Assembly: GCF_009914755.1 (NCBI RefSeq)
Contig: NC_060948.1
DNA: 64,000 nt
Origin: the human T2T-CHM13v2.0 reference genome, Homo sapiens
Direction: 5' to 3' (one strand)
In this document: in pieces, positions 1 through 64,000 of the stretch
Position numbering within the stretch: the first letter of the stretch is position 1
Layout of the letters: the number at the start of each line of letters is the position of its first letter
The notes under the pieces: model-generated
The model's input: only the letters and a program-made list of their open reading frames with translations
What the model was told of the DNA's origin: nothing
Database searches by the model: none
Translations under genes and position numbers: made by a program

Positions 1-240
1 ATCTCGCCACTGCACTCCAGACTGGGCGACAGAGCGAGACTCCCTATGGAAAAAAAAAATTAGCCAGAAGTAGTGGTGAAGGCCTGGAGTCCCAGCTACT
101 TGAGAGGCTGAGGCACGAGAATTGCTTAAACCCATGAGGTGGATGGAGGTTGTAGTGAGCCGAGATCACACCACTGCCCACCAGTCTGGCTAACAAAGTG
201 AGACTCTATCTCAAAAAATAAAAACAAACAAACAAAAAAA
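1..240 (+). mobile_element. 3' end of a younger Alu (1-59) followed by the right arm and tail of an older Alu (60-240); probably nested
   Basis: CCACTGCACTCCAG..GCGACAGAGCGAGACTCC plus A-tail runs directly into TTAGCC..GTCCCAGCTACTT..GAGACTCTATCTC plus tail. Confidence 0.85.
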
Positions 241-802
241 CCCTACAGTGAGACACAATTTTACACCCATTAGTATGGCTATAACAACAACAACAAAAAA
301 GATATTAGCAAGTGTTGTCTAGGTAATAGAAAAAATAGAGACCCTTTATATCACCATTGGTGAGAATGCCAACTATTACAGCTAATTTGGAAAATAATCG
401 GCCAATTTCTTAAAACAAAAACATTAAACATAAATTTGCCTTATGAAACAGCAATTTCAGCCCTAGATATGTATGCAAAGAGATGAAAATATATGTCCAT
501 GCAAAAAATGGTACACAGGTACACAAATAATTGTTCATAGCAGCATTATTAATAATAATCAACAAGTAGAAATAGACCAAATGTCACTAAAAAATAAATG
601 GATTTAAAAGATGTGGTATACCCATACAATGGAAAATAATTTAGCCCTAAAAAAGTATTGATGCATGGTACAATATGGACGGACATTGAAAATATTATGT
701 AAAGTAAAAGAAGCCAGACACAAAAGACTACATATTATATGAGTTCATTTATATGAAATGCCTAGAAAAAGACAAATCTTACAAAGACAGAAAGTGGATC
801 AG
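241..802 (+). mobile_element. Old L1M 3' fragment
   Basis: L1 ORF2-end and 3'UTR-like text (AAAAGAAGCCAGACACAAAAGACTACATATT..GACAGAAAGTGGATCAG). Confidence 0.75.
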
Positions 803-2113
803 CAAGGCTGTCACTCCCACGCACTCAGCCAGGTCTGATTTTAAAGGATATTAAGCCCCATTAAATGGAAATTAAGTTTTGTTTGATGTATGGAAACAGC
901 AATATCAAGTCTTGGTTTCAAAATATGTTTAACCTCTTTTGAGTTATGTAGAACTGGAAAATGTTTTTCACTCGCAAGTATTGGACATAACAGTATTTCC
1001 CCTCTGCCTTAATCCACTTATCCTAGAACCCTATAGGAAGGCAAAGACTGTTTTAATTGAGCGACACAGTTAAAGTTATTGATAGTGGGGTATGCACACA
1101 TGGGCTACATCTGTCTATGAAAAGGAAACAATGGAGCCAATTTTTTAAGTAATTCAAGCAAAATTAAATGTTCACACCTTTTAAATCTGGAAGCTATAAA
1201 AAGCAAAATGGTGCTCTGTACACAAAGAGCATAGCCTAGTTTTTGCTATCCTTAAGCCTCTTCCTGCATTTTGCCTATATTAAATTTCCTATGCAGATAT
1301 TATTGAGGTGATCAGGTAGGTGACTTCAATTTTTATTTTCTATAACAAATTCAAATTCAATAACTTTCAAGTAATATTTAATAACTATTTTAAACACAGA
1401 AGACATAGTCTATAATATTTTGTCCTGACTTAAATACTTATTGCAAGTAGTAGATGTTAATACAAGAAAACAATACTGAATAATGGGTAGTTGTTCTTTA
1501 AACATGGAGTAGAGGTAAATCTTAGTGATTTAGGGACATTTCTAATTTTTAGAGATTGTGCAATTTTAAGTTTCTAATGCATGCAATTAATGTCAATTTT
1601 CTGATATTTTGATTAAAGTCCTCCCATGTTTGCTGTATGTGCTTTTGCTTGCCTTATGAAAATTTCTAACCATAGTGTATCAGTAACATTTCAAAAATGT
1701 ATTTAAATTATAATATGTTCAAATCAAAGTACTGTCAAATATGCCATATGCATTTCTTTTAAGAATGTGGGAAATACCTTTAATAATTTTATTTTCTCTT
1801 TTTTTAAAACTCACATTAGCATTTTTTTGCAGTAGCATCATTTTAACCCCCAACTGCATATCCACAGTATAGCTAATATTTTTTACAAGTAACATTTTGA
1901 ATTTGTTCTTCTTGACATCTTTATGTTTATATGCATTTTGCATTTCCCTATCTCATTTTTTTGAAACCAAATGTAACCAATTTCAAGTTTTTGTGTTACA
2001 TTCATTTTTTTTCTTTTACTAGGTAGCATCTTTCTCTTTTCTGAATTTTTTGCAAACATATTGTTTCTGAATTCTCTTTCATCCCTTTATTTTCCTTTTC
2101 AATATCACCCCAG

Positions 2114-2173
2114 GAACCAACATAAAGAGAAATGCAGACGATATAACCAGTAATGACCATGGTGAAGATAAAG
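2114..2173 (+). CDS. NLGN4Y: Neuroligin-4 alternatively spliced site-A (A2-type) cassette exon, 60 nt, (G)TNIKRNADDITSNDHGEDK
   Basis: Pyrimidine tract plus CAG acceptor (AG 2112-2113) and AAG|GTATTT donor (GT 2174-2175). Phase 1-1 and open, in frame with the 5751 exon (G|AT = Asp). The peptide resembles recalled neuroligin A2 inserts (NLGN3 [20 protein letters not shown]). Confidence 0.9.
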
Positions 2174-2205
2174 GTATTTTTTGTTTTTTCAAAGCTCAAC
2201 CCTGA

Positions 2206-2211
2206 TGCATG
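2206..2211 (+). promoter_or_regulatory. TGCATG (RBFOX-type splicing element) ~33 nt downstream of the A2 exon
   Basis: Exact hexamer; further copies at 1578-1583, 2497-2502 and 4376-4381. Confidence 0.55.
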
Positions 2212-4427
2212 ATTTTATGTCTATCTATCTCTCTCTTTTTTTTATTTCAACCTGTTTTTCCTCCCCTTATTTAACTCTTGTACACTTTTGTGTGCTTCTT
2301 TATTTTCTTCTTGTATAGAAACCACTGTTATTTTTAACCCCAGTTACCATGTACTGGAAACAAATCACTGTGTGAAGTATAAACATTGTTTCTGTACATG
2401 AAAATAGTAATGAAATACTACTTACAGAGAAGCCCACCTTTTTTTTTTTTCTTTTTTTGGCTTTGTCACAAGAAGAAAAAATAGAATTTTAAAGAATGCA
2501 TGTATAGTCTCTTTTATCCCTTCCAAATGTTATTTTGTAAGTTAATATACTACTTTGCAGCTTCAGTCTTCCTAATTAGTTTTGCAAACTGCAAAACTTT
2601 GCAGCACCTTAGAATAATTTTTTCATAGGACTGAAGTTTCAATTTTGTTTCTTTGGTTTGGCATTCTTTACAAACATATTGATTCCAACATAGTCATCCA
2701 ATAATCTGCTTACAGTGAAGTACATCAAAAAGCATTTTAACAAGATGCTGTTGTTAACAAGCCCTGATTCTTTCAGTACTGCCTTTTACAACATTTAAAG
2801 AAAAAAATAAGAAGTAGCTCAGAACTGAAAAAGGACAAAAAGCTAGCTATGTGCATCTTTGTTTTCACACCACCGTTCTTTGAAAATATGTTTCTCCTTT
2901 AAATGTTTTATTGCTGTGAAGTTTCTTTTTAAGGTGACAAAATTGCTCAATAGATTATCTACCAGTAGTGGAAATATTTTTCATAAAGGTGGAAGGTCTG
3001 AGCAGTCATGCAGAAAACATAGACACTATTTTTATCCCCTTTGTGTAGAAGAAATTTGTTTTTGTTTTTGTTCTTGTTTTTTTAAAAGAGGAGAAACAAC
3101 AAGAAAGTACTCAAGCCATTCCTCATTGGTAAGGCTCTATATGATTAGCTAACTGCACATTTTTTCCCATCTGGGTAGCAAAATGTATGGAATTCTATTT
3201 ATTTTTCATAAACAATAAGGCCCTGGCTGGACCTTTGGGTCTCTGTCTGAAAGGCCAAGCCCAAAAGTGAGTGTTGCATTATCCTTGCTGGTCAAGCCCC
3301 ATTTTCTTGAAAGTGTCTTTTGACCAGTTCTTGTAGTTGCTCCCCTCCTTGCTTATCTTCATAAATCAACTGTTCTCCAAGAAAAGAAGTCTTGCCAACA
3401 CTCTTTTCATGCCTGGTCTTCCCTTAACATTTTGATTATTACTGAGCACATAGGGTTGTCACTGCCTCAAGTAGCTCTCTAAGAGGTCTTGATTCTGATG
3501 GTGGTAGAAGTTCAGGTACCTCTTCTTTGATAAGGGCTTCTAAATGCCTCACATTTTGTCAGTATTGAGCAAATACATAAAAATGAAATAAACTTTTGTT
3601 CTCTCATACCTTATACTGCTCTAATTTGTATCCTCTTTGGTGTCCTCTCACATACTTCCTTTTGATAATTAAGATCTGTTTTCACATTATTCCCAGTGAA
3701 TGTTTATTACCATGAAAATGCCATCTAATTTTCTCTTAATATTAATAAGCTGTGATTTTTTGAATTTGCTTTAATGTAACAACTGGTATCACTCCACAAG
3801 TTCAAGAGAATCTTGTTGTATGTTTTATGAAAGGTAAGAAATGTTAATTTCCCATATTTTCAAAGGGAGCACTTTAAAGCAGCCCTTCAAAATCTCTACT
3901 TACTCTTTTTACCACAATTTACTAGCCAACAGCTGGTAGTGGTAAAAGAAATGAAGCCAAAAACAGGAAATTAGGAACCGGGAAGAAGAAGTGGAACATG
4001 AGAAAAGCCATTTCTTATTCATATAGCAGAGGACATTTCCCATAGAGTATGATGAATAAGTGATGAATGAAGATTTTTACTTTATATTTGAATTTTATAT
4101 GAGAAAATAAAAGACACTTTTCTGCCGTGGATTAAATATCTGCAAATAAATACTCGGGTAACTTGACATTCTTTTGTGTGCTTTACTGTGACCATTGGGT
4201 ATGTCATGTCATCTGTATGCACCCTGTAAAATTGTGATCATAATTCATTCAAATTGGAGCCACCATCCAAACGATGGTAATTCATATCCTCAGAATTCCT
4301 TTCTCATATTTCAAGTGTCCCTGTGAATTATGAGGGGAAAAAAATCTTTATTAAAGAAAAAAGTGAAAATAAATATGCATGGATACTTGGATTTTTCTTT
4401 TAGTAACAAAGATATTTAAATTATTTG

Positions 4428-4430
<3 letters not shown>

Positions 4431-4464
<34 letters not shown>
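4431..4464. repeat. (AC)17 microsatellite
   Basis: Direct reading. Confidence 0.95.
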
Positions 4465-4466
<2 letters not shown>

Positions 4467-5240
4467 ATCTGTACCTAGAAATGTTTATAGGGGAGGTCAG
4501 TTTTCTGAAGATTAAATGCAGCCCTAATGTCAGATTAATGTTATAAACACATCGTTTAATCACAAGTTTTCAGAGAGCAGGCTCCACAGATAGTCTCTAA
4601 CTTTCTATCATTACAAATCGCTATTTTTATATCATTGCTAATTTAAATAATAAAGTAAATTATGAAGAGGAATCATTGGTTGCAAGTCACCATGGGAGTT
4701 TAGTCCCTGTGAAAATATAAAGCATTTAAATAATTTGTATTCTTTTACCATTTTTTATTACATCTCTTTAATTTTTGTCACTTGAATATATTAGGATGAT
4801 GATGATACTATAATCACTGGAACAAAGACATTTGCTTGGACATCTTTTCTTTTTTCCCCCATTTTTGTTCTGTTAATAATTTTTAACTATAGCTTTTCCT
4901 TTCTTGTCCTTATCTGTCCCTTATCGATCATAGATAGTTTCACTACTATTTTTAAGTTTTTATTGTTAAATTGAAGATGAATCTGTACAGTTACTTGTGA
5001 ATTAAGATGCAGCTAAGTTAAAATCAAGTATAATTTTGAAGCTGATTTTACATTTAACTAGATGATTAAATATATTTTTTCAGGTGCTTCTTCAATTTAA
5101 ATCAAGTTTTATGGTTTCAGCAAAATTTAGAAAATATGTACTTTACCTAAAAACTTTTCTTTTAGTGCTTTGGATATATACAGAAGCTTAAATGAGTAGA
5201 GTATCCCAAACATCCAGATGCTTCTCAAAATAGCATTTCC

Positions 5241-5581
<341 letters not shown>

Positions 5582-5750
5582 TCAAGTTACTTAGAAACTC
5601 TTATCAAGTGTCATATCATCCATAAAAATTAATTTGCTTACTTCAAGTCAAAATAAGGAAATCAGGGAATCTCCTTTGTTCTTAATTTAGCATCAGTGAG
5701 TGAGCCAGTAAGATTCTTTACTGCGTTTCCTTACTTGGCTTTTTTTCCAG

Positions 5751-5903
5751 ATATTCATGAACAGAACAGTAAGAAGCCTGTTATGGTCTATATCCATGGG
5801 GGATCTTACATGGAGGGAACCGGTAACATGATTGATGGCAGCATTTTGGCCAGCTATGGGAACGTCATCGTTATCACCATTAACTACCGTCTGGGAATAC
5901 TAG
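5751..5903 (+). CDS. NLGN4Y: Neuroligin-4 internal coding exon (153 nt), cholinesterase-like ectodomain: [52 protein letters not shown]
   Basis: TTTTTTCCAG acceptor and TAG|GTAAGT donor. Carboxylesterase-family motifs PVMVYIHGG and NYRLG. DIHEQ rather than DIHDQ matches my recollection of the Y paralogue; the neuroligin-4 identity is firmer than the X/Y call. Confidence 0.93.
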
Positions 5904-7014
5904 GTAAGTGATTTCATCATGTGAATGACTAAGCAAGAGGAAACATGAAAGTTCCACTTCTTATTTTGATGGGACTCATGGATTTGAATCCCGTTATTAC
6001 AGTTCCTGGTTAATTCCACTTTACGGTATTTACTTTATGTTATCAGGTATGTTTTTTCCTTTTATTACCTTCATGCAACATGACCATCTTATTGTTTTAT
6101 TATCATTCTTTTCCTTTCGCTTCTGATCCAAAAATTTTTTTCTTGTGGAAGTTGAATCCCTTCTCAAACAAATGGCCACTTCAAGTTCATCAGGATTAAA
6201 TGAAATTTTATTTAAAGCATGTTTCTTCATTGGAATTAAATGAATGTGTATTTATCTACATAAGTGTGTATAATGAGCACATATTTGGTGATATGATAAT
6301 TAGTAATGGCCATAGATCTTAGCTTTCTAGTCTGATTGTGTTACTATATGAATTAGTATATTGTATGGAGGAAAAGATTTTATCCAGTTCCCTAACTGAT
6401 TATGTTGAGGCTTTGGAAGATCTGCTGTTTAGGTTCTGTTAGTTGACTTTTTTTTTTCATTTGATAATCTACAATTAAAGGCCAAGTACATGGAAATTCA
6501 AGTTTAGCTCCTCCTTGTTTAGATGTTTCATTCATTGTCTTCTAATTGTGGGTTGGAAAATTAAGTTACAACTTCAGGGTAAAGGTTTTAATACCTTCTT
6601 AGATGACCTTTCCTGCTTTTGGTTAGTTCGTGAATAATATTCCTAGATCTCTGTAAAAACATTTGTTTTTTTGGGTAAAAATCCATTAAAATGATGTAGA
6701 AAATAAAATTTTAACAAATTATTCAATTCACTACATGTAGGTTAGCTTGAATGAAGTTATATTTGTTGCATGCATTTGATCTTGAATTGAAACCTACAGT
6801 TTAAGAAAATCTGCATGTCTTTATATTTTTAACAGACTGTCAGAGTTATAAAAGCAAAACATTAGAGCTTTACAGTATAATATTTTTTCTTTAGATCTTT
6901 CATGGGCATTTAAAATCACTCATTATGAAGAGACCATAAACCATGGGTTTCTAAGAGGTGTGCTGAATTTTGCAACTGGCTGGTGTGTTTTCTAAATAAT
7001 CCTGTAATCTTCAT

Positions 7015-7750
7015 GTATTAGTTTTTTTTTTTCATAACAAATCATGACAAATGTTCTCTTTAAACAAGAGGAATTTACTTTCTCATAATTTGGGAAACCA
7101 GATGTTCAAAACAAAGGTGTTGGCAGGGCTGTCTTTCCCTAGGTAGCTCCAGAACAAGATTCTTTCTTGCCTTTTCAGCTTCTGGTGGCCCTGGTGTTTG
7201 TTTCTATCTTCACAACACTGTCTTCCCTGTATTTTATGTGTCATCTCCTTTTCTTTTCCTTTCTTTTCTTTTCTCTTTTTTTTGGGGGAGGTAGGGGGAC
7301 AGAATCTCTGTCACCCAGGCTGGAGTGCAGTGACATGATCTTGGCTCACTGCAACCTCTGCCTCCCAGGTTCAAGCAATTCTCTGGCCTCAGCCTTCTAA
7401 GTAGCTGGGATTACAGGCACCCACGACCATGCCCAGCTAACTTTTATATTTTTTTAGTAGTCATGGGGTTTCACCATGGTGGCCAGGCTGGTTTCGAATT
7501 CCTGACCTCAGGTAATCCACCCCTGTCGGCCACCCAAAGTACTAGGATTACAGGTGTTGGCGACCTTGCCAGGCCTCCTTTCCTTGTAAGGATACCAGTC
7601 ATTGGATTTAGGGTTTATCCTAAATTCAGGATAATTATATCTGAAGACCCTTAACTAATTACATCTGCAAAGACCCTGTCTTCAAATAGATCACATTCAT
7701 AGTTTCCAGGTAGAAATATATTTTTGGAGGATATTGCTCAACCCACTCCA
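7015..7750 (-). mobile_element. MLT1-type MaLR LTR interrupted by an Alu
   Basis: Motifs GGTGTTGGCAGGGCTG, CCAGTCATTGGATTTAGGG, ATTACATCTGCAAAGACCCT. Confidence 0.7.
7298..7575 (-). mobile_element. AluS
   Basis: TCTGTCACCCAGGCTGGAGTGCAGTG..TCCTGACCTCAGGT..CCCAAAGTACTAGGATTACAGG. Confidence 0.9.
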
Positions 7751-9436
7751 CCCAATCGATGATTATTGCAATATGTATGTGTGAATATAGGTGCTTTCAG
7801 ATGCTTCCATTCCATATGTGTGCACAACCACTGTGTTCAGAATTCCACCTTGCTTTCTACTTACTAGGCCACACTCTGGTAAGATGATCTGAGGACAGTC
7901 TGGAATTCTTCTTCCCTTTGTATTCAAATAATATAGTCATGCAGTATCTAAAAGTTTATTCCCTGAGCCTTTAAAACTTCTCCATCAGTTTGACAAGGAG
8001 TAAAAGTGTTTTTCCCCATTTGTCACAAAACTTGTGCAAAAAGCACCTTTCCCATGGGCCAATACACAGAGCTATATTTCACATTTTCTTCTTAAATTAC
8101 AGGGTTATAAATATAAAACAAAACCTTTACCTTGCTGTATTATTTCCAACTTTTCCCTCTATTATTAATTCCGATTACAAATGCTCATTAATGTTCTACC
8201 TTGGAATTGCAATTTGGGCATGTGCCATCTGAAAATGGAGGTTCCTAAAAATTAATATCAAAGATTAATGCAAGTTTTAAAAAAGGGACTTATTCAAACA
8301 TAACTCCCATTTTAACGTGACTCGTGGACTTTTAATGAAATGAATGGCCTTGTAATGCCTAATTTTTTTTCTTAAAATCAACTGTGTCATAGCCTTCTCT
8401 TTAGAACATATCTGATTTGCCAGAACCCAAGATTTGTGAGATGGTGTTATTTTTTATTTTTACTCTTTCCCCACCCCATAGTACCATGAAGAGATTATGT
8501 AACATCCTTTTCTGGTTTTAAAGACAGGTGAATAATGATTATGTAACATGCAAACAAGTTGGGTGTTTTAGAGAAGGTGGTGTTAATGGTGTCTGATTCA
8601 CAGATGCTGGCTTGAACCTTACTGGTGTTAGGACCTATATTCTGGTAAGATCCAACTTTAGGCCATGGATTACAGGACCTAGGTGTATAAAAACGATACC
8701 TAAAACCCATAAGATCTTAGTTCACTGATCAGCAGGAGAGATAGTTTTCTTTCAAATGATACCATCAGATGCATCTCCAGCAGACTGTTAAGTCAGTGAA
8801 AAGAAAAATGCCATCATAGAGAAGTTCTTCAGACTTTTAAAAATTTCCTAGGATTATGCCAGTGATTCCTACTACAGAGACAAAGATATATGTATTTCTG
8901 AATTTGAGATGTTGGATATTGGTAGAGATTCATCTTTTGAATGCAAATAAATATGCTTTACTTTTAGCCAGCATGAATGCTCTCATTTGCCACAGGTTGG
9001 CCAGCTTAAGTATGAAGGGTGTTGTGGGTAACCTTAACAGAAGGTTTTTATAGTACCAAAATTTCTTTCTTTTTTTATTATCCTATTTCAGAAAGTTTCT
9101 TAACTCTGAGATACTTTATATTGGGGATAATAGTTCTGGTGCAAGTATAGATTAATAGATTATTAAACACTTCAACATATAGATGGAAGAGTACAAATAG
9201 TATATTATTACTGATTCCCATTTACTCTTTCTTTAATTTACACTGGAATTTTTGTTTATGCTAACTTTTGAAGATACCAATGATAGGAAGTTAATAGTGC
9301 TTGCCTTTTATAATTTTTCCAGAGCTTATTCATTTGAAGTTCAAATTTGGAAACTTTCCTTTTGTTCTTTGGGAAACAGATATTATTGCTATTCAAAATG
9401 GGTAATCTCTAAATTGATATAGAAAAAGATATTTGA

Positions 9437-9745
9437 GGCTGGATGCAGTGGCTCATATCTGTTATCTTAGCACATTGGAAAGCTAAGGCAGGAGGACAAC
9501 TTGAAGCCAGGAGTTTGAGACCAGCCTAGACAATATGACAAAACTCCATCTCTGCTAAGAATACAAAAATTAGCTGGGCATGGTGTCACACACCTGTAAT
9601 CCCAGCTACCTGGGAGGCTGAGATGCACGAATCAGTGGAGCCTGGGAGTTGGAGTGTGCAGTGACCACCTCACTCCACCCTGGGCTACAGAGCAAGACTG
9701 TGTTTCCAAAAAAAGAAAAGAAAGAAAGAAAGAAAGAAAAAGAAA
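9437..9745 (+). mobile_element. Old Alu (AluJ/S) with GAAA-type tail
   Basis: Dimeric Alu text; imperfect TSD AGAAAAAGAWATTTGA. Confidence 0.85.
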
Positions 9746-10779
9746 TTTGAGATATTAGTATTGTCCAAAAAGTATAATTCAAATACTTAATGCAGAAGGT
9801 AGTAGCATCATTAACTTACTGACCCATTCATCAATTATAACAGAGGGAAGGTTCTATGTTAGTGTCTTGGAGGCTGATTGAGCTAGGGGATACAATTTTA
9901 AGTATGAGTTTCATAGAACAGATTCAGGAGGTCTAAATAGAGGGGTCTACAATTAGGAAGCACCCTTAATCCCACCCCTGAATTACTGACAGCAACACTA
10001 ACTAGGCAGCAGAGAGATATTTCCTGATCTCAGCAGTCAAGACAATGGTACTAAAGGTTGCTAGATAAATGTGATTTTTGTAGTCACTCACCTGCAAGTT
10101 ATAGGCAAGATAATATTTACCTGCACTCCCACCAGAAATTAGACCTAATTGACTGCTCTTAATCAGAACAAGACATTCCAACCTCTTATTCATGGTTAGC
10201 AATATATCCCACTTGCTTCACTTTGTGATTCATCATTGCATGGGTATAACTGGACATGGAATGCATTTGAAACTGAGCCTCAAGTTCAAATCACCATAGA
10301 ACCTAAAAAGAAAATGTAGGAGAGACAAAACAGAAGAAAAATGCCAAACAGAGAGTTATTATTTAGATGTGTTCATTCTGTGAACAGAGAGCAGTTTCTA
10401 TTGGATCTGGCTGAAATAGGGGCCCCTGGTGTCGTGAAAGTGGTGTATGTCTTCATACATGTTCCCATGGGCCTATACAACCAATCTCATTTGACAAATG
10501 AAGAAATGAAGGCTTGTGGTCAGGGTCACAAAACTTGACAGTGGCAGAAGTGGATCCAATTTCTAGTCAAATCTATGACTCAATCCATCTTCGCCACAAT
10601 CATAGTGCAAATCAGTTGCTCTGTTTCCGATCAGTACCCACACACCAGAAGGTCAGCTCTTTAAGGGCATGAATTGTTGTTGTTTGGTTCATTGTTGAGT
10701 GTTTGGAGCTTGGACCAGTACATCGAAAGTCTTAATTGTTGACATTCTCAGTAATGCAAAATAAATTGTATTCTTGGAT

Positions 10780-11570
10780 CATTGGCATCATATCCATTAG
10801 GATGGCTGTTAATAAAGTAAATGTAAAATAAGAAGTTGTGATGGAGATGTGGAGGAACTGGAACTCTTTCACATTGCTGGTGGGAATGTAAAATGGTACA
10901 GTCATTGTGGAAAACTCTTTGTCTGTTCCTCAAAAAAGTAAACATGGAACTACCATATGTGATCCAACAATTCTACCTCCGGGTATATACTCAAAAGAGT
11001 TGAAAGCAGGTATTCCAAGAGATATTTGTATGCCCAAATTCTTAGCCATGTTTTCTCAATAGCTAACAGGTGAACTTTTGAAATAGCCACTGCCCAGTGA
11101 TGGATGAATGGATAAAAATTGATGTATATGTATATATGTATGTGTGTGTGCACAAATACAAACACATACACTACTGAAATGGAATGTTATTCATCTGTAA
11201 AAAGGAAGGAAATTCTGATACATGCTACAATATAAATAAACCTTGAATACATCATTCTAAGAGAAATAAGCTATAAGCTAGTCACAAAAGGACAAATGCT
11301 GTATTATTTTACCAATATGGGGTTCCACCTAGAGTTGTCAAATTCATAGAGACAAAAAGTTGTATGGTGTTTGTGTGGGGCTGGGAGACAAAATGGAAAA
11401 TTATTTTCTAATGGATAGAATTTCAATTTTGAAAGGTATAAAATCATTTGGAGATGGATGGTGGGGACAGTTGGACAATAATGTGACTATTCTTAAGGCC
11501 ACTCAATTATACACCAAAAAATAGCTAAAATGATAAAATTTCATATTATCTATATTGTATCACAACAAAA
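10780..11570 (+). mobile_element. L1MB-like 3' fragment
   Basis: GATGTGGAGGAACTGGAAC..CATTGCTGGTGGGAATGTAAAATGGTACAG..GGAGATGGATGGTGG. Confidence 0.8.
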
Positions 11571-11699
11571 GAAATCATTATGATATCTGTGATTTAATTG
11601 ACTCATTGTAATCATTACCATGTTAGGTCATGTTCAGTATCTCATATCCAGCAATATTGCAATGGACATGGTAATTTTTGAGTGGTAGAAACTCACGTA

Positions 11700-12150
11700 A
11701 CTTTTAAAAACACATCTGTGTGTATTCACATATTCTTATATTTCTTGGAATTGAAATCATACTCTCTATATCTCATTTATTTCTCGTAGCAAAATGTTTA
11801 CAAGGTTTTCAAGATTCATCCACATTGTAGCATGTATCAGTCAGTACCGCATACTGGTTTATGGCTGGATACTGTTCCATTTTATGATAGACCACATTCT
11901 ATTATATATCTGTTTTTCATTTGATGGACATTTGGGTTCAATTCATACAGAAAGAAAGTAGACTAGTGGTTACTGGTTCTGGGATGAGAACCATAGGGAA
12001 TTAGCATGTCATGGTTACAGAGTTTCCATTTGTGAAGAAGAAAGAGTTCTAGAGATAGATTCATAAAAATGTGAATTACTGAATGGCGTCAAACAGAACA
12101 GTACACTTTAAAATGGTTCACATTATGTTATGTGAATTTCATCTTAAATA
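11700..12150. mobile_element. Two old L1M 3'UTR fragments in opposite orientation (about 11700-11940 minus, 11941-12150 plus)
   Basis: CAAGATTCATCCACATTGTAGCATGTATCAG..GATGGACATTTGGG, then GAAAGTAGACTAGTGGTT..GTACACTTTAAATGG. Confidence 0.55.
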
Positions 12151-12761
12151 GAAGAAGAATACAGTCTGAAGTTGTCATGTACTTCACTAGGATGATCTCT
12201 TTAAAAGGGTAGGAAAGAAATTAGTGTTCATCCATGTCCTCAAAAGAGCATATAAACAAACTAAACAACCATCAAATAAAACATGTCAATGTACCTCACA
12301 GCATCCCAAAAGGGAAGACTAAACTAAACTGTTCTCAGGGCTCCTTCTTCCTTATGTGTTACTTTCAGAGGCACTTTAGCTTAGGACTTAATTTGACTAT
12401 TCACAACCCCAGGGTGTCCATTTGATCTCACAGCAAACTTGAGTTGACTTTGACCAGGGAAACACTTTACTTTAAGAAACTGTAGAAAGGAGAAAATTTT
12501 ATACGTATCCAGTTTCTATCCATTTCATTGCACATATGGTGAGAACTTAAGTGTTGTAAGCATGCCACTTGCAGGGCCCTGGGCTCACAGCTACAAGCTA
12601 TATTTTGTATTTGCATCCACTGTTTTGTTAGCAGATGTATATACTTGCTGACAAAATACATGTTTTAAGAAATAAAATTATTTTAAGAACAAAATAATAA
12701 TATGTTTTAAGAAAACATGCTTGTATTTACCTTTTATTTTTCATAAAAAAAAATGTTTATG

Positions 12762-13076
<315 letters not shown>

Positions 13077-13619
13077 TCAGTTTTGTTACATGGGTTTATT
13101 CATAGTGGTGATCTCTGGGCTTATATTGCACCCGTCACCTGAATAGTGGAACCTGTATCCAGTAGGTATTATTTCATCATTCATTCTCCTTCCATGTCCT
13201 CATATTTTGTAGCCTCCAGTGTCTATTCCACTCTGTATTCCACTATTCCACTCTGTATGTTAATGTGTACCTGTTGTTTAGCTCCCACTTATAAGTGAGA
13301 ATATGCAGTATTGAACTTTCTGAGTTATTTCACTCATGATACTGAGTTCCACCCAGTTTCACCCATGTCCCTGCAAAACACATAATTTCATTCTTTTTTA
13401 TGACTGACTACTGAGTTGTATTCCATGGATATATAAACTACGGTATATATAATTTATGTATCCAGTTATCTAGTCATTTGTTATGGACACTTAAGTTGAT
13501 TTCATGACTTTACTATTGTGAATAGTGCAGTGATAAACATATCAGTACAGGTCTCTTTTTAATAGAACAATTTCTTTTCCTTTGGGCAGAAACCCACTAC
13601 TGGGATTGCTGAACCAAAT

Positions 13620-13621
<2 letters not shown>

Positions 13622-13667
<46 letters not shown>
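13622..13667. repeat. (TG)~23 microsatellite
   Basis: Direct reading. Confidence 0.95.
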
Positions 13668-13671
<4 letters not shown>

Positions 13672-13677
13672 GTTCTT

Positions 13678-13968
13678 GTTTGTTTTTTTGAGACAGAGTC
13701 TGACTCTGTCACCAGGCTGGAGTGCAGTGGCATGATATTGACTCAGTATAAATTTCATCTCCCAGGTTCAAGTGATTCTTCTGCCTCAGCCTCCTGAGTA
13801 GCTGGGATTACAGACCTGCACCACCACCCCCAGATAATTTTTGTATTTTTAGTAGGAACAGGGTTTCACCATGTTGGCCAGGATTGTCTCGATCTCTTGA
13901 CCTTGTGATCTGCTTGCCTTGGCCTCCCAAAGTGCTGGGATTACAGGCGTGAGCCACTACGCCTGGCC
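13678..13968 (-). mobile_element. AluS (Sc-like)
   Basis: GTCACCAGGCTGGAGTGCAGTGG..GTCTCGATCTCTTGACCTTGTGATC..GCCTGGCC. Confidence 0.9.
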
Positions 13969-14400
13969 CCAAATGGTAGTTCTATCTTAAGTTATTTGGA
14001 AAATCTCCATACTGCATTCCATAGAGGTTGTATTAATTTACCTTCTCACCAACAGTGTATAACTGTACCCTTTTCTCACCATTCTTGCCAACGTATGTTG
14101 CTTTTTGACGTTTTTCAAAATGTCATTCATTTCCACATTTTATTATAATTCCTTAAAATTATGACTTTTAACAAAGAGAAGGGAAACATACAGTTGGTAA
14201 TTTTTTTAAGTGCTGTATAATTTCTAGTTAGAAAGCCACAGATAAGCCCCGTGCTGAAGCGAGGTGGTAAAATAGCACAAGTTTGAAATAAAGTAAATTT
14301 GGGAAGATAAAGTTGTTTTTAGGATGATAAAGATGTTAGATGTTTAAACTTGGTCCAATTTTTCTAACTTTTACTGTATTCTTCACACTTACCCAAACCA

Positions 14401-15230
14401 CAAACAACAAAAGTGAGATAAGGCAGTGATTGGGGATCCTGTTCCAATGCAGATACCAGAGATTCTCTTACTGGAATGATGAATGGTTAACAGCTATGCT
14501 GCATGTGGAAGTAAAATGCTTTCCCCCCCAAAAAAAATGGACCAATAAACACATAGCTTGGGCCTTTAAGGTCATATCAACCAATGGTTGACCCAAAGTC
14601 TGTCCAGGTGTGTTGACAGACTTCAGTCTTTCTTCCTGTGATATGAGTTCAGGTAGTAGAAACTCAGGGAAGGGCCCTTTGCTTTCTTTTTTGATGGGTC
14701 CAGACTTTAGCAGATAAGCAACATTAGAGAAAAACTTCCTCCTGTGCTTTGGGGTCACAGAGGGTTGAAAGACAAGAGGGAGTGAGAGAAGATGAGAGAC
14801 ATTGAGGCTTCTTCTTCAGTTCAACACATCAAAGCACCATATGTTGGAGCATGGATTTCTGAGTCCCAACAACTGGGTAGTGAAGACCACCCAGGGCTGT
14901 GTGTTGAGGATTCTGATGCAGACAGTCAAGGCTCACTTCTCTGAGAGGAAGCTAAATGCGACTCAGGAACACATCCCCATCTCAAATGTGTTTGTTATAT
15001 TGATGACAGTTGGCACTCAGATAGCATGCATCCCTTGTGGTTTCAACGGTTGGTTGACATGACCTTAAAGGCCAAAGCTATGTATTCATTGGTCCATTTT
15101 TTTGAGGAATGCATTTTATTTCCACAATGCAGCAAAGCTGCTAACCATTCATCATGCCAGTAAGAGAATCCCCGGGATCTGCACTGGAACAGGATCCCCA
15201 ATCACTGCTTTATCTCACTTTTGTTGTTTG
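14401..15230. repeat. Long inverted repeat: arms about 14401-14591 and 15043-15230, spacer about 450 bp
   Basis: AAAGTGAGATAAGGCAGTGATTGGGGATCCTGTTCCA vs TGGAACAGGATCCCCAATCACTGCTTTATCTCACTTT; GGCCTTTAAGGTCATATCAACCAA vs TTGGTTGACATGACCTTAAAGGCC. Confidence 0.92.
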
Positions 15231-16087
15231 TTTTGTTTTAATTTGTTTTATGTTTTACAAATAATCTGAAGTTAAAATATAATTGATAAAAGCAGTTATC
15301 TTGTGATGTCAGGATAAGTAAACTAGTGCACTTCAAGCAACATCTAACCAAGTGTCATTTTCTTGCTGGATTGCAATATTGATAGGCACATGGGATAATA
15401 TATCACGTAGATCCTGATTGTAGATCAATGCATCTTGATCCTGCATCTTGACCCTCTTCTCAGTGGGCTACATTTATGCCTAAAGAAAAATATTCTCTCA
15501 ATCCTCAAGAACATGAAACATTACAATCTGCAGAGCAAATTGCCAGCAGGAGAAAATGTTACCAAATATTCAAAAGCATGCTTTTTGTGTAAATGATCTT
15601 GAAACTCCAGGTAATGGGGGAAACAGGGTGAGGAGTGCATAAGCCAAGAACCTTATTTGACCCAGCAGCTTCCGGTTTCTAAAACCCTACTCATGCAGTG
15701 CCAGGAGGAAAATAACCAATTGGCATCACTTAATGTTTAGTGATAGAAAAAGAAAAGCATGCCTTTGTTCATTTTCTACTCTTCTCATTTCCTGCCTCAC
15801 CATTCATCAAATGAAACAGTACATTTTCATTTTCTCTATATGACTTGTAGCATTTTTGGGAATAGATGATGCGCTTAACATATTGCTGTTCATTTATGTG
15901 AAAAGATATTTCTGCTATTGTCCAAAGAGAGTGTCCATTTGCAAAATATCTAGTGTATGAAGACAAGTTTTATTTTCATTTTTCCCTTGTCTTTATATTT
16001 TAAATGTAGTTATAAAATGAGAGAACATGGGTTCACAAAGAAACATGAAATTCATAATTAATAAATGTGATTTTCTATTTGTTTTAG

Positions 16088-16173
16088 GTATGCAAGAGGC
16101 ACGTTTGTGTGGGAGCTCAAAAATGTTTAATTATTTTAAATCTCCTTTCACTAATTTAATAAATTTTTTTTGA
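16088..16173 (+). CDS. NLGN4Y: Alternative terminal coding exon of a short NLGN4Y isoform, (G)MQEARLCGSSKMFNYFKSPFTNLINFF*
   Basis: TTTCTATTTGTTTTAG acceptor (AG 16086-16087). Phase-1 continuation of the 5751-5903 exon is open to TGA 16171-16173. AATAAA at 16158-16163 and 16236-16241. The C-terminus matches my unverified recollection of an annotated short isoform. Confidence 0.75.
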
Positions 16174-16241
16174 GTTCAGATGCAATCTATTACACATGTT
16201 TCTTGATTTTAGGGCGATTCTACCCCAACATGCAAAATAAA
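16158..16241 (+). terminator. Intronic polyadenylation signals (AATAAA 16158-16163 and 16236-16241)
   Basis: Canonical hexamers within and just after the alternative terminal exon. Confidence 0.55.
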
Positions 16242-16276
16242 CAAGAGATCCTTCTAGTTCTTTACAAGTTTCTTAG

Positions 16277-17119
16277 TGAAACACGGCACTTCCCTGATGC
16301 TTTCATGGGTGGGAACTGGAGTGCACAGGTGCTGGAACTTGCTGGCCACTTCGGGGCAGGCAGTGGCAATCTCCATTGACTCACTGCTCCACCCCTCACA
16401 GGAGGAGAAGCACATGTGAGAGGGTGCAGGAGCCAAGATGAGCAATTTTGGATGCCAGCAATTTTAGGTGTAAGGAAGAAGGAACTCCATATCACCCCCA
16501 CAGCAGCATCTCATAGAGGGTGTTTGCTACCCTGGAAGCCCCAGAGGAAGTACTACAGTGTCCCTTTATCTTTGCCATCTGCAGACAGCATGTTAACAGC
16601 TCAGTGGTGGGTGGGTGTGACAGCCTTTTACACCCACACTCATGGCACCTAAGTTCTTGTCCAGCCTCCAGGAACAATGAAGTCACACAAACAAATTGAA
16701 ATGGTAAATGTGGGGGATTTTATTGCCAGTAGAATTGCTCTCAGGGGGAAGGGAAGCTGGGATAGAGCAGAAAGTTAACCTTCCCTAGAAATCCAGTCAT
16801 TCATGGTCAAAATCCTCTCCAAAGCTGCACCATCACGATGTACTTCTGAAGTCAAGCCACTTCTCTCTGATGTCCAACCATTGTCTCTAATGTCCAGTTG
16901 GTATTTCCCTCTGCTGTTTATGCCTAGAGTTTTTATGGGCACCAAATGAGGGGCAGGGAGGGCCATGGGTGGTTTTGGAAAAGGCAACATTCAAGTAAGA
17001 AGACAGGAATGTAAGTTCTCACTTTGGGCTGTGGTTGCATGCTTTTTGGCTTGAGGGTGGAGCCCTCTCCAGGTACCCACTCTCTTCTGCCCATAATTTC
17101 CCTGCCTCTGTCCCTATCA
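16277..17119 (-). mobile_element. ERV1-class solo LTR (MER52/LTR28-like)
   Basis: TG..CA termini. The minus strand begins TGATAGGGACAGAGGCAGGGAAATTATGGGCAGAAGAG..CCACCCTCAAGCC and carries CCCATAAAAAC and AATAAA (plus-strand TTTATT 16719-16724). Confidence 0.75.
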
Positions 17120-17137
17120 ATTTTATATTTATTTTAG

Positions 17138-17274
17138 GTATGCAAGAGGCACATTTTTGTGGAAGTTTGAAAATGTTTAATTATTTTAAATCTCCTTTTG
17201 TTCATTTAAGGAATGTCTTTGGAGCTCAGATGTCATTACACATGTTTCCTGACTTTGGGGAGCTTCCTTGCTAA
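17138..17274 (+). CDS. Second, diverged copy of the alternative terminal exon, (G)MQEAHFCGSLKMFNYFKSPFVHLRNVFGAQMSLHMFPDFGELPC*; use unproven
   Basis: TTTTATATTTATTTTAG acceptor (AG 17136-17137), same phase, open to TAA 17272-17274, AATAAA 17282-17287. Aligns by eye to 16088 onward. Confidence 0.35.
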
Positions 17275-17857
17275 CATGGGAAATAAACAGAGTCCCTAGT
17301 AATTATTTCCAAGTTTCTTAGGTAACCAATTATATGTATTCTACACCCCTTAGCAGTGAGTGTTCATGTTGTCAAATTTCCACTTGTTCTTAAATGAGAT
17401 TAAAACACAACAACAACGATGTTTAAAAGTTTCAACTATAAGAATATAAAATCAATGTATACTCCTTTGGGTTTTTCTCTAATTTTTTCACAGAATTCTG
17501 GTTTGCAAAAAGCCAGTAGCTGATTTATCTTCTGAAGATCTCTGTCTAAAATTAATAGGTATACTTTCATAAGCACACTTCATTTTGCAGGTGAAAAATT
17601 TTCTCCCAACAATTGTATATGATAGTGATTTACAAGTCAGTATTTTTGCTGTAAAGAGCGTGCCTCTAAGTATCATGTGAAGTAATTTAAATTATGCCAT
17701 TTTTTAGTAAGCATGTTGACTGAATCTCATGTATTTCCACTGATTCCACACTAAACAAACTATGTTTTATTTTTACTGCATTTGACTTGGTTTATATAGT
17801 TTACATAGACACTTTTGTATGTCTAAGCATGCCTGAGCATTATACTACATGGCATGG

Positions 17858-19551
17858 TAATGTGGTTTGGCTGTGTCGCTACTCAGATCTCATCTTGAAT
17901 TGCACTTCCCATAATCCCCACATGTCATGGGACAGACACAATGGGAGGTAATCGAGTCTTGTGGGTGGCTATCTTCATGCTGCTCTCAAAATAGTGAGTT
18001 CTTATGATATCTGATAGTTGTATAAGGGGCTTTTTCCCCTTTTGCTCAACATTTTTGTTGCTACCACCATTTGAAAAACACGTTTGCTTCCCCTTCTTCC
18101 ATGATTGCAAGTTCCCTGAGGACTCCCCAGCCATGCTGAACTGTGAGTCAATTAAACCTTTTTACTTCATAAATTACCCAGTCTTGAGTATGTCTTTATT
18201 AGCAGTGTGAGAACGGACTAAATACAGTAAATTAGTTCTGAGAGTGGGGTGCTGCTGTAAAGATACCTGAAAATGTGGAAGTGACTTTGGAACTGGGTTA
18301 AACAGGCAGAGGTTGTAACAGTTTGGAAGGCTCAGAAAGGAAGATATGGGAAAGTTTGGAACTTCCTAGACACTTGTTGAATGACGTTGACCAAAATGCT
18401 AATAGTGATACGGACCATGAAGTCCAAGCTAAGGTGGTCTCTGATGGAGAAGAGAAGCTTGTTGGGAACTGGAATAAAAGTGACTCTTGCTATGTTTAAG
18501 GAAAGAGACTGGCAGCATTTTGCCCCTGCCCTAGAAATCTGTGGAATTTTGAACTTGAGAGAGATGATTTATAGTATCTGGTGGAAGGGGAATTTGGGGT
18601 TAGAACCCACATACAGAGTCTCCACTGGGACACTGCCTAGTGGAGCTGTGAAAAGAGGGGCATACTCCAGACACCAGAGTGGAAGATTGCACCAAGCACC
18701 TGGAAAAGCCACAGAGGGTCAATGCCAGCTATTGAAAGCAGCTGGTGTTGAAGGGTGTATGCAGCAAAGCCACAGGTGTGGAGCTTCCTAAAGCCATGGG
18801 AGCCCAACTTTTGCATTATTGTAACTTGGATGTGAGACATGGAGTCAAAGAAGATTATTTTAGAGCTTTACAATTTGGCTGCCCCACAGGATTTTAGACC
18901 TGGATGGGACCTGTAGCCCCTTCATTTTTGTGAATTTCTCACATTTGGAACAAGTGTTTTTTAGCCAATGCCTCTACTCCCATTGTGTTTGGAAGTAACT
19001 AACTTGCTTTTGATTTTACAGGCTCATAGGCAGAAAGCACTTGTCTTGCCACAGGTGAGACTTTGGACTTGGACTTTTGAGTTAATGCTGAATGAGTTAA
19101 GACTTTGGGGGACTGTTGGTATGATATGATTTGTGTTTTGAAGTGTGAGGACATGAGATTTGGGAGGGTCTAGGGACCGAAAGATATGGTTTGGCTGTGT
19201 CTGCATCCAAATCTCATCTTGAATTATAGTTTCCCTAATCTCCTTATGTTGCGGGAGGGACCCAGTGGGAGGTAATTGGATCTTGGGGGCAGATACCCTC
19301 ATTCTGTTCTCATCATAGTGAGTTTTCATGAGATCTGATGGTTTCAGAAGGGGCTTTTCTCCCATTTGCTCTGCCCTTCTCCACGCTGCTGCCATGTGAA
19401 GAAGGACATTTTTGCTTCACCTTCTGCCACAATTAAGTTTCCAGAGGCCTCTCCAGCCCTGTGGAACTGTGGGTTAATTAAATGTTTTTTCTCTATAAAT
19501 TACCCAGTCTTGGGTATGTCTTTATTAGCAACATGAGAATGGACTAATATC
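17858..19551 (+). mobile_element. THE1/MST-type MaLR element: 5' LTR 17858-18226, shortened internal region, 3' LTR about 19182-19551, TSD CATGG
   Basis: Two homologous LTRs (TGGTTTGGCTGTGTC..ATCTCATCTTGAATT..ATAAATTACCCAGTCTTG..GGACTAA); CATGG at 17853-17857 and 19552-19556. Confidence 0.88.
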
Positions 19552-20109
19552 CATGGCACACAGAAATCTTTCTGGGGAGAAAATCATGGTCTACAATATT
19601 TTCTTACTCAGAAATAAGGGGATTCTTTGGGAAATCATCTTCCAGATAAAATCATAGCAAGCTGTGGCAGGAGATTTCTGAAGATCAAACATCCTTGTAT
19701 GTGTCTATAAATATTATCTGAGTCAGCACTCACAATCTGATAAATGCCCTATGTGTTCCAGTTTTCAAATGGTAGGTTTTGAGACAGAATTCACATGTCA
19801 GATGAGTCACATAAATTTGCAGAATGTCTGTGAAGGGGCATGGATATCTTTGGTTAGTAACTACCCAACCATTTTCCAAAGTGGACTTGATCTTTGGTAT
19901 TAGAATTGAGAAGTCCACCTGACCTAAAGAGAATAAGGTATCATCAGGAAGAAACAATATAAAACAAATTTTTTTACTGTTCCATTAGCCAAAGGCAGAT
20001 GATGTCTTAGAGATGTTTGGTTACATAGAGGAGAATCAAATTAAAACACACAAAACAAAGCTATCCTCCTATTAATATGATTTACTGTATAGGACACACT
20101 AATTTACTT

Positions 20110-20390
20110 GGTGAGAAAAGAAAATGGTTTAGGGGTACAAAATGCAGTTAGATAGAAGGAATAAATTATATGATTGGATAATGTGGTAGGAAAATGTATA
20201 TTTCAAAATAGCTGGAAGAGAAGAATTGGAATATTCCTAACCCAAAGAAAAAATAAATATTTGAGATGATGAATATCCCAGTTACTCTGATTGGATCATT
20301 ACACATTGTTTACAGGGGTGAACATATTACATTTGCCTCTAAAATATGTTCAAATGTATTATATTGATAATAAATAAGTAAATAAATGGC
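20110..20390 (+). mobile_element. L1MA-like 3' end fragment
   Basis: GTTAGATAGAAGGAATAA..TTTCAAAATAGCTGGAAGAGAAG..GATCATTACACATTG. Confidence 0.7.
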
Positions 20391-20473
20391 AAAAAACAGC
20401 ATTTCCAAAAGAGTATATTTCTATTAATAACTTTTTAAAGGGAAAGAGTCCGATGAATTGCAATAAGGTTAAA

Positions 20474-20529
20474 AGACAGAAAGATCCTGTCTCTAAAAAA
20501 AAATAATAAAAATAAAAATACATAAATAC
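20474..20529 (+). mobile_element. Extremely 5'-truncated Alu end plus tail between 17-bp direct repeats
   Basis: GACAGAAAGATCCTGTCTCT-A-rich tail flanked by ATTGCAATAAGGTTAAA / ATTGCCAAAAGGTTAAA. Confidence 0.6.
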
Positions 20530-21739
20530 ATTGCCAAAAGGTTAAAGAAGTAAAAACCTTCTACACATCCATAACTATAGCACCATTCTTGCTGTGGTAA
20601 CTATGGTTTTCTCTAGGCTTAAATATTTTAATTATATTTTATATTGATACTTGCTAATAATATAATATGTATTGTATAGATGACAGACTGGCCTTTTTGT
20701 GATGGCTTTTGCTTGCTTGGCGTATGGTAAAATTATTTATGAAACTTTAGGAAAAAGGTTTTTATATTTTCTTTTTTCTTTAGTATTGTGGAGTACAGTT
20801 CAAACTAACTAGGAAAATTAAAGACCTAAGATATTTTATAATTATATTAATATCATGAGTAATTACAAAAATAACAATAATGACTTTCACTCTGTTTTCC
20901 AGTCCTGTTCAAGATATTTACATGCAATGTCCAATTCAATTCACAAAAGCAATAAAAAGAGACGCTATTTTTTTTTCCATTTGTCAAACAGTAAAGCTAA
21001 GGTTACAGTCTTTCTTATTGATAACCTGGTGGTGATCTTTTGGGATATCATTGGAATCCCATTGGTTTTTCTCCAGAGGTACCTGCCATTAAGACTTGTT
21101 GCCTCAGTGGTTGATATTGGCCAAGACTTCTTAAGTAAAAAATTATTTAATGTTAGGACTTCTGCCTCACTTTTCTAATTAGTGGAGCATTTTGCCTCTC
21201 TACAGAAGAGAATCCCGGAAAATGCAAGAGCTGTCTGGTGTTGCTTAGTGTTCCTGATAATCTAGTATTTTCAGTAACGTTAACTCATATCCGCAGGGCT
21301 ATGGAGGGGGTCACATATTTTTATTCAATTAAATGTCAACACTTGAGAAAAACTTTGACTGTCAGAAAAAAACTGAGTGAGATACTCAGCAAATTGTTTA
21401 ACAGTTGGGGAGTTTGCAATAGTCTATGAAAACTGTTTTACTTTATAGAGCCAGAGAAATTTTTCATTGACCCTAGCACAGTGTTGGTTTCACTCAGGGA
21501 TGCTAACTTTGCTAATATATTTATCCATATACTGATATAATAATTATAATATCATGCTTGTCACTCACTTTGTAACAACCAACCACATTGTCAGAAATAA
21601 CATTTGTTATCCCATCTCCCTCCTACAAAAATCCTATGAGATCCTAATATTATCTTGATTTTCTTTAAACAAATACCACCAGAGGCCCCCTCTTCTTGAA
21701 TTAAGTTGGGTTTATTGACTCTTATGTATTTCTATTAGT

Positions 21740-21990
21740 ATTATTATTATTCATTACAGATAGGATCTTGCTGCGTTGCCCACTCTGGTGTGCAGCTGTG
21801 TGATCATAACTCATTACAGCCTCCAACTCCTGGGCTCAAACAATCCTCCCACCTCAGCCTCTTGAATAGCTGGGACTACAGTTGCCTGCCACCACGTTTG
21901 GCTAATTTTTATTTATTTTTTTTTACAGGTGTGATCTCATTATGTTGTCCAGGCTGGTCTTGAATTCATGACCCCAGATGTTCTTCCCAC
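21740..21990 (-). mobile_element. AluJ-like element, possibly inserted into an old LTR remnant (about 21670-22390)
   Basis: CAGCCTCCAACTCCTGGGCTCAAACAATCCTCCCACCTCAGCC; TATTGACTCTT repeated on both sides. Confidence 0.8.
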
Positions 21991-23547
21991 TTCTATTGAC
22001 TCTTTACAACAAGAAAGAATATGTACATAGGGGATGTCTCAGTACAAGGGTAGGAAAGAGTTAGAGAATTGGGGCTTGTTTTAAATGATTTACAGAGGGT
22101 TCTGGAAAACTGTGCTTGAATTTGGAATTGATACTTTCAGGACGTGTTGGCAGTTCTATGACTGGTTATCTTAATCTTATGTAAGAGGAGGAAAAATGAA
22201 GCATAGGTTAAAGCAATGGTTGACAAAGAAACAACAGTCACTGATGATACCAAGGACAGGTGGACACTTGATCATGTTTGAGTGTTTGAATAACCACTTT
22301 TTTGTGTAAGTGTCCAGACATGATTACAATGTGGTCTTCATTTTGTCTTGTTCTTTCATGATCACACAGTGGTTTTTCCTTCTGTCACTGTTCCATTATT
22401 ATTATTATTATTACTATTATTTATATTCAATAGAACAATGGCACAACCTAGCTGCAAGGGACAGGAAAACACCCAGGATTGCCAGGGTTTAGGTGACATT
22501 GCCAGGTCAGCTGCTGATCACCAGGGATTGCTTTTCTCTTTTGTGAGTAACTGAATATTAAATAAACCGAGTAACATATCCCAAATCCTACCGAGAGTTG
22601 GAGGTAATACTGGAGTCTCAACAAAGACTATAGAGGAGAGTCTAGCCCATTCATCTCCAGGCTTTTCTCTAGGAAACCAAAGACCAATATTATATTTGTT
22701 GCAGAAAAGAGACACCCTATAGTCAACATAATGTCCAGTGAGAGTTAATTTTAATGAGGTTCTTTTTCAGAATTCAAGAAAGCTGGAGAAAAGAGGCGTT
22801 GTGTAACTCACATACCAGGAGGCATCTTCTGTAGCTAGTCAGCAGATGCCTCTTCCACTGGAGGGATGCGATCTTAAGGATAGGAGAATTCCATTTATAA
22901 CCAAGACCGCTTCATTCATGGGCCTGGATTGGATAGGGATGGCCCATACCAAGGTCTTTGATTCTCGCTTTTATTGTTACATTCTGTATGACTGATTCAG
23001 ATTTGTCCGCACTAATATATTTTCTCTGGTTCTGATCATTGTGGCCATGTCTTCCTAGAACAAAGGCCTTGGGTTAATTTTTGCAGAGTAATGACGTTCT
23101 CAGCAGCAGCTGAACTCTGTAGATCAATATTCCTCTTTCTTGTTTTCTTCCAATGGCAACTAAACATGCAAGACACATCAGGAGAAGGGTATGAGATTCC
23201 CCAATAGCTAACCAGCAATAATAATGCAACATGTAAGGCTAATGCATGCCCTTGAAATGCCAAGGGATAAATTCATATGCATTTTTTCATTTGGGGTTTG
23301 AAGAGCCAGATGACATGCAAAAGAAAAATATTGACAAAAGATATCTTATCATTTATTTTCAATTATTAAGCTTGATTTTCATACATTCAAACTTAGTTTT
23401 TTAACAGGTACATGACTCTAGTTTTTGAAAGCCAGAAGAATGCACATATAAAATCTTTTTTGTCTAACAAATTAATCCCATGTTTCTTGGTTCTGATGCT
23501 TGCATACTGCTTATGTTAAAACAATTGTGAGCAAGCCCAAACTATAC

Positions 23548-23672
23548 TTTTTTTTTTGAGATGGAGTCTCACTGTGTTGTCCAGGCTGGAGTGCAGTGGC
23601 GCGATCTCAGCTCATTGCAAGCTCTGCCTCCCAGTCTCACACTATTCTCCTACCTCAGCCTCTGGAGTAGCT
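23548..23672 (-). mobile_element. 5'-truncated Alu (right-arm part)
   Basis: Poly-T, GAGATGGAGTCTCAC..GCAAGCTCTGCCTCC..GAGTAGCT; TATACTT on both sides. Confidence 0.85.
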
Positions 23673-25129
23673 ATATTATACTTATTTTTAAAATGACAGT
23701 ACGGCTGAGGTATTCAAAATATGTTTAAAGGTTCTAACAGAAACATGTTAGAAAAAAAGAAGCTTGACAGCTTTTAAGTTTATTAGATACAGAAATTTAT
23801 ACTTAGATTTATTTAGATTGAAAATTAATCCTAAGGCATTTAACCAGCTGGGAGAGCTTATGCATGCATACGAGTTTCAAGCTGCAACTAAGGCAGTTGG
23901 GCAGCAGTAGAAACAAAAAGTTGATATTTATTTTCTTTCAGAACCAACTGTGACTGATTAACCACAAAAGATCAGCAGGGGTATTTGGGCCTAGGTCATG
24001 TTGATGGCCTTTTGGGTTTTAGTTTGCTTTAGGGTTCATTGCTGCAAAAGGAAGCCTCCTCTACAAATGAGATGAGACTGCATGAGTACAAAGCAGAGAG
24101 ATGCAGTGCTTTCTACAGCACTGAGTAGGCAAATTGTGCAGATTTTTCAGTAGAATCTACTTAACACCAATCCATGCATTTGCATTTTATTAAAATGAAA
24201 CTATGATAATTTAAACTGCACATTGCAGATATGACCTATAAAATGTTTGATGTCCTATTTTTAACAAAAGTTTTGAAAATTTGCACTCCATATCAATTTC
24301 TCTACTTATGTGTTTTAGTTATTTTTTGTAAAGAATGCCAGATTTTCAAAGCAAGTAGGCCAAGAGGATGATCTTTTTTTCCTCCTTTTTTTTCCCCCGA
24401 TGTTTAAAATGCAACTGCCATGGGGCTGTGCCCTTTTAGCTGTTGGAAAAAATAATCTACTATGCCTTGGTTGTATGTGTGAGTCACCAGACCTTCTGGG
24501 AATGATTCTTTGGCACATTCTACCAACAATTTAACATGATACAAAATCATTTTCATATCTTGTGATAGTGTCAGCCAAGTGTTTCATACACATGGAGATA
24601 AGTGCTGAAAAAGGTGTTTGAATAAAATTGTTTTCTTAAAGCAACTATAGAGGATGAGATAAAAGGATGCACAATTACATTTCATAAATTGAGAGAGTTT
24701 CCTAAACAAGAGAGCATTCCTGGAAATGCAGAGAAAAATAAAAAGATCTTAAAGATGTTGTATTAAGATAAGTTAGACTAAGGCAGCTTGGACATGTGTC
24801 TCCTTTACTTCATGTTTATATATAAGTAAACATTAAAAGTAGAGGAATTTCAGTTTCCACATAACTTATATAGGAGCAACAAATGGGGCTTTCAACTACT
24901 GACCACATTGGCATATCACCCAATGTTTTCTTTCAGACTTCTCTACCTACGACAAAACCATTGTGGTATTAGAGCTTCATGAACTGTGTATCTTTGATTA
25001 GTTGATTTAACCTGTCTGGCCCTCATTTTTCTCATCTGTAAAATAATTGAGTCTTATGTGATTTGAAGATCAAAAGAATTACTACACAAACAGTGCTAGT
25101 AAGAGTCCCTGCCACATAGAAAGGCTAGT

Positions 25130-25560
25130 ACACACACACACATACATATATACACACACCCCCTCATACTTTTATATATTAAAGGTGTATGATTTATGAA
25201 TTATTGCATTAGAAATGTAAATCTGTTATATATATCATATATATGATAAGTGAAATACAGATTATGTAATTTACACCACCTATTTTATTTTGTAACTTCG
25301 TAAACAGATTTTGAAAATTTTATTTTGTGTGTATGTCTTCCAAGTCATTCCCTAAACTTCATTAAAATCCCTTTGATTTATGGGAAAATATCTGTATATA
25401 TCAGGTATTCATATATATAACACATATAACTCTTCTGAGGTTATAAACACACATATATTTATAACATAGAAAATTACTAACTCATATATGTGCCTATCTA
25501 TATATAATTTTCATATATAACATTGTATATTACATATAAATATTTATATTACATACGAAT
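25130..25560. repeat. TA/CA-rich low-complexity region
   Basis: Direct reading. Confidence 0.6.
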
Positions 25561-25847
25561 AATCATCACGTTCTGACAGAATTTGTTAATCTAACCTCCC
25601 TCAACCCCACCCCAAAAAAAGTAGAAACTAAAAATAGAGGAATTTTAAGTTCCACATGATTTATGTATAAGCAAAAAATGGGACTACTGACTACAGATCA
25701 CGTTAGCTAATTGTACAGTTTTCTCTTCTGTGCTTTGTTGTAAATATGATTTTTATTTAAGAGGATATTATTAATTATCTATACAAGAATTGGCTATCTT
25801 CTCCAAACTTCTACTTCGGTTTCATGTTTTTAAAAGGGGTGAGGATA

Positions 25848-26145
25848 GGCTGAGCACAGTGACTCACACCTGTAATCTCAGCACTTCAGGAGGCCAAGGC
25901 AGGTGGATCACTTGAGGGAAAGAGTTTGAGTGGCCTCGCCAATGTAGCAAAGTCTGATCTCTGCTAAAAATACAAAAATTAGCCAGGAATTGTGGTGCAT
26001 GCCTGCAGTCCCAGCTACCTGCGAGGCTGACACAGGAGAATCACTTGAACCCACTAGGTGGAGGTTTTAGTGAGATGAGATCATCCCACTGCATTCCAGC
26101 CTGGGTCACAGAGCAAGATACTGTCTTTAAAAAAAAAAAAAAAAA
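25848..26145 (+). mobile_element. AluS/J, full length
   Basis: Dimeric Alu with A tail; TSD AAAAGGG(G)TGAGGAT. Confidence 0.9.
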
Positions 26146-29100
26146 GTGAAAAGGGTGAGGATTGTTATTTCTATGGGCAGGCCCACACAGCATTGGATTC
26201 CTCAGAAACTGCACAGTAAACGGGAGTCTCTTAGCACATCTGACAGAACTTCAAGGGGCTGACTGTTCATTATCCCACAGCCCACTCTGCTCTGTGTAAG
26301 TGGAGACTCCATGTCTTTGTTGTCTTGCAGTCCCTAGATGATAAGGGCACAGAGAAAAATCACAGAAATCAAACATGGTAGCACAGAAAAACACCCCAAA
26401 GTCAAGGATAAGATGAAAGTTGTGATCGTACACATCAAAGTCGGACTCTTATCTAGATGGGCACACCTAAGCCACAGGCTGACAGGCTGAGATTCTACAA
26501 AGGCTCTGGACCCCAGATAAGTTTAAGTGATTGCATCGTGATCTCTTCTTTTCATTGGTGGAGGCAGTGCTTTGAATGACTAAGCTGGATATCACTTTCC
26601 AGGGAATCCTTTTAGGGAATGTGACCATCCAGCTATCTCTGGATGTCTTTGGTGCCATAAATACTTTTCACTTGGTTGAGGATACTTTTAGTTTTATATT
26701 CATGCGTCAACTTGTACAGAAATGTGTGTTTTGGGCTTGTAAAAAAGTTTAATCATAAGACAAAGGGCTACAGGTTTCATGTTTATTCACAGTTTGATGA
26801 ACGGCACTTATGGACACATATGTGTATACGGTAAGTGCTCACTGAATTCCTCTTGAGTGATAAGCTAGGATACAAAATGTCAGAAGATAAAGAGTGAGGA
26901 TGGGCACTGGATCCAAATGTCAGTGAACTCTGAGGGTCTCTTGCTGGTTGAAACAACAGAGTACTTTTATTTTCATTCTAAACCCTCCATGACCCATGTC
27001 CTTATACCAATGAATCACCTCCTCAATAACCCCTCAAACATGGCATCTTTGAAGTAGAGCCTCATTGACAAGCACTAATTAAATGTCTGTCATGGATACT
27101 AAAATGTATATATGGCCTTTGTGCCTGGACAACAGTACATGTGTCAGCTGTTTCTTAAGCCTACATCCAACCATTAAGTAAAGCCCAGTGCGCTCTTAGT
27201 TCCTCAAATCTGTTCAAGTCTTGATGTTTGTTCAACATTTTGCCTGGCTCCAGTCATATGTCTCCAGCTATCTGTAATGGACTCAATATCCTGCTTATAA
27301 AATGCTTTAGTCATGTGGGTTCATTTTTGGTTTAGCTGTATAGGTCAGGAATAAGTTAGAAATAACCAAAATACTCCAAATCAAGTTCTAGCTGTTTTGA
27401 TACAAACATTTTCCATCAACCTTACTTCTCCCTAACTCATCTGTCTGTTTCTGTGCCCTTTCCCATGGGGTAAAACCTTTTATAGTATCCAGATGCCTTC
27501 TACACACAGAAGCAATTTTGTGCAAAAGGCTCCCCAGGGGAAGAAGAGGACAATGCCTTCATGGGAAGCTCCTTTCTGTTAAATCGGATTTGCATACCTA
27601 ACCAAAGCATTTGCTTCAGTTAACCAAGTGAGGGTGGAGAAAGTCTTGCAAAACTATAGCTACATTGAGAGGGATTATTAAAATTATTCAGTCATTCATT
27701 AGAGGAGCTTTGACAAAGATTGCAGAAACAGATATAAAACAGGAAATATTAACAAAAACATTCTCAAAAATATTTTATAATGTCCAGAACAACTGGCATG
27801 ACTAACATCAAAGAAGGGATATGTTTTGACATTGATTTACTAACCACTTATCATTGATACTAAATCCTCCTTTGAATACTTATTTACGATTAAGACAGTC
27901 AAGTTATATGAGTATGTTCAACCAACAAAGGTTGCAAAACATAGTGAATTTAATATTCCTCTGCCATATGGCCATCCTACACTTCTGCATCACAGTCATG
28001 GCTCTGCAAATAGATCAGACTTTTTGGCCAGTCCCTTGGGGGTCACTGCATTCTAAGGTGCTTGACCAGGAAGTAAGATGCTCTTCTCACTAAGTGATAT
28101 ACGTGTGGTCCTTGTGGATCTGCTAAGAATCTCAGAAAAGGAATAAAAGATACATGAAATTGTTTGCATGCTACTAGCTCTAGTGGGTAGATTGGTGGCA
28201 TATTTCTTCTTGGCAAAAGACAGAAAGTATCCAAAAGTTCACCATTTTTCTCCTGGTTGGGGAATGGTGTCTTTTAGACCATTTTGTTCAAAAGAAAGGT
28301 AAAAATAGCATGAAAAGAGAACCCCTAAATTGCCTTACTCAAGCCTTCTACTCTAAGTGACTTGTATAAAATGTCTTGTTCAGTAGTTACCCAACTCCAA
28401 TCTACCCCTAAGAGGTTCTAGTAAAGTACAGATTAGCTGGATTTAATAAAGCACAAATAGGTAGCAGATGCATTCTTACATCTCAATCTAATCGGTAACC
28501 TTCTTTATCCTCACCCATGGCTGACTACTATGCATAAAGAATAGGAATTCTGACCACTCAAGAATCTTAACCATACATTCAGTCTGTTGCAGTTTCTCCT
28601 CCATTACACATTTTTTTTTTTCGCTTTTCTATCCTTGGACAGCCACAGACAGGACAACTAGTCAATAAGAAATGAGTGTGAAGGTGACAACTTTCCTCAC
28701 TAAGAGGATAGGGGCCATGAGAGGAAAAGGGTACTTCTTGTGTGGCTGGTAATGGAGTTAAAATTTGATGCTACAGTCTTCTGGGAGCAGCAGCTGTATG
28801 TGCTTGAACTTTACTTTGGAGGCATCCTCTAATTCCAGGGGTTCTGTGGCCAGTACCATCCACTGCAGTTCACTTAACTTGGGCTGAGTCTGTTTCTTCC
28901 CTCCATCACTTCAGCTGGACCTATTCTTTGACCCTCACATGGTTTCCAGTGGTGAAACCAGGGAAGAGTCTCTTTGTAGAGGACCAAGGAGCACTTTTTT
29001 CTATGTAGTGCACATTTGGCTCCATCACCATCATAGCTAACATGTCCAACCCTCCAGCATCTTCAACCTTCGCCACTGTCTTTGCACTGCCCCATAAGGC

Positions 29101-29194
29101 CTGAATAAGGCTGATGGGTCATGTATGGCAGGGCCACCCCAACAGTCTAGTAATAGGTCTTGCATTGTTGGACACACTTCTTGATTTAGAACTA

Positions 29195-29675
29195 TGGCTT
29201 TCAGTCATGGTTAGGTGTGCCCCAGTTGGCAAGGTAAGGAGACATTTCCAGTTGTTACAGTGAGTTTGAAGGGTGTTAATGCATTTAGTTCATGGAGACC
29301 AGGGTTGCTGTTCAATATCCTACAATGCACAGGACACTTGCCCATAGCAATGATCTGATTCCAAATGTCAACGGTGCTGACATCAGTAAACCCTGCTCTA
29401 AGTCAATGCTTTTTTTGTATGCATATTTTAAAAGTCTCCTCCAGCTAAACCATTAGCTTTTAATGGGGTATACATTTTTCTTTCCAAGGGATGTTTGGTT
29501 ATGCCTGGAGACACTTTCAGTTTTTGCAGCCAGAGTTTGGTGATGTTTCTGGTATCTAATTGATACTAATCCTAGATGCTGCTCAACATACTACTATGCA
29601 GAGTATGGCTCACCAGAACAAAGAATTATCCCATTCATAATGCCTCTAGAATTAAGATTGAGAAACCTTGGTTTA
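29195..29675 (+). mobile_element. Two adjacent MER20 (hAT-Charlie) relics, about 29195-29400 and 29460-29675
   Basis: Both carry GGAGACA(T/C)TT..TGCTG..CAA(T/C)AT.CTAC.ATGCA..AAACC(C/T)TG. Confidence 0.65.
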
Positions 29676-29774
29676 GAATACAGGGAGAGCTAGTGGTATC
29701 CTCTAAGATGCTGTCTGGAAGCAGCTTTGAAGACAAGCAGAGACCAGAGACTTTGAAGCCATACTCACAGGGTT

Positions 29775-30520
29775 TGATATAGTTTGGATATTGGTCTTCT
29801 CCAAATCTTGTGTTGAAATTTGATCCCCACTCTTAGAGGTGGGACTTGGTGGGAGGCATTTCTGTCTTGGGCCAGATCTCTCTCATGAATGACTTGATGC
29901 AGTCCTCCAGATGATGCATGAGTTCTTGCTCTGTTATTTCCCGGGAGATCTGGTTGTTATAAATAACCTGGCACCTTCCTCTCCTCTCTCTCTTGTTTCC
30001 TCTCTCGCCATGTGATCTGTGCACACAGCAGCTCTCCTTCCCCTTCCACCATGAATGGAAGTTCCCTTAGTCCCTCATCAGAAGCAGATGCTAGTACCAT
30101 GCTTCTTGTACACCCTGCAGAACTGTGAGCCAAATAAACTTCTTTTCTTTTCTTTTTATTCTTCTAATTAGAGACAGGATCTTGCCTTGTTAGAAAGGAG
30201 TACAGTGGTGCAATCATTGCTCACTGGAGCATCAAACTCCTAGGCTCAAGCCATCCTCTGACTTCAACTTCCTGAGTAGCTAGAACTACATATGGCATGC
30301 CTCCATGTCCAGTTAATGTTTATTAAAAATAGTTGTAGGGACAGAGTCTTGCTGTGTTGCCTAAGTTGTTCTCAAACTCCTGACCTCAAAGGATCATCCT
30401 CCTTCATCCTACTAAAGTGCTAAGATTACAGATGTGAGCTGCCATGCCTCGACTGTCTTCTCTTTATAAATTACTCAGCCACAGGTATTCTTTTATAGCA
30501 ATGCAAATGGAGTAAGACAT
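29775..30520 (+). mobile_element. MST-type MaLR solo LTR interrupted by an AluJ (about 30143-30452, minus strand)
   Basis: TGATATAGTTTGGATAT..GAAGCAGATGCT..CAGAACTGTGAGCCAAATAAAC [Alu] TTTATAAATTACTCAGCC..TATAGCAATGCAAATGGA. Confidence 0.82.
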
Positions 30521-31254
30521 TGTACAAATCCCACATTAGGCACTTATAGATCTGTCTGTGATTCTGGACAAGTTATTTAACCACTCTTTGTGTCTAAACC
30601 TGTTGTTTGTTTCTTTCTTTATTCCTTATCAGGTCCAGCTCCAATGATGATAAAAATATAGATGTAAATGGAGCTAAGAGGGGTGCCTGACCAAGAGTAA
30701 ACAGTCCAGAAGTGTTATTCTGTCAATATGACTTGGATTTTTGCTTCGAAACTTCAGCTGAAACTGACATGACAGGAAAAGGCCCAAATTAGAATTCTTC
30801 TTATGCAAAATTCCTTCTGTGAGGAGGTAGCCCATCTGTTGTCAAATAATCCGAGTTGTAGAAATTTATTAAATTTCTCCTTTCTTGCCCCTTGCCTCCT
30901 TCATTAAATGAAATCAGATGGTGACAGTATAAGGAAGTTAAAGTGAAGGTAAAATAAAACAGACAGGAAGAAGTCTGTCTTCAGATTAGACATGCAATTA
31001 TTCCTGTCTTTGCTGCTGATTTCAATTATAACTCATTGGAATTATCAGTCCACAATAGATGTTCCCTGCCTATGTGGTGTTTTTAATTAAACGTTGACAT
31101 CATTCTCACATGTTCACTGTTATTAGCACTGATGGATGTAATCTTCATGTTTTCCTCTGAACACTGCATGCCAAGAAAGGGGCCCTCTATCCTCACGGAT
31201 TTTCTAGGCAAGAGAATATCAGGCCCTCATCTGTCATATTTCCATCTCATTCAG

Positions 31255-31365
31255 CACAAAACACCCTGGCTCATGGAAACTGCAAGCATCGTTGTCAGCT
31301 GCACCTGCAGGCACCACGGGATTGCAAGTCAGCATACCCTTTCAGAAATGAGGATGAAATTAGAG
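31255..31365 (+). CDS. NLGN4Y: Candidate in-frame 111-nt cassette exon, (A)QNTLAHGNCKHRCQLHLQAPRDCKSAYPFRNEDEIR
   Basis: TTTCCATCTCATTCAG acceptor (AG 31253-31254) and weak GAG|GTAGAG donor (GT 31366-31367). Phase 1-1, 37 codons, no stop. Confidence 0.5.
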
Positions 31366-31505
31366 GTAGAGAGAAAATTCTCCACTGTCCTCTCACTTGT
31401 CTCTGTTATGGTTTCTGCTATGTTTTCATTGATTATGCTATAGGGAGAAAGGAGGAAAAGAATCCCCTAAGAAGAACAGTGTCTCACTGGACATTGTTTC
31501 TTTGC

Positions 31506-31537
31506 AAAAAAAAAAAAAAAAAAAAAAAAGAAAAAAA

Positions 31538-31569
<32 letters not shown>

Positions 31570-31590
31570 AAAAAAGAAAAAGAAAAGAAA
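31506..31590. repeat. A24 followed by a (GAAA)n compound repeat
   Basis: Direct reading. Confidence 0.95.
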
Positions 31591-32778
31591 CATTTTTGGT
31601 ATTTTTCACTTTTTCCACCCTAGAATCTAGATACCACCTTTAAACAGATTTGAATCCCACAGGGAGAATGTGGTCATATATTTCACTACAAATGCTAGAC
31701 CATGTCTTCTGGCGTCAGAAATGCTGTATTGTGCATGTGTTCTTGCTGCAAGCCATCTTCAACTTGGTTTTTCAGGGATAGGCAAAACATTAGGCAATCT
31801 GAATAAAATTGCATTTCTTGCAACTGAAAATTTTTGCATGCACCCACATACGTGTATTGGTATTACTGTACAGCTTGCATGGTGCAAAGCTGAAGGCTAA
31901 GGGATTAAAGGAGGCTGAAATTTAGCCCTGGACACACTGTGCAGCCTGGGTACCTGTAGGGCTGCAATTCCTGGCTAGAGGTGTGTCTATTTCTCATGCA
32001 TCCAGTAGAAGGCACCCTTTTGAAGGTCTCTCAACCCTCTCCTCATTCCCCTCCACCTATCATATTTAGCATATTGTGTATTTGTCCTTAGTCTGTTTAA
32101 TCCAACTTGATCACTTTGTAGCCTTTCTTTATTCCCAGTGTGTAAATCAGTATTTTGAATGCATTGAGCTAAGTTTCAGACATATGCCTTTCCAAATAGA
32201 CTATCATGAAGGATGCTATTCTGGCGCAGCTATGCATTCTCTTCTGTGTAAGAATGCTCATTGTGTAGTCTCTCCTTTTAAAGTCTGTTTAGTGTAATGT
32301 TCGCTGACTTTTCCATGCACCTCTTATGTAATCTTTTGCCAGTTCTACCATTTCCAATAACCAATGAAGATACTTGCTTCATGTTAAATTCTAAGTAATC
32401 TACTTTCTATTGAACTAAATCATTTCTCCACAAAATGTCTTTGAATAATTAAAGATCTTATAATGTGGTTTCCATAGACTGAACTGAATATTTCATGTGG
32501 CTAGATAAGTAGGTAAAGTACAGTATAGTAGCAATTGGTGTACACACTTAGAATGTCCTAATAAATTATTGCAGATACTGATATGCAATGAGAAAGAATA
32601 ACTGTAGTGTTAAGCCCCAGATGGTATTATAGACCTGAGGGTGGGTGAAGATGGGCCTGGGATTAATGGATTGATAGCTCAGTTCATATTGGAGTTTCAT
32701 ATCTGAGATTCAGTGAATTCGAGGCTATTCTTCACCTGCTGCAATTCTAGGGAAGTGTGTCCATTGAGGAGTCGCTGA

Positions 32779-33106
<328 letters not shown>

Positions 33107-34295
33107 GCAATATCTTTTTAATTAGCGGGAAGTAGAAAACAGAAATTCTGCAGCATGTTTTTCTTGTTAACATGAATCAGTCTTGGGTGAAGTGTCCATA
33201 GTTTTTAATGATATTTTCAAAATGAACAATTTAGAGACAGGCATCAGAAACCACAAATAATAAGGCCATGTGAAGGAACACAATAGATGCATAAGGTTAA
33301 TTGGTCAGCATTTATGCTGCACTTAGTTTCCCGTTGATTTTTTTTTAATGAGTTTGAAGTATAACACACAGAAACCAAAGTTCTGTGTTTTGTATTATGT
33401 TATATTATCAATGTTCAGTGCAATTTGAAAGCCTAAAGCAAGTATTTCTGTAACAAACACACATTTCAAGAAATATAATGTTCCTATCTTCAAAGCAATT
33501 CATGCTCTTTCCCATTTTGTCTCCTTATCCTCCTCAGTGATAAGCATTTTTCTCTTATGCTTTTCTTTATATTTTCCATGCTTTTCTTTATATTTTCCCA
33601 AAAAGAAAGGCATCCCTGCATCGCATAAATTTTGCTTGTTTGGAGATACTAAATGAATGCAACTTCATATTACTTTCCGATGTGTTCTTTTCAGGCATAA
33701 TTCTGTTTTATAAAATTCTTACATGCTGCTATGTATACATTCATTCCACTACTTTTAATTGTTGTATAGTGTTCTAAAATCTGAATATATCACACTCCAT
33801 ATTTCCATTTTATTCCTAATTGATACAGATACTTTTTCCAGTTTGAGGTTATTATGGACTCGTGTTATGAACGTTGTTTTTCACGCATCCTCATTTCTCA
33901 CAAGCATTGATTTTCTGAGATATATACCACTATGTAATTGCTGGTTCAAATCTTCAACTATATACTCTTTTGCAGTACACAAATGCCTGTTTTCACCAGC
34001 AGTATGCATCGTTCAACATGTAGCAGTATAAGAATTCTGTTTTCTTCTTCTGATCTAATGGGTGTATGTGGAAACTCACTGTGTGTTTATTGTGTTTTCC
34101 CTGGGATTGAGATGTTTCCATGTATTTATTGGCCGTTTGTTTTTCCTGATTAGTGGAAGCATCTGTTTGTTTTTGATTAGTTTTTCTATTAGATTGTGTG
34201 TCTTCTTATTGTTTTATTTTGATTAGAGTACTTCATTGATTATGTATGTCACAAATTTCTTCTTATGTTTTTTGTTTTTAATTATTTCTTATCTA

Positions 34296-34579
34296 TTTTT
34301 TTTTTTTTTGAGATGGAGTGTTGCTCTGTCACCCAGGCTGAAGTGCAGTGGCATGATCTTGGCTCACTGCAACCTCTGCTTCCCAGGTTCAAGCAATTCT
34401 TCTGCCTCAGCATCCTGAGTAGCTGAAATTACAGGTTTGTGCCACCATGCCTGGCTAATTTTTGAATTTTTAGTAAAAACGGGGTTTCACCATTTTGGTC
34501 AGACTGGTCTTGAACTCCTGACCTTGTGATCCACCTGCCTCGGCCTCCCAAAGTGCTGGGATTACAGGTGTAAGCCACC
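34296..34579 (-). mobile_element. AluS
   Basis: Poly-T plus dimeric Alu text. Confidence 0.9.
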
Positions 34580-35689
34580 TAATGATTTCTTTAAAGTTCT
34601 TACTCTTAGTTTACACACTTTACCATAATTTTTTTCAGATTAGCACTTTGGGATTTTTGTTAATGGTATCTTTTCCTACTCCTAGATATGAAGATTTCCT
34701 TTTACTTTATCTGCAAAAAGGCTTATGATTTTATCTTTGATATTGAAAATACACATTGATTTATTTATTGCATTCTGTAAGAGGTGTAGTTTATTTTCCC
34801 TTAGAATGTCACAATACCATTTATTTTAAACAATTTAACCCATATCACTAAAGTTCAACTGGTCTCTGTCTACCACTGTGCCAGTAATCACATTTTTTAT
34901 CATCATGATTTTATAATAATACAAAATATCTAGTATAGCAAATATTCTTTCCTTGTTCTTTTGCAAGAGAGTCTTGGCTATCTTTGGTGTGTTGACTTTT
35001 GTATGAATTTTGGCATACCCACCTTGAAAAATAAATAAGCATCTGATTTTCAATTAATAATGAATTGAATTAATTAATTACTTAATCTCAAGGCTAGTTT
35101 GGGCTGATTGGACATCTTTAAACATTGAACAGACATATTCATGGAATTGTACATCCTTATACACATTTATGTATTTTAGATTTTTTTCTATTTCATATTC
35201 TGTACTATTTTGAATAGCAGTCTTTTATACATTTTGGTTAATTGATTTGTAAGAAAAGATGTTTTCAAAAGTATGGTAATGTTTGTTTTAAAATGTTCAT
35301 TCTCTGTTATTGCTAAAATGGAAAATGCCATTACTTACTTGTTGAACATTAATTTTGCAACTTGTGAAACTCTTGTATTCTTTGGGATTTCCTAGAACAC
35401 ACTCCTATCAACTGTGAGTAAAAACAATTTTGCTATTCCTTTTTAATTTTTAGATGTGTTTATTTTTCTCTCCTTAACAGCTCATTCGTGTAACCCTTCA
35501 AGTACAATGCCAAATAGAACAAAGACTTGAGCATCTCTTTATGACTTTTGACTTTAAAGACAAGGTTTCCAACACCCTAACCCATTAAAATGAGGTCTTC
35601 AATTCTACTGACTTTTAGTTGTGAATTTTTATTAGATTAGGAAAATTCCCTTTTATTTTTTGTTTGCTAAAATATTTTTGAAGCTGTGA

Positions 35690-36173
<484 letters not shown>

Positions 36174-36587
36174 TGACTTTATATAAGATATATAAAAGAT
36201 GATTTTATATATACATAAAAGATATGACTTTCTTTTATATGTGTTTATATATATACATAAAAGATATTTATAGATTTTAATATTAATTCCACTTTGTGTG
36301 TTGGGATGAACCTAATTTGAGAATTATATATTCATATGCTTTTCACGCATTGCCGAAAATAGTCCCTGGGTGATGTTGTTGGCAACTTTCTTAATCCTAT
36401 TCTTTGAATTTTGGATAGAAGTTACACTATCATACAATAAAATTGAAATATATGTCTTTTTTTTAATACTTGAAGAGATTAAGATTGGGGATATATCTTC
36501 ATTAATATGTTCCTGAACTAAGAAATACCACCGTCTCCGCATAGTTTTCCTTGTGGCTTGAGTTTTGGCAGCAAATTTGATGTCTTC

Positions 36588-36695
36588 CTTTCTTTTGTTT
36601 CTTTGTTTTGAGACAGGGTCTCATTCTGTCATCCACACTGGAGTGCAGTAGTACAATCATAGCTTACTGCAGCCTCAACTTCCTGGGCTCAAGCA
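36588..36695 (-). mobile_element. AluJ right-arm fragment
   Basis: GAGACAGGGTCTC..AATCATAGCTTACTGCAGCCTCAACTTCCTGGGCTCAAGC. Confidence 0.8.
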
Positions 36696-36722
36696 ACTAA
36701 TTTGGTATCATAAATGATGGGG

Positions 36723-37040
36723 GGACTGGGTGTGGTGTCTCACACCTGTAATCCTAGCACTTGGGAGGCTGAGACAGGTAGATCACCTGAGGTCGGGAGT
36801 TCAAGATCAGCCTAGCCAACATGGTGAAACTCCGTTTCTACTACAAATACAAAAATTAACCAGGCTCTGTGGTGTGTGCCTGTAATCAGCTCCTGAGTAG
36901 GAGGTTTAGGCAGGAGAATCACTTGAACTCAGGAGGCAGAGGTTGCTGTGAGCCAAGATCACGCTGCTGCACTCCAGCCTGGGTGACAGAGCAAGAATCC
37001 ATCTCAAATAAATAAATAAACAAACAAACAAACAAATAAA
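36723..37040 (+). mobile_element. AluSx-like with AAAT/AAAC tail
   Basis: GATCACCTGAGGTCGGGAGTTCAAGA..; ATAAATGAT on both sides. Confidence 0.9.
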
Positions 37041-38180
37041 TGATAGAAGGCTTATTCAGATGTGTACTTTTGAATCACTTTTGTTCTACTATACTTTTTC
37101 AAAGAAGTCTTTTTACTTCTTTTAAATTTTCAAATTTTTGAAAATGCCAAGGAACTAATTTTTGGTTTTCCTCTTCATTCTATTTTATGTTGTTTTTCCA
37201 TTAATCACTACTGCTATCTTAATTATTTACTTCTGATAAATCTTGCTGTTGTTTTACTGTCTTCTTGAAATGCTGATTTTATTAACTTTAAGATATGCTT
37301 CTTTTCTCATATGTTAATATATACCTGGAAATTTTGCTCAAGTACTGAATTAGCTACATTCCACAAATCAGATAAATGATACTTTTGCTTTTGTTCAGAT
37401 AAACTATTTTGTAATTTCTATTATTAATTTTTTAGTCATGAATTATTTCACAGATTATTCTTTAGTTTCCAAATAGACTTGTTTTTTTTCTGGTTGTTTA
37501 TATTTTTATACTTCATTTATTTCTCACCAGTGTGCTTTGCATACTTGAGAAAAGTATATATTTTGCAATGGTTGGTGCAATATGTTATATGTCTAATATC
37601 TCAGACTGTTGAAGTATGTTGCTCACATACTCTATGTAGTTTTATAGGTAGTTTACATGTTCTTTCAGTAACTAAAATAGGTATATGAAATTTCCCCTTG
37701 ATGTTTATGGATGTTTAAAACCTTTCCTATATTTTTTCAAACTTTAGTTTTTTGTGTTTGACGTGCTTATCAATTTTAGTGGATATGGTCTAGAATTGTT
37801 ATTGAATTGTGGCAAATTGAGGTTGTTCTCATTATAAAATGATCCTCTTTAAGTTTTGTGGTGCTTCATGCCTTAATGTCTGTTTAGTCTGACATTAACA
37901 TTACCTTATGTTTTAATGTTAATGTTATCTTATGTTTTGTTAATAATCGAATTGTGTATTGTTTCTATGTGTTTACTTCAGGCCTTTCTGCTGGCTCAGG
38001 CTTTGAGTGTTTTCTATGTAGCATCTATTTGGGTCTCATTATATTTGACTTTTAACTGCAGATTCACTGATATTTACTTTCATGTTTTATGTATTTGTGT
38101 TCAAGTCCTCTATCCTAAATTGTGCTTTTAATATCTCACTTCTATATCTTGCTTGAATTGCTTTTTAAAAAATCATTCCA

Positions 38181-38500
38181 GGCCAGGAACAGAGTCTCAC
38201 ACCTGTAATCCCAGCACTTTGGGAGGCCAAGACAGGAAAATCACTTGAGGATCCTCCAGGAGTTCAAGACCAGCCTGAGCAACATAGAAAGATCTCATCC
38301 CTTTGAAAAATAAAAATAAAAATTAGCCAGGTGTGGTGGTGTGCACTTGTAGTCCTAGGTACTCCAGAGGTTGAGTAAGCAGGAGAGTTTGAGCCCATGA
38401 GATTGAGGTTGTAGTGACCTGTGATGACACCACTGCACTGCAACCTGGGCAAGAGCCAAGCCTGGAACAAGATCCTGTCTCAAAAAATAAACAAATAAAT
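38181..38500 (+). mobile_element. AluJ
   Basis: Dimeric Alu; TSD AAAAT(C/T)ATTCCA. Confidence 0.88.
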
Positions 38501-39097
38501 AAAATTATTCCATTTTCTTTACTCCCACTTCTCCCACTACACTAGCTGTTAAAAGACTGTACTACTTTTAGTAAATAATCCTAGAAATTACAACATGGGT
38601 CCTTAACATAATCACTAAATTTAATTAATACATTTCCTCTTCTCTGAAAATAGTTAGTAATCAGTGTGTTTTAACTCCATGTTTATGACCTAACTTACTT
38701 GCTGTTAGTACCTTTCGATGTTTTGTGTTTTTTAGGAATCTTTTTCAGATATGATTGCTTATTTTGTTATTTCAATATTCATTTTGATTTTTTGACAATT
38801 ACACTCCTTCATTTGTGTTTCATTTCTCTTTGTACCTCCTACTTTATCTGTGATTATTCTCTTACAAAATCTATTGGTGATTTAAAATATATTTTCAGAG
38901 CTAGTGAGCTGTTGGAAGCTCTCAGTTTGCATGGCTAAGTATGTCTTTATCCACTTCTTGAACAATTTTCTCGTTGAATTTTAATTTTACTTCTTTCAGC
39001 TATTCAAGAAATCATTCTCCTATTCTCTGGATTCCACTGTTCCTATGGAGAATTTAGCTGTCAGTTTAAAAGTTACATACTTAAAAATAATATATTT

Positions 39098-39494
39098 GGG
39101 TGGCTACGGTGGCTCAAGCCTATAATCCCAGCACTTTGGGAGGCTGAGGCAGGTGGATAACCTGAGTTCAGGAGTTCGACACCAGCCTGGCCAACATGAT
39201 GAAACCCCATCTCTACTAAAAATACAAAAATTAGCCAGGTGTGATGGTGGGTGCCTGTAATCTCAGCTACTGGGGAGGCTGAGACAGAATTTCTGGAACC
39301 CGGGAAGTAGAGGTTTCAGTGAGCCGAGATCACACCATTGCACTCCATCCCAGGTGACAACAGCAAGACTCTGTCTCTCTCTGTATATATATATATTAAA
39401 TATATATTAAATTAATTAAATATTATATATTATACATTTAATATATATATACTATATACACATATACACACATATATGTGTGTATACATATTTT

Positions 39495-39534
<40 letters not shown>
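39098..39534 (+). mobile_element. AluSx-like (to about 39378) whose tail is an expanded TA-rich repeat (to about 39534)
   Basis: Alu text followed by (TA)n blocks; ATATATTTGG on both sides. Confidence 0.85.
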
Positions 39535-39537
<3 letters not shown>

Positions 39538-40227
39538 GTAAAGTTAGTTTGTATCCCCTTGATACCTTTAAGATAGTTTTGCTTTCAGTTTCTGCCATTT
39601 CAGTGTGATACTGTTTGGGGTTTATTAATCTGATTAGAATTCCTTGATCACCTTGAAATCTGCCATGGGCTTTTCTTCTGTTCTGAAAATAGTCACACCT
39701 CTTCAAATATTGCTACTGTTTCTTCTGTTTTCAGTGTGTTTGTACATAATTTAGATTTTCTCCCTCTGGCTCCTTTTTTAGTTTTTGTGTGTGTGTGTGT
39801 TTGCTTTTTTAAAAATCTTCATTTTCAAGCTTCATTCTGGATTAATTTTCCTATAACCTACTTCACTAATTCTCTCGTTTAATCTATCTAATCCATGGCT
39901 AAACCAATGTGTCCAATCCTTAAATTTGATATGTATTTTCATTACATTTCAAGGTTGAATTTTTGTTTCTTCTCAGTTTCCACATTTTTAAAGTTCTCAA
40001 TTTTGTATTTTCAGGAATGCTTTCTTCCTGGTTATTTTAAAGTCTGCATCTGTTTTTCTTCCTTTTTTACCCCCCTATCACTCTTATGTTTCTTCCTCTT
40101 TGTTTGTTTTTTGGTATCACTGACTAATATCTTCATGGACTAAGTATTAGAATTATGCATATATTCAGCATTCTCATTTTGTTTTTCTTATTTCTAGCTC
40201 TCTATTTTATATTCTTTGTATATTACA

Positions 40228-40503
40228 TCTCATGTTGTTGCCCAGGCTGGAGAGCAGTGGCACAATCATAGCTTACTGTAGCTTTGATCTTATGGGCTCA
40301 TGTGAATCTCTTGCCTCAGCCTTCTGGGTAAGTGGGACTACAGGTGCACACCATCATGTCTGGCTAATATTTTATATTTTAATTTTTTTTAGTGACTAGA
40401 TCTTGCTCTGTTACGCAGACTGGTCTAACTCCTGGCTTCAAGCAATCCTTTCTCCTCAGTCTTGCATAGTTGGGATTACAGGCCTAGGCCACTGCACCCA
40501 GTT
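40228..40503 (-). mobile_element. AluJ
   Basis: TTGCCCAGGCTGGAGAGCAGTGGCACAATCATAGCTTACTG..GGGATTACAGGC. Confidence 0.85.
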
Positions 40504-41244
40504 TCCCAACGTTTTTCTTCTTTGCATGATACTCTCTGGATCATTTCTTCTCATCTCTTCCCAAGGGTATACGATATCCTTTTTAACTTTTCTGCCCTTA
40601 GGCAGATGCATTCATTTTCTCATTTTGTTTATTTCTCTGATCTAGAAATTTGATTTGATCTTTATTTTTTCATTCTTAATACTTTCTTATTCCTGGCAGA
40701 TGCTTTCCAACTTGTTGTTTTCAAGGTCTTTGAACGCCCTTCAGAAAATTGGTTATCATATATATATCTGGTGACTGCACTATCATAATTCTTTTGGCAT
40801 TTCCACCAGCTTTTGCTGGTGACTTTTTGTTTCTTTCTTCATGGGTTTGGTAATCTTTGTGAATTGGCTGCTGTATTTGCAAATGGATTAAGGGCATCTT
40901 CTGAACCTGTGGACACTGGAATTCAAGGTTCTTTCATTCACTGAGCCATGCTGTTCCCTGAATTTCTTAGATGCTATGAAGGTAGATTACAAGTCCTTGC
41001 AAGACCGAATTTACTTTTGTTTAATGCTTGCCTTCAGGGGGAAACCTACAAGGTAGGAAAATGTTAGAGGTGAGTATATTAGATTGTATACCTTCAGGAG
41101 TGACTACGGTTTGAGAATTGTCCCATTATCTGCTGATGCTGCAAGAACCCTAACTATTTCTTCAAGATTGGAACAGTGCACTAAGGCAAAGGCTGCACTG
41201 TGTGCCAGGCGTCTAGATAGACCATCATTTGGTCATCAGTGTTT

Positions 41245-41472
41245 TTTGTTTATTTGGTTGGTTGATTGGTTGTTTTGAGGCAGGGTCTCTCTGTCACCAT
41301 GCTGGAATGTAGTAGCATGATCATGGTTCATTGTTGCCTCAAACTCCCAGGCTGAAGACTTACTCCCACCACAGCCTCCCCAGTAGCTTAGACCACAGAT
41401 GTTTGCCACCAGGACTGGCTAATTTTTAAAAACTTTTTGTAGACACAAGGTTTCACCATGTTGCCCAGGCTG
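41245..41472 (-). mobile_element. Truncated AluJ
   Basis: GAGGCAGGGTCTCTCTGTCACC..CACCATGTTGCCCAGGCTG; TCATCAGT on both sides. Confidence 0.8.
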
Positions 41473-41825
41473 TGATCATCAGTTTTGAAGCTATAATCTT
41501 AAATATAATTTTAGCACTGAAATGCTTTTAAGAGACTTTTCAAAAATCACACATATTACAACCCACTTTCAATTAGAAGGTTGGTCTGAATGATCTTCTC
41601 TGTTACTGCTAGATGTAGACTTCTGATTTCCGCTGATATCCACAGAAATGACTAGGTAGAACATGAATTTATAGAGATAATTCAAATATCTTATTAGCAC
41701 TCCATTATCTCAAGAGCAGTTCTGAGTTCAGAGAATCATGACTTTCTTTTACAGGCATTAAAATAAGTTAAATCAGCAATATTATTTCTAACAACTAACA
41801 CTTCAAAGAAATGTCAGACAGTTAA

Positions 41826-42231
<406 letters not shown>

Positions 42232-43299
42232 AAAAAGATATTAACATTTTTCTCTGAAGCACTGAGTCATACTTTTGTTTTTTCACAAGATTTTTTACAC
42301 TTTTCAATTAGTATGTGAGTGTTCCTCAGGAAATGCATGTTTGGCTATTTTGCTGTTTTAGAGTGTTTCATCTTTGAAATGCATGATTAAAAGCCATTTT
42401 AGAAATTAACACGAGTGTGTTTAAATACAAATTATGAAGCCAGTGTTTTGTTTCAAACTTAGGGATATAATCTTTTTTTTCCAAGAAAATGCTCTCATTT
42501 ATATATACATGAGGTTATGTAAGACTTTTAAAGATTGATGATGGATTTAGTGCCAGCTGTTGATTAGTATGTCTGCAATGGATCTACAATATGGCAATAA
42601 CACTAGGTACTATGCAGAGTTACTGTGAATAATAAATAAGACACGATGTATATAATTCACCTAGCAGACTTATTTGTATACTATAATTATTCAATAAATA
42701 ATGGCCCTTGTGGTTATTTATCTATTGATAGATATTTATGTTGATTTATCTACTGATCAGTCCTATAGCAGTAAATTTATCTTTAAAATCTAGACACATT
42801 AGGAAAGAACAATGTTAGATTTTATGTCAAAAATAAAATTTCTTAGTGTACTAAAATAATATATTTTTTCTATTAATGCAAGTTAGGCTTTTATATTGAT
42901 TATTTTGAATATTTTACTATGCTTGGTATGTTTTAAAAATTTAGTAGTTCTTAATGCAATTCTACTTTTAAAAACTTTTTCATTATCTAGTAAGATTTAC
43001 TAGTGATTAATTTTAATTTGGTAGACATGAAAAATACACACCAGTTTTTCACACACAATCATAAATCCTGTACATCATATTGGTGAAGCGGGAACTAAAC
43101 TGCATCAAATTTCCACTAAATAATAGAAGAGCAATCTATGATGTAATTGAAATGTTAATAAATATTGTAGAAATGGGAAATTTTCAGAATGTTCAGATTT
43201 GTCAAGAGAATCTCAAAGCGTGACACTTTTCTGTAATCTGTCATAGATAAATCAGGTCTTTTGTTATGTTGTTTTTCTCTTTTTATTTCCAATTCATCA

Positions 43300-43800
43300 C
43301 AAAAATATACTTTGGTTTATGAATATGTAAACTATAGAGTAGTAAATTTGACAAAGTCTACGTGTTGAAAACTACATTCGACCACTGAGGGACACTGATG
43401 AAGGCTTAAACAAATGGAGAAAAGACTGTATTCACAAACACGACACCCTCCTAAGAAGATACAATATTGTTAATATATTTATTTTGTACAAATTAATCTA
43501 CAGACTCATTGCAATCCCAAATGAAATAATGGTAGACTTTTAGAAAATACATAAATTAACAAGATGAATTTAAAATTTAAATCAAAATACAAAGGATGTG
43601 CAGTAGCCAAACATCTTTGTAGGAGTAGAACATATTGGGAGGACTCCTGCTACTTGACCTCAAGACTTAGTGTGGAGCTATACTGATTGAAACAGGGTAT
43701 TATTCATATAAAGATAGACAAACAGATCACTATCACAGACTGGAGACTCCACATGGAACTACACATATATGGACAATGAATTTTCCAAAGAAATACAAAG
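43300..43800 (+). mobile_element. Old L1M ORF2 fragment
   Basis: AAATTAATCTACAGACTCATTGCAATCCCAA..TTGGAGGACTCCTGCTACTTGACCTCAAGACTTA. Confidence 0.7.
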
Positions 43801-44494
43801 GCTTATCTTTTCAAATCCAACTGGAAGCAAGCAGCTTTAGTTATATTATAAAATTTCCACTAACTAGAATATTCTTGGGTAAAAATGAAGTGTCACCTAA
43901 ATGGAATTTTCAAACTTGCACCCTATGTCTGAACACGATTCTTTTTCAGTCAGGCATGTAGTTATTGAGGACACATTTCTCAGCTGTGCATACATCCCAT
44001 CCAGTCCCATCCATAGATGTATTGAAAGCATGTGCTTACTGCAAGAGCAATGCACTAGCCTTTTTCCTAGAGTTGGGTCTCCAAAGAAAGGGCCTTTACT
44101 CAGAGTATCTGCCCAGGGTACAAGATTGACTTAAAACCAGTGTTAACAACACACATGGTACTCTGAACCATCTGCTGGAGGACCTCCCTGTGTCTGACAC
44201 AGTCTATCTATTGAATGTCATGGAAAAGATTGATGGTTGAAGCAAATCACTTTATGCAGTTAGAAAAAGACCATGCTGATCTTTCAGTTTTTGAGCCACA
44301 TCTACCTAATCCACAGTCAGATTTGTCAGCCTCAGCACTACTGATATTTGGGACTTCATAATTCTTTGCTTTGTTAGGCTTGTCCTGCGCATTGTAAATG
44401 TTCACAGTCCAGATACCAGTACATAAATAGATACAGTTTTTACCAATTAAAATAAATAATTAAAAAATCATCTTTACAGGTAAAAATAATAAGC

Positions 44495-44797
44495 AGCCAG
44501 ACACAGTGGCTTATGCCTGTAATCCCAACATTTTGGGAAGCCAAGGCTGGAGGATCTTATTAGCCTGGGATTTTGATACCAGCCTGTGTCATATAGTTAG
44601 ATTTGCCTCTAAAAAAACATAAAAAATTAGCTGCTGGGCATGGTGGTACATGCCTATAGTCCCAGCTACACAGGAGACAGAGGTGATAGGATCACTTGAG
44701 CTCAGGAGTTCAAGGCTACAGTGAGCTATTGATGATTCCACCACAGTCCGCTGTAGGTGACAGAGCAAGACCCTGTCTCCAAAAATAAAAAATAAGT
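44495..44797 (+). mobile_element. AluJ
   Basis: GGATCACTTGAGCTCAGGAGTTCAAGGCTACAGTGAGCTA. Confidence 0.88.
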
Positions 44798-46261
44798 AAG
44801 CTAAATACTTTTGAATTGAAAAAAATGTATTCTGTAAGAGATATCTGATAATCACCTACTATGACCATGTTTTCATCCTTCAAGGATTTCAAACTATTAT
44901 AAAAATCTTCTAAACCTCTATCTCTTTAGTTTAAATTACTTACATGAATTTAATGCTCCAGTATGTGACAACAATTATTGATTTTAAAAAATAATAGATC
45001 TGTTTTGATATTCCTTTACCAATATTCCTCATGTTTGTGAGAAAATATGAGGCAGTGCAGTTGACTGCATTTGTATGTATTTAATATCATGAGCAAGTGG
45101 GAAAAATTCAGAAGTGGCACCGAGTTGATCATCTCTGTTATCATCATGAGAAGGATGCACAATGTGAACATTCTGCCATAGGGCTTGTCTCTGTAAAGTG
45201 CAGGTCGAGGGGCATGAAGAGCTTCTACTATTTTTAAAAACATCTTTCTGAACAGATAATGGAGGCTTAACTGTAGTGTAAACACGCTAATGCACAAATC
45301 TTGAAAAATGTAAAATAAACTGTGTTGAGATTAGAGGTGATCTATTCACATTTGAAGGATAGAAAATATGCCTACCAGCCATAAAAGGGGTGCATTTACT
45401 TTTATTTTTGAGAACAGCATGAGAGCAGAAAGACACATTAACAAAAGGGTAAGAGTCTTCAGAGCAGATTACTCCCACTTGAAAAAAATGAGTTAAGTGA
45501 TTTTACAGCAGGAAAGATATTTGCAGCAAGAAGTTTCATTAGTCACCAAATGAGGTTTCTCTGACATATATTTTCACAGAATGTGAAGCATGAGGAACAA
45601 TAAAATTTCTATATTTTTCTTGTGTTTATTCATTTGGCTGGAAGATTCCCTTCCCTAGCCTTCTGGAAGTTTCAGTCTTCTAATCTGATTTAGTGACCTT
45701 TGTTCACTAGGAAGAACATAGTCCATTTACGTTTGCCAAAGAGTATTTACATGTATTTGCAGTTTAAACAGGAAACATTCTAAAAAATAGAGGGTGTGTT
45801 TGTTGAAAACATTATGACTATTAAAGTCAGAGAAGTTACCTAAAACAGAAGATGCTCAGAGTTTGAAACTGGATGGTTATTAATAGATGCTTCTTTGTGT
45901 TGACTGGAGTTTAACTGCCAGTCCTTTCTTAAGCCAAGAGATTTTCCCAAAAGAAACACTTCAGTTGTAGGCCCAGTAAAGAAACTGGAATCTGCTTTAT
46001 GAATTGGCAATAAAAAGAAAAGGTGGGGAGGATAGGTGAAGAAAAGAGAGAGGGAGTCTTCAGATAGGAAACCCCCCTTGCTTCCCTTGGAGTCTCATCT
46101 TAAGATTTAAATTAAATTGAAGACCATATTAAGGAATAGAAAATATCAGGATTTTTCTTTGTGACACATAATCAACTTTATCTCTCAAACAATTTACATG
46201 ATGACTTACAGAACGACTGCATGATGTTGATTCTACAAAAGATGACTGAATTCATTAGGAC

Positions 46262-46793
46262 TACTCATTTGTCTTCAGTTATACTTTCTGCAGTTTCAAT
46301 TATCTATGGTCATCCATGGTCAGCAGAAAATTCCAGAAATAAACAGTGCATCAGTTTTACATTGCCCTTGGTTCTGAATAGCATGATGAAATCCCCAGCA
46401 GTCCTGCTCCCTCCCAATCCATCCTGTCCAGCCAGTGAATCCTCCCTTTGTTTGGCATCTCCATGCTGGTAAGGCTGCCTGATCTTTAGTCATTTAGTAG
46501 TCTTCTCAGTGACCAGATCTGTCATGTTACTGCTGTGTTTGTGCTCAAGTAACCCTTATTTCACTTAACAATGGTCCCAAAGTGCAAGAGTAGTGATGCT
46601 GGCATATTTTTACAATTATCCTACTGTATTGTTAGCTATTATTATTAATCTCCTACTGTGCCTAATTGATAAATTAAGCCTTTTCATAGGCATATATGTA
46701 TAAGAAAATGCATAGTACATACAGGGTTCAGTACTATCTGTGTTTTCAGGTATCCACTGTGGGTCTTGGTACATACATAACAGAAGACTACTG
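46262..46793. mobile_element. MER44/Tigger-type DNA transposon relic
   Basis: GAAAATTCCAGAAATAAACA..AGCATGATGAAATC..GGTTCAGTACTATCTGTGTTTTCAGGTATCCACTG..GACTACTG. Confidence 0.7.
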
Positions 46794-46809
46794 CTGTCCA
46801 CATTTGTAG

Positions 46810-47515
46810 CAATGATCACCTTTCTTTCATTGTGCAATGGCATATTTCTCATTTGCCTCTGATGGCTCATATAAATGGAGTTTTCTGTCCATATTTCTAG
46901 TGTCATTCTGTTCAAAGTTGCATAGGTCTTCCTTACGATGATTAAGGTTTTCTCTGCAGCCCTTATCTTTTTCCTGAGCTCTCATTAGAATCACCTTCGA
47001 CGTTCTACTCATGGCTTCATAGGCTCTGTCGACCATACACTTCAAAACTCTTTCAGATTCTACTTATTACCCAATTCCAGAGCTGCTTCTGAATTTGTAG
47101 GTGTCTGTTATCTCAATACCACACTCTCAGGACCAATTTCTGTCTTAGGTCATTCAGGCTGCTATGATGAAATAACATAATCTGGGATGGGGTGGGAGGT
47201 GGGTTGTAAAAAACTGACATTTATTTCTCACAGTTCTGGAGGCTAGTAATCCAAGATGAAGGTACTGGAAGTTTCAGTCTCTTGACAGCCCACTTCCTAG
47301 TCCACAGACAGCAACTTCTCCCTGTGTCCCCACATGGGAAAAGGGTGAGGGGCTCTTTGAGATCTCTTCTTTAAGGGCACTAAGCTCATTCATGAGCACT
47401 CCATACTCAGGATCTAATGACCTCTCAAATACACATCCTCCTAATACCATCTCCTGGGAAAGGGAGTTTAGGATTTTAAGGTTGAATTTGAGGAGAATGC
47501 TAACATTTAGTCTAT
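46810..47515 (-). mobile_element. MLT1A-type LTR (about 47141-47515) with adjoining internal-sequence remnant
   Basis: ATTTATTTCTCACAGTTCTGGAGGCT..TAAGGGCACTAA..CCTCCTAATACCATC. Confidence 0.75.
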
Positions 47516-50500
47516 AAAAGAAGACAGTACAGGAAAACTACAGAAATCAATAAACTCAGCTATTGTTTTGATTAAAATAGAGCCAAGTGCATTTTTGTTT
47601 TACATGTTTTACTTTATATTTGTTATTATTCTTCTAACAAACAAATACACATAGTGATAGTTAATTCTTCCATGATGTTTTTGAAAATGTGTTGTTCTGC
47701 ATTGGCTATAAGTCTCCTCTCTGACTTTGAAGACCTTGGAAAGCTGCCAAATATCTCAGAACTTGTTATCTTGAGTCTTAAAGTGAATAAAATGACCTCA
47801 GTACTACCTGCCTTATAAAATGCTCTGCCAATTAATGCATACAGTATGCATATACTTTGAACCAAGTATGTTTTGAGACTGCAGGTTTGGATGTTATTGG
47901 AATACACTTGACTCTATATTTCTTTTTATGGAAACAGATATACACACTTAATGTCAAATAGTTTGGATCTTTTTATGAGCTAATATGATTAGCTAATGTG
48001 ATTAGTAGAATAAGCAGTCTCTTTCCATCTTAGTTTGTGTATCTGCCTTCTCCTAGAACTCAACACAAAATGAGCTTCATGATTCACATTTATGCTAACA
48101 TGGAGACAGAACCACCTTGTGCAAAACAGGTAAAAGCAGGTATAAGATGCCATAAAGGGAAATGAGACTGAATGTGTTCAATTTCGCTTTGTTTGGCTTA
48201 TCATGTATCATAGAAATGTGCTCCTACATGCAGTAGAAACAAAAACATCCCTTAACACTCTGTTTGAGCAGTTCAAAATCATATTTTTTATGTTGTGCGA
48301 GTTTCAGGTGATAAATCCTCTTCAAGATACATCAGGGGTTCACAAAAATGTAAAAAATATGTTCAAAGTTTGAACTGACTCATATTTTTAGCATTCATGG
48401 CAAAGAACTGCTTTTCTAGCCTTAATAGGTTTTCAAATGGACTTTGATGTGTTAGTAAATCAGAATTAGCTTTTTCTTTTTAAGCTCCTGTGTCTTATGT
48501 AAATGGCTGTGTTGACTTTTAAGGAATTGAATATTCCAGAAAATGTCATGGAACCTAAAACAACGTAACATTCTGATTTTTAGATCTTAAAGGGATATGG
48601 TGTTAAATATAGCTTTTGATACCCATCCAACCTGTGCAAAGTTTTCTCTGTACATGTGACTTTCAAATTTGAGAATTTAGTATGTCAGTGAAGGGAAATC
48701 TGTATACCTGCTGAAAACAAAATAGAAATAGAAATTCTGAAGGAATTATTGTAATTTACTTAAATAAGAACTGTAAGTAGTCAAAGACTATTAGTGGAAT
48801 GACAATAGATTTCTTTTGAGACCTTCAAAACCTTTTTACTACCAAAACAGCTGTTATATTCTGAAAGGCAGTCTCTCTTTACAAAAAGCATTATCCAGAA
48901 CTTTAACTTATTTTCACAAAGAACATTCTACAAAATTAGTGTACCTTTGTTTAAAAATAAGATTCTCCTACCTGAGGTCTGAAATTTATTATTAATGTGA
49001 ATATTTTAAGCATTTTTAGAAGAAAATAATTTTGTAAAAGATGTAAGTTATGAAAAATACCACAGTGAAGTACAACATTCACAAACTTACTGGAACCTTG
49101 TCCTAAAAATGAACTAATTATTGGATCATATGGCAAACTGGTTAAGAAGGATAAGAAATTACTTTATATCATTAAAAACCATATGACTATCCACCTGCGC
49201 TTCTAAAACTTTTTCCTGTTACGTTCTGCTATTTTACTTAGAATTTTTGTCCATTACACTATTATTTTAGGTTAAGGAACAATGTGTTTAGACAGTTGCT
49301 CATTAAAGTACTAAACAGAAAAGGTAGTAGATTAAGCTTTTCACCCACAATTTATATATTATCTTATAATGTGTGAGAGACAACAGCATAATAAAGATAA
49401 ATTCTTCATCAGTCTTAGTAACAATAGGGCACTTTTTGCTTTTATGCCTCTCATTTTATTTAAATTCCTTTGTGAAATTATGTAAGTTCTTTGAAATATT
49501 GCTTTAAAATATATTTAGTTTTTAACATATTTTAAAAATATGGAAATGTATAACATGTGAAATTTCCCTATCAGCGTTTCCTGTATATTTTCTCCAGCTT
49601 TGTCTTGAATTACAGACAGATATTGTACAACTATACCACCCACCCACACAAATTTATTCATTTACACATATTTCTTTTTAGTGCTGTTTTGCAAAATTGG
49701 GATATTAATTATACTTCTCTGCAACTTGCTTTACTTACTATTTTTATTTTTTTCTATCTTTTTGCAGCTTTGTGATAATCCCAAGCATTAAGACACATTA
49801 TAATGTCAGTGGAATAAATTAGACAATACAGTGCCAATTAACTAAGGTTTCCAGAGGCAACTCTTTTTGTTATTGATACAATGCAAATACAAGTTTTTCA
49901 TGCAGGGCTGCCAGGGCCCTGGAGTAGAAATCTAAATCATAACCAAAACAAACATTATCACCACATAGAAAGTAACAAAAAACATTTCATGTGGGTTTGG
50001 AGTATTTGAATAATATTTTAATAATTAGGTTTTAAAGCAGAAACTGACAGCTTTGTCTACTTCACCCATCCTGTGGTGTCAGATGCAGGTTATGGATCTG
50101 GCTGACAGGGAAATTGAGGTAGGAAAATAAAATAAACAAAATGATATTATGTACCTGTGCTTTGGTTTAAGGATGATAAAATTATTTAACCTTATGTCCA
50201 CATTCCTGGAGTGGTTCCTTACCCCTACCTAAGAAAATCCACCTCTTACTTCTTCAACTGTTCAGATCTCAATCAACACAGCTTTTTGTCATTAGCATGC
50301 TGGAAATGCATTGTTTTCATGAAATGAATTACTAGTTACATCAAAATGAATATTAGCATGAACTCTCATTGGCCCATAATGTTAAAATATTCAAAATATA
50401 TGAATTGGCTAAAATAATTTACAGAAAATCCCTACAGTGGCATTATCAAGGTACAAAAATCCAGAGGTGTCTTTGCCTTTGACCTGGTCCAATGCCCATG

Positions 50501-52046
50501 GCTTGAAGTCTCTTTAGCCCTACATTCAGATGTTGACACAGGAGAATTTCTCATTACCTGATGCTGACTGAAAAAGATAAAAGAACATCACTTATTTTGT
50601 CCTTAGAGGACTGAAAGGCAGAGAAGCTACAAATAGAAGTTGTACCTCAAAATTTTTGAAACAATACATATGAACTGTTTTGCATCTGCTGTGGGGGTCT
50701 GATGAATGACAATGTATGTAACACATTTGGCTCTGAGACACACAGGATGAAATATAGGTGGAGAGAAGGAATTAATAACCATCACTCATCTCCTTTTTCT
50801 GAGGTTACTTTTACCTACCAAAATGAACCTAAAAATTTTACCTGAACAAATTGGCTCAGATAGATTGCAACATTGACTTTATTGTTTGTCCTAGGGCTGC
50901 CCCTGGGCTGAACCTAATGAAACTCAGGCGGGTTATATGAAAACTGCAATAGCCTGTATCTCTACACTTTCTGCAACCTGGTTTCTGCACAGAGAAATGC
51001 TGCATGTGTTTGCTGTAGGCAAATCTTAAATAAACCATGACCCCACAAGAAGAAGAGAATGATGTGCAGAAATACTTTAGGGAAGGGATAAGATGGCAAT
51101 TTTGAATGGGAGCCCACAGGGTACAAGTACTCATATTCCATTACCAACTTCAGAAGCTTAATTACTTTGGAAAACCATTTTTCACCTTATTTTAGTAATA
51201 TGTCAAGCATTTCAGGTGGTCTGCAAAAGCCGTATAGCCCATGGTCTTAGCCTACCTCGTCAAACATCAGGCAGAAACACTTTCTAAACCCATTAAAAAG
51301 AGTCAAGCAGGAAATTGTGAGTATATAGTATTAAGGAGATGGACTTGCTATTCTTAAATTTATAGAAAAAAAAATTCTGTATTTTCTTCGTCAATCTCCA
51401 CTTAATGACAGATTTGTTTTTTATAAAAAGATGCATGACAGATAATACTTATTTAAACTTACAGCGGTAAACACGATGAAATATTCTTGTTTTTATCCAG
51501 ACATCTGTAAGAATTTCAGAATTATTACCCTTGACAAATTCATGTATGACTTTTTTTGTGGAAATCTTCAACTTTTGTTCTCACTGCTCCCTGTCTTCCC
51601 CCACCAACAAACCCTGAATACGTGGGAATTTCTCACAAGCTATTATTTAACTGCATTCCACATGTCCATCAGATGTCCTACACAAGATGGGTTAAATCAA
51701 AGCTTTTTCTTTGTGGGAGAAGATAACAACTGTTTTATATTAAATGCATAAAAATTTTTCTCAATACTACAGGGTGATAAAGACAAGAAAAGGCCACTTT
51801 AAAAGGGAGCCATTTGAAAAAATAAAATAAGGCAGAAATGCTTCACTTTCCTACCCAATATGGAAATAATTTTGCAAAAACTAAACTCTAATGATGGAAT
51901 TAAATTTATTTTATATTGAGTAAAAGTTACGTTATGCATGAAGCAACATAAAAATTTTTGGACAACAAAGAGTGATTCAGGACAACATAGTCACTACTGC
52001 TCTTGGTGTGGTTTTTAGGGGGTTGCATAATTGGTGAGTTCCTTAC

Positions 52047-55000
52047 CATCACCTCACCTGGGAAGAGAAAGGGGTCAGGGAACTCCATCCCCTACCCAAG
52101 GGAAGCCCTGAGGAGTGTGCTGTGAGGAACACTGCACTCCAGCCCAGATACTAAGCTTTTCCTATGGTCTTTGCAAGCCCCATACCTTAGGAGATTCCCT
52201 AAGTTCCCACCAGGGCCCTAGGTTTCAAGCAAAAAACTGGGCAGCCATTTGGGCAGACACCAAGCTAGCAGCAGGATTTTTTTTTTCATACCCAGGTGGC
52301 ACCTAGGACCCCATTGAGACAGAACCATTTACTCTCCTGGAAAGAGGGCTGAAGCCAGGGAGCCAAGTAGTGTAGCTCAGCAGATCACACCCACACAGAG
52401 CCCAGCAAGCTAAGATCCACTGACTTGAAATTCTCACTACCAGCACAGAAGCCTGAAGCCAACCTGGGATGCTGTGGCTTGGTGTGGGGAGGGGCGCCTG
52501 CCATTACTGAGGCTTGAGTAGGCGGTTTTCCCCTCACAGTGTAAACAAAGCCTCTGGACAGTTAGAACTCATCGGAGTCCACCCACAGCTGGGCAAAACC
52601 ACTGTAGCCAGACTGCCTCTCTATATTCCTCCTCTCTGGGCAGGGCAACTGTGAAAAGAAGGCAGCAACCCCAGTCAGGGGACTATAGATAAAACTGCCA
52701 TCTCCCTGGGATAGAGCACCTAGGGAAAGGGACAGCAGTGGGCACAGCTTTAGCAGACTTGAACATTCCTGCCTGCTGGCTCTGAAGAGAGCAGTGGATC
52801 TGCCAGCACAGCGTTCAAGCTCTGCTAAGCAACAGACTACCTCCTCAAGTGGGTCCCTGACCCCCAGGCCTCTTGACTGGGAGACACCTCCAAGTACAGT
52901 TTGACAAACACCTCACACAGGAGAGATCTAACTGGCATCTGGTGGTTGCCCCTCTGTGACAAAGCTCCCAGAGGAAGGAAGAGGCAACAATCTTTGCTGT
53001 GCTGCAGCCTCCACCAGTGATACCCACGCAAACAGGGACTGGAGTGGACCTCCAGCACGCCCCAGCAGACCTGCAACAGAGGGACATGACTGGTAGAAGA
53101 AAACCTAACAAACAGAAAGGAATACCATCACCACCAACAAAAAGGACACCCACACAAAAACCTCATCCAAAAGTCACCAACATCAAAAACCAAAGGTAGA
53201 TAAATTCCTGAATTTGAGGAAAAACCAGCGCAAAAAGCCTGAAAATTCCAAAACCAGAATGCCTCTTCTTCTCCAAAGGATCACAACTTCTCACCAGCAA
53301 GAGAACAAAACTGGATGGAGAATGAGTTTGATGAACTGACCAAAGTAGGCTTCAGGAGCTAGGTAATAATAAACTCTTCTGAGCTAAAGGAGCATGTTCT
53401 AATCCAATGCAAAGAAGCTGAGGACATTGAAAAAAGGTTAGAGGAATTGCTAACTAGAATAACCAGTATAGAGAAGACCATAAAAGACCTGATGGAGCTG
53501 AAAAACACAGCATGAGAACTTCGTGAAGCATACACAAGTGTCAATAGCCAAATTGATCATACAAAGGAAAGGATATCAGAGATTGAAGATCAACTTAATG
53601 AAATAAAGCATAAAGACAAGATTAGAGGAAAAAAGAAGGAAAATGAATGAGCAAATCCCCCAAGAAACATAAGACCATGTGAGAAGGCCAAACCTACATT
53701 TGCTTGGTGTACCTGAAAGTGACAGCGAGAATGGAACCAAGTGGGAAACACTCTTCAGGGTATTATCTAGGAGAACTTCAGCAACCTAGCAAGACAGGCC
53801 AACATTCAAATTCAGGAAATATAGAGATCAAAGATACTCCTTGAAAAAAGGAACTCCAAGACATATAATCATCAGATTCACCAAGGTTGAAATGAAGGAA
53901 GTAATGTTAAGGGCAGCCAGAGAGAAAGTCTGGGTTACTCAAAAAGGGAAGCCCATCAGACAAACAGTGGATCTCTATGCAGAAACCCTACAAGCCAGAA
54001 CTGGCTTGTAGGGTTTATTCAACATTCTTAAAGAAAAGAATTTTCAACCCAGAATTTCTTATCCAACCAAAGTAATCTACATAAGTGAATGAGAAATAAA
54101 ATTCCTTACAGACAAGCAAATGCTGAGCGATTTTGTCACCACCAGGTCTGCCTTACAAGAGCACCTGAAGGAAGCACTAAATAAGGAGAGGAAAAACCAG
54201 TACTAGCCACTGCAGAAACATACCAAAATATAAAGTCCTGAGACACTGTGAAGAAACAGCATGAACTAGCAAAATAAGCAGCTAGCATCATAAGGACAGG
54301 ATCAGATTCACAGATAACTATATTAACCTTAAATGTAAACAGGCTAAATGCCCCAACTAAGATACACAGACTGGCAAATTGGATAAAAAATCAAGACCTA
54401 TCCGGTGTGCTATATTCAGGAGACCCATCTCATGAGCAAAGATAACATATAGGCTCACAATAAAGGGATGGAGGAAACCAATGAGAATGCTGACACAATG
54501 TACCAGAATCTCTGATCTCTGGGACACAACTAAAGCATTGTATAGAGGGAAATTTATACCACTAAATACCCGCAGTAGAAAGTGGGAAAGGTCTAAAGTC
54601 AACAACCTAACATCACAATTGAAAGAACTAAAGAAACAAGAGCAAGCAAATTCAAAAGCTAGCAGAAGACAAGAAATAGCTAAGATCACGGCAGAACTAA
54701 AGGAGATAGAGACATGAAAAACCCTTCAAAATATCAATGAATCCAGGAGCTGATATTTGACAAGATTATCAAAATAGATAGACTGCTAGCTAGACTAATG
54801 AAGAAGAAAATAGAGAAGAATTAAATAGACACAGTAAAAGTAATAAAAGGGACATCACCACTGATCCCAAAGAAATACCAACTACCATCTGAGAATACTA
54901 TAAACAGCTCTACACAAATGAACTAAAACATCTACAAGAAATTGATAAATTCCTGGACACACACATCCTCCTGAGACTAAACCAGGAAGAAGTTGAATCC

Positions 55001-57786
55001 CTGAATAGACCAATAAAAAGTTCTGAAGTTGAGGCAGTAATTACTAGCCTACCAACCAAAAACGGCACAGAATCAGGCAGATTCACAGTCGAATTCTACC
55101 AGAGGTACAAAGGGTAGCTGGTACCACTACTTCTAAAACTATTACAAACAATAGAAAAAGAGGGATTCATCCCTAACTCATTATATGAGGCCAGCATCAT
55201 CCTGATATTAAATCCTGACAGAGACACAACAAAAAAATAAAAATAGAATTTCAGGCCAATATCCCTGATGAACATCGATGCAAAAATCATTAATTAAAAT
55301 ACTGGCAAACCGAATCCAGCAGCCCTTTACAAAGCTTATCCATGATGATCAAGTCTGGTTCATCCCTGAGATGCAAGGCTGATTTAACAAGGGCAAATCA
55401 ATAACATAATCCATTGCATAAACAGAACCAAAGACAAAAACCACATGATATCTCTATAGATGCAGAAAAGGCCTTCGGTAAAAATTCAACATCCTTTTAT
55501 GCTAAAAATTCTCAAAAAATTAGGTATTGATGGAATATATCTCAAAATATTAAGAGATATTTATGACAAACCCACACCCAATATCATACTGAATGGGCAA
55601 AAGATGGAAGCATTTCATTTGATAACTGGCACAAGACAAAGATGCCCTCTCTCAAAACTCCTATTCAACATAATATTGGAAGTTCTGGCCATGGCAATCA
55701 AGCAAGAGAAAGAAATAAAGGATATTCAAATAGGAAGAGAGGAAGTCAAATTGTCTCTGTTTGCAGATGACATGATTGTATATTTAGAAAAACCCATCAT
55801 CTGAGCCCCAAATCTCCTTAAGCCAATAAGTAACTTCAGCAAAGTCTGAGGATACAAAATCAATGTGCAAAAAATCACAAACATTCCTGCACACCAATTG
55901 TAGACAAACAGAGAGCCAAATCATGAGTGAACTCCCATTCACAATTGCTGCAAAGGGAATAAAATACCTGGGAATAAAACTTAAAAGGGATGTGAAGGAC
56001 CTCTTCAAGGAGAACTGCAAACCACTGCTCAAGGGAACAAGAGAGGACACAAACAAATGGAAAAACATCCCATGCTCATGGATAGGAAGAATCAATATTG
56101 TGGAATTGGCCATACTGCACAAAGTAATTCCTAGATTCAGTCCTCTCCCCGTCAAGCTACCACTGACTTTCTTCACAGAATTAGAAAAAAAAAACTACCT
56201 TAAATTTCATAAGGAAACAAAAATGAGCCCATATATACAATCCTAAGCAGAAAAAAAATAGCTGCAGGCATCACCTTACCTGACTTCAAACTATAGTACA
56301 AGGCCATAGTAACCAAAACAGCATGGTTCTCATACCAAAACAGATGTATCGATTAGTGGAACAGAACAGAGGCCTCAGAAATAATGCCACACATCTACAA
56401 CCATCTGATCTTTGACAAACCTGACAAAAACAAGCAATGGGGAAAGGATTTCCTAATTAATAAATGGTGTTGGGAAAACTGGCAAGCCATATGCGGAAAA
56501 CAGAAACTGGACCCCTTCTTTACACCTTTTACAAAAATTAACTCAAGATGGAGTAAAGACTTAAACATGAGACTTAAAACCTCTTTTAAGGACCCACAGC
56601 ATTTCTGAGCATCAACACATTCATCATCAACCCAAAACCATGGAGGCAGAAGGAGGGAAAGCATTTGAAAAACTAGAAGAAAATCTAGGCAGTACCATTT
56701 AGGACATAGACATGGACAAAGAAAATACTTCATGACTAAAACACCAAAAGCAATGGCAACAGAAGCCAAAATTGACAACTGGGATCTGATTAAACTAAAA
56801 AGCTTCTGCACAGCAAAAGGAACTATTACCAGAGTGAACAGGCAACCTACAGAACGGGAGAACAAATTTGCAATCTATCCATTTCACCAAGGGCTAATAT
56901 CCAGAATCTAAAAGGAACTTAAACAAATGTACACACACAAAAAATCAAACAACCCATCAAAAATTGGGAGAAGGACATGAACAGACACTTCTCAAAAGAA
57001 GACGTAAGTGCAGCCAACAAGCATATGAAAAAAAGCTAATCATCACTTGTCATTAGAGAAATGCAAACCAAAACCACAATGAGATACCATCTCATGCCAG
57101 TTAGAATGGCAATCATTAAAAAGTCAGGAAACAACAAGTTCTGGAGAGGATGTGGAGAAGTAGGAATGCTTTTACACTGTTTGTGGGAGTGTAAATTAGT
57201 TCATCCATTGTGGAAGACAATGTGGTGATTCCTCAAGGATCTGGAACAAAAAATACCATTTGACCCAGCAATTCCATTACTGGGTATATACCTAAAGGAT
57301 TATAAATCATTCTACCTTAAAGAACATGCACATGTATGTTTATTGTGGCCCTGTTCACAATAGCAAACACTTGAACCAACCCACATGTCCATCAATGATA
57401 GACTACTTAAAGAAATGTGGCACATATACACCAGGGACTACTATGCAGCCATAAAAAAGATGAGTTCATGTCTTTTGCAGGGACATGGATGAAGCTGCAA
57501 ACTATGTTCTCAGCAAACTAACACAGGAGCAGAAACCAAACACTCTTATGTTCTCAGTCATAAGTGGGAGTTGAACAAGGAGAACACATGGACACAGGAA
57601 GGGGAACATCACGCACCCGGGCTTGTCAGGGCTTAGGGGTTAGGGGAGGAATAGCGTCAGGAGAAATACCTATGTAGATGATAGCTTGATGGGTGCAAGA
57701 AACCACCATGGCACGGTATATATACCTCTGTAACAAGCCTGCATATTCTGCACATGTATCCCAGAACTTAAAGTATAAGAAAAAAA
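52047..57786 (+). mobile_element. Near-full-length decayed L1PA7/PA8: 5'UTR, disrupted ORF1 (about 53210-54230), disrupted ORF2 (about 54290-57420) with endonuclease-region deletion, 3'UTR and A tail
   Basis: L1 5'UTR text; RT motif [12 protein letters not shown] (ORF 55460-55804) and [17 protein letters not shown]; 3' end CTGCACATGTATCCCAGAACTTAAAGTATAA. Many stops and frameshifts. Confidence 0.93.
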
Positions 57787-58794
57787 TATGTAAACAAATT
57801 ATAATAGGAAAATGTCATATTCATATTATGAATATGTACTTCAAATTAGCTGTTGAATAAAATTAATGAAGTCACTTAAAAAATAAAATGCAGGTTATTC
57901 TGGAGGGTATTAAATATTTATCAGTAACTATCATTTGTTAAAAACCAGGTATCCCCAATATGTTACTGGATGTGTGAGAAAGAGTTTCTGGAGACGTATT
58001 TTGGGGAGTCCACTACAACTGATGAATTTCATCTCTTCTTTGTCTCTCTGTCTCTGACTCTGACACTCTCTGCCTCTCACTGATTGCTTCTCTCTGTCTT
58101 TACATACACACACACACACACACCATACACAGAATATTTCAGAAATTCTCAACACACACCACCAGTAAGTAATGCCAACAATTAGATTATAAAACTGGCA
58201 GTAATTTTCTTTCAATGCGGCTTTCTATTTCATTATGTCACAAATACCAAAGTAACAGGTGGACAATCAGGATACATTCTGTCATGTTTACATTATGTAA
58301 TAACTAATCTAAAACAAATGCCCAGTGGAGGGTTTCTTAGCTTTCTGTCAGTTTTTCAAATGTTTTCCCTCTTCCTGCCTCCCTGGTCTCAGGTTGGCGA
58401 TGCATGTGCTGGTGCTCAGAGATGCTATGGGTCCTTAGAAGGGGTTTTGAGCTGGGGCATAGATGATTATTTCCAAAGCAGTCTGCCAAACCCTCAGTTC
58501 CTGTAATTCTACACATTTTCAGGCAATCGAAACACAATGAGAAAGATAGTTTGGGTGGTTCTCGGATTGCAAACTTAGGCAGCCACAGTCTCAACTAGCA
58601 ATACTAATTTTTCTCATCCTTTCCATTTCTACCCAGTGTATAATTTATATAAATTTCCTCTGCAAACCAAAAAAATGAACTATTCCTTATTTTATGATGT
58701 TATGAATGTGTCTGTGTCTTAGACTATAACTGTTGGCATAGAAACCAGCTTATGCTTCTATAACTTTTGTTGTATGATCTTTAAAATTTTGACT

Positions 58795-59055
58795 TGCTGG
58801 TAAATATAAATATAAATATAGAAATAAATATAAATATAAATATATTTGCCTGAGTGTCAAAATTATATATATAAAATGTATGACTGTGTGTATATATACA
58901 CAAATATTTTATGTAGATTATATATATAATGTAATGTAAAACATATATTACATCATATATTACGGATTAGCTATATATAACATATTTGTTTTATATTTAT
59001 ATTTATATATTATGTAATGTATAATATATATTTTATATAATTATATATATATAAT
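58795..59055. repeat. TA-rich low-complexity repeat
   Basis: Direct reading. Confidence 0.8.
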
Positions 59056-60202
59056 TTCATTAGTTGTATCATTTTCTCCAGTTTGATTTCCAGTGGTGCA
59101 GAACATTTTATTCATATTCCTGATACCAGGAAAGGGTGCATATTGACAGTGCAACTCAAGTAAAATATTTAGAAGACACATGGCTATAATTAGTTACTTG
59201 CATTTTTCCTGAAAGCTTTTCATGGTATTGCCTATTTAAGAATATCTTGCTTTGCTTTCTGAGCAAATAAACTACACTAGCAGCATTTCTTGAATCTCTT
59301 TGATCTGTGTGGTGTGTTGGTGTGGTTTTACACAGGATTTTGCCTATTTTTTTTTAAGTGTGGATATTCCTCCTTTTATCTTTTAACAAATATTGAAATA
59401 TTTTAAAATTTTTAATACTAGTCTCATTAGGAATGAGAGTTTCCTATAATTTTCCTGGGGTAATGTTATACAATTCATTTCTTAAAAAAATACTTCTTAA
59501 ATTTTGTTAATGTTCTGATTATTTTTCTGTCATTATTTTGGCACTTTGTATTGTTACATTATGATTCCATATCCTCCTTTGATTCCAGCACTGAGAATTG
59601 GTTTTCATTTCTATGAACTCATTACTGAGGTCCTTGTTTCTTTTGAGATATTAAACTTGACCCTGATTTTTTTTCTTCCCTGTGAGAGTGGAAATTATCA
59701 TTCTTTTCTACTGGTTCAGCAAAAAAGAAATGCTACTTCCTAAAGAATATATTTTTTCTATGATTAAATATGTTTTAGATAAAACAAAAGCTTTTTACAT
59801 CTGTCCATAAAGTGTAGGTTTTGAAATTCTCATTGGTGATAGCTATGTTTATTTTCTTACCTGACACATCAGCTACCACAGTTAAATTCGGTGAACTATT
59901 TCTGTATCACTTACTGATGAAGAAATAAATGGCTGTCTCATGTTGGTAAGTGTATTGCTGTTCCACAATCTGAATATATTTTGCTTAAACCTTGAGGTGT
60001 TACCACATGGTAAGGATTTTAAAATCACACTCAGATCATAATAGTAGTTATCTACTTTCAATGTTGTAAAGTCAGATATACCATTGCAAGTTTAAAAACA
60101 GAGAGTACTTTGTAGTTTAAGTATCTGATTTACCTTGATAAACACTTTCATCAATTTTGAGAGCATATACAAGCTATATTCTGCTCTTAAATTTTCAAGG
60201 TT

Positions 60203-60320
60203 TGGGGGTGTGGGGGAGAGTGGGAAGGGGAAGGAGGAGAGGGTGAGTGTGAGGGGGGAAGAGGGAGGGAGGAAGAGAGGAAGAGAGAGAGAGATAGACA
60301 GAGAGAGACAGAGAGAGAAA
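60203..60320. repeat. GA-rich polypurine tract
   Basis: Direct reading. Confidence 0.8.
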
Positions 60321-60366
60321 TTGCCGTGGTTCATGGAGCCATCTAGCTACAAATGTCAGTTTATGA

Positions 60367-60659
60367 GACCAGACACAATGGCTCATGCCTGTAATCCCAG
60401 CACTTTGGGATGTTGAGGCAGGAGGAATACTTGAGCCCAGGAGTTTGAGATCAGATTGGGCAACATAGTGAGACCCCATCTTTTCAAAAAATAAAAAATA
60501 TAAAAAATTATTCAGGTGTGGTGGTGCCTGCCTGTAGTCCCAACTACTTGAGAGGCTAAGCCTGGAGGATCATTGAGCCCTGGAGTTGGAGGTTGCAGTG
60601 AGCTATGATTGCACCACTGCATTCCAGCCTGGGTGACAGCACAAAACCCTGTCTCTGTA

Positions 60660-60704
<45 letters not shown>
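60367..60704 (+). mobile_element. AluJ with (AAAT)11 tail (60661-60704)
   Basis: CTTGAGCCCAGGAGTTTGAGA..GTGAGCTATGATTGCACCACTGC. Confidence 0.9.
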
Positions 60705-60706
<2 letters not shown>

Positions 60707-61542
60707 CTATGTATGTTCTTTCCAGCTTTTCATAGTCCCCCAAAGCCTTGCAGCCTTCCAAAACTTGATTTTCTTCTAAATTTCTCAGAAAATTGAGGGG
60801 AAAATAGCACTTAGAATTTGACGACAGCTGTCTACATCACCTGGAATCTCTGGCAGAACACCAATTCAGTCTCTTCTTTGAGCTTCACAACGCAGGCATA
60901 TATTACAATTTTATTAGGTTGAGCACATATGGCCTTTACCCTCAGGAGTTCCTCCATAGTTCCTCCATGCTAATCTCCGTAGAGAGAGGCATTTCTCCAC
61001 TTTTATTCAAATTAACAGCCCATAAAAGAAAAGACATCTTAAAGGCTGCAGCCTCTCTGGGACTTGCATGGGGCGTCTCCTATTATTGTGCATAATGCTG
61101 TGCTGAAATACAGGTCAAATACTCTAACATCCTTTTGCTCATTATATGAACATTATGCATATTGCAGTTTGAAACTAGGAAGAGAGAAGAGCAATATTAC
61201 AGGCGAACATGAATGCATCAGAATATGATAACTTTAAATTAGAAGAGAAGGCTCTCAATTTTGAATTCTCAGTGTTTCTCTTCTAATACACACAATGATG
61301 TCTTTCACATGATTTTAATTTTGATTATTATGGATAAATAATAGATGTATATATGTATGCAGTGTTTTCCCACAGGTGTGAAATGTGTAATAATCAAGTC
61401 ACAGTAGTTGCAGCATTTATTACGGCAGGTATTTATTCCTTCTCTGTGTTAAGAGCATTCCAGCTCTACTCTTTAGTTATTTTAAAATACACAACAAATT
61501 ATTTTTATTGAATCACTCTGCTATGCTACCAAATAGTAGATT

Positions 61543-61830
61543 TTTTTCTTTTTTGAGACAGAGTCTGGCTTTGTCGCCCAGGCTGGAGTGCAGTTTTGTG
61601 ATCTTAGCTCACTGCCACCTCGATCTCCTGGGCTCAAGCAATCCTTCCACCTTAGCCTCCTGAGTAGCTGAGGTGACAGGCCCATGACACCATGCCCAGC
61701 TAATTAGTATCATTTTTAATTTTGTACAGATGAGGTCTCACTGTGTTGCCCAGGCTGGTCTCAAATTCCTGAGCTCAAATGATCCTCCTGCCTTGATCTC
61801 CCAATATGCTCATATTTCAGATGTGAAACT
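61543..61830 (-). mobile_element. AluJ, adjacent to a short antisense L1MA 3' remnant (about 61320-61520)
   Basis: GAGACAGAGTCTGGCTTTGTCGCCCAGGCTGG..CCTGAGCTCAAATGATCCTCC. Confidence 0.85.
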
Positions 61831-62149
61831 CTGCCCAGCTGATAGGAATCTTTCATAGAGTTTCCCAATAACTGAGCTTTCAAAGATTTTGGATAGCGAC
61901 TGAGATAGTGCAAAGATCTCTCTAAATAACAAGTCTGACCAGGGACCTTGTGTTACTTATATGAATACACTGAGGTTGCTGTCTGTCTCTTTGTTAATGT
62001 ATAAGCAGAGAATGGTATATTGATGCTTATCAGATTTTCAGTTTAATATTGAAGCATTACAAATTAAAATATAAGGTGTGGGATACATGCAATTTTACTT
62101 TAGGGGTATGCAAAACCTGAGGGCCCCCAAAGCAGAAGAAGGCATTCAG

Positions 62150-62290
62150 CCCCTACTCTGCATTTCCTCCCTCCTGAGTTGCCAGCCAGCCAGCCAGCCT
62201 GTCTTACAGATTCCAGACTTGCCAGTTCCCAGATTGCGTGAGTCAATTCCTTAAAATAGATCGATCTAATAAATTTATCCTATATTGGTG
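62150..62290 (+). mobile_element. MLT2-like LTR 3' remnant
   Basis: CAGATTCCAGACTTGCCAG..GCGTGAGTCAATTCCTTAAAATA..TCCTATATTGGT. Confidence 0.5.
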
Positions 62291-63074
62291 AACAAATTTA
62301 GCACAGAACTTTGATATATATTAGTACCACTTATTATTTTTAGAAAAGTTGGAATTTGAATAACTTATACCAAAGTTTAATTCGTCATCTGGTGTGTATG
62401 TTATAAATGCACACCCACTCACAGAGACCTATTCATGGCCTCACATAAAAATAGGCAATAGATACAGGAAAAGACAGGCAGCCATAGAAGGTCTTAGATA
62501 AGAAACCCCATCCTTCGCACACTCACTCAAGAACGTTGTTCCCAACTTCTACATCTTTTGTAGTTTATATCCACTGGGCACCCCTAACATCCATCCACAT
62601 TCTTTCATTTATCCCATTTGGAAATAAGCATCTGACCTGCACTTTCTCTGCCTGATGTGGCTGTATGTCTTTGTTTCTCTAGCAACCATCTGCTCGTCTT
62701 CCAAGAGTCCTCACTGATCACATCTCAACTCCTCTTCACCTATCCTTTCTTAAATCCACTCCACTTCACCAAACTCCTCTTGCCAATTATACAATTGGAT
62801 CTTAGGCCCCACAAAAGTGGAGCTACTATTCCTAATGTTCCTAAAAAATGACCATTCTGCATTTTCCCTCCAATCTCCACTGCCTCTATTTTTGGAAAAA
62901 AATTTCATCTTTGAAAAAGCATTTAAGACCAACTTTTTTTCCCACTCTGGTGGGAAAAGAAATATTGCTGAATGCAGAGGACAACTACATGAATTCATAC
63001 TACTTGCTCTGGCAATATTCCCAGATCCTTATCCTGGAGCATTTGTGGTAGTTGGGAGGATGGATTTTCTAGCA

Positions 63075-63455
63075 GTATATAGACTGAATGTGTATGTCCC
63101 CCAAAAATTCATATGTTGAAACCTAGTCCTCAACTGTGTAGGTATTTGGAAGTGGGGCTTTGGGAGGTAATAAGGCCATGAGAGTGGAGCCCCATGAGTG
63201 GAATTCCTACCATTACAAAAGGGTCCCCAGAATTCCTACCATTACAAAAGGCGCCATTGCAAAAGACACCCTCATCCCTTTTACCATGTGAGGACACAGC
63301 GAGAAGGTGCTGTCTATGACCCAGAAAGTGAGTCCTCACCAGCCACTGAATCTGCCTTGATCTTGGACTTCTGGTGTCCAGAACTGTGATCAGTTTTTGT
63401 TTTTTACAAACCATGGGTACAGTCTTTTGTTTTAGCAGCCAAAGCAGGTAAGATA
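63075..63455 (+). mobile_element. MLT1A-type MaLR solo LTR
   Basis: GACTGAATGTGTATGTCCCCCAAAAATTCATATGTTGAAACC..CCATGTGAGGACACAGCGAGAAGG..TTGATCTTGGACTTC. Confidence 0.82.
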
Positions 63456-64000
63456 GGTGATGCTGGAAAGTAATGGAGATGTCCACAAACACCCTGAATC
63501 ATGTACTGCTTCCCAACCCCCTGTCCTCCTAGCAGAGACAGCAGGAAAAAGAAGGCTTACTTCCTCCAGATTTGATGCTCTTCTACCCACAGTAATGACA
63601 GACAGGTTGCCTTATATTTTTATTGTGTTTGGTTCATCTGATCAATTCACAAATTGCTCAAATGTCAGAAAAATGGGTCAAAGGGCCAGTTTGGATTTCT
63701 GTGGTAGAAAAAGAAAATGCAAAAGACTAGATCCTGGTGTATTCCTAGACTGTAAGAAAGTTCTTATTTTACAAAGCCATAAATAAATATGACATTTCTG
63801 GTGCCTGAGAATTTGAGGCAGGTAGTACTCCCGTGAAGTAAGATAATGTCTTATGTAAAATAATAAATTCATTCAAAACCATGGGAATCATTGTAACTTT
63901 CATTGTCAAGAAAGAAACACATAATTTTGGATGTAGGTGAACACTAATTATTAAAGATGATTGTTCTCAGAACAAGTTTATTCCGATTTGTAGCTACAGC

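What the first reader, a model, noticed from the sequence alone, without database searches (positions are those of the whole stretch)
16070..17321. Terminal-exon cassette duplicated flush against both ends of a solo LTR, giving two alternative truncated neuroligin tails
Seen: copy 1 (16070-16276) ends at the base before the LTR's TG, and copy 2 (17120-17321) starts at the base after its CA. Identity is roughly 80-85% by eye over the first ~110 bp. Both copies keep the TTTTAG acceptor, the reading phase of the 5751-5903 exon and a downstream AATAAA. Copy 1 has TGA plus an overlapping AATAAA where copy 2 has GGA and AAGGAA, so the tails are 27 aa versus 44 aa. Established: retroviral integrases make 4-6 bp TSDs, so a ~205-bp flanking duplication is anomalous. 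Inference: an aberrant integration or repair event (or insertion exactly at a tandem-duplication junction) produced tandem competing last exons. Either product would lack most of the esterase-like domain, the transmembrane helix and the PDZ-binding tail.
Basis: partly seen in the sequence, partly recalled or inferred. Interest (0 to 1): 0.8.

Follow-up and report, generated by a model that had tools for sequence, protein, structure and literature searches.

The report
Solo LTR with 205-bp flanking duplication
An ancient retroviral LTR in an intron of NLGN4Y, and of its X-linked twin NLGN4X, sits between two copies of about 205 bases of host DNA, most likely a rare but already described oversized target-site duplication, and one copy carries a known alternative last exon.

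Summary
Window 16070-16276 and 17120-17321 are direct copies (163 of 202 aligned bases identical). They abut an 843-bp interspersed element at 16277-17119 with no spare bases. Its ends coincide with the family ends TGAAGCAGG...CCCTATCA.

The family makes 4-bp target-site duplications: all 9 tabulated copies match at 3 or 4 of 4 positions, this copy at 1 of 4. None of 29 other copies has a long flush duplication. The duplicated segment is unique DNA, found only here and at the matching NLGN4X site.

NLGN4X has the same A-LTR-A layout, so the event predates X-Y divergence and is not Y-specific. Relative dating puts duplication and insertion at the same age within wide error.

Long duplications of this kind are in print: HERV-K 61-450 bp (PMC5488345) and XMRV 273 bp (PMC2857682). 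My best reading (0.55) is uncoordinated integration with a 205-bp stagger, then collapse to a solo LTR.

The reading frames and tails (27 and 44 aa) are right. Copy 1 is the RefSeq exon 16088-16185. Copy 2 has no annotation. Verdict: a new example of a known kind, of modest interest.

The parts
5751..5903 (+). NLGN4Y coding exon that would splice to either copy. It encodes ...[39 protein letters not shown] and ends in phase 1.
   Evidence: Hub annotation. Only frame 2 of the joined exons is open. Pfam COesterase E 6e-19, profile positions 98-145 of 515.
16070..16276 (+). Copy A1 of the duplicated unique host segment (207 bp). It ends at the base before the LTR.
   Evidence: Only four copies exist in the genome, two here and two in NLGN4X.
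16088..16185 (+). Alternative terminal exon inside A1. Acceptor TTTTAG|GT, in-frame tail G plus 27 aa, TGA at 16171-16173, AATAAA at 16158-16163, which is 22 nt before the annotated end.
   Evidence: The hub's RefSeq table lists it under 'exons of other transcripts 16088-16185'. Frame, hexamer position.
16277..17119 (-). Complete 843-bp solo LTR of an interspersed family that makes 4-bp duplications (ERV1-like). It is probably antisense to NLGN4Y.
   Evidence: 45 matches at E<=0.001 from 40 scored of 1348 candidates. 592 hits of a 28-nt end motif against 0 for the reversed control. Ends shared with the family. Family 4-bp duplication. AATAAA on the minus strand at the aligned place in 9 of 11 copies.
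17120..17321 (+). Copy A2 of the duplicated host segment (202 bp). It starts at the base after the LTR.
17138..17274 (+). Hypothetical second terminal exon. Same acceptor, in-frame tail G plus 44 aa, TAA at 17272-17274, AATAAA at 17282-17287. It is not annotated.
   Evidence: The hub's table has no such exon, and no transcript data were available here.

Best explanation
Before the NLGN4 region stopped recombining between X and Y, a gammaretrovirus-like (ERV1-type) provirus integrated into this intron, probably antisense to the gene. Its two ends joined the target uncoordinatedly, about 205 bp apart instead of 4 bp apart. Gap repair then copied those 205 bp of host DNA, giving an oversized target-site duplication. 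The provirus later collapsed to a solo LTR by LTR-LTR recombination.

The duplicated host segment carries a TTTTAG acceptor, an open continuation of the upstream exon's phase and an AATAAA. After the event the intron therefore held two cryptic terminal-exon cassettes.

On the Y, copy 1 has a canonical AATAAA at 16158-16163 that the other three copies lack. That copy is the annotated alternative last exon. It would give a protein truncated after about 28% of the esterase-like domain.

Shown here: the anatomy, the uniqueness of the duplicated segment, the family's 4-bp habit, the X-Y sharing, the compatible ages and the frames. Inferred: the integration mechanism, the former provirus and any use of copy 2.
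For: (1) Both junctions are flush, with no spare or missing bases. The LTR ends TGAAACACGG and CCCTATCA sit at the family end columns.
(2) All 9 tabulated family copies have a 4-bp duplication matching at 3 or 4 of 4 positions (3 exact). This copy matches at 1 of 4. The X copy, read by eye as TTAA versus GTTT, also matches at 1 of 4.
(3) The only significant similarity between the 400-bp flanks is the flush 205-bp pair, E 1.4e-48. None of 9 and none of 20 other family copies has a flush long duplication.
(4) The duplicated segment has only four copies in the 3.1-Gb assembly, two here and two at the NLGN4X site. It is host DNA, not part of the element or of another repeat.
(5) The same layout is present on X.
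(6) Relative age, as the branch before the X-Y split divided by the X branch after it: duplication 0.29 (bootstrap 0.00-0.85), LTR 0.34 (0.18-0.59). The two are compatible with one event.
(7) Precedent in gammaretroviruses: 1 of 15 XMRV integration sites had a 273-bp duplication, attributed to uncoordinated joining (PMC2857682, passages read).
(8) Precedent in HERV-K: 8 LTR5_Hs sites have flanking duplications over 10 bp, 6 of them 61-450 bp. The 250-bp case was verified against a pre-integration allele (PMC5488345, sections 11 and 13 read).
Against: No pre-integration (empty) site could be examined, because only the human assembly was searchable. The order of events is therefore inferred.

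The dating interval for the duplication is very wide. It rests on 6, 1 and 3 informative sites for the three possible four-copy groupings, and gene conversion between the copies could distort it.

In the XMRV case the aberrant provirus had a damaged LTR end. Here both ends are intact, so no cause for uncoordinated joining is visible.

The size (205 bp) and spacing (1050 bp) also fit repair-mediated proximal duplications (PMC2671141).

No proviral copy of the family with gag-pol was looked at, so 'LTR' rests on termini, duplication length and copy number. The conserved AATAAA lies near the middle of the element, which is unusual for an LTR and is unexplained.
Confidence: 0.55

Rival explanations
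1. Ordinary integration with a 4-bp duplication came first. A double-strand break at one LTR-host junction was later repaired by synthesis-dependent strand annealing, which copied the neighbouring 205 bp from the other side of the LTR (a repair-mediated proximal duplication).
For: Pace et al. (PMC2671141, sections 6-7 read) report 824 such duplications in human. Their mean length is 162 bp and maximum 619 bp. Donor and acceptor lie under 5 kb apart, with a peak near 1.2 kb. The 205 bp and 1050 bp seen here fit well. They also report that exons and splice sites were duplicated this way (abstract). The last 4 bases of the segment (TTAG) could be the original short duplication and could have served as priming microhomology. 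The dating allows a duplication somewhat younger than the LTR.
Against: The break would have to fall exactly at the last base of the LTR, and the copied tract would have to end exactly at the other LTR junction. No filler, deletion or offset is seen at either junction. All 39 proximal cases inspected by Pace et al. had microhomology, filler or deletion. Their acceptors interrupt a transposable element, whereas this one abuts it.
Confidence: 0.2
2. A 205-bp tandem duplication A-A already existed, and the provirus happened to insert at its junction.
For: It would give the same A-LTR-A order.
Against: It needs insertion at the exact junction base and also loss of the family's 4-bp duplication. 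No extra TTAG or ATTT is present at either side, on Y or on X. The A1-A2 internal branch is short, 0.0145 per copy (bootstrap -0.0003 to 0.032), so the duplication is not measurably older than the LTR.
Confidence: 0.1
3. Two independent insertions of the same family, 205 bp apart and in the same orientation, sat on different haplotypes. They recombined ectopically through their LTRs, joining 'x-A-LTR' to 'LTR-A-y'. This is a pseudo-duplication of the kind Kahyo et al. discuss.
For: It yields flush junctions and unmatched 4-bp flanks without any aberrant integrase step. The family was abundant: 592 end-motif hits and 1348 candidates. PMC5488345 (section 13 read) raises rearrangement models as an alternative to true long duplications.
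Against: It requires two near-simultaneous insertions within 205 bp, in the same orientation, segregating together, followed by fixation of the recombinant. No second family copy lies nearby in either X or Y.
Confidence: 0.1

Closest known systems
HERV-K (HML-2) insertions with long target-site duplications (Kahyo et al. 2017, PMC5488345; they cite Mamedov et al. for earlier cases)
   Same: A solo LTR or provirus flanked flush by direct duplications of unique host DNA, tens to hundreds of bp long (61, 96, 111, 206, 250 and 450 bp in their Table 2), in place of the canonical short duplication. The 250-bp case was validated against a pre-integration allele.
   Different: Those are young betaretrovirus-like LTR5_Hs elements with nearly identical duplicates (0-3 mismatches). 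This is a far older family with 4-bp duplications, its duplicates are about 19% diverged, it is fixed and shared by the X and Y gametologues, and no empty allele is available.
XMRV provirus clone C-3 with a 273-bp target-site duplication (Kim et al. 2010, PMC2857682)
   Same: A gammaretrovirus that normally makes 4-bp duplications. [quoted passage not shown]
   Different: That was an experimental infection, and the provirus had a 5-bp deletion that removed the terminal CA of one LTR. Here both LTR termini are intact and the element is a germline fossil.
Repair-mediated proximal duplications (Pace, Sen, Batzer, Feschotte 2009, PMC2671141)
   Same: Duplication of about 150-200 bp of unique DNA within about 1 kb. 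The process is known to have copied exons and splice sites.
   Different: Those carry microhomology, filler or deletion at the breakpoints and interrupt a transposable element. Here both junctions coincide exactly with the ends of an intact element.
Intronic polyadenylation / alternative last exon isoforms of membrane receptors (named from my own knowledge; the soluble FLT1 and SCN5A-short titles appeared only in the listing)
   Same: A cryptic acceptor, a short in-frame tail and a poly(A) signal inside an intron would give a truncated N-terminal product without the transmembrane helix.
   Different: No expression or function data were seen for the NLGN4Y exon. X-Y identity of the segment (about 86%) is no higher than that of the flanking intron (84-89%), so nothing suggests constraint.

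Membership tests
Solo LTR of an ERV1-type (4-bp duplication) endogenous retrovirus | Element begins with TG and ends with CA, at the same ends as the other family copies | tested here: met
   16277 TGAAACACGG and 17119 CCCTATCA align with TGAAGCAGG...CCCTATCA in 9 other copies. The same ends are seen in most of 20 further copies.
Solo LTR of an ERV1-type (4-bp duplication) endogenous retrovirus | Dispersed multicopy family | tested here: met
   1348 first-look candidates, 40 scored, giving 45 matches on many chromosomes. 592 hits of a 28-nt end motif with up to 3 mismatches, against 0 for the reversed control.
Solo LTR of an ERV1-type (4-bp duplication) endogenous retrovirus | Family copies are flanked by a 4-bp target-site duplication | tested here: met
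   9 of 9 other copies match at 3 or more of 4 positions, 3 of them exactly. The 5- and 6-bp alternatives fit worse. Exact 4-bp pairs are also visible by eye in several of the 20 copies (not tabulated).
Solo LTR of an ERV1-type (4-bp duplication) endogenous retrovirus | This copy itself carries the 4-bp duplication | tested here: not met
   TTAG versus ATTT, 1 of 4. On X, TTAA versus GTTT, read by eye. This is the anomaly under study.
Solo LTR of an ERV1-type (4-bp duplication) endogenous retrovirus | Proviral copies exist, with two LTRs around gag-pol-env | not tested
   Only one close pair was examined, on contig 6: two copies about 390 bp apart. No internal region was analysed. No RepeatMasker or Dfam name could be obtained with these tools.
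Solo LTR of an ERV1-type (4-bp duplication) endogenous retrovirus | U3-R-U5 signals: a TATA-like box and AATAAA in one orientation | tested here: inconclusive
   Minus-strand AATAAA is at the aligned place in 9 of 11 copies, and an upstream TATA-like CCCATAAAAA is mostly conserved. The AATAAA lies about 400 nt from the minus-strand 3' end, which is an atypically long U5.
Retroviral insertion with a long target-site duplication | Direct duplication of unique host DNA, flush with both element ends | tested here: met
   (flush, E 1.4e-48). (the segment occurs only at this locus and its X gametologue).
Retroviral insertion with a long target-site duplication | Pre-integration site holds one copy of the segment and no element | not testable with these tools
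   Only the human assembly could be searched. Both X and Y carry the full structure.
Retroviral insertion with a long target-site duplication | Duplication and insertion are of the same age | tested here: inconclusive
   Ratio of the branch before the X-Y split to the X branch after it: 0.29 (0.00-0.85) for the duplication and 0.34 (0.18-0.59) for the LTR. Compatible, but with a wide interval.
Repair-mediated proximal duplication (SDSA) | Length up to about 600 bp, donor within 5 kb | tested here: met
   205 bp, start-to-start spacing 1050 bp. Criteria from PMC2671141.
Repair-mediated proximal duplication (SDSA) | Microhomology, filler or deletion at the breakpoints | tested here: not met
   No filler or deletion at either junction, on Y or on X. 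The only possible microhomology is the terminal TTAG, if that was an original short duplication.
Alternative last exon by intronic polyadenylation | Acceptor, in-frame stop, and a poly(A) hexamer 10-30 nt before the transcript end | tested here: met
   Copy 1: TTTTAG|GT, TGA at 16171-16173, AATAAA at 16158-16163, annotated end 16185 (hub table). Copy 2 has the acceptor, a stop and a distal AATAAA, but no annotated end.
Alternative last exon by intronic polyadenylation | Transcript evidence for the splice junctions | not testable with these tools
   The only evidence is the hub's RefSeq row for 16088-16185. No RNA data were available. Nothing supports 5903>17138.

The most novel reading that the evidence does not exclude
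The oversized duplication placed two cryptic terminal-exon cassettes in the ancestral NLGN4 intron. On the Y lineage alone, copy 1 acquired or kept a canonical AATAAA (X copy 1 has AATAAG, X copy 2 AATGAA, Y copy 2 AAGGAA). NLGN4Y would then make a male-specific truncated product: an N-terminal neuroligin fragment without a transmembrane helix, which NLGN4X makes less or not at all. Y copy 2, which lost the TGA, would offer a second, longer tail. That would be a retrovirus-seeded functional difference between the X and Y gametologues of an autism-linked gene.
Probability: 0.07. Interest if true: 0.55.

Novelty: new member of a known kind. Interest (0 to 1): 0.3.

Why it matters
The locus is an old, fixed example of a retroviral insertion with a duplication of about 205 bp, in a family that otherwise makes 4-bp duplications.

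Published long-duplication cases that I found are young HERV-K elements or cell-culture infections. This one suggests the same rare integration error also happened in an ancient gammaretrovirus-like lineage, and that such errors can duplicate splice and poly(A) signals inside a gene.

It also corrects the impression that the structure is a Y-specific oddity, since NLGN4X has it too.

The practical consequence is small. One of the two cassettes is already annotated as an alternative NLGN4Y last exon, and nothing seen here suggests selection on it.

Tried and rejected
- **A as part of an interspersed repeat or of the element:** rejected. Genome searches with each copy at E up to 10 returned only the two Y and two X copies, 5 candidates, all scored. 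The tool warns that it skips very common words.
- **An ordinary short duplication at shifted boundaries:** 4, 5 and 6 bp were checked, and by eye I looked for an extra TTAG or ATTT beside the LTR. None was found.
- **A larger duplication extending beyond A:** rejected. The 400-bp flanks share only the flush 205-bp match.
- **LTR-A-LTR-A-LTR from unequal exchange between two neighbouring LTRs:** rejected. No further family copy lies near the locus on Y or X.
- **The LTR being much older than the duplication:** I first suspected this from the BLAST identities of 71-77%. With a proper alignment the family distance is JC 0.24 and the X-Y LTR distance 0.233, and the relative ages agree. The suspicion was dropped.
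- **Finding a provirus of the family:** among the 100 listed of 592 motif hits, only one same-strand pair lay within a few kb, on contig 6. It proved to be two LTR copies about 390 bp apart and was not informative. I did not pursue it further.
- **Naming the LTR family:** not possible, because no RepeatMasker or Dfam tool was on hand.
- **Papers on a truncated NLGN4Y isoform:** one search listed nothing relevant among its 12 rows. This does not show that none exists.
Full report
**1. What is in the sequence**

Reading 15800-17700 and running the repeat finder confirm a direct duplication. It falls into three collinear pieces:
- 16070-16182 / 17120-17232, 84% identical
- 16189-16243 / 17235-17289, 78%
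- 16244-16283 / 17289-17328, 75%

In a four-way alignment the two Y copies differ at 39 of 202 aligned bases. BLAST of the 400 bases left of the insert against the 400 bases right of it gives one strong hit: left 194-400 to right 1-202, 79.7%, E 1.4e-48. It is flush with both junctions, and everything else is noise of 7-17 bases.

**2. What the insert is**

A search of the window's own 3.1-Gb assembly with 16277-17119 gave 1348 first-look candidates. Forty were scored, giving 45 matches at E<=0.001 on many chromosomes. Several cover positions 1-843, at 70-77% BLAST identity.

A 28-nt motif from the end of one copy occurs 592 times with up to 3 mismatches. The reversed control occurs 0 times.

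Aligned with 9 other copies and their flanks, homology starts at TGAAGCAGG and ends at CCCTATCA. The Y copy's 16277 and 17119 fall on those same columns.

The family makes 4-bp target-site duplications. All 9 copies match at 3 or 4 of 4 positions (3 exact), and the 5- and 6-bp alternatives fit worse. TG...CA ends with 4-bp duplications of varied sequence indicate an ERV1-type LTR; that assignment rests on my own knowledge of the classes.

An AATAAA on the minus strand is present at the aligned place in 9 of 11 copies, so the element probably lies antisense to NLGN4Y. It sits near the middle of the element, which I cannot explain. I could not name the family and did not examine a provirus.

**3. 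The anomaly**

At this copy the 4 bases on either side are TTAG and ATTT, which match at 1 of 4 positions. There is no spare TTAG or ATTT that would mark a normal duplication at a slightly different place. In its place stands the 205-bp pair.

None of 9 other copies and none of 20 further copies has a flush long duplication. One copy sits in a GTA microsatellite. Two copies and one have short matches that are not flush.

**4. The duplicated segment is unique host DNA, and X has the same structure**

Searches with each copy at E up to 10 found five matches, all five candidates scored: the two Y copies, and on contig 23 (X) one intact copy plus a second copy split in two by a later insertion.

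I fetched 9 kb of that X region. It is collinear with the window from about 13044 to 18524 at 82-86% identity.

In gene orientation it reads x-A1-LTR-A2-y, with flush junctions...TTTCTTAA|TGAAACAGG and ...CCCTATCG|GTTTTGTATTT. The position, about 5.55 Mb on X and on the minus strand, is that of NLGN4X; I place the gene there from my own knowledge. X also has two later nested insertions, one inside the LTR and one inside A2. The event therefore predates the X-Y divergence of this region.

**5. Relative age**

Among the four A copies, 6 informative sites group the copies by position (A1 with A1, A2 with A2), against 1 and 3 for the two alternatives.

| Branch (least-squares, JC) | Duplicated segment A | LTR |
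|---|---|---|
| Before the X-Y split (stem) | 0.0145 per copy | 0.032 |
| X branch after the split | 0.051 | 0.091 |
| Y branch after the split | 0.095 | 0.142 |
| Stem / X branch | 0.29 (bootstrap 0.00-0.85) | 0.34 (0.18-0.59) |

LTR values come from X, Y and 9 other copies; A values.

The two ages are indistinguishable. A duplication much older than the insertion is not favoured. Gene conversion between the copies could bias this estimate.

**6. Mechanism**

Four routes give A-LTR-A:
- (b) normal integration followed by a break at the junction, repaired by copying the neighbouring segment;
- (c) insertion at the junction of an older tandem duplication;
- (d) ectopic LTR-LTR exchange between two nearby insertions.

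Route (a) needs one rare event and explains both flush junctions and the missing 4-bp duplication. It also has direct precedent:
- In XMRV, which makes 4-bp duplications, 1 of 15 sites had a 273-bp duplication (PMC2857682, passages read).
- In HERV-K, 8 LTR5_Hs sites have flanking duplications over 10 bp, among them 96, 111, 206, 250 and 450 bp. The 250-bp case was verified by a pre-integration allele (PMC5488345, sections 11 and 13 read).

Route (b) fits the size and spacing statistics of Pace et al. (mean 162 bp, donor under 5 kb away). It requires breakpoints exactly at both element ends, without the filler, deletion or microhomology they saw in all 39 proximal cases.

Routes (c) and (d) each need extra coincidences. 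I put (a) at 0.55, (b) at 0.20, and (c) and (d) at 0.10 each.

**7. The exon reading**

The frame of 2114-2173 plus 5751-5903 that is open gives ...[39 protein letters not shown]. This matches Pfam COesterase at profile positions 98-145 of 515 (E 6e-19).

Spliced to 16088, it continues as G plus 27 residues and TGA at 16171-16173. Spliced to 17138, it continues as G plus 44 residues and TAA at 17272-17274. Either product would keep only about the first 28% of the esterase-like domain.

The hub's RefSeq table lists 16088-16185 as an exon of other NLGN4Y transcripts. AATAAA at 16158-16163 sits 22 nt before that end.

All four copies keep the TTTTAG|GT acceptor. At the first hexamer site only Y copy 1 reads AATAAA. 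X copy 1 reads AATAAG, X copy 2 AATGAA and Y copy 2 AAGGAA. The in-frame TGA is present in three copies and is changed to GGA only in Y copy 2.

X-Y identity of the segment is about 86% (29 of 205 and 25 of 200 mismatches). That is no higher than the flanking intron at 84-89%, so nothing points to constraint. No data available here bear on use of copy 2.

**8. Novelty**

The kind of event, a retroviral insertion with a duplication of 100 bp or more, is published. The copy-1 exon is annotated.

Three things are new here:
- this locus as an old, fixed ERV1-type example;
- its presence in both gametologues;
- the fact that the duplicated target carries a terminal-exon cassette.

One search on long duplications beside solo LTRs, one on aberrant integration and one on NLGN4Y isoforms turned up nothing on this locus among the rows listed. 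That is not proof that it is undescribed. Supplementary tables of PMC5488345 and PMC2671141 were not opened and could list related cases.

Noticed in passing
L018 (contig 23, 5555253-5555902, minus strand as read): The X-linked LTR copy is split by a nested element of about 650 bp that starts with TG, ends with CA and holds AATAATAAAG. It looks like a younger LTR. It is absent from the Y copy.
   Followed up: no
L018 (contig 23, about 5554252-5554671): The X-linked second host copy (A2) is split by an insertion of about 420 bp that is absent from Y and from both A1 copies. Similar short words (CAGGCAAGT / CAGGAAGT) lie at its two edges. Its nature is unknown.
   Followed up: no
window 14400-14591: This stretch matches the X region in the opposite orientation (88.7% over 194 bases). 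The matching place lies inside the block that is otherwise collinear with window 14595-16662. It is either a small inverted duplicate on Y or two copies of one repeat in opposite orientation.
   Followed up: no
window 14595-16069 versus 17322-18524: X-Y divergence differs between the two unique flanks: JC 0.117 on the left (159 of 1470) and 0.174 on the right (184 of 1183). The LTR itself is at 0.233.
   Followed up: partly
L019 (contig 6, 146684383-146686215): Two copies of the same LTR family lie about 390 bp apart in the same orientation. The first has an internal deletion. This could be a heavily deleted provirus or two adjacent insertions.
   Followed up: partly
window 16716-16729 (minus strand): The family's conserved AATAAA lies about 400 nt from the minus-strand 3' end of an 843-nt element. 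That implies an unusually long region after the poly(A) signal for an LTR.
   Followed up: partly
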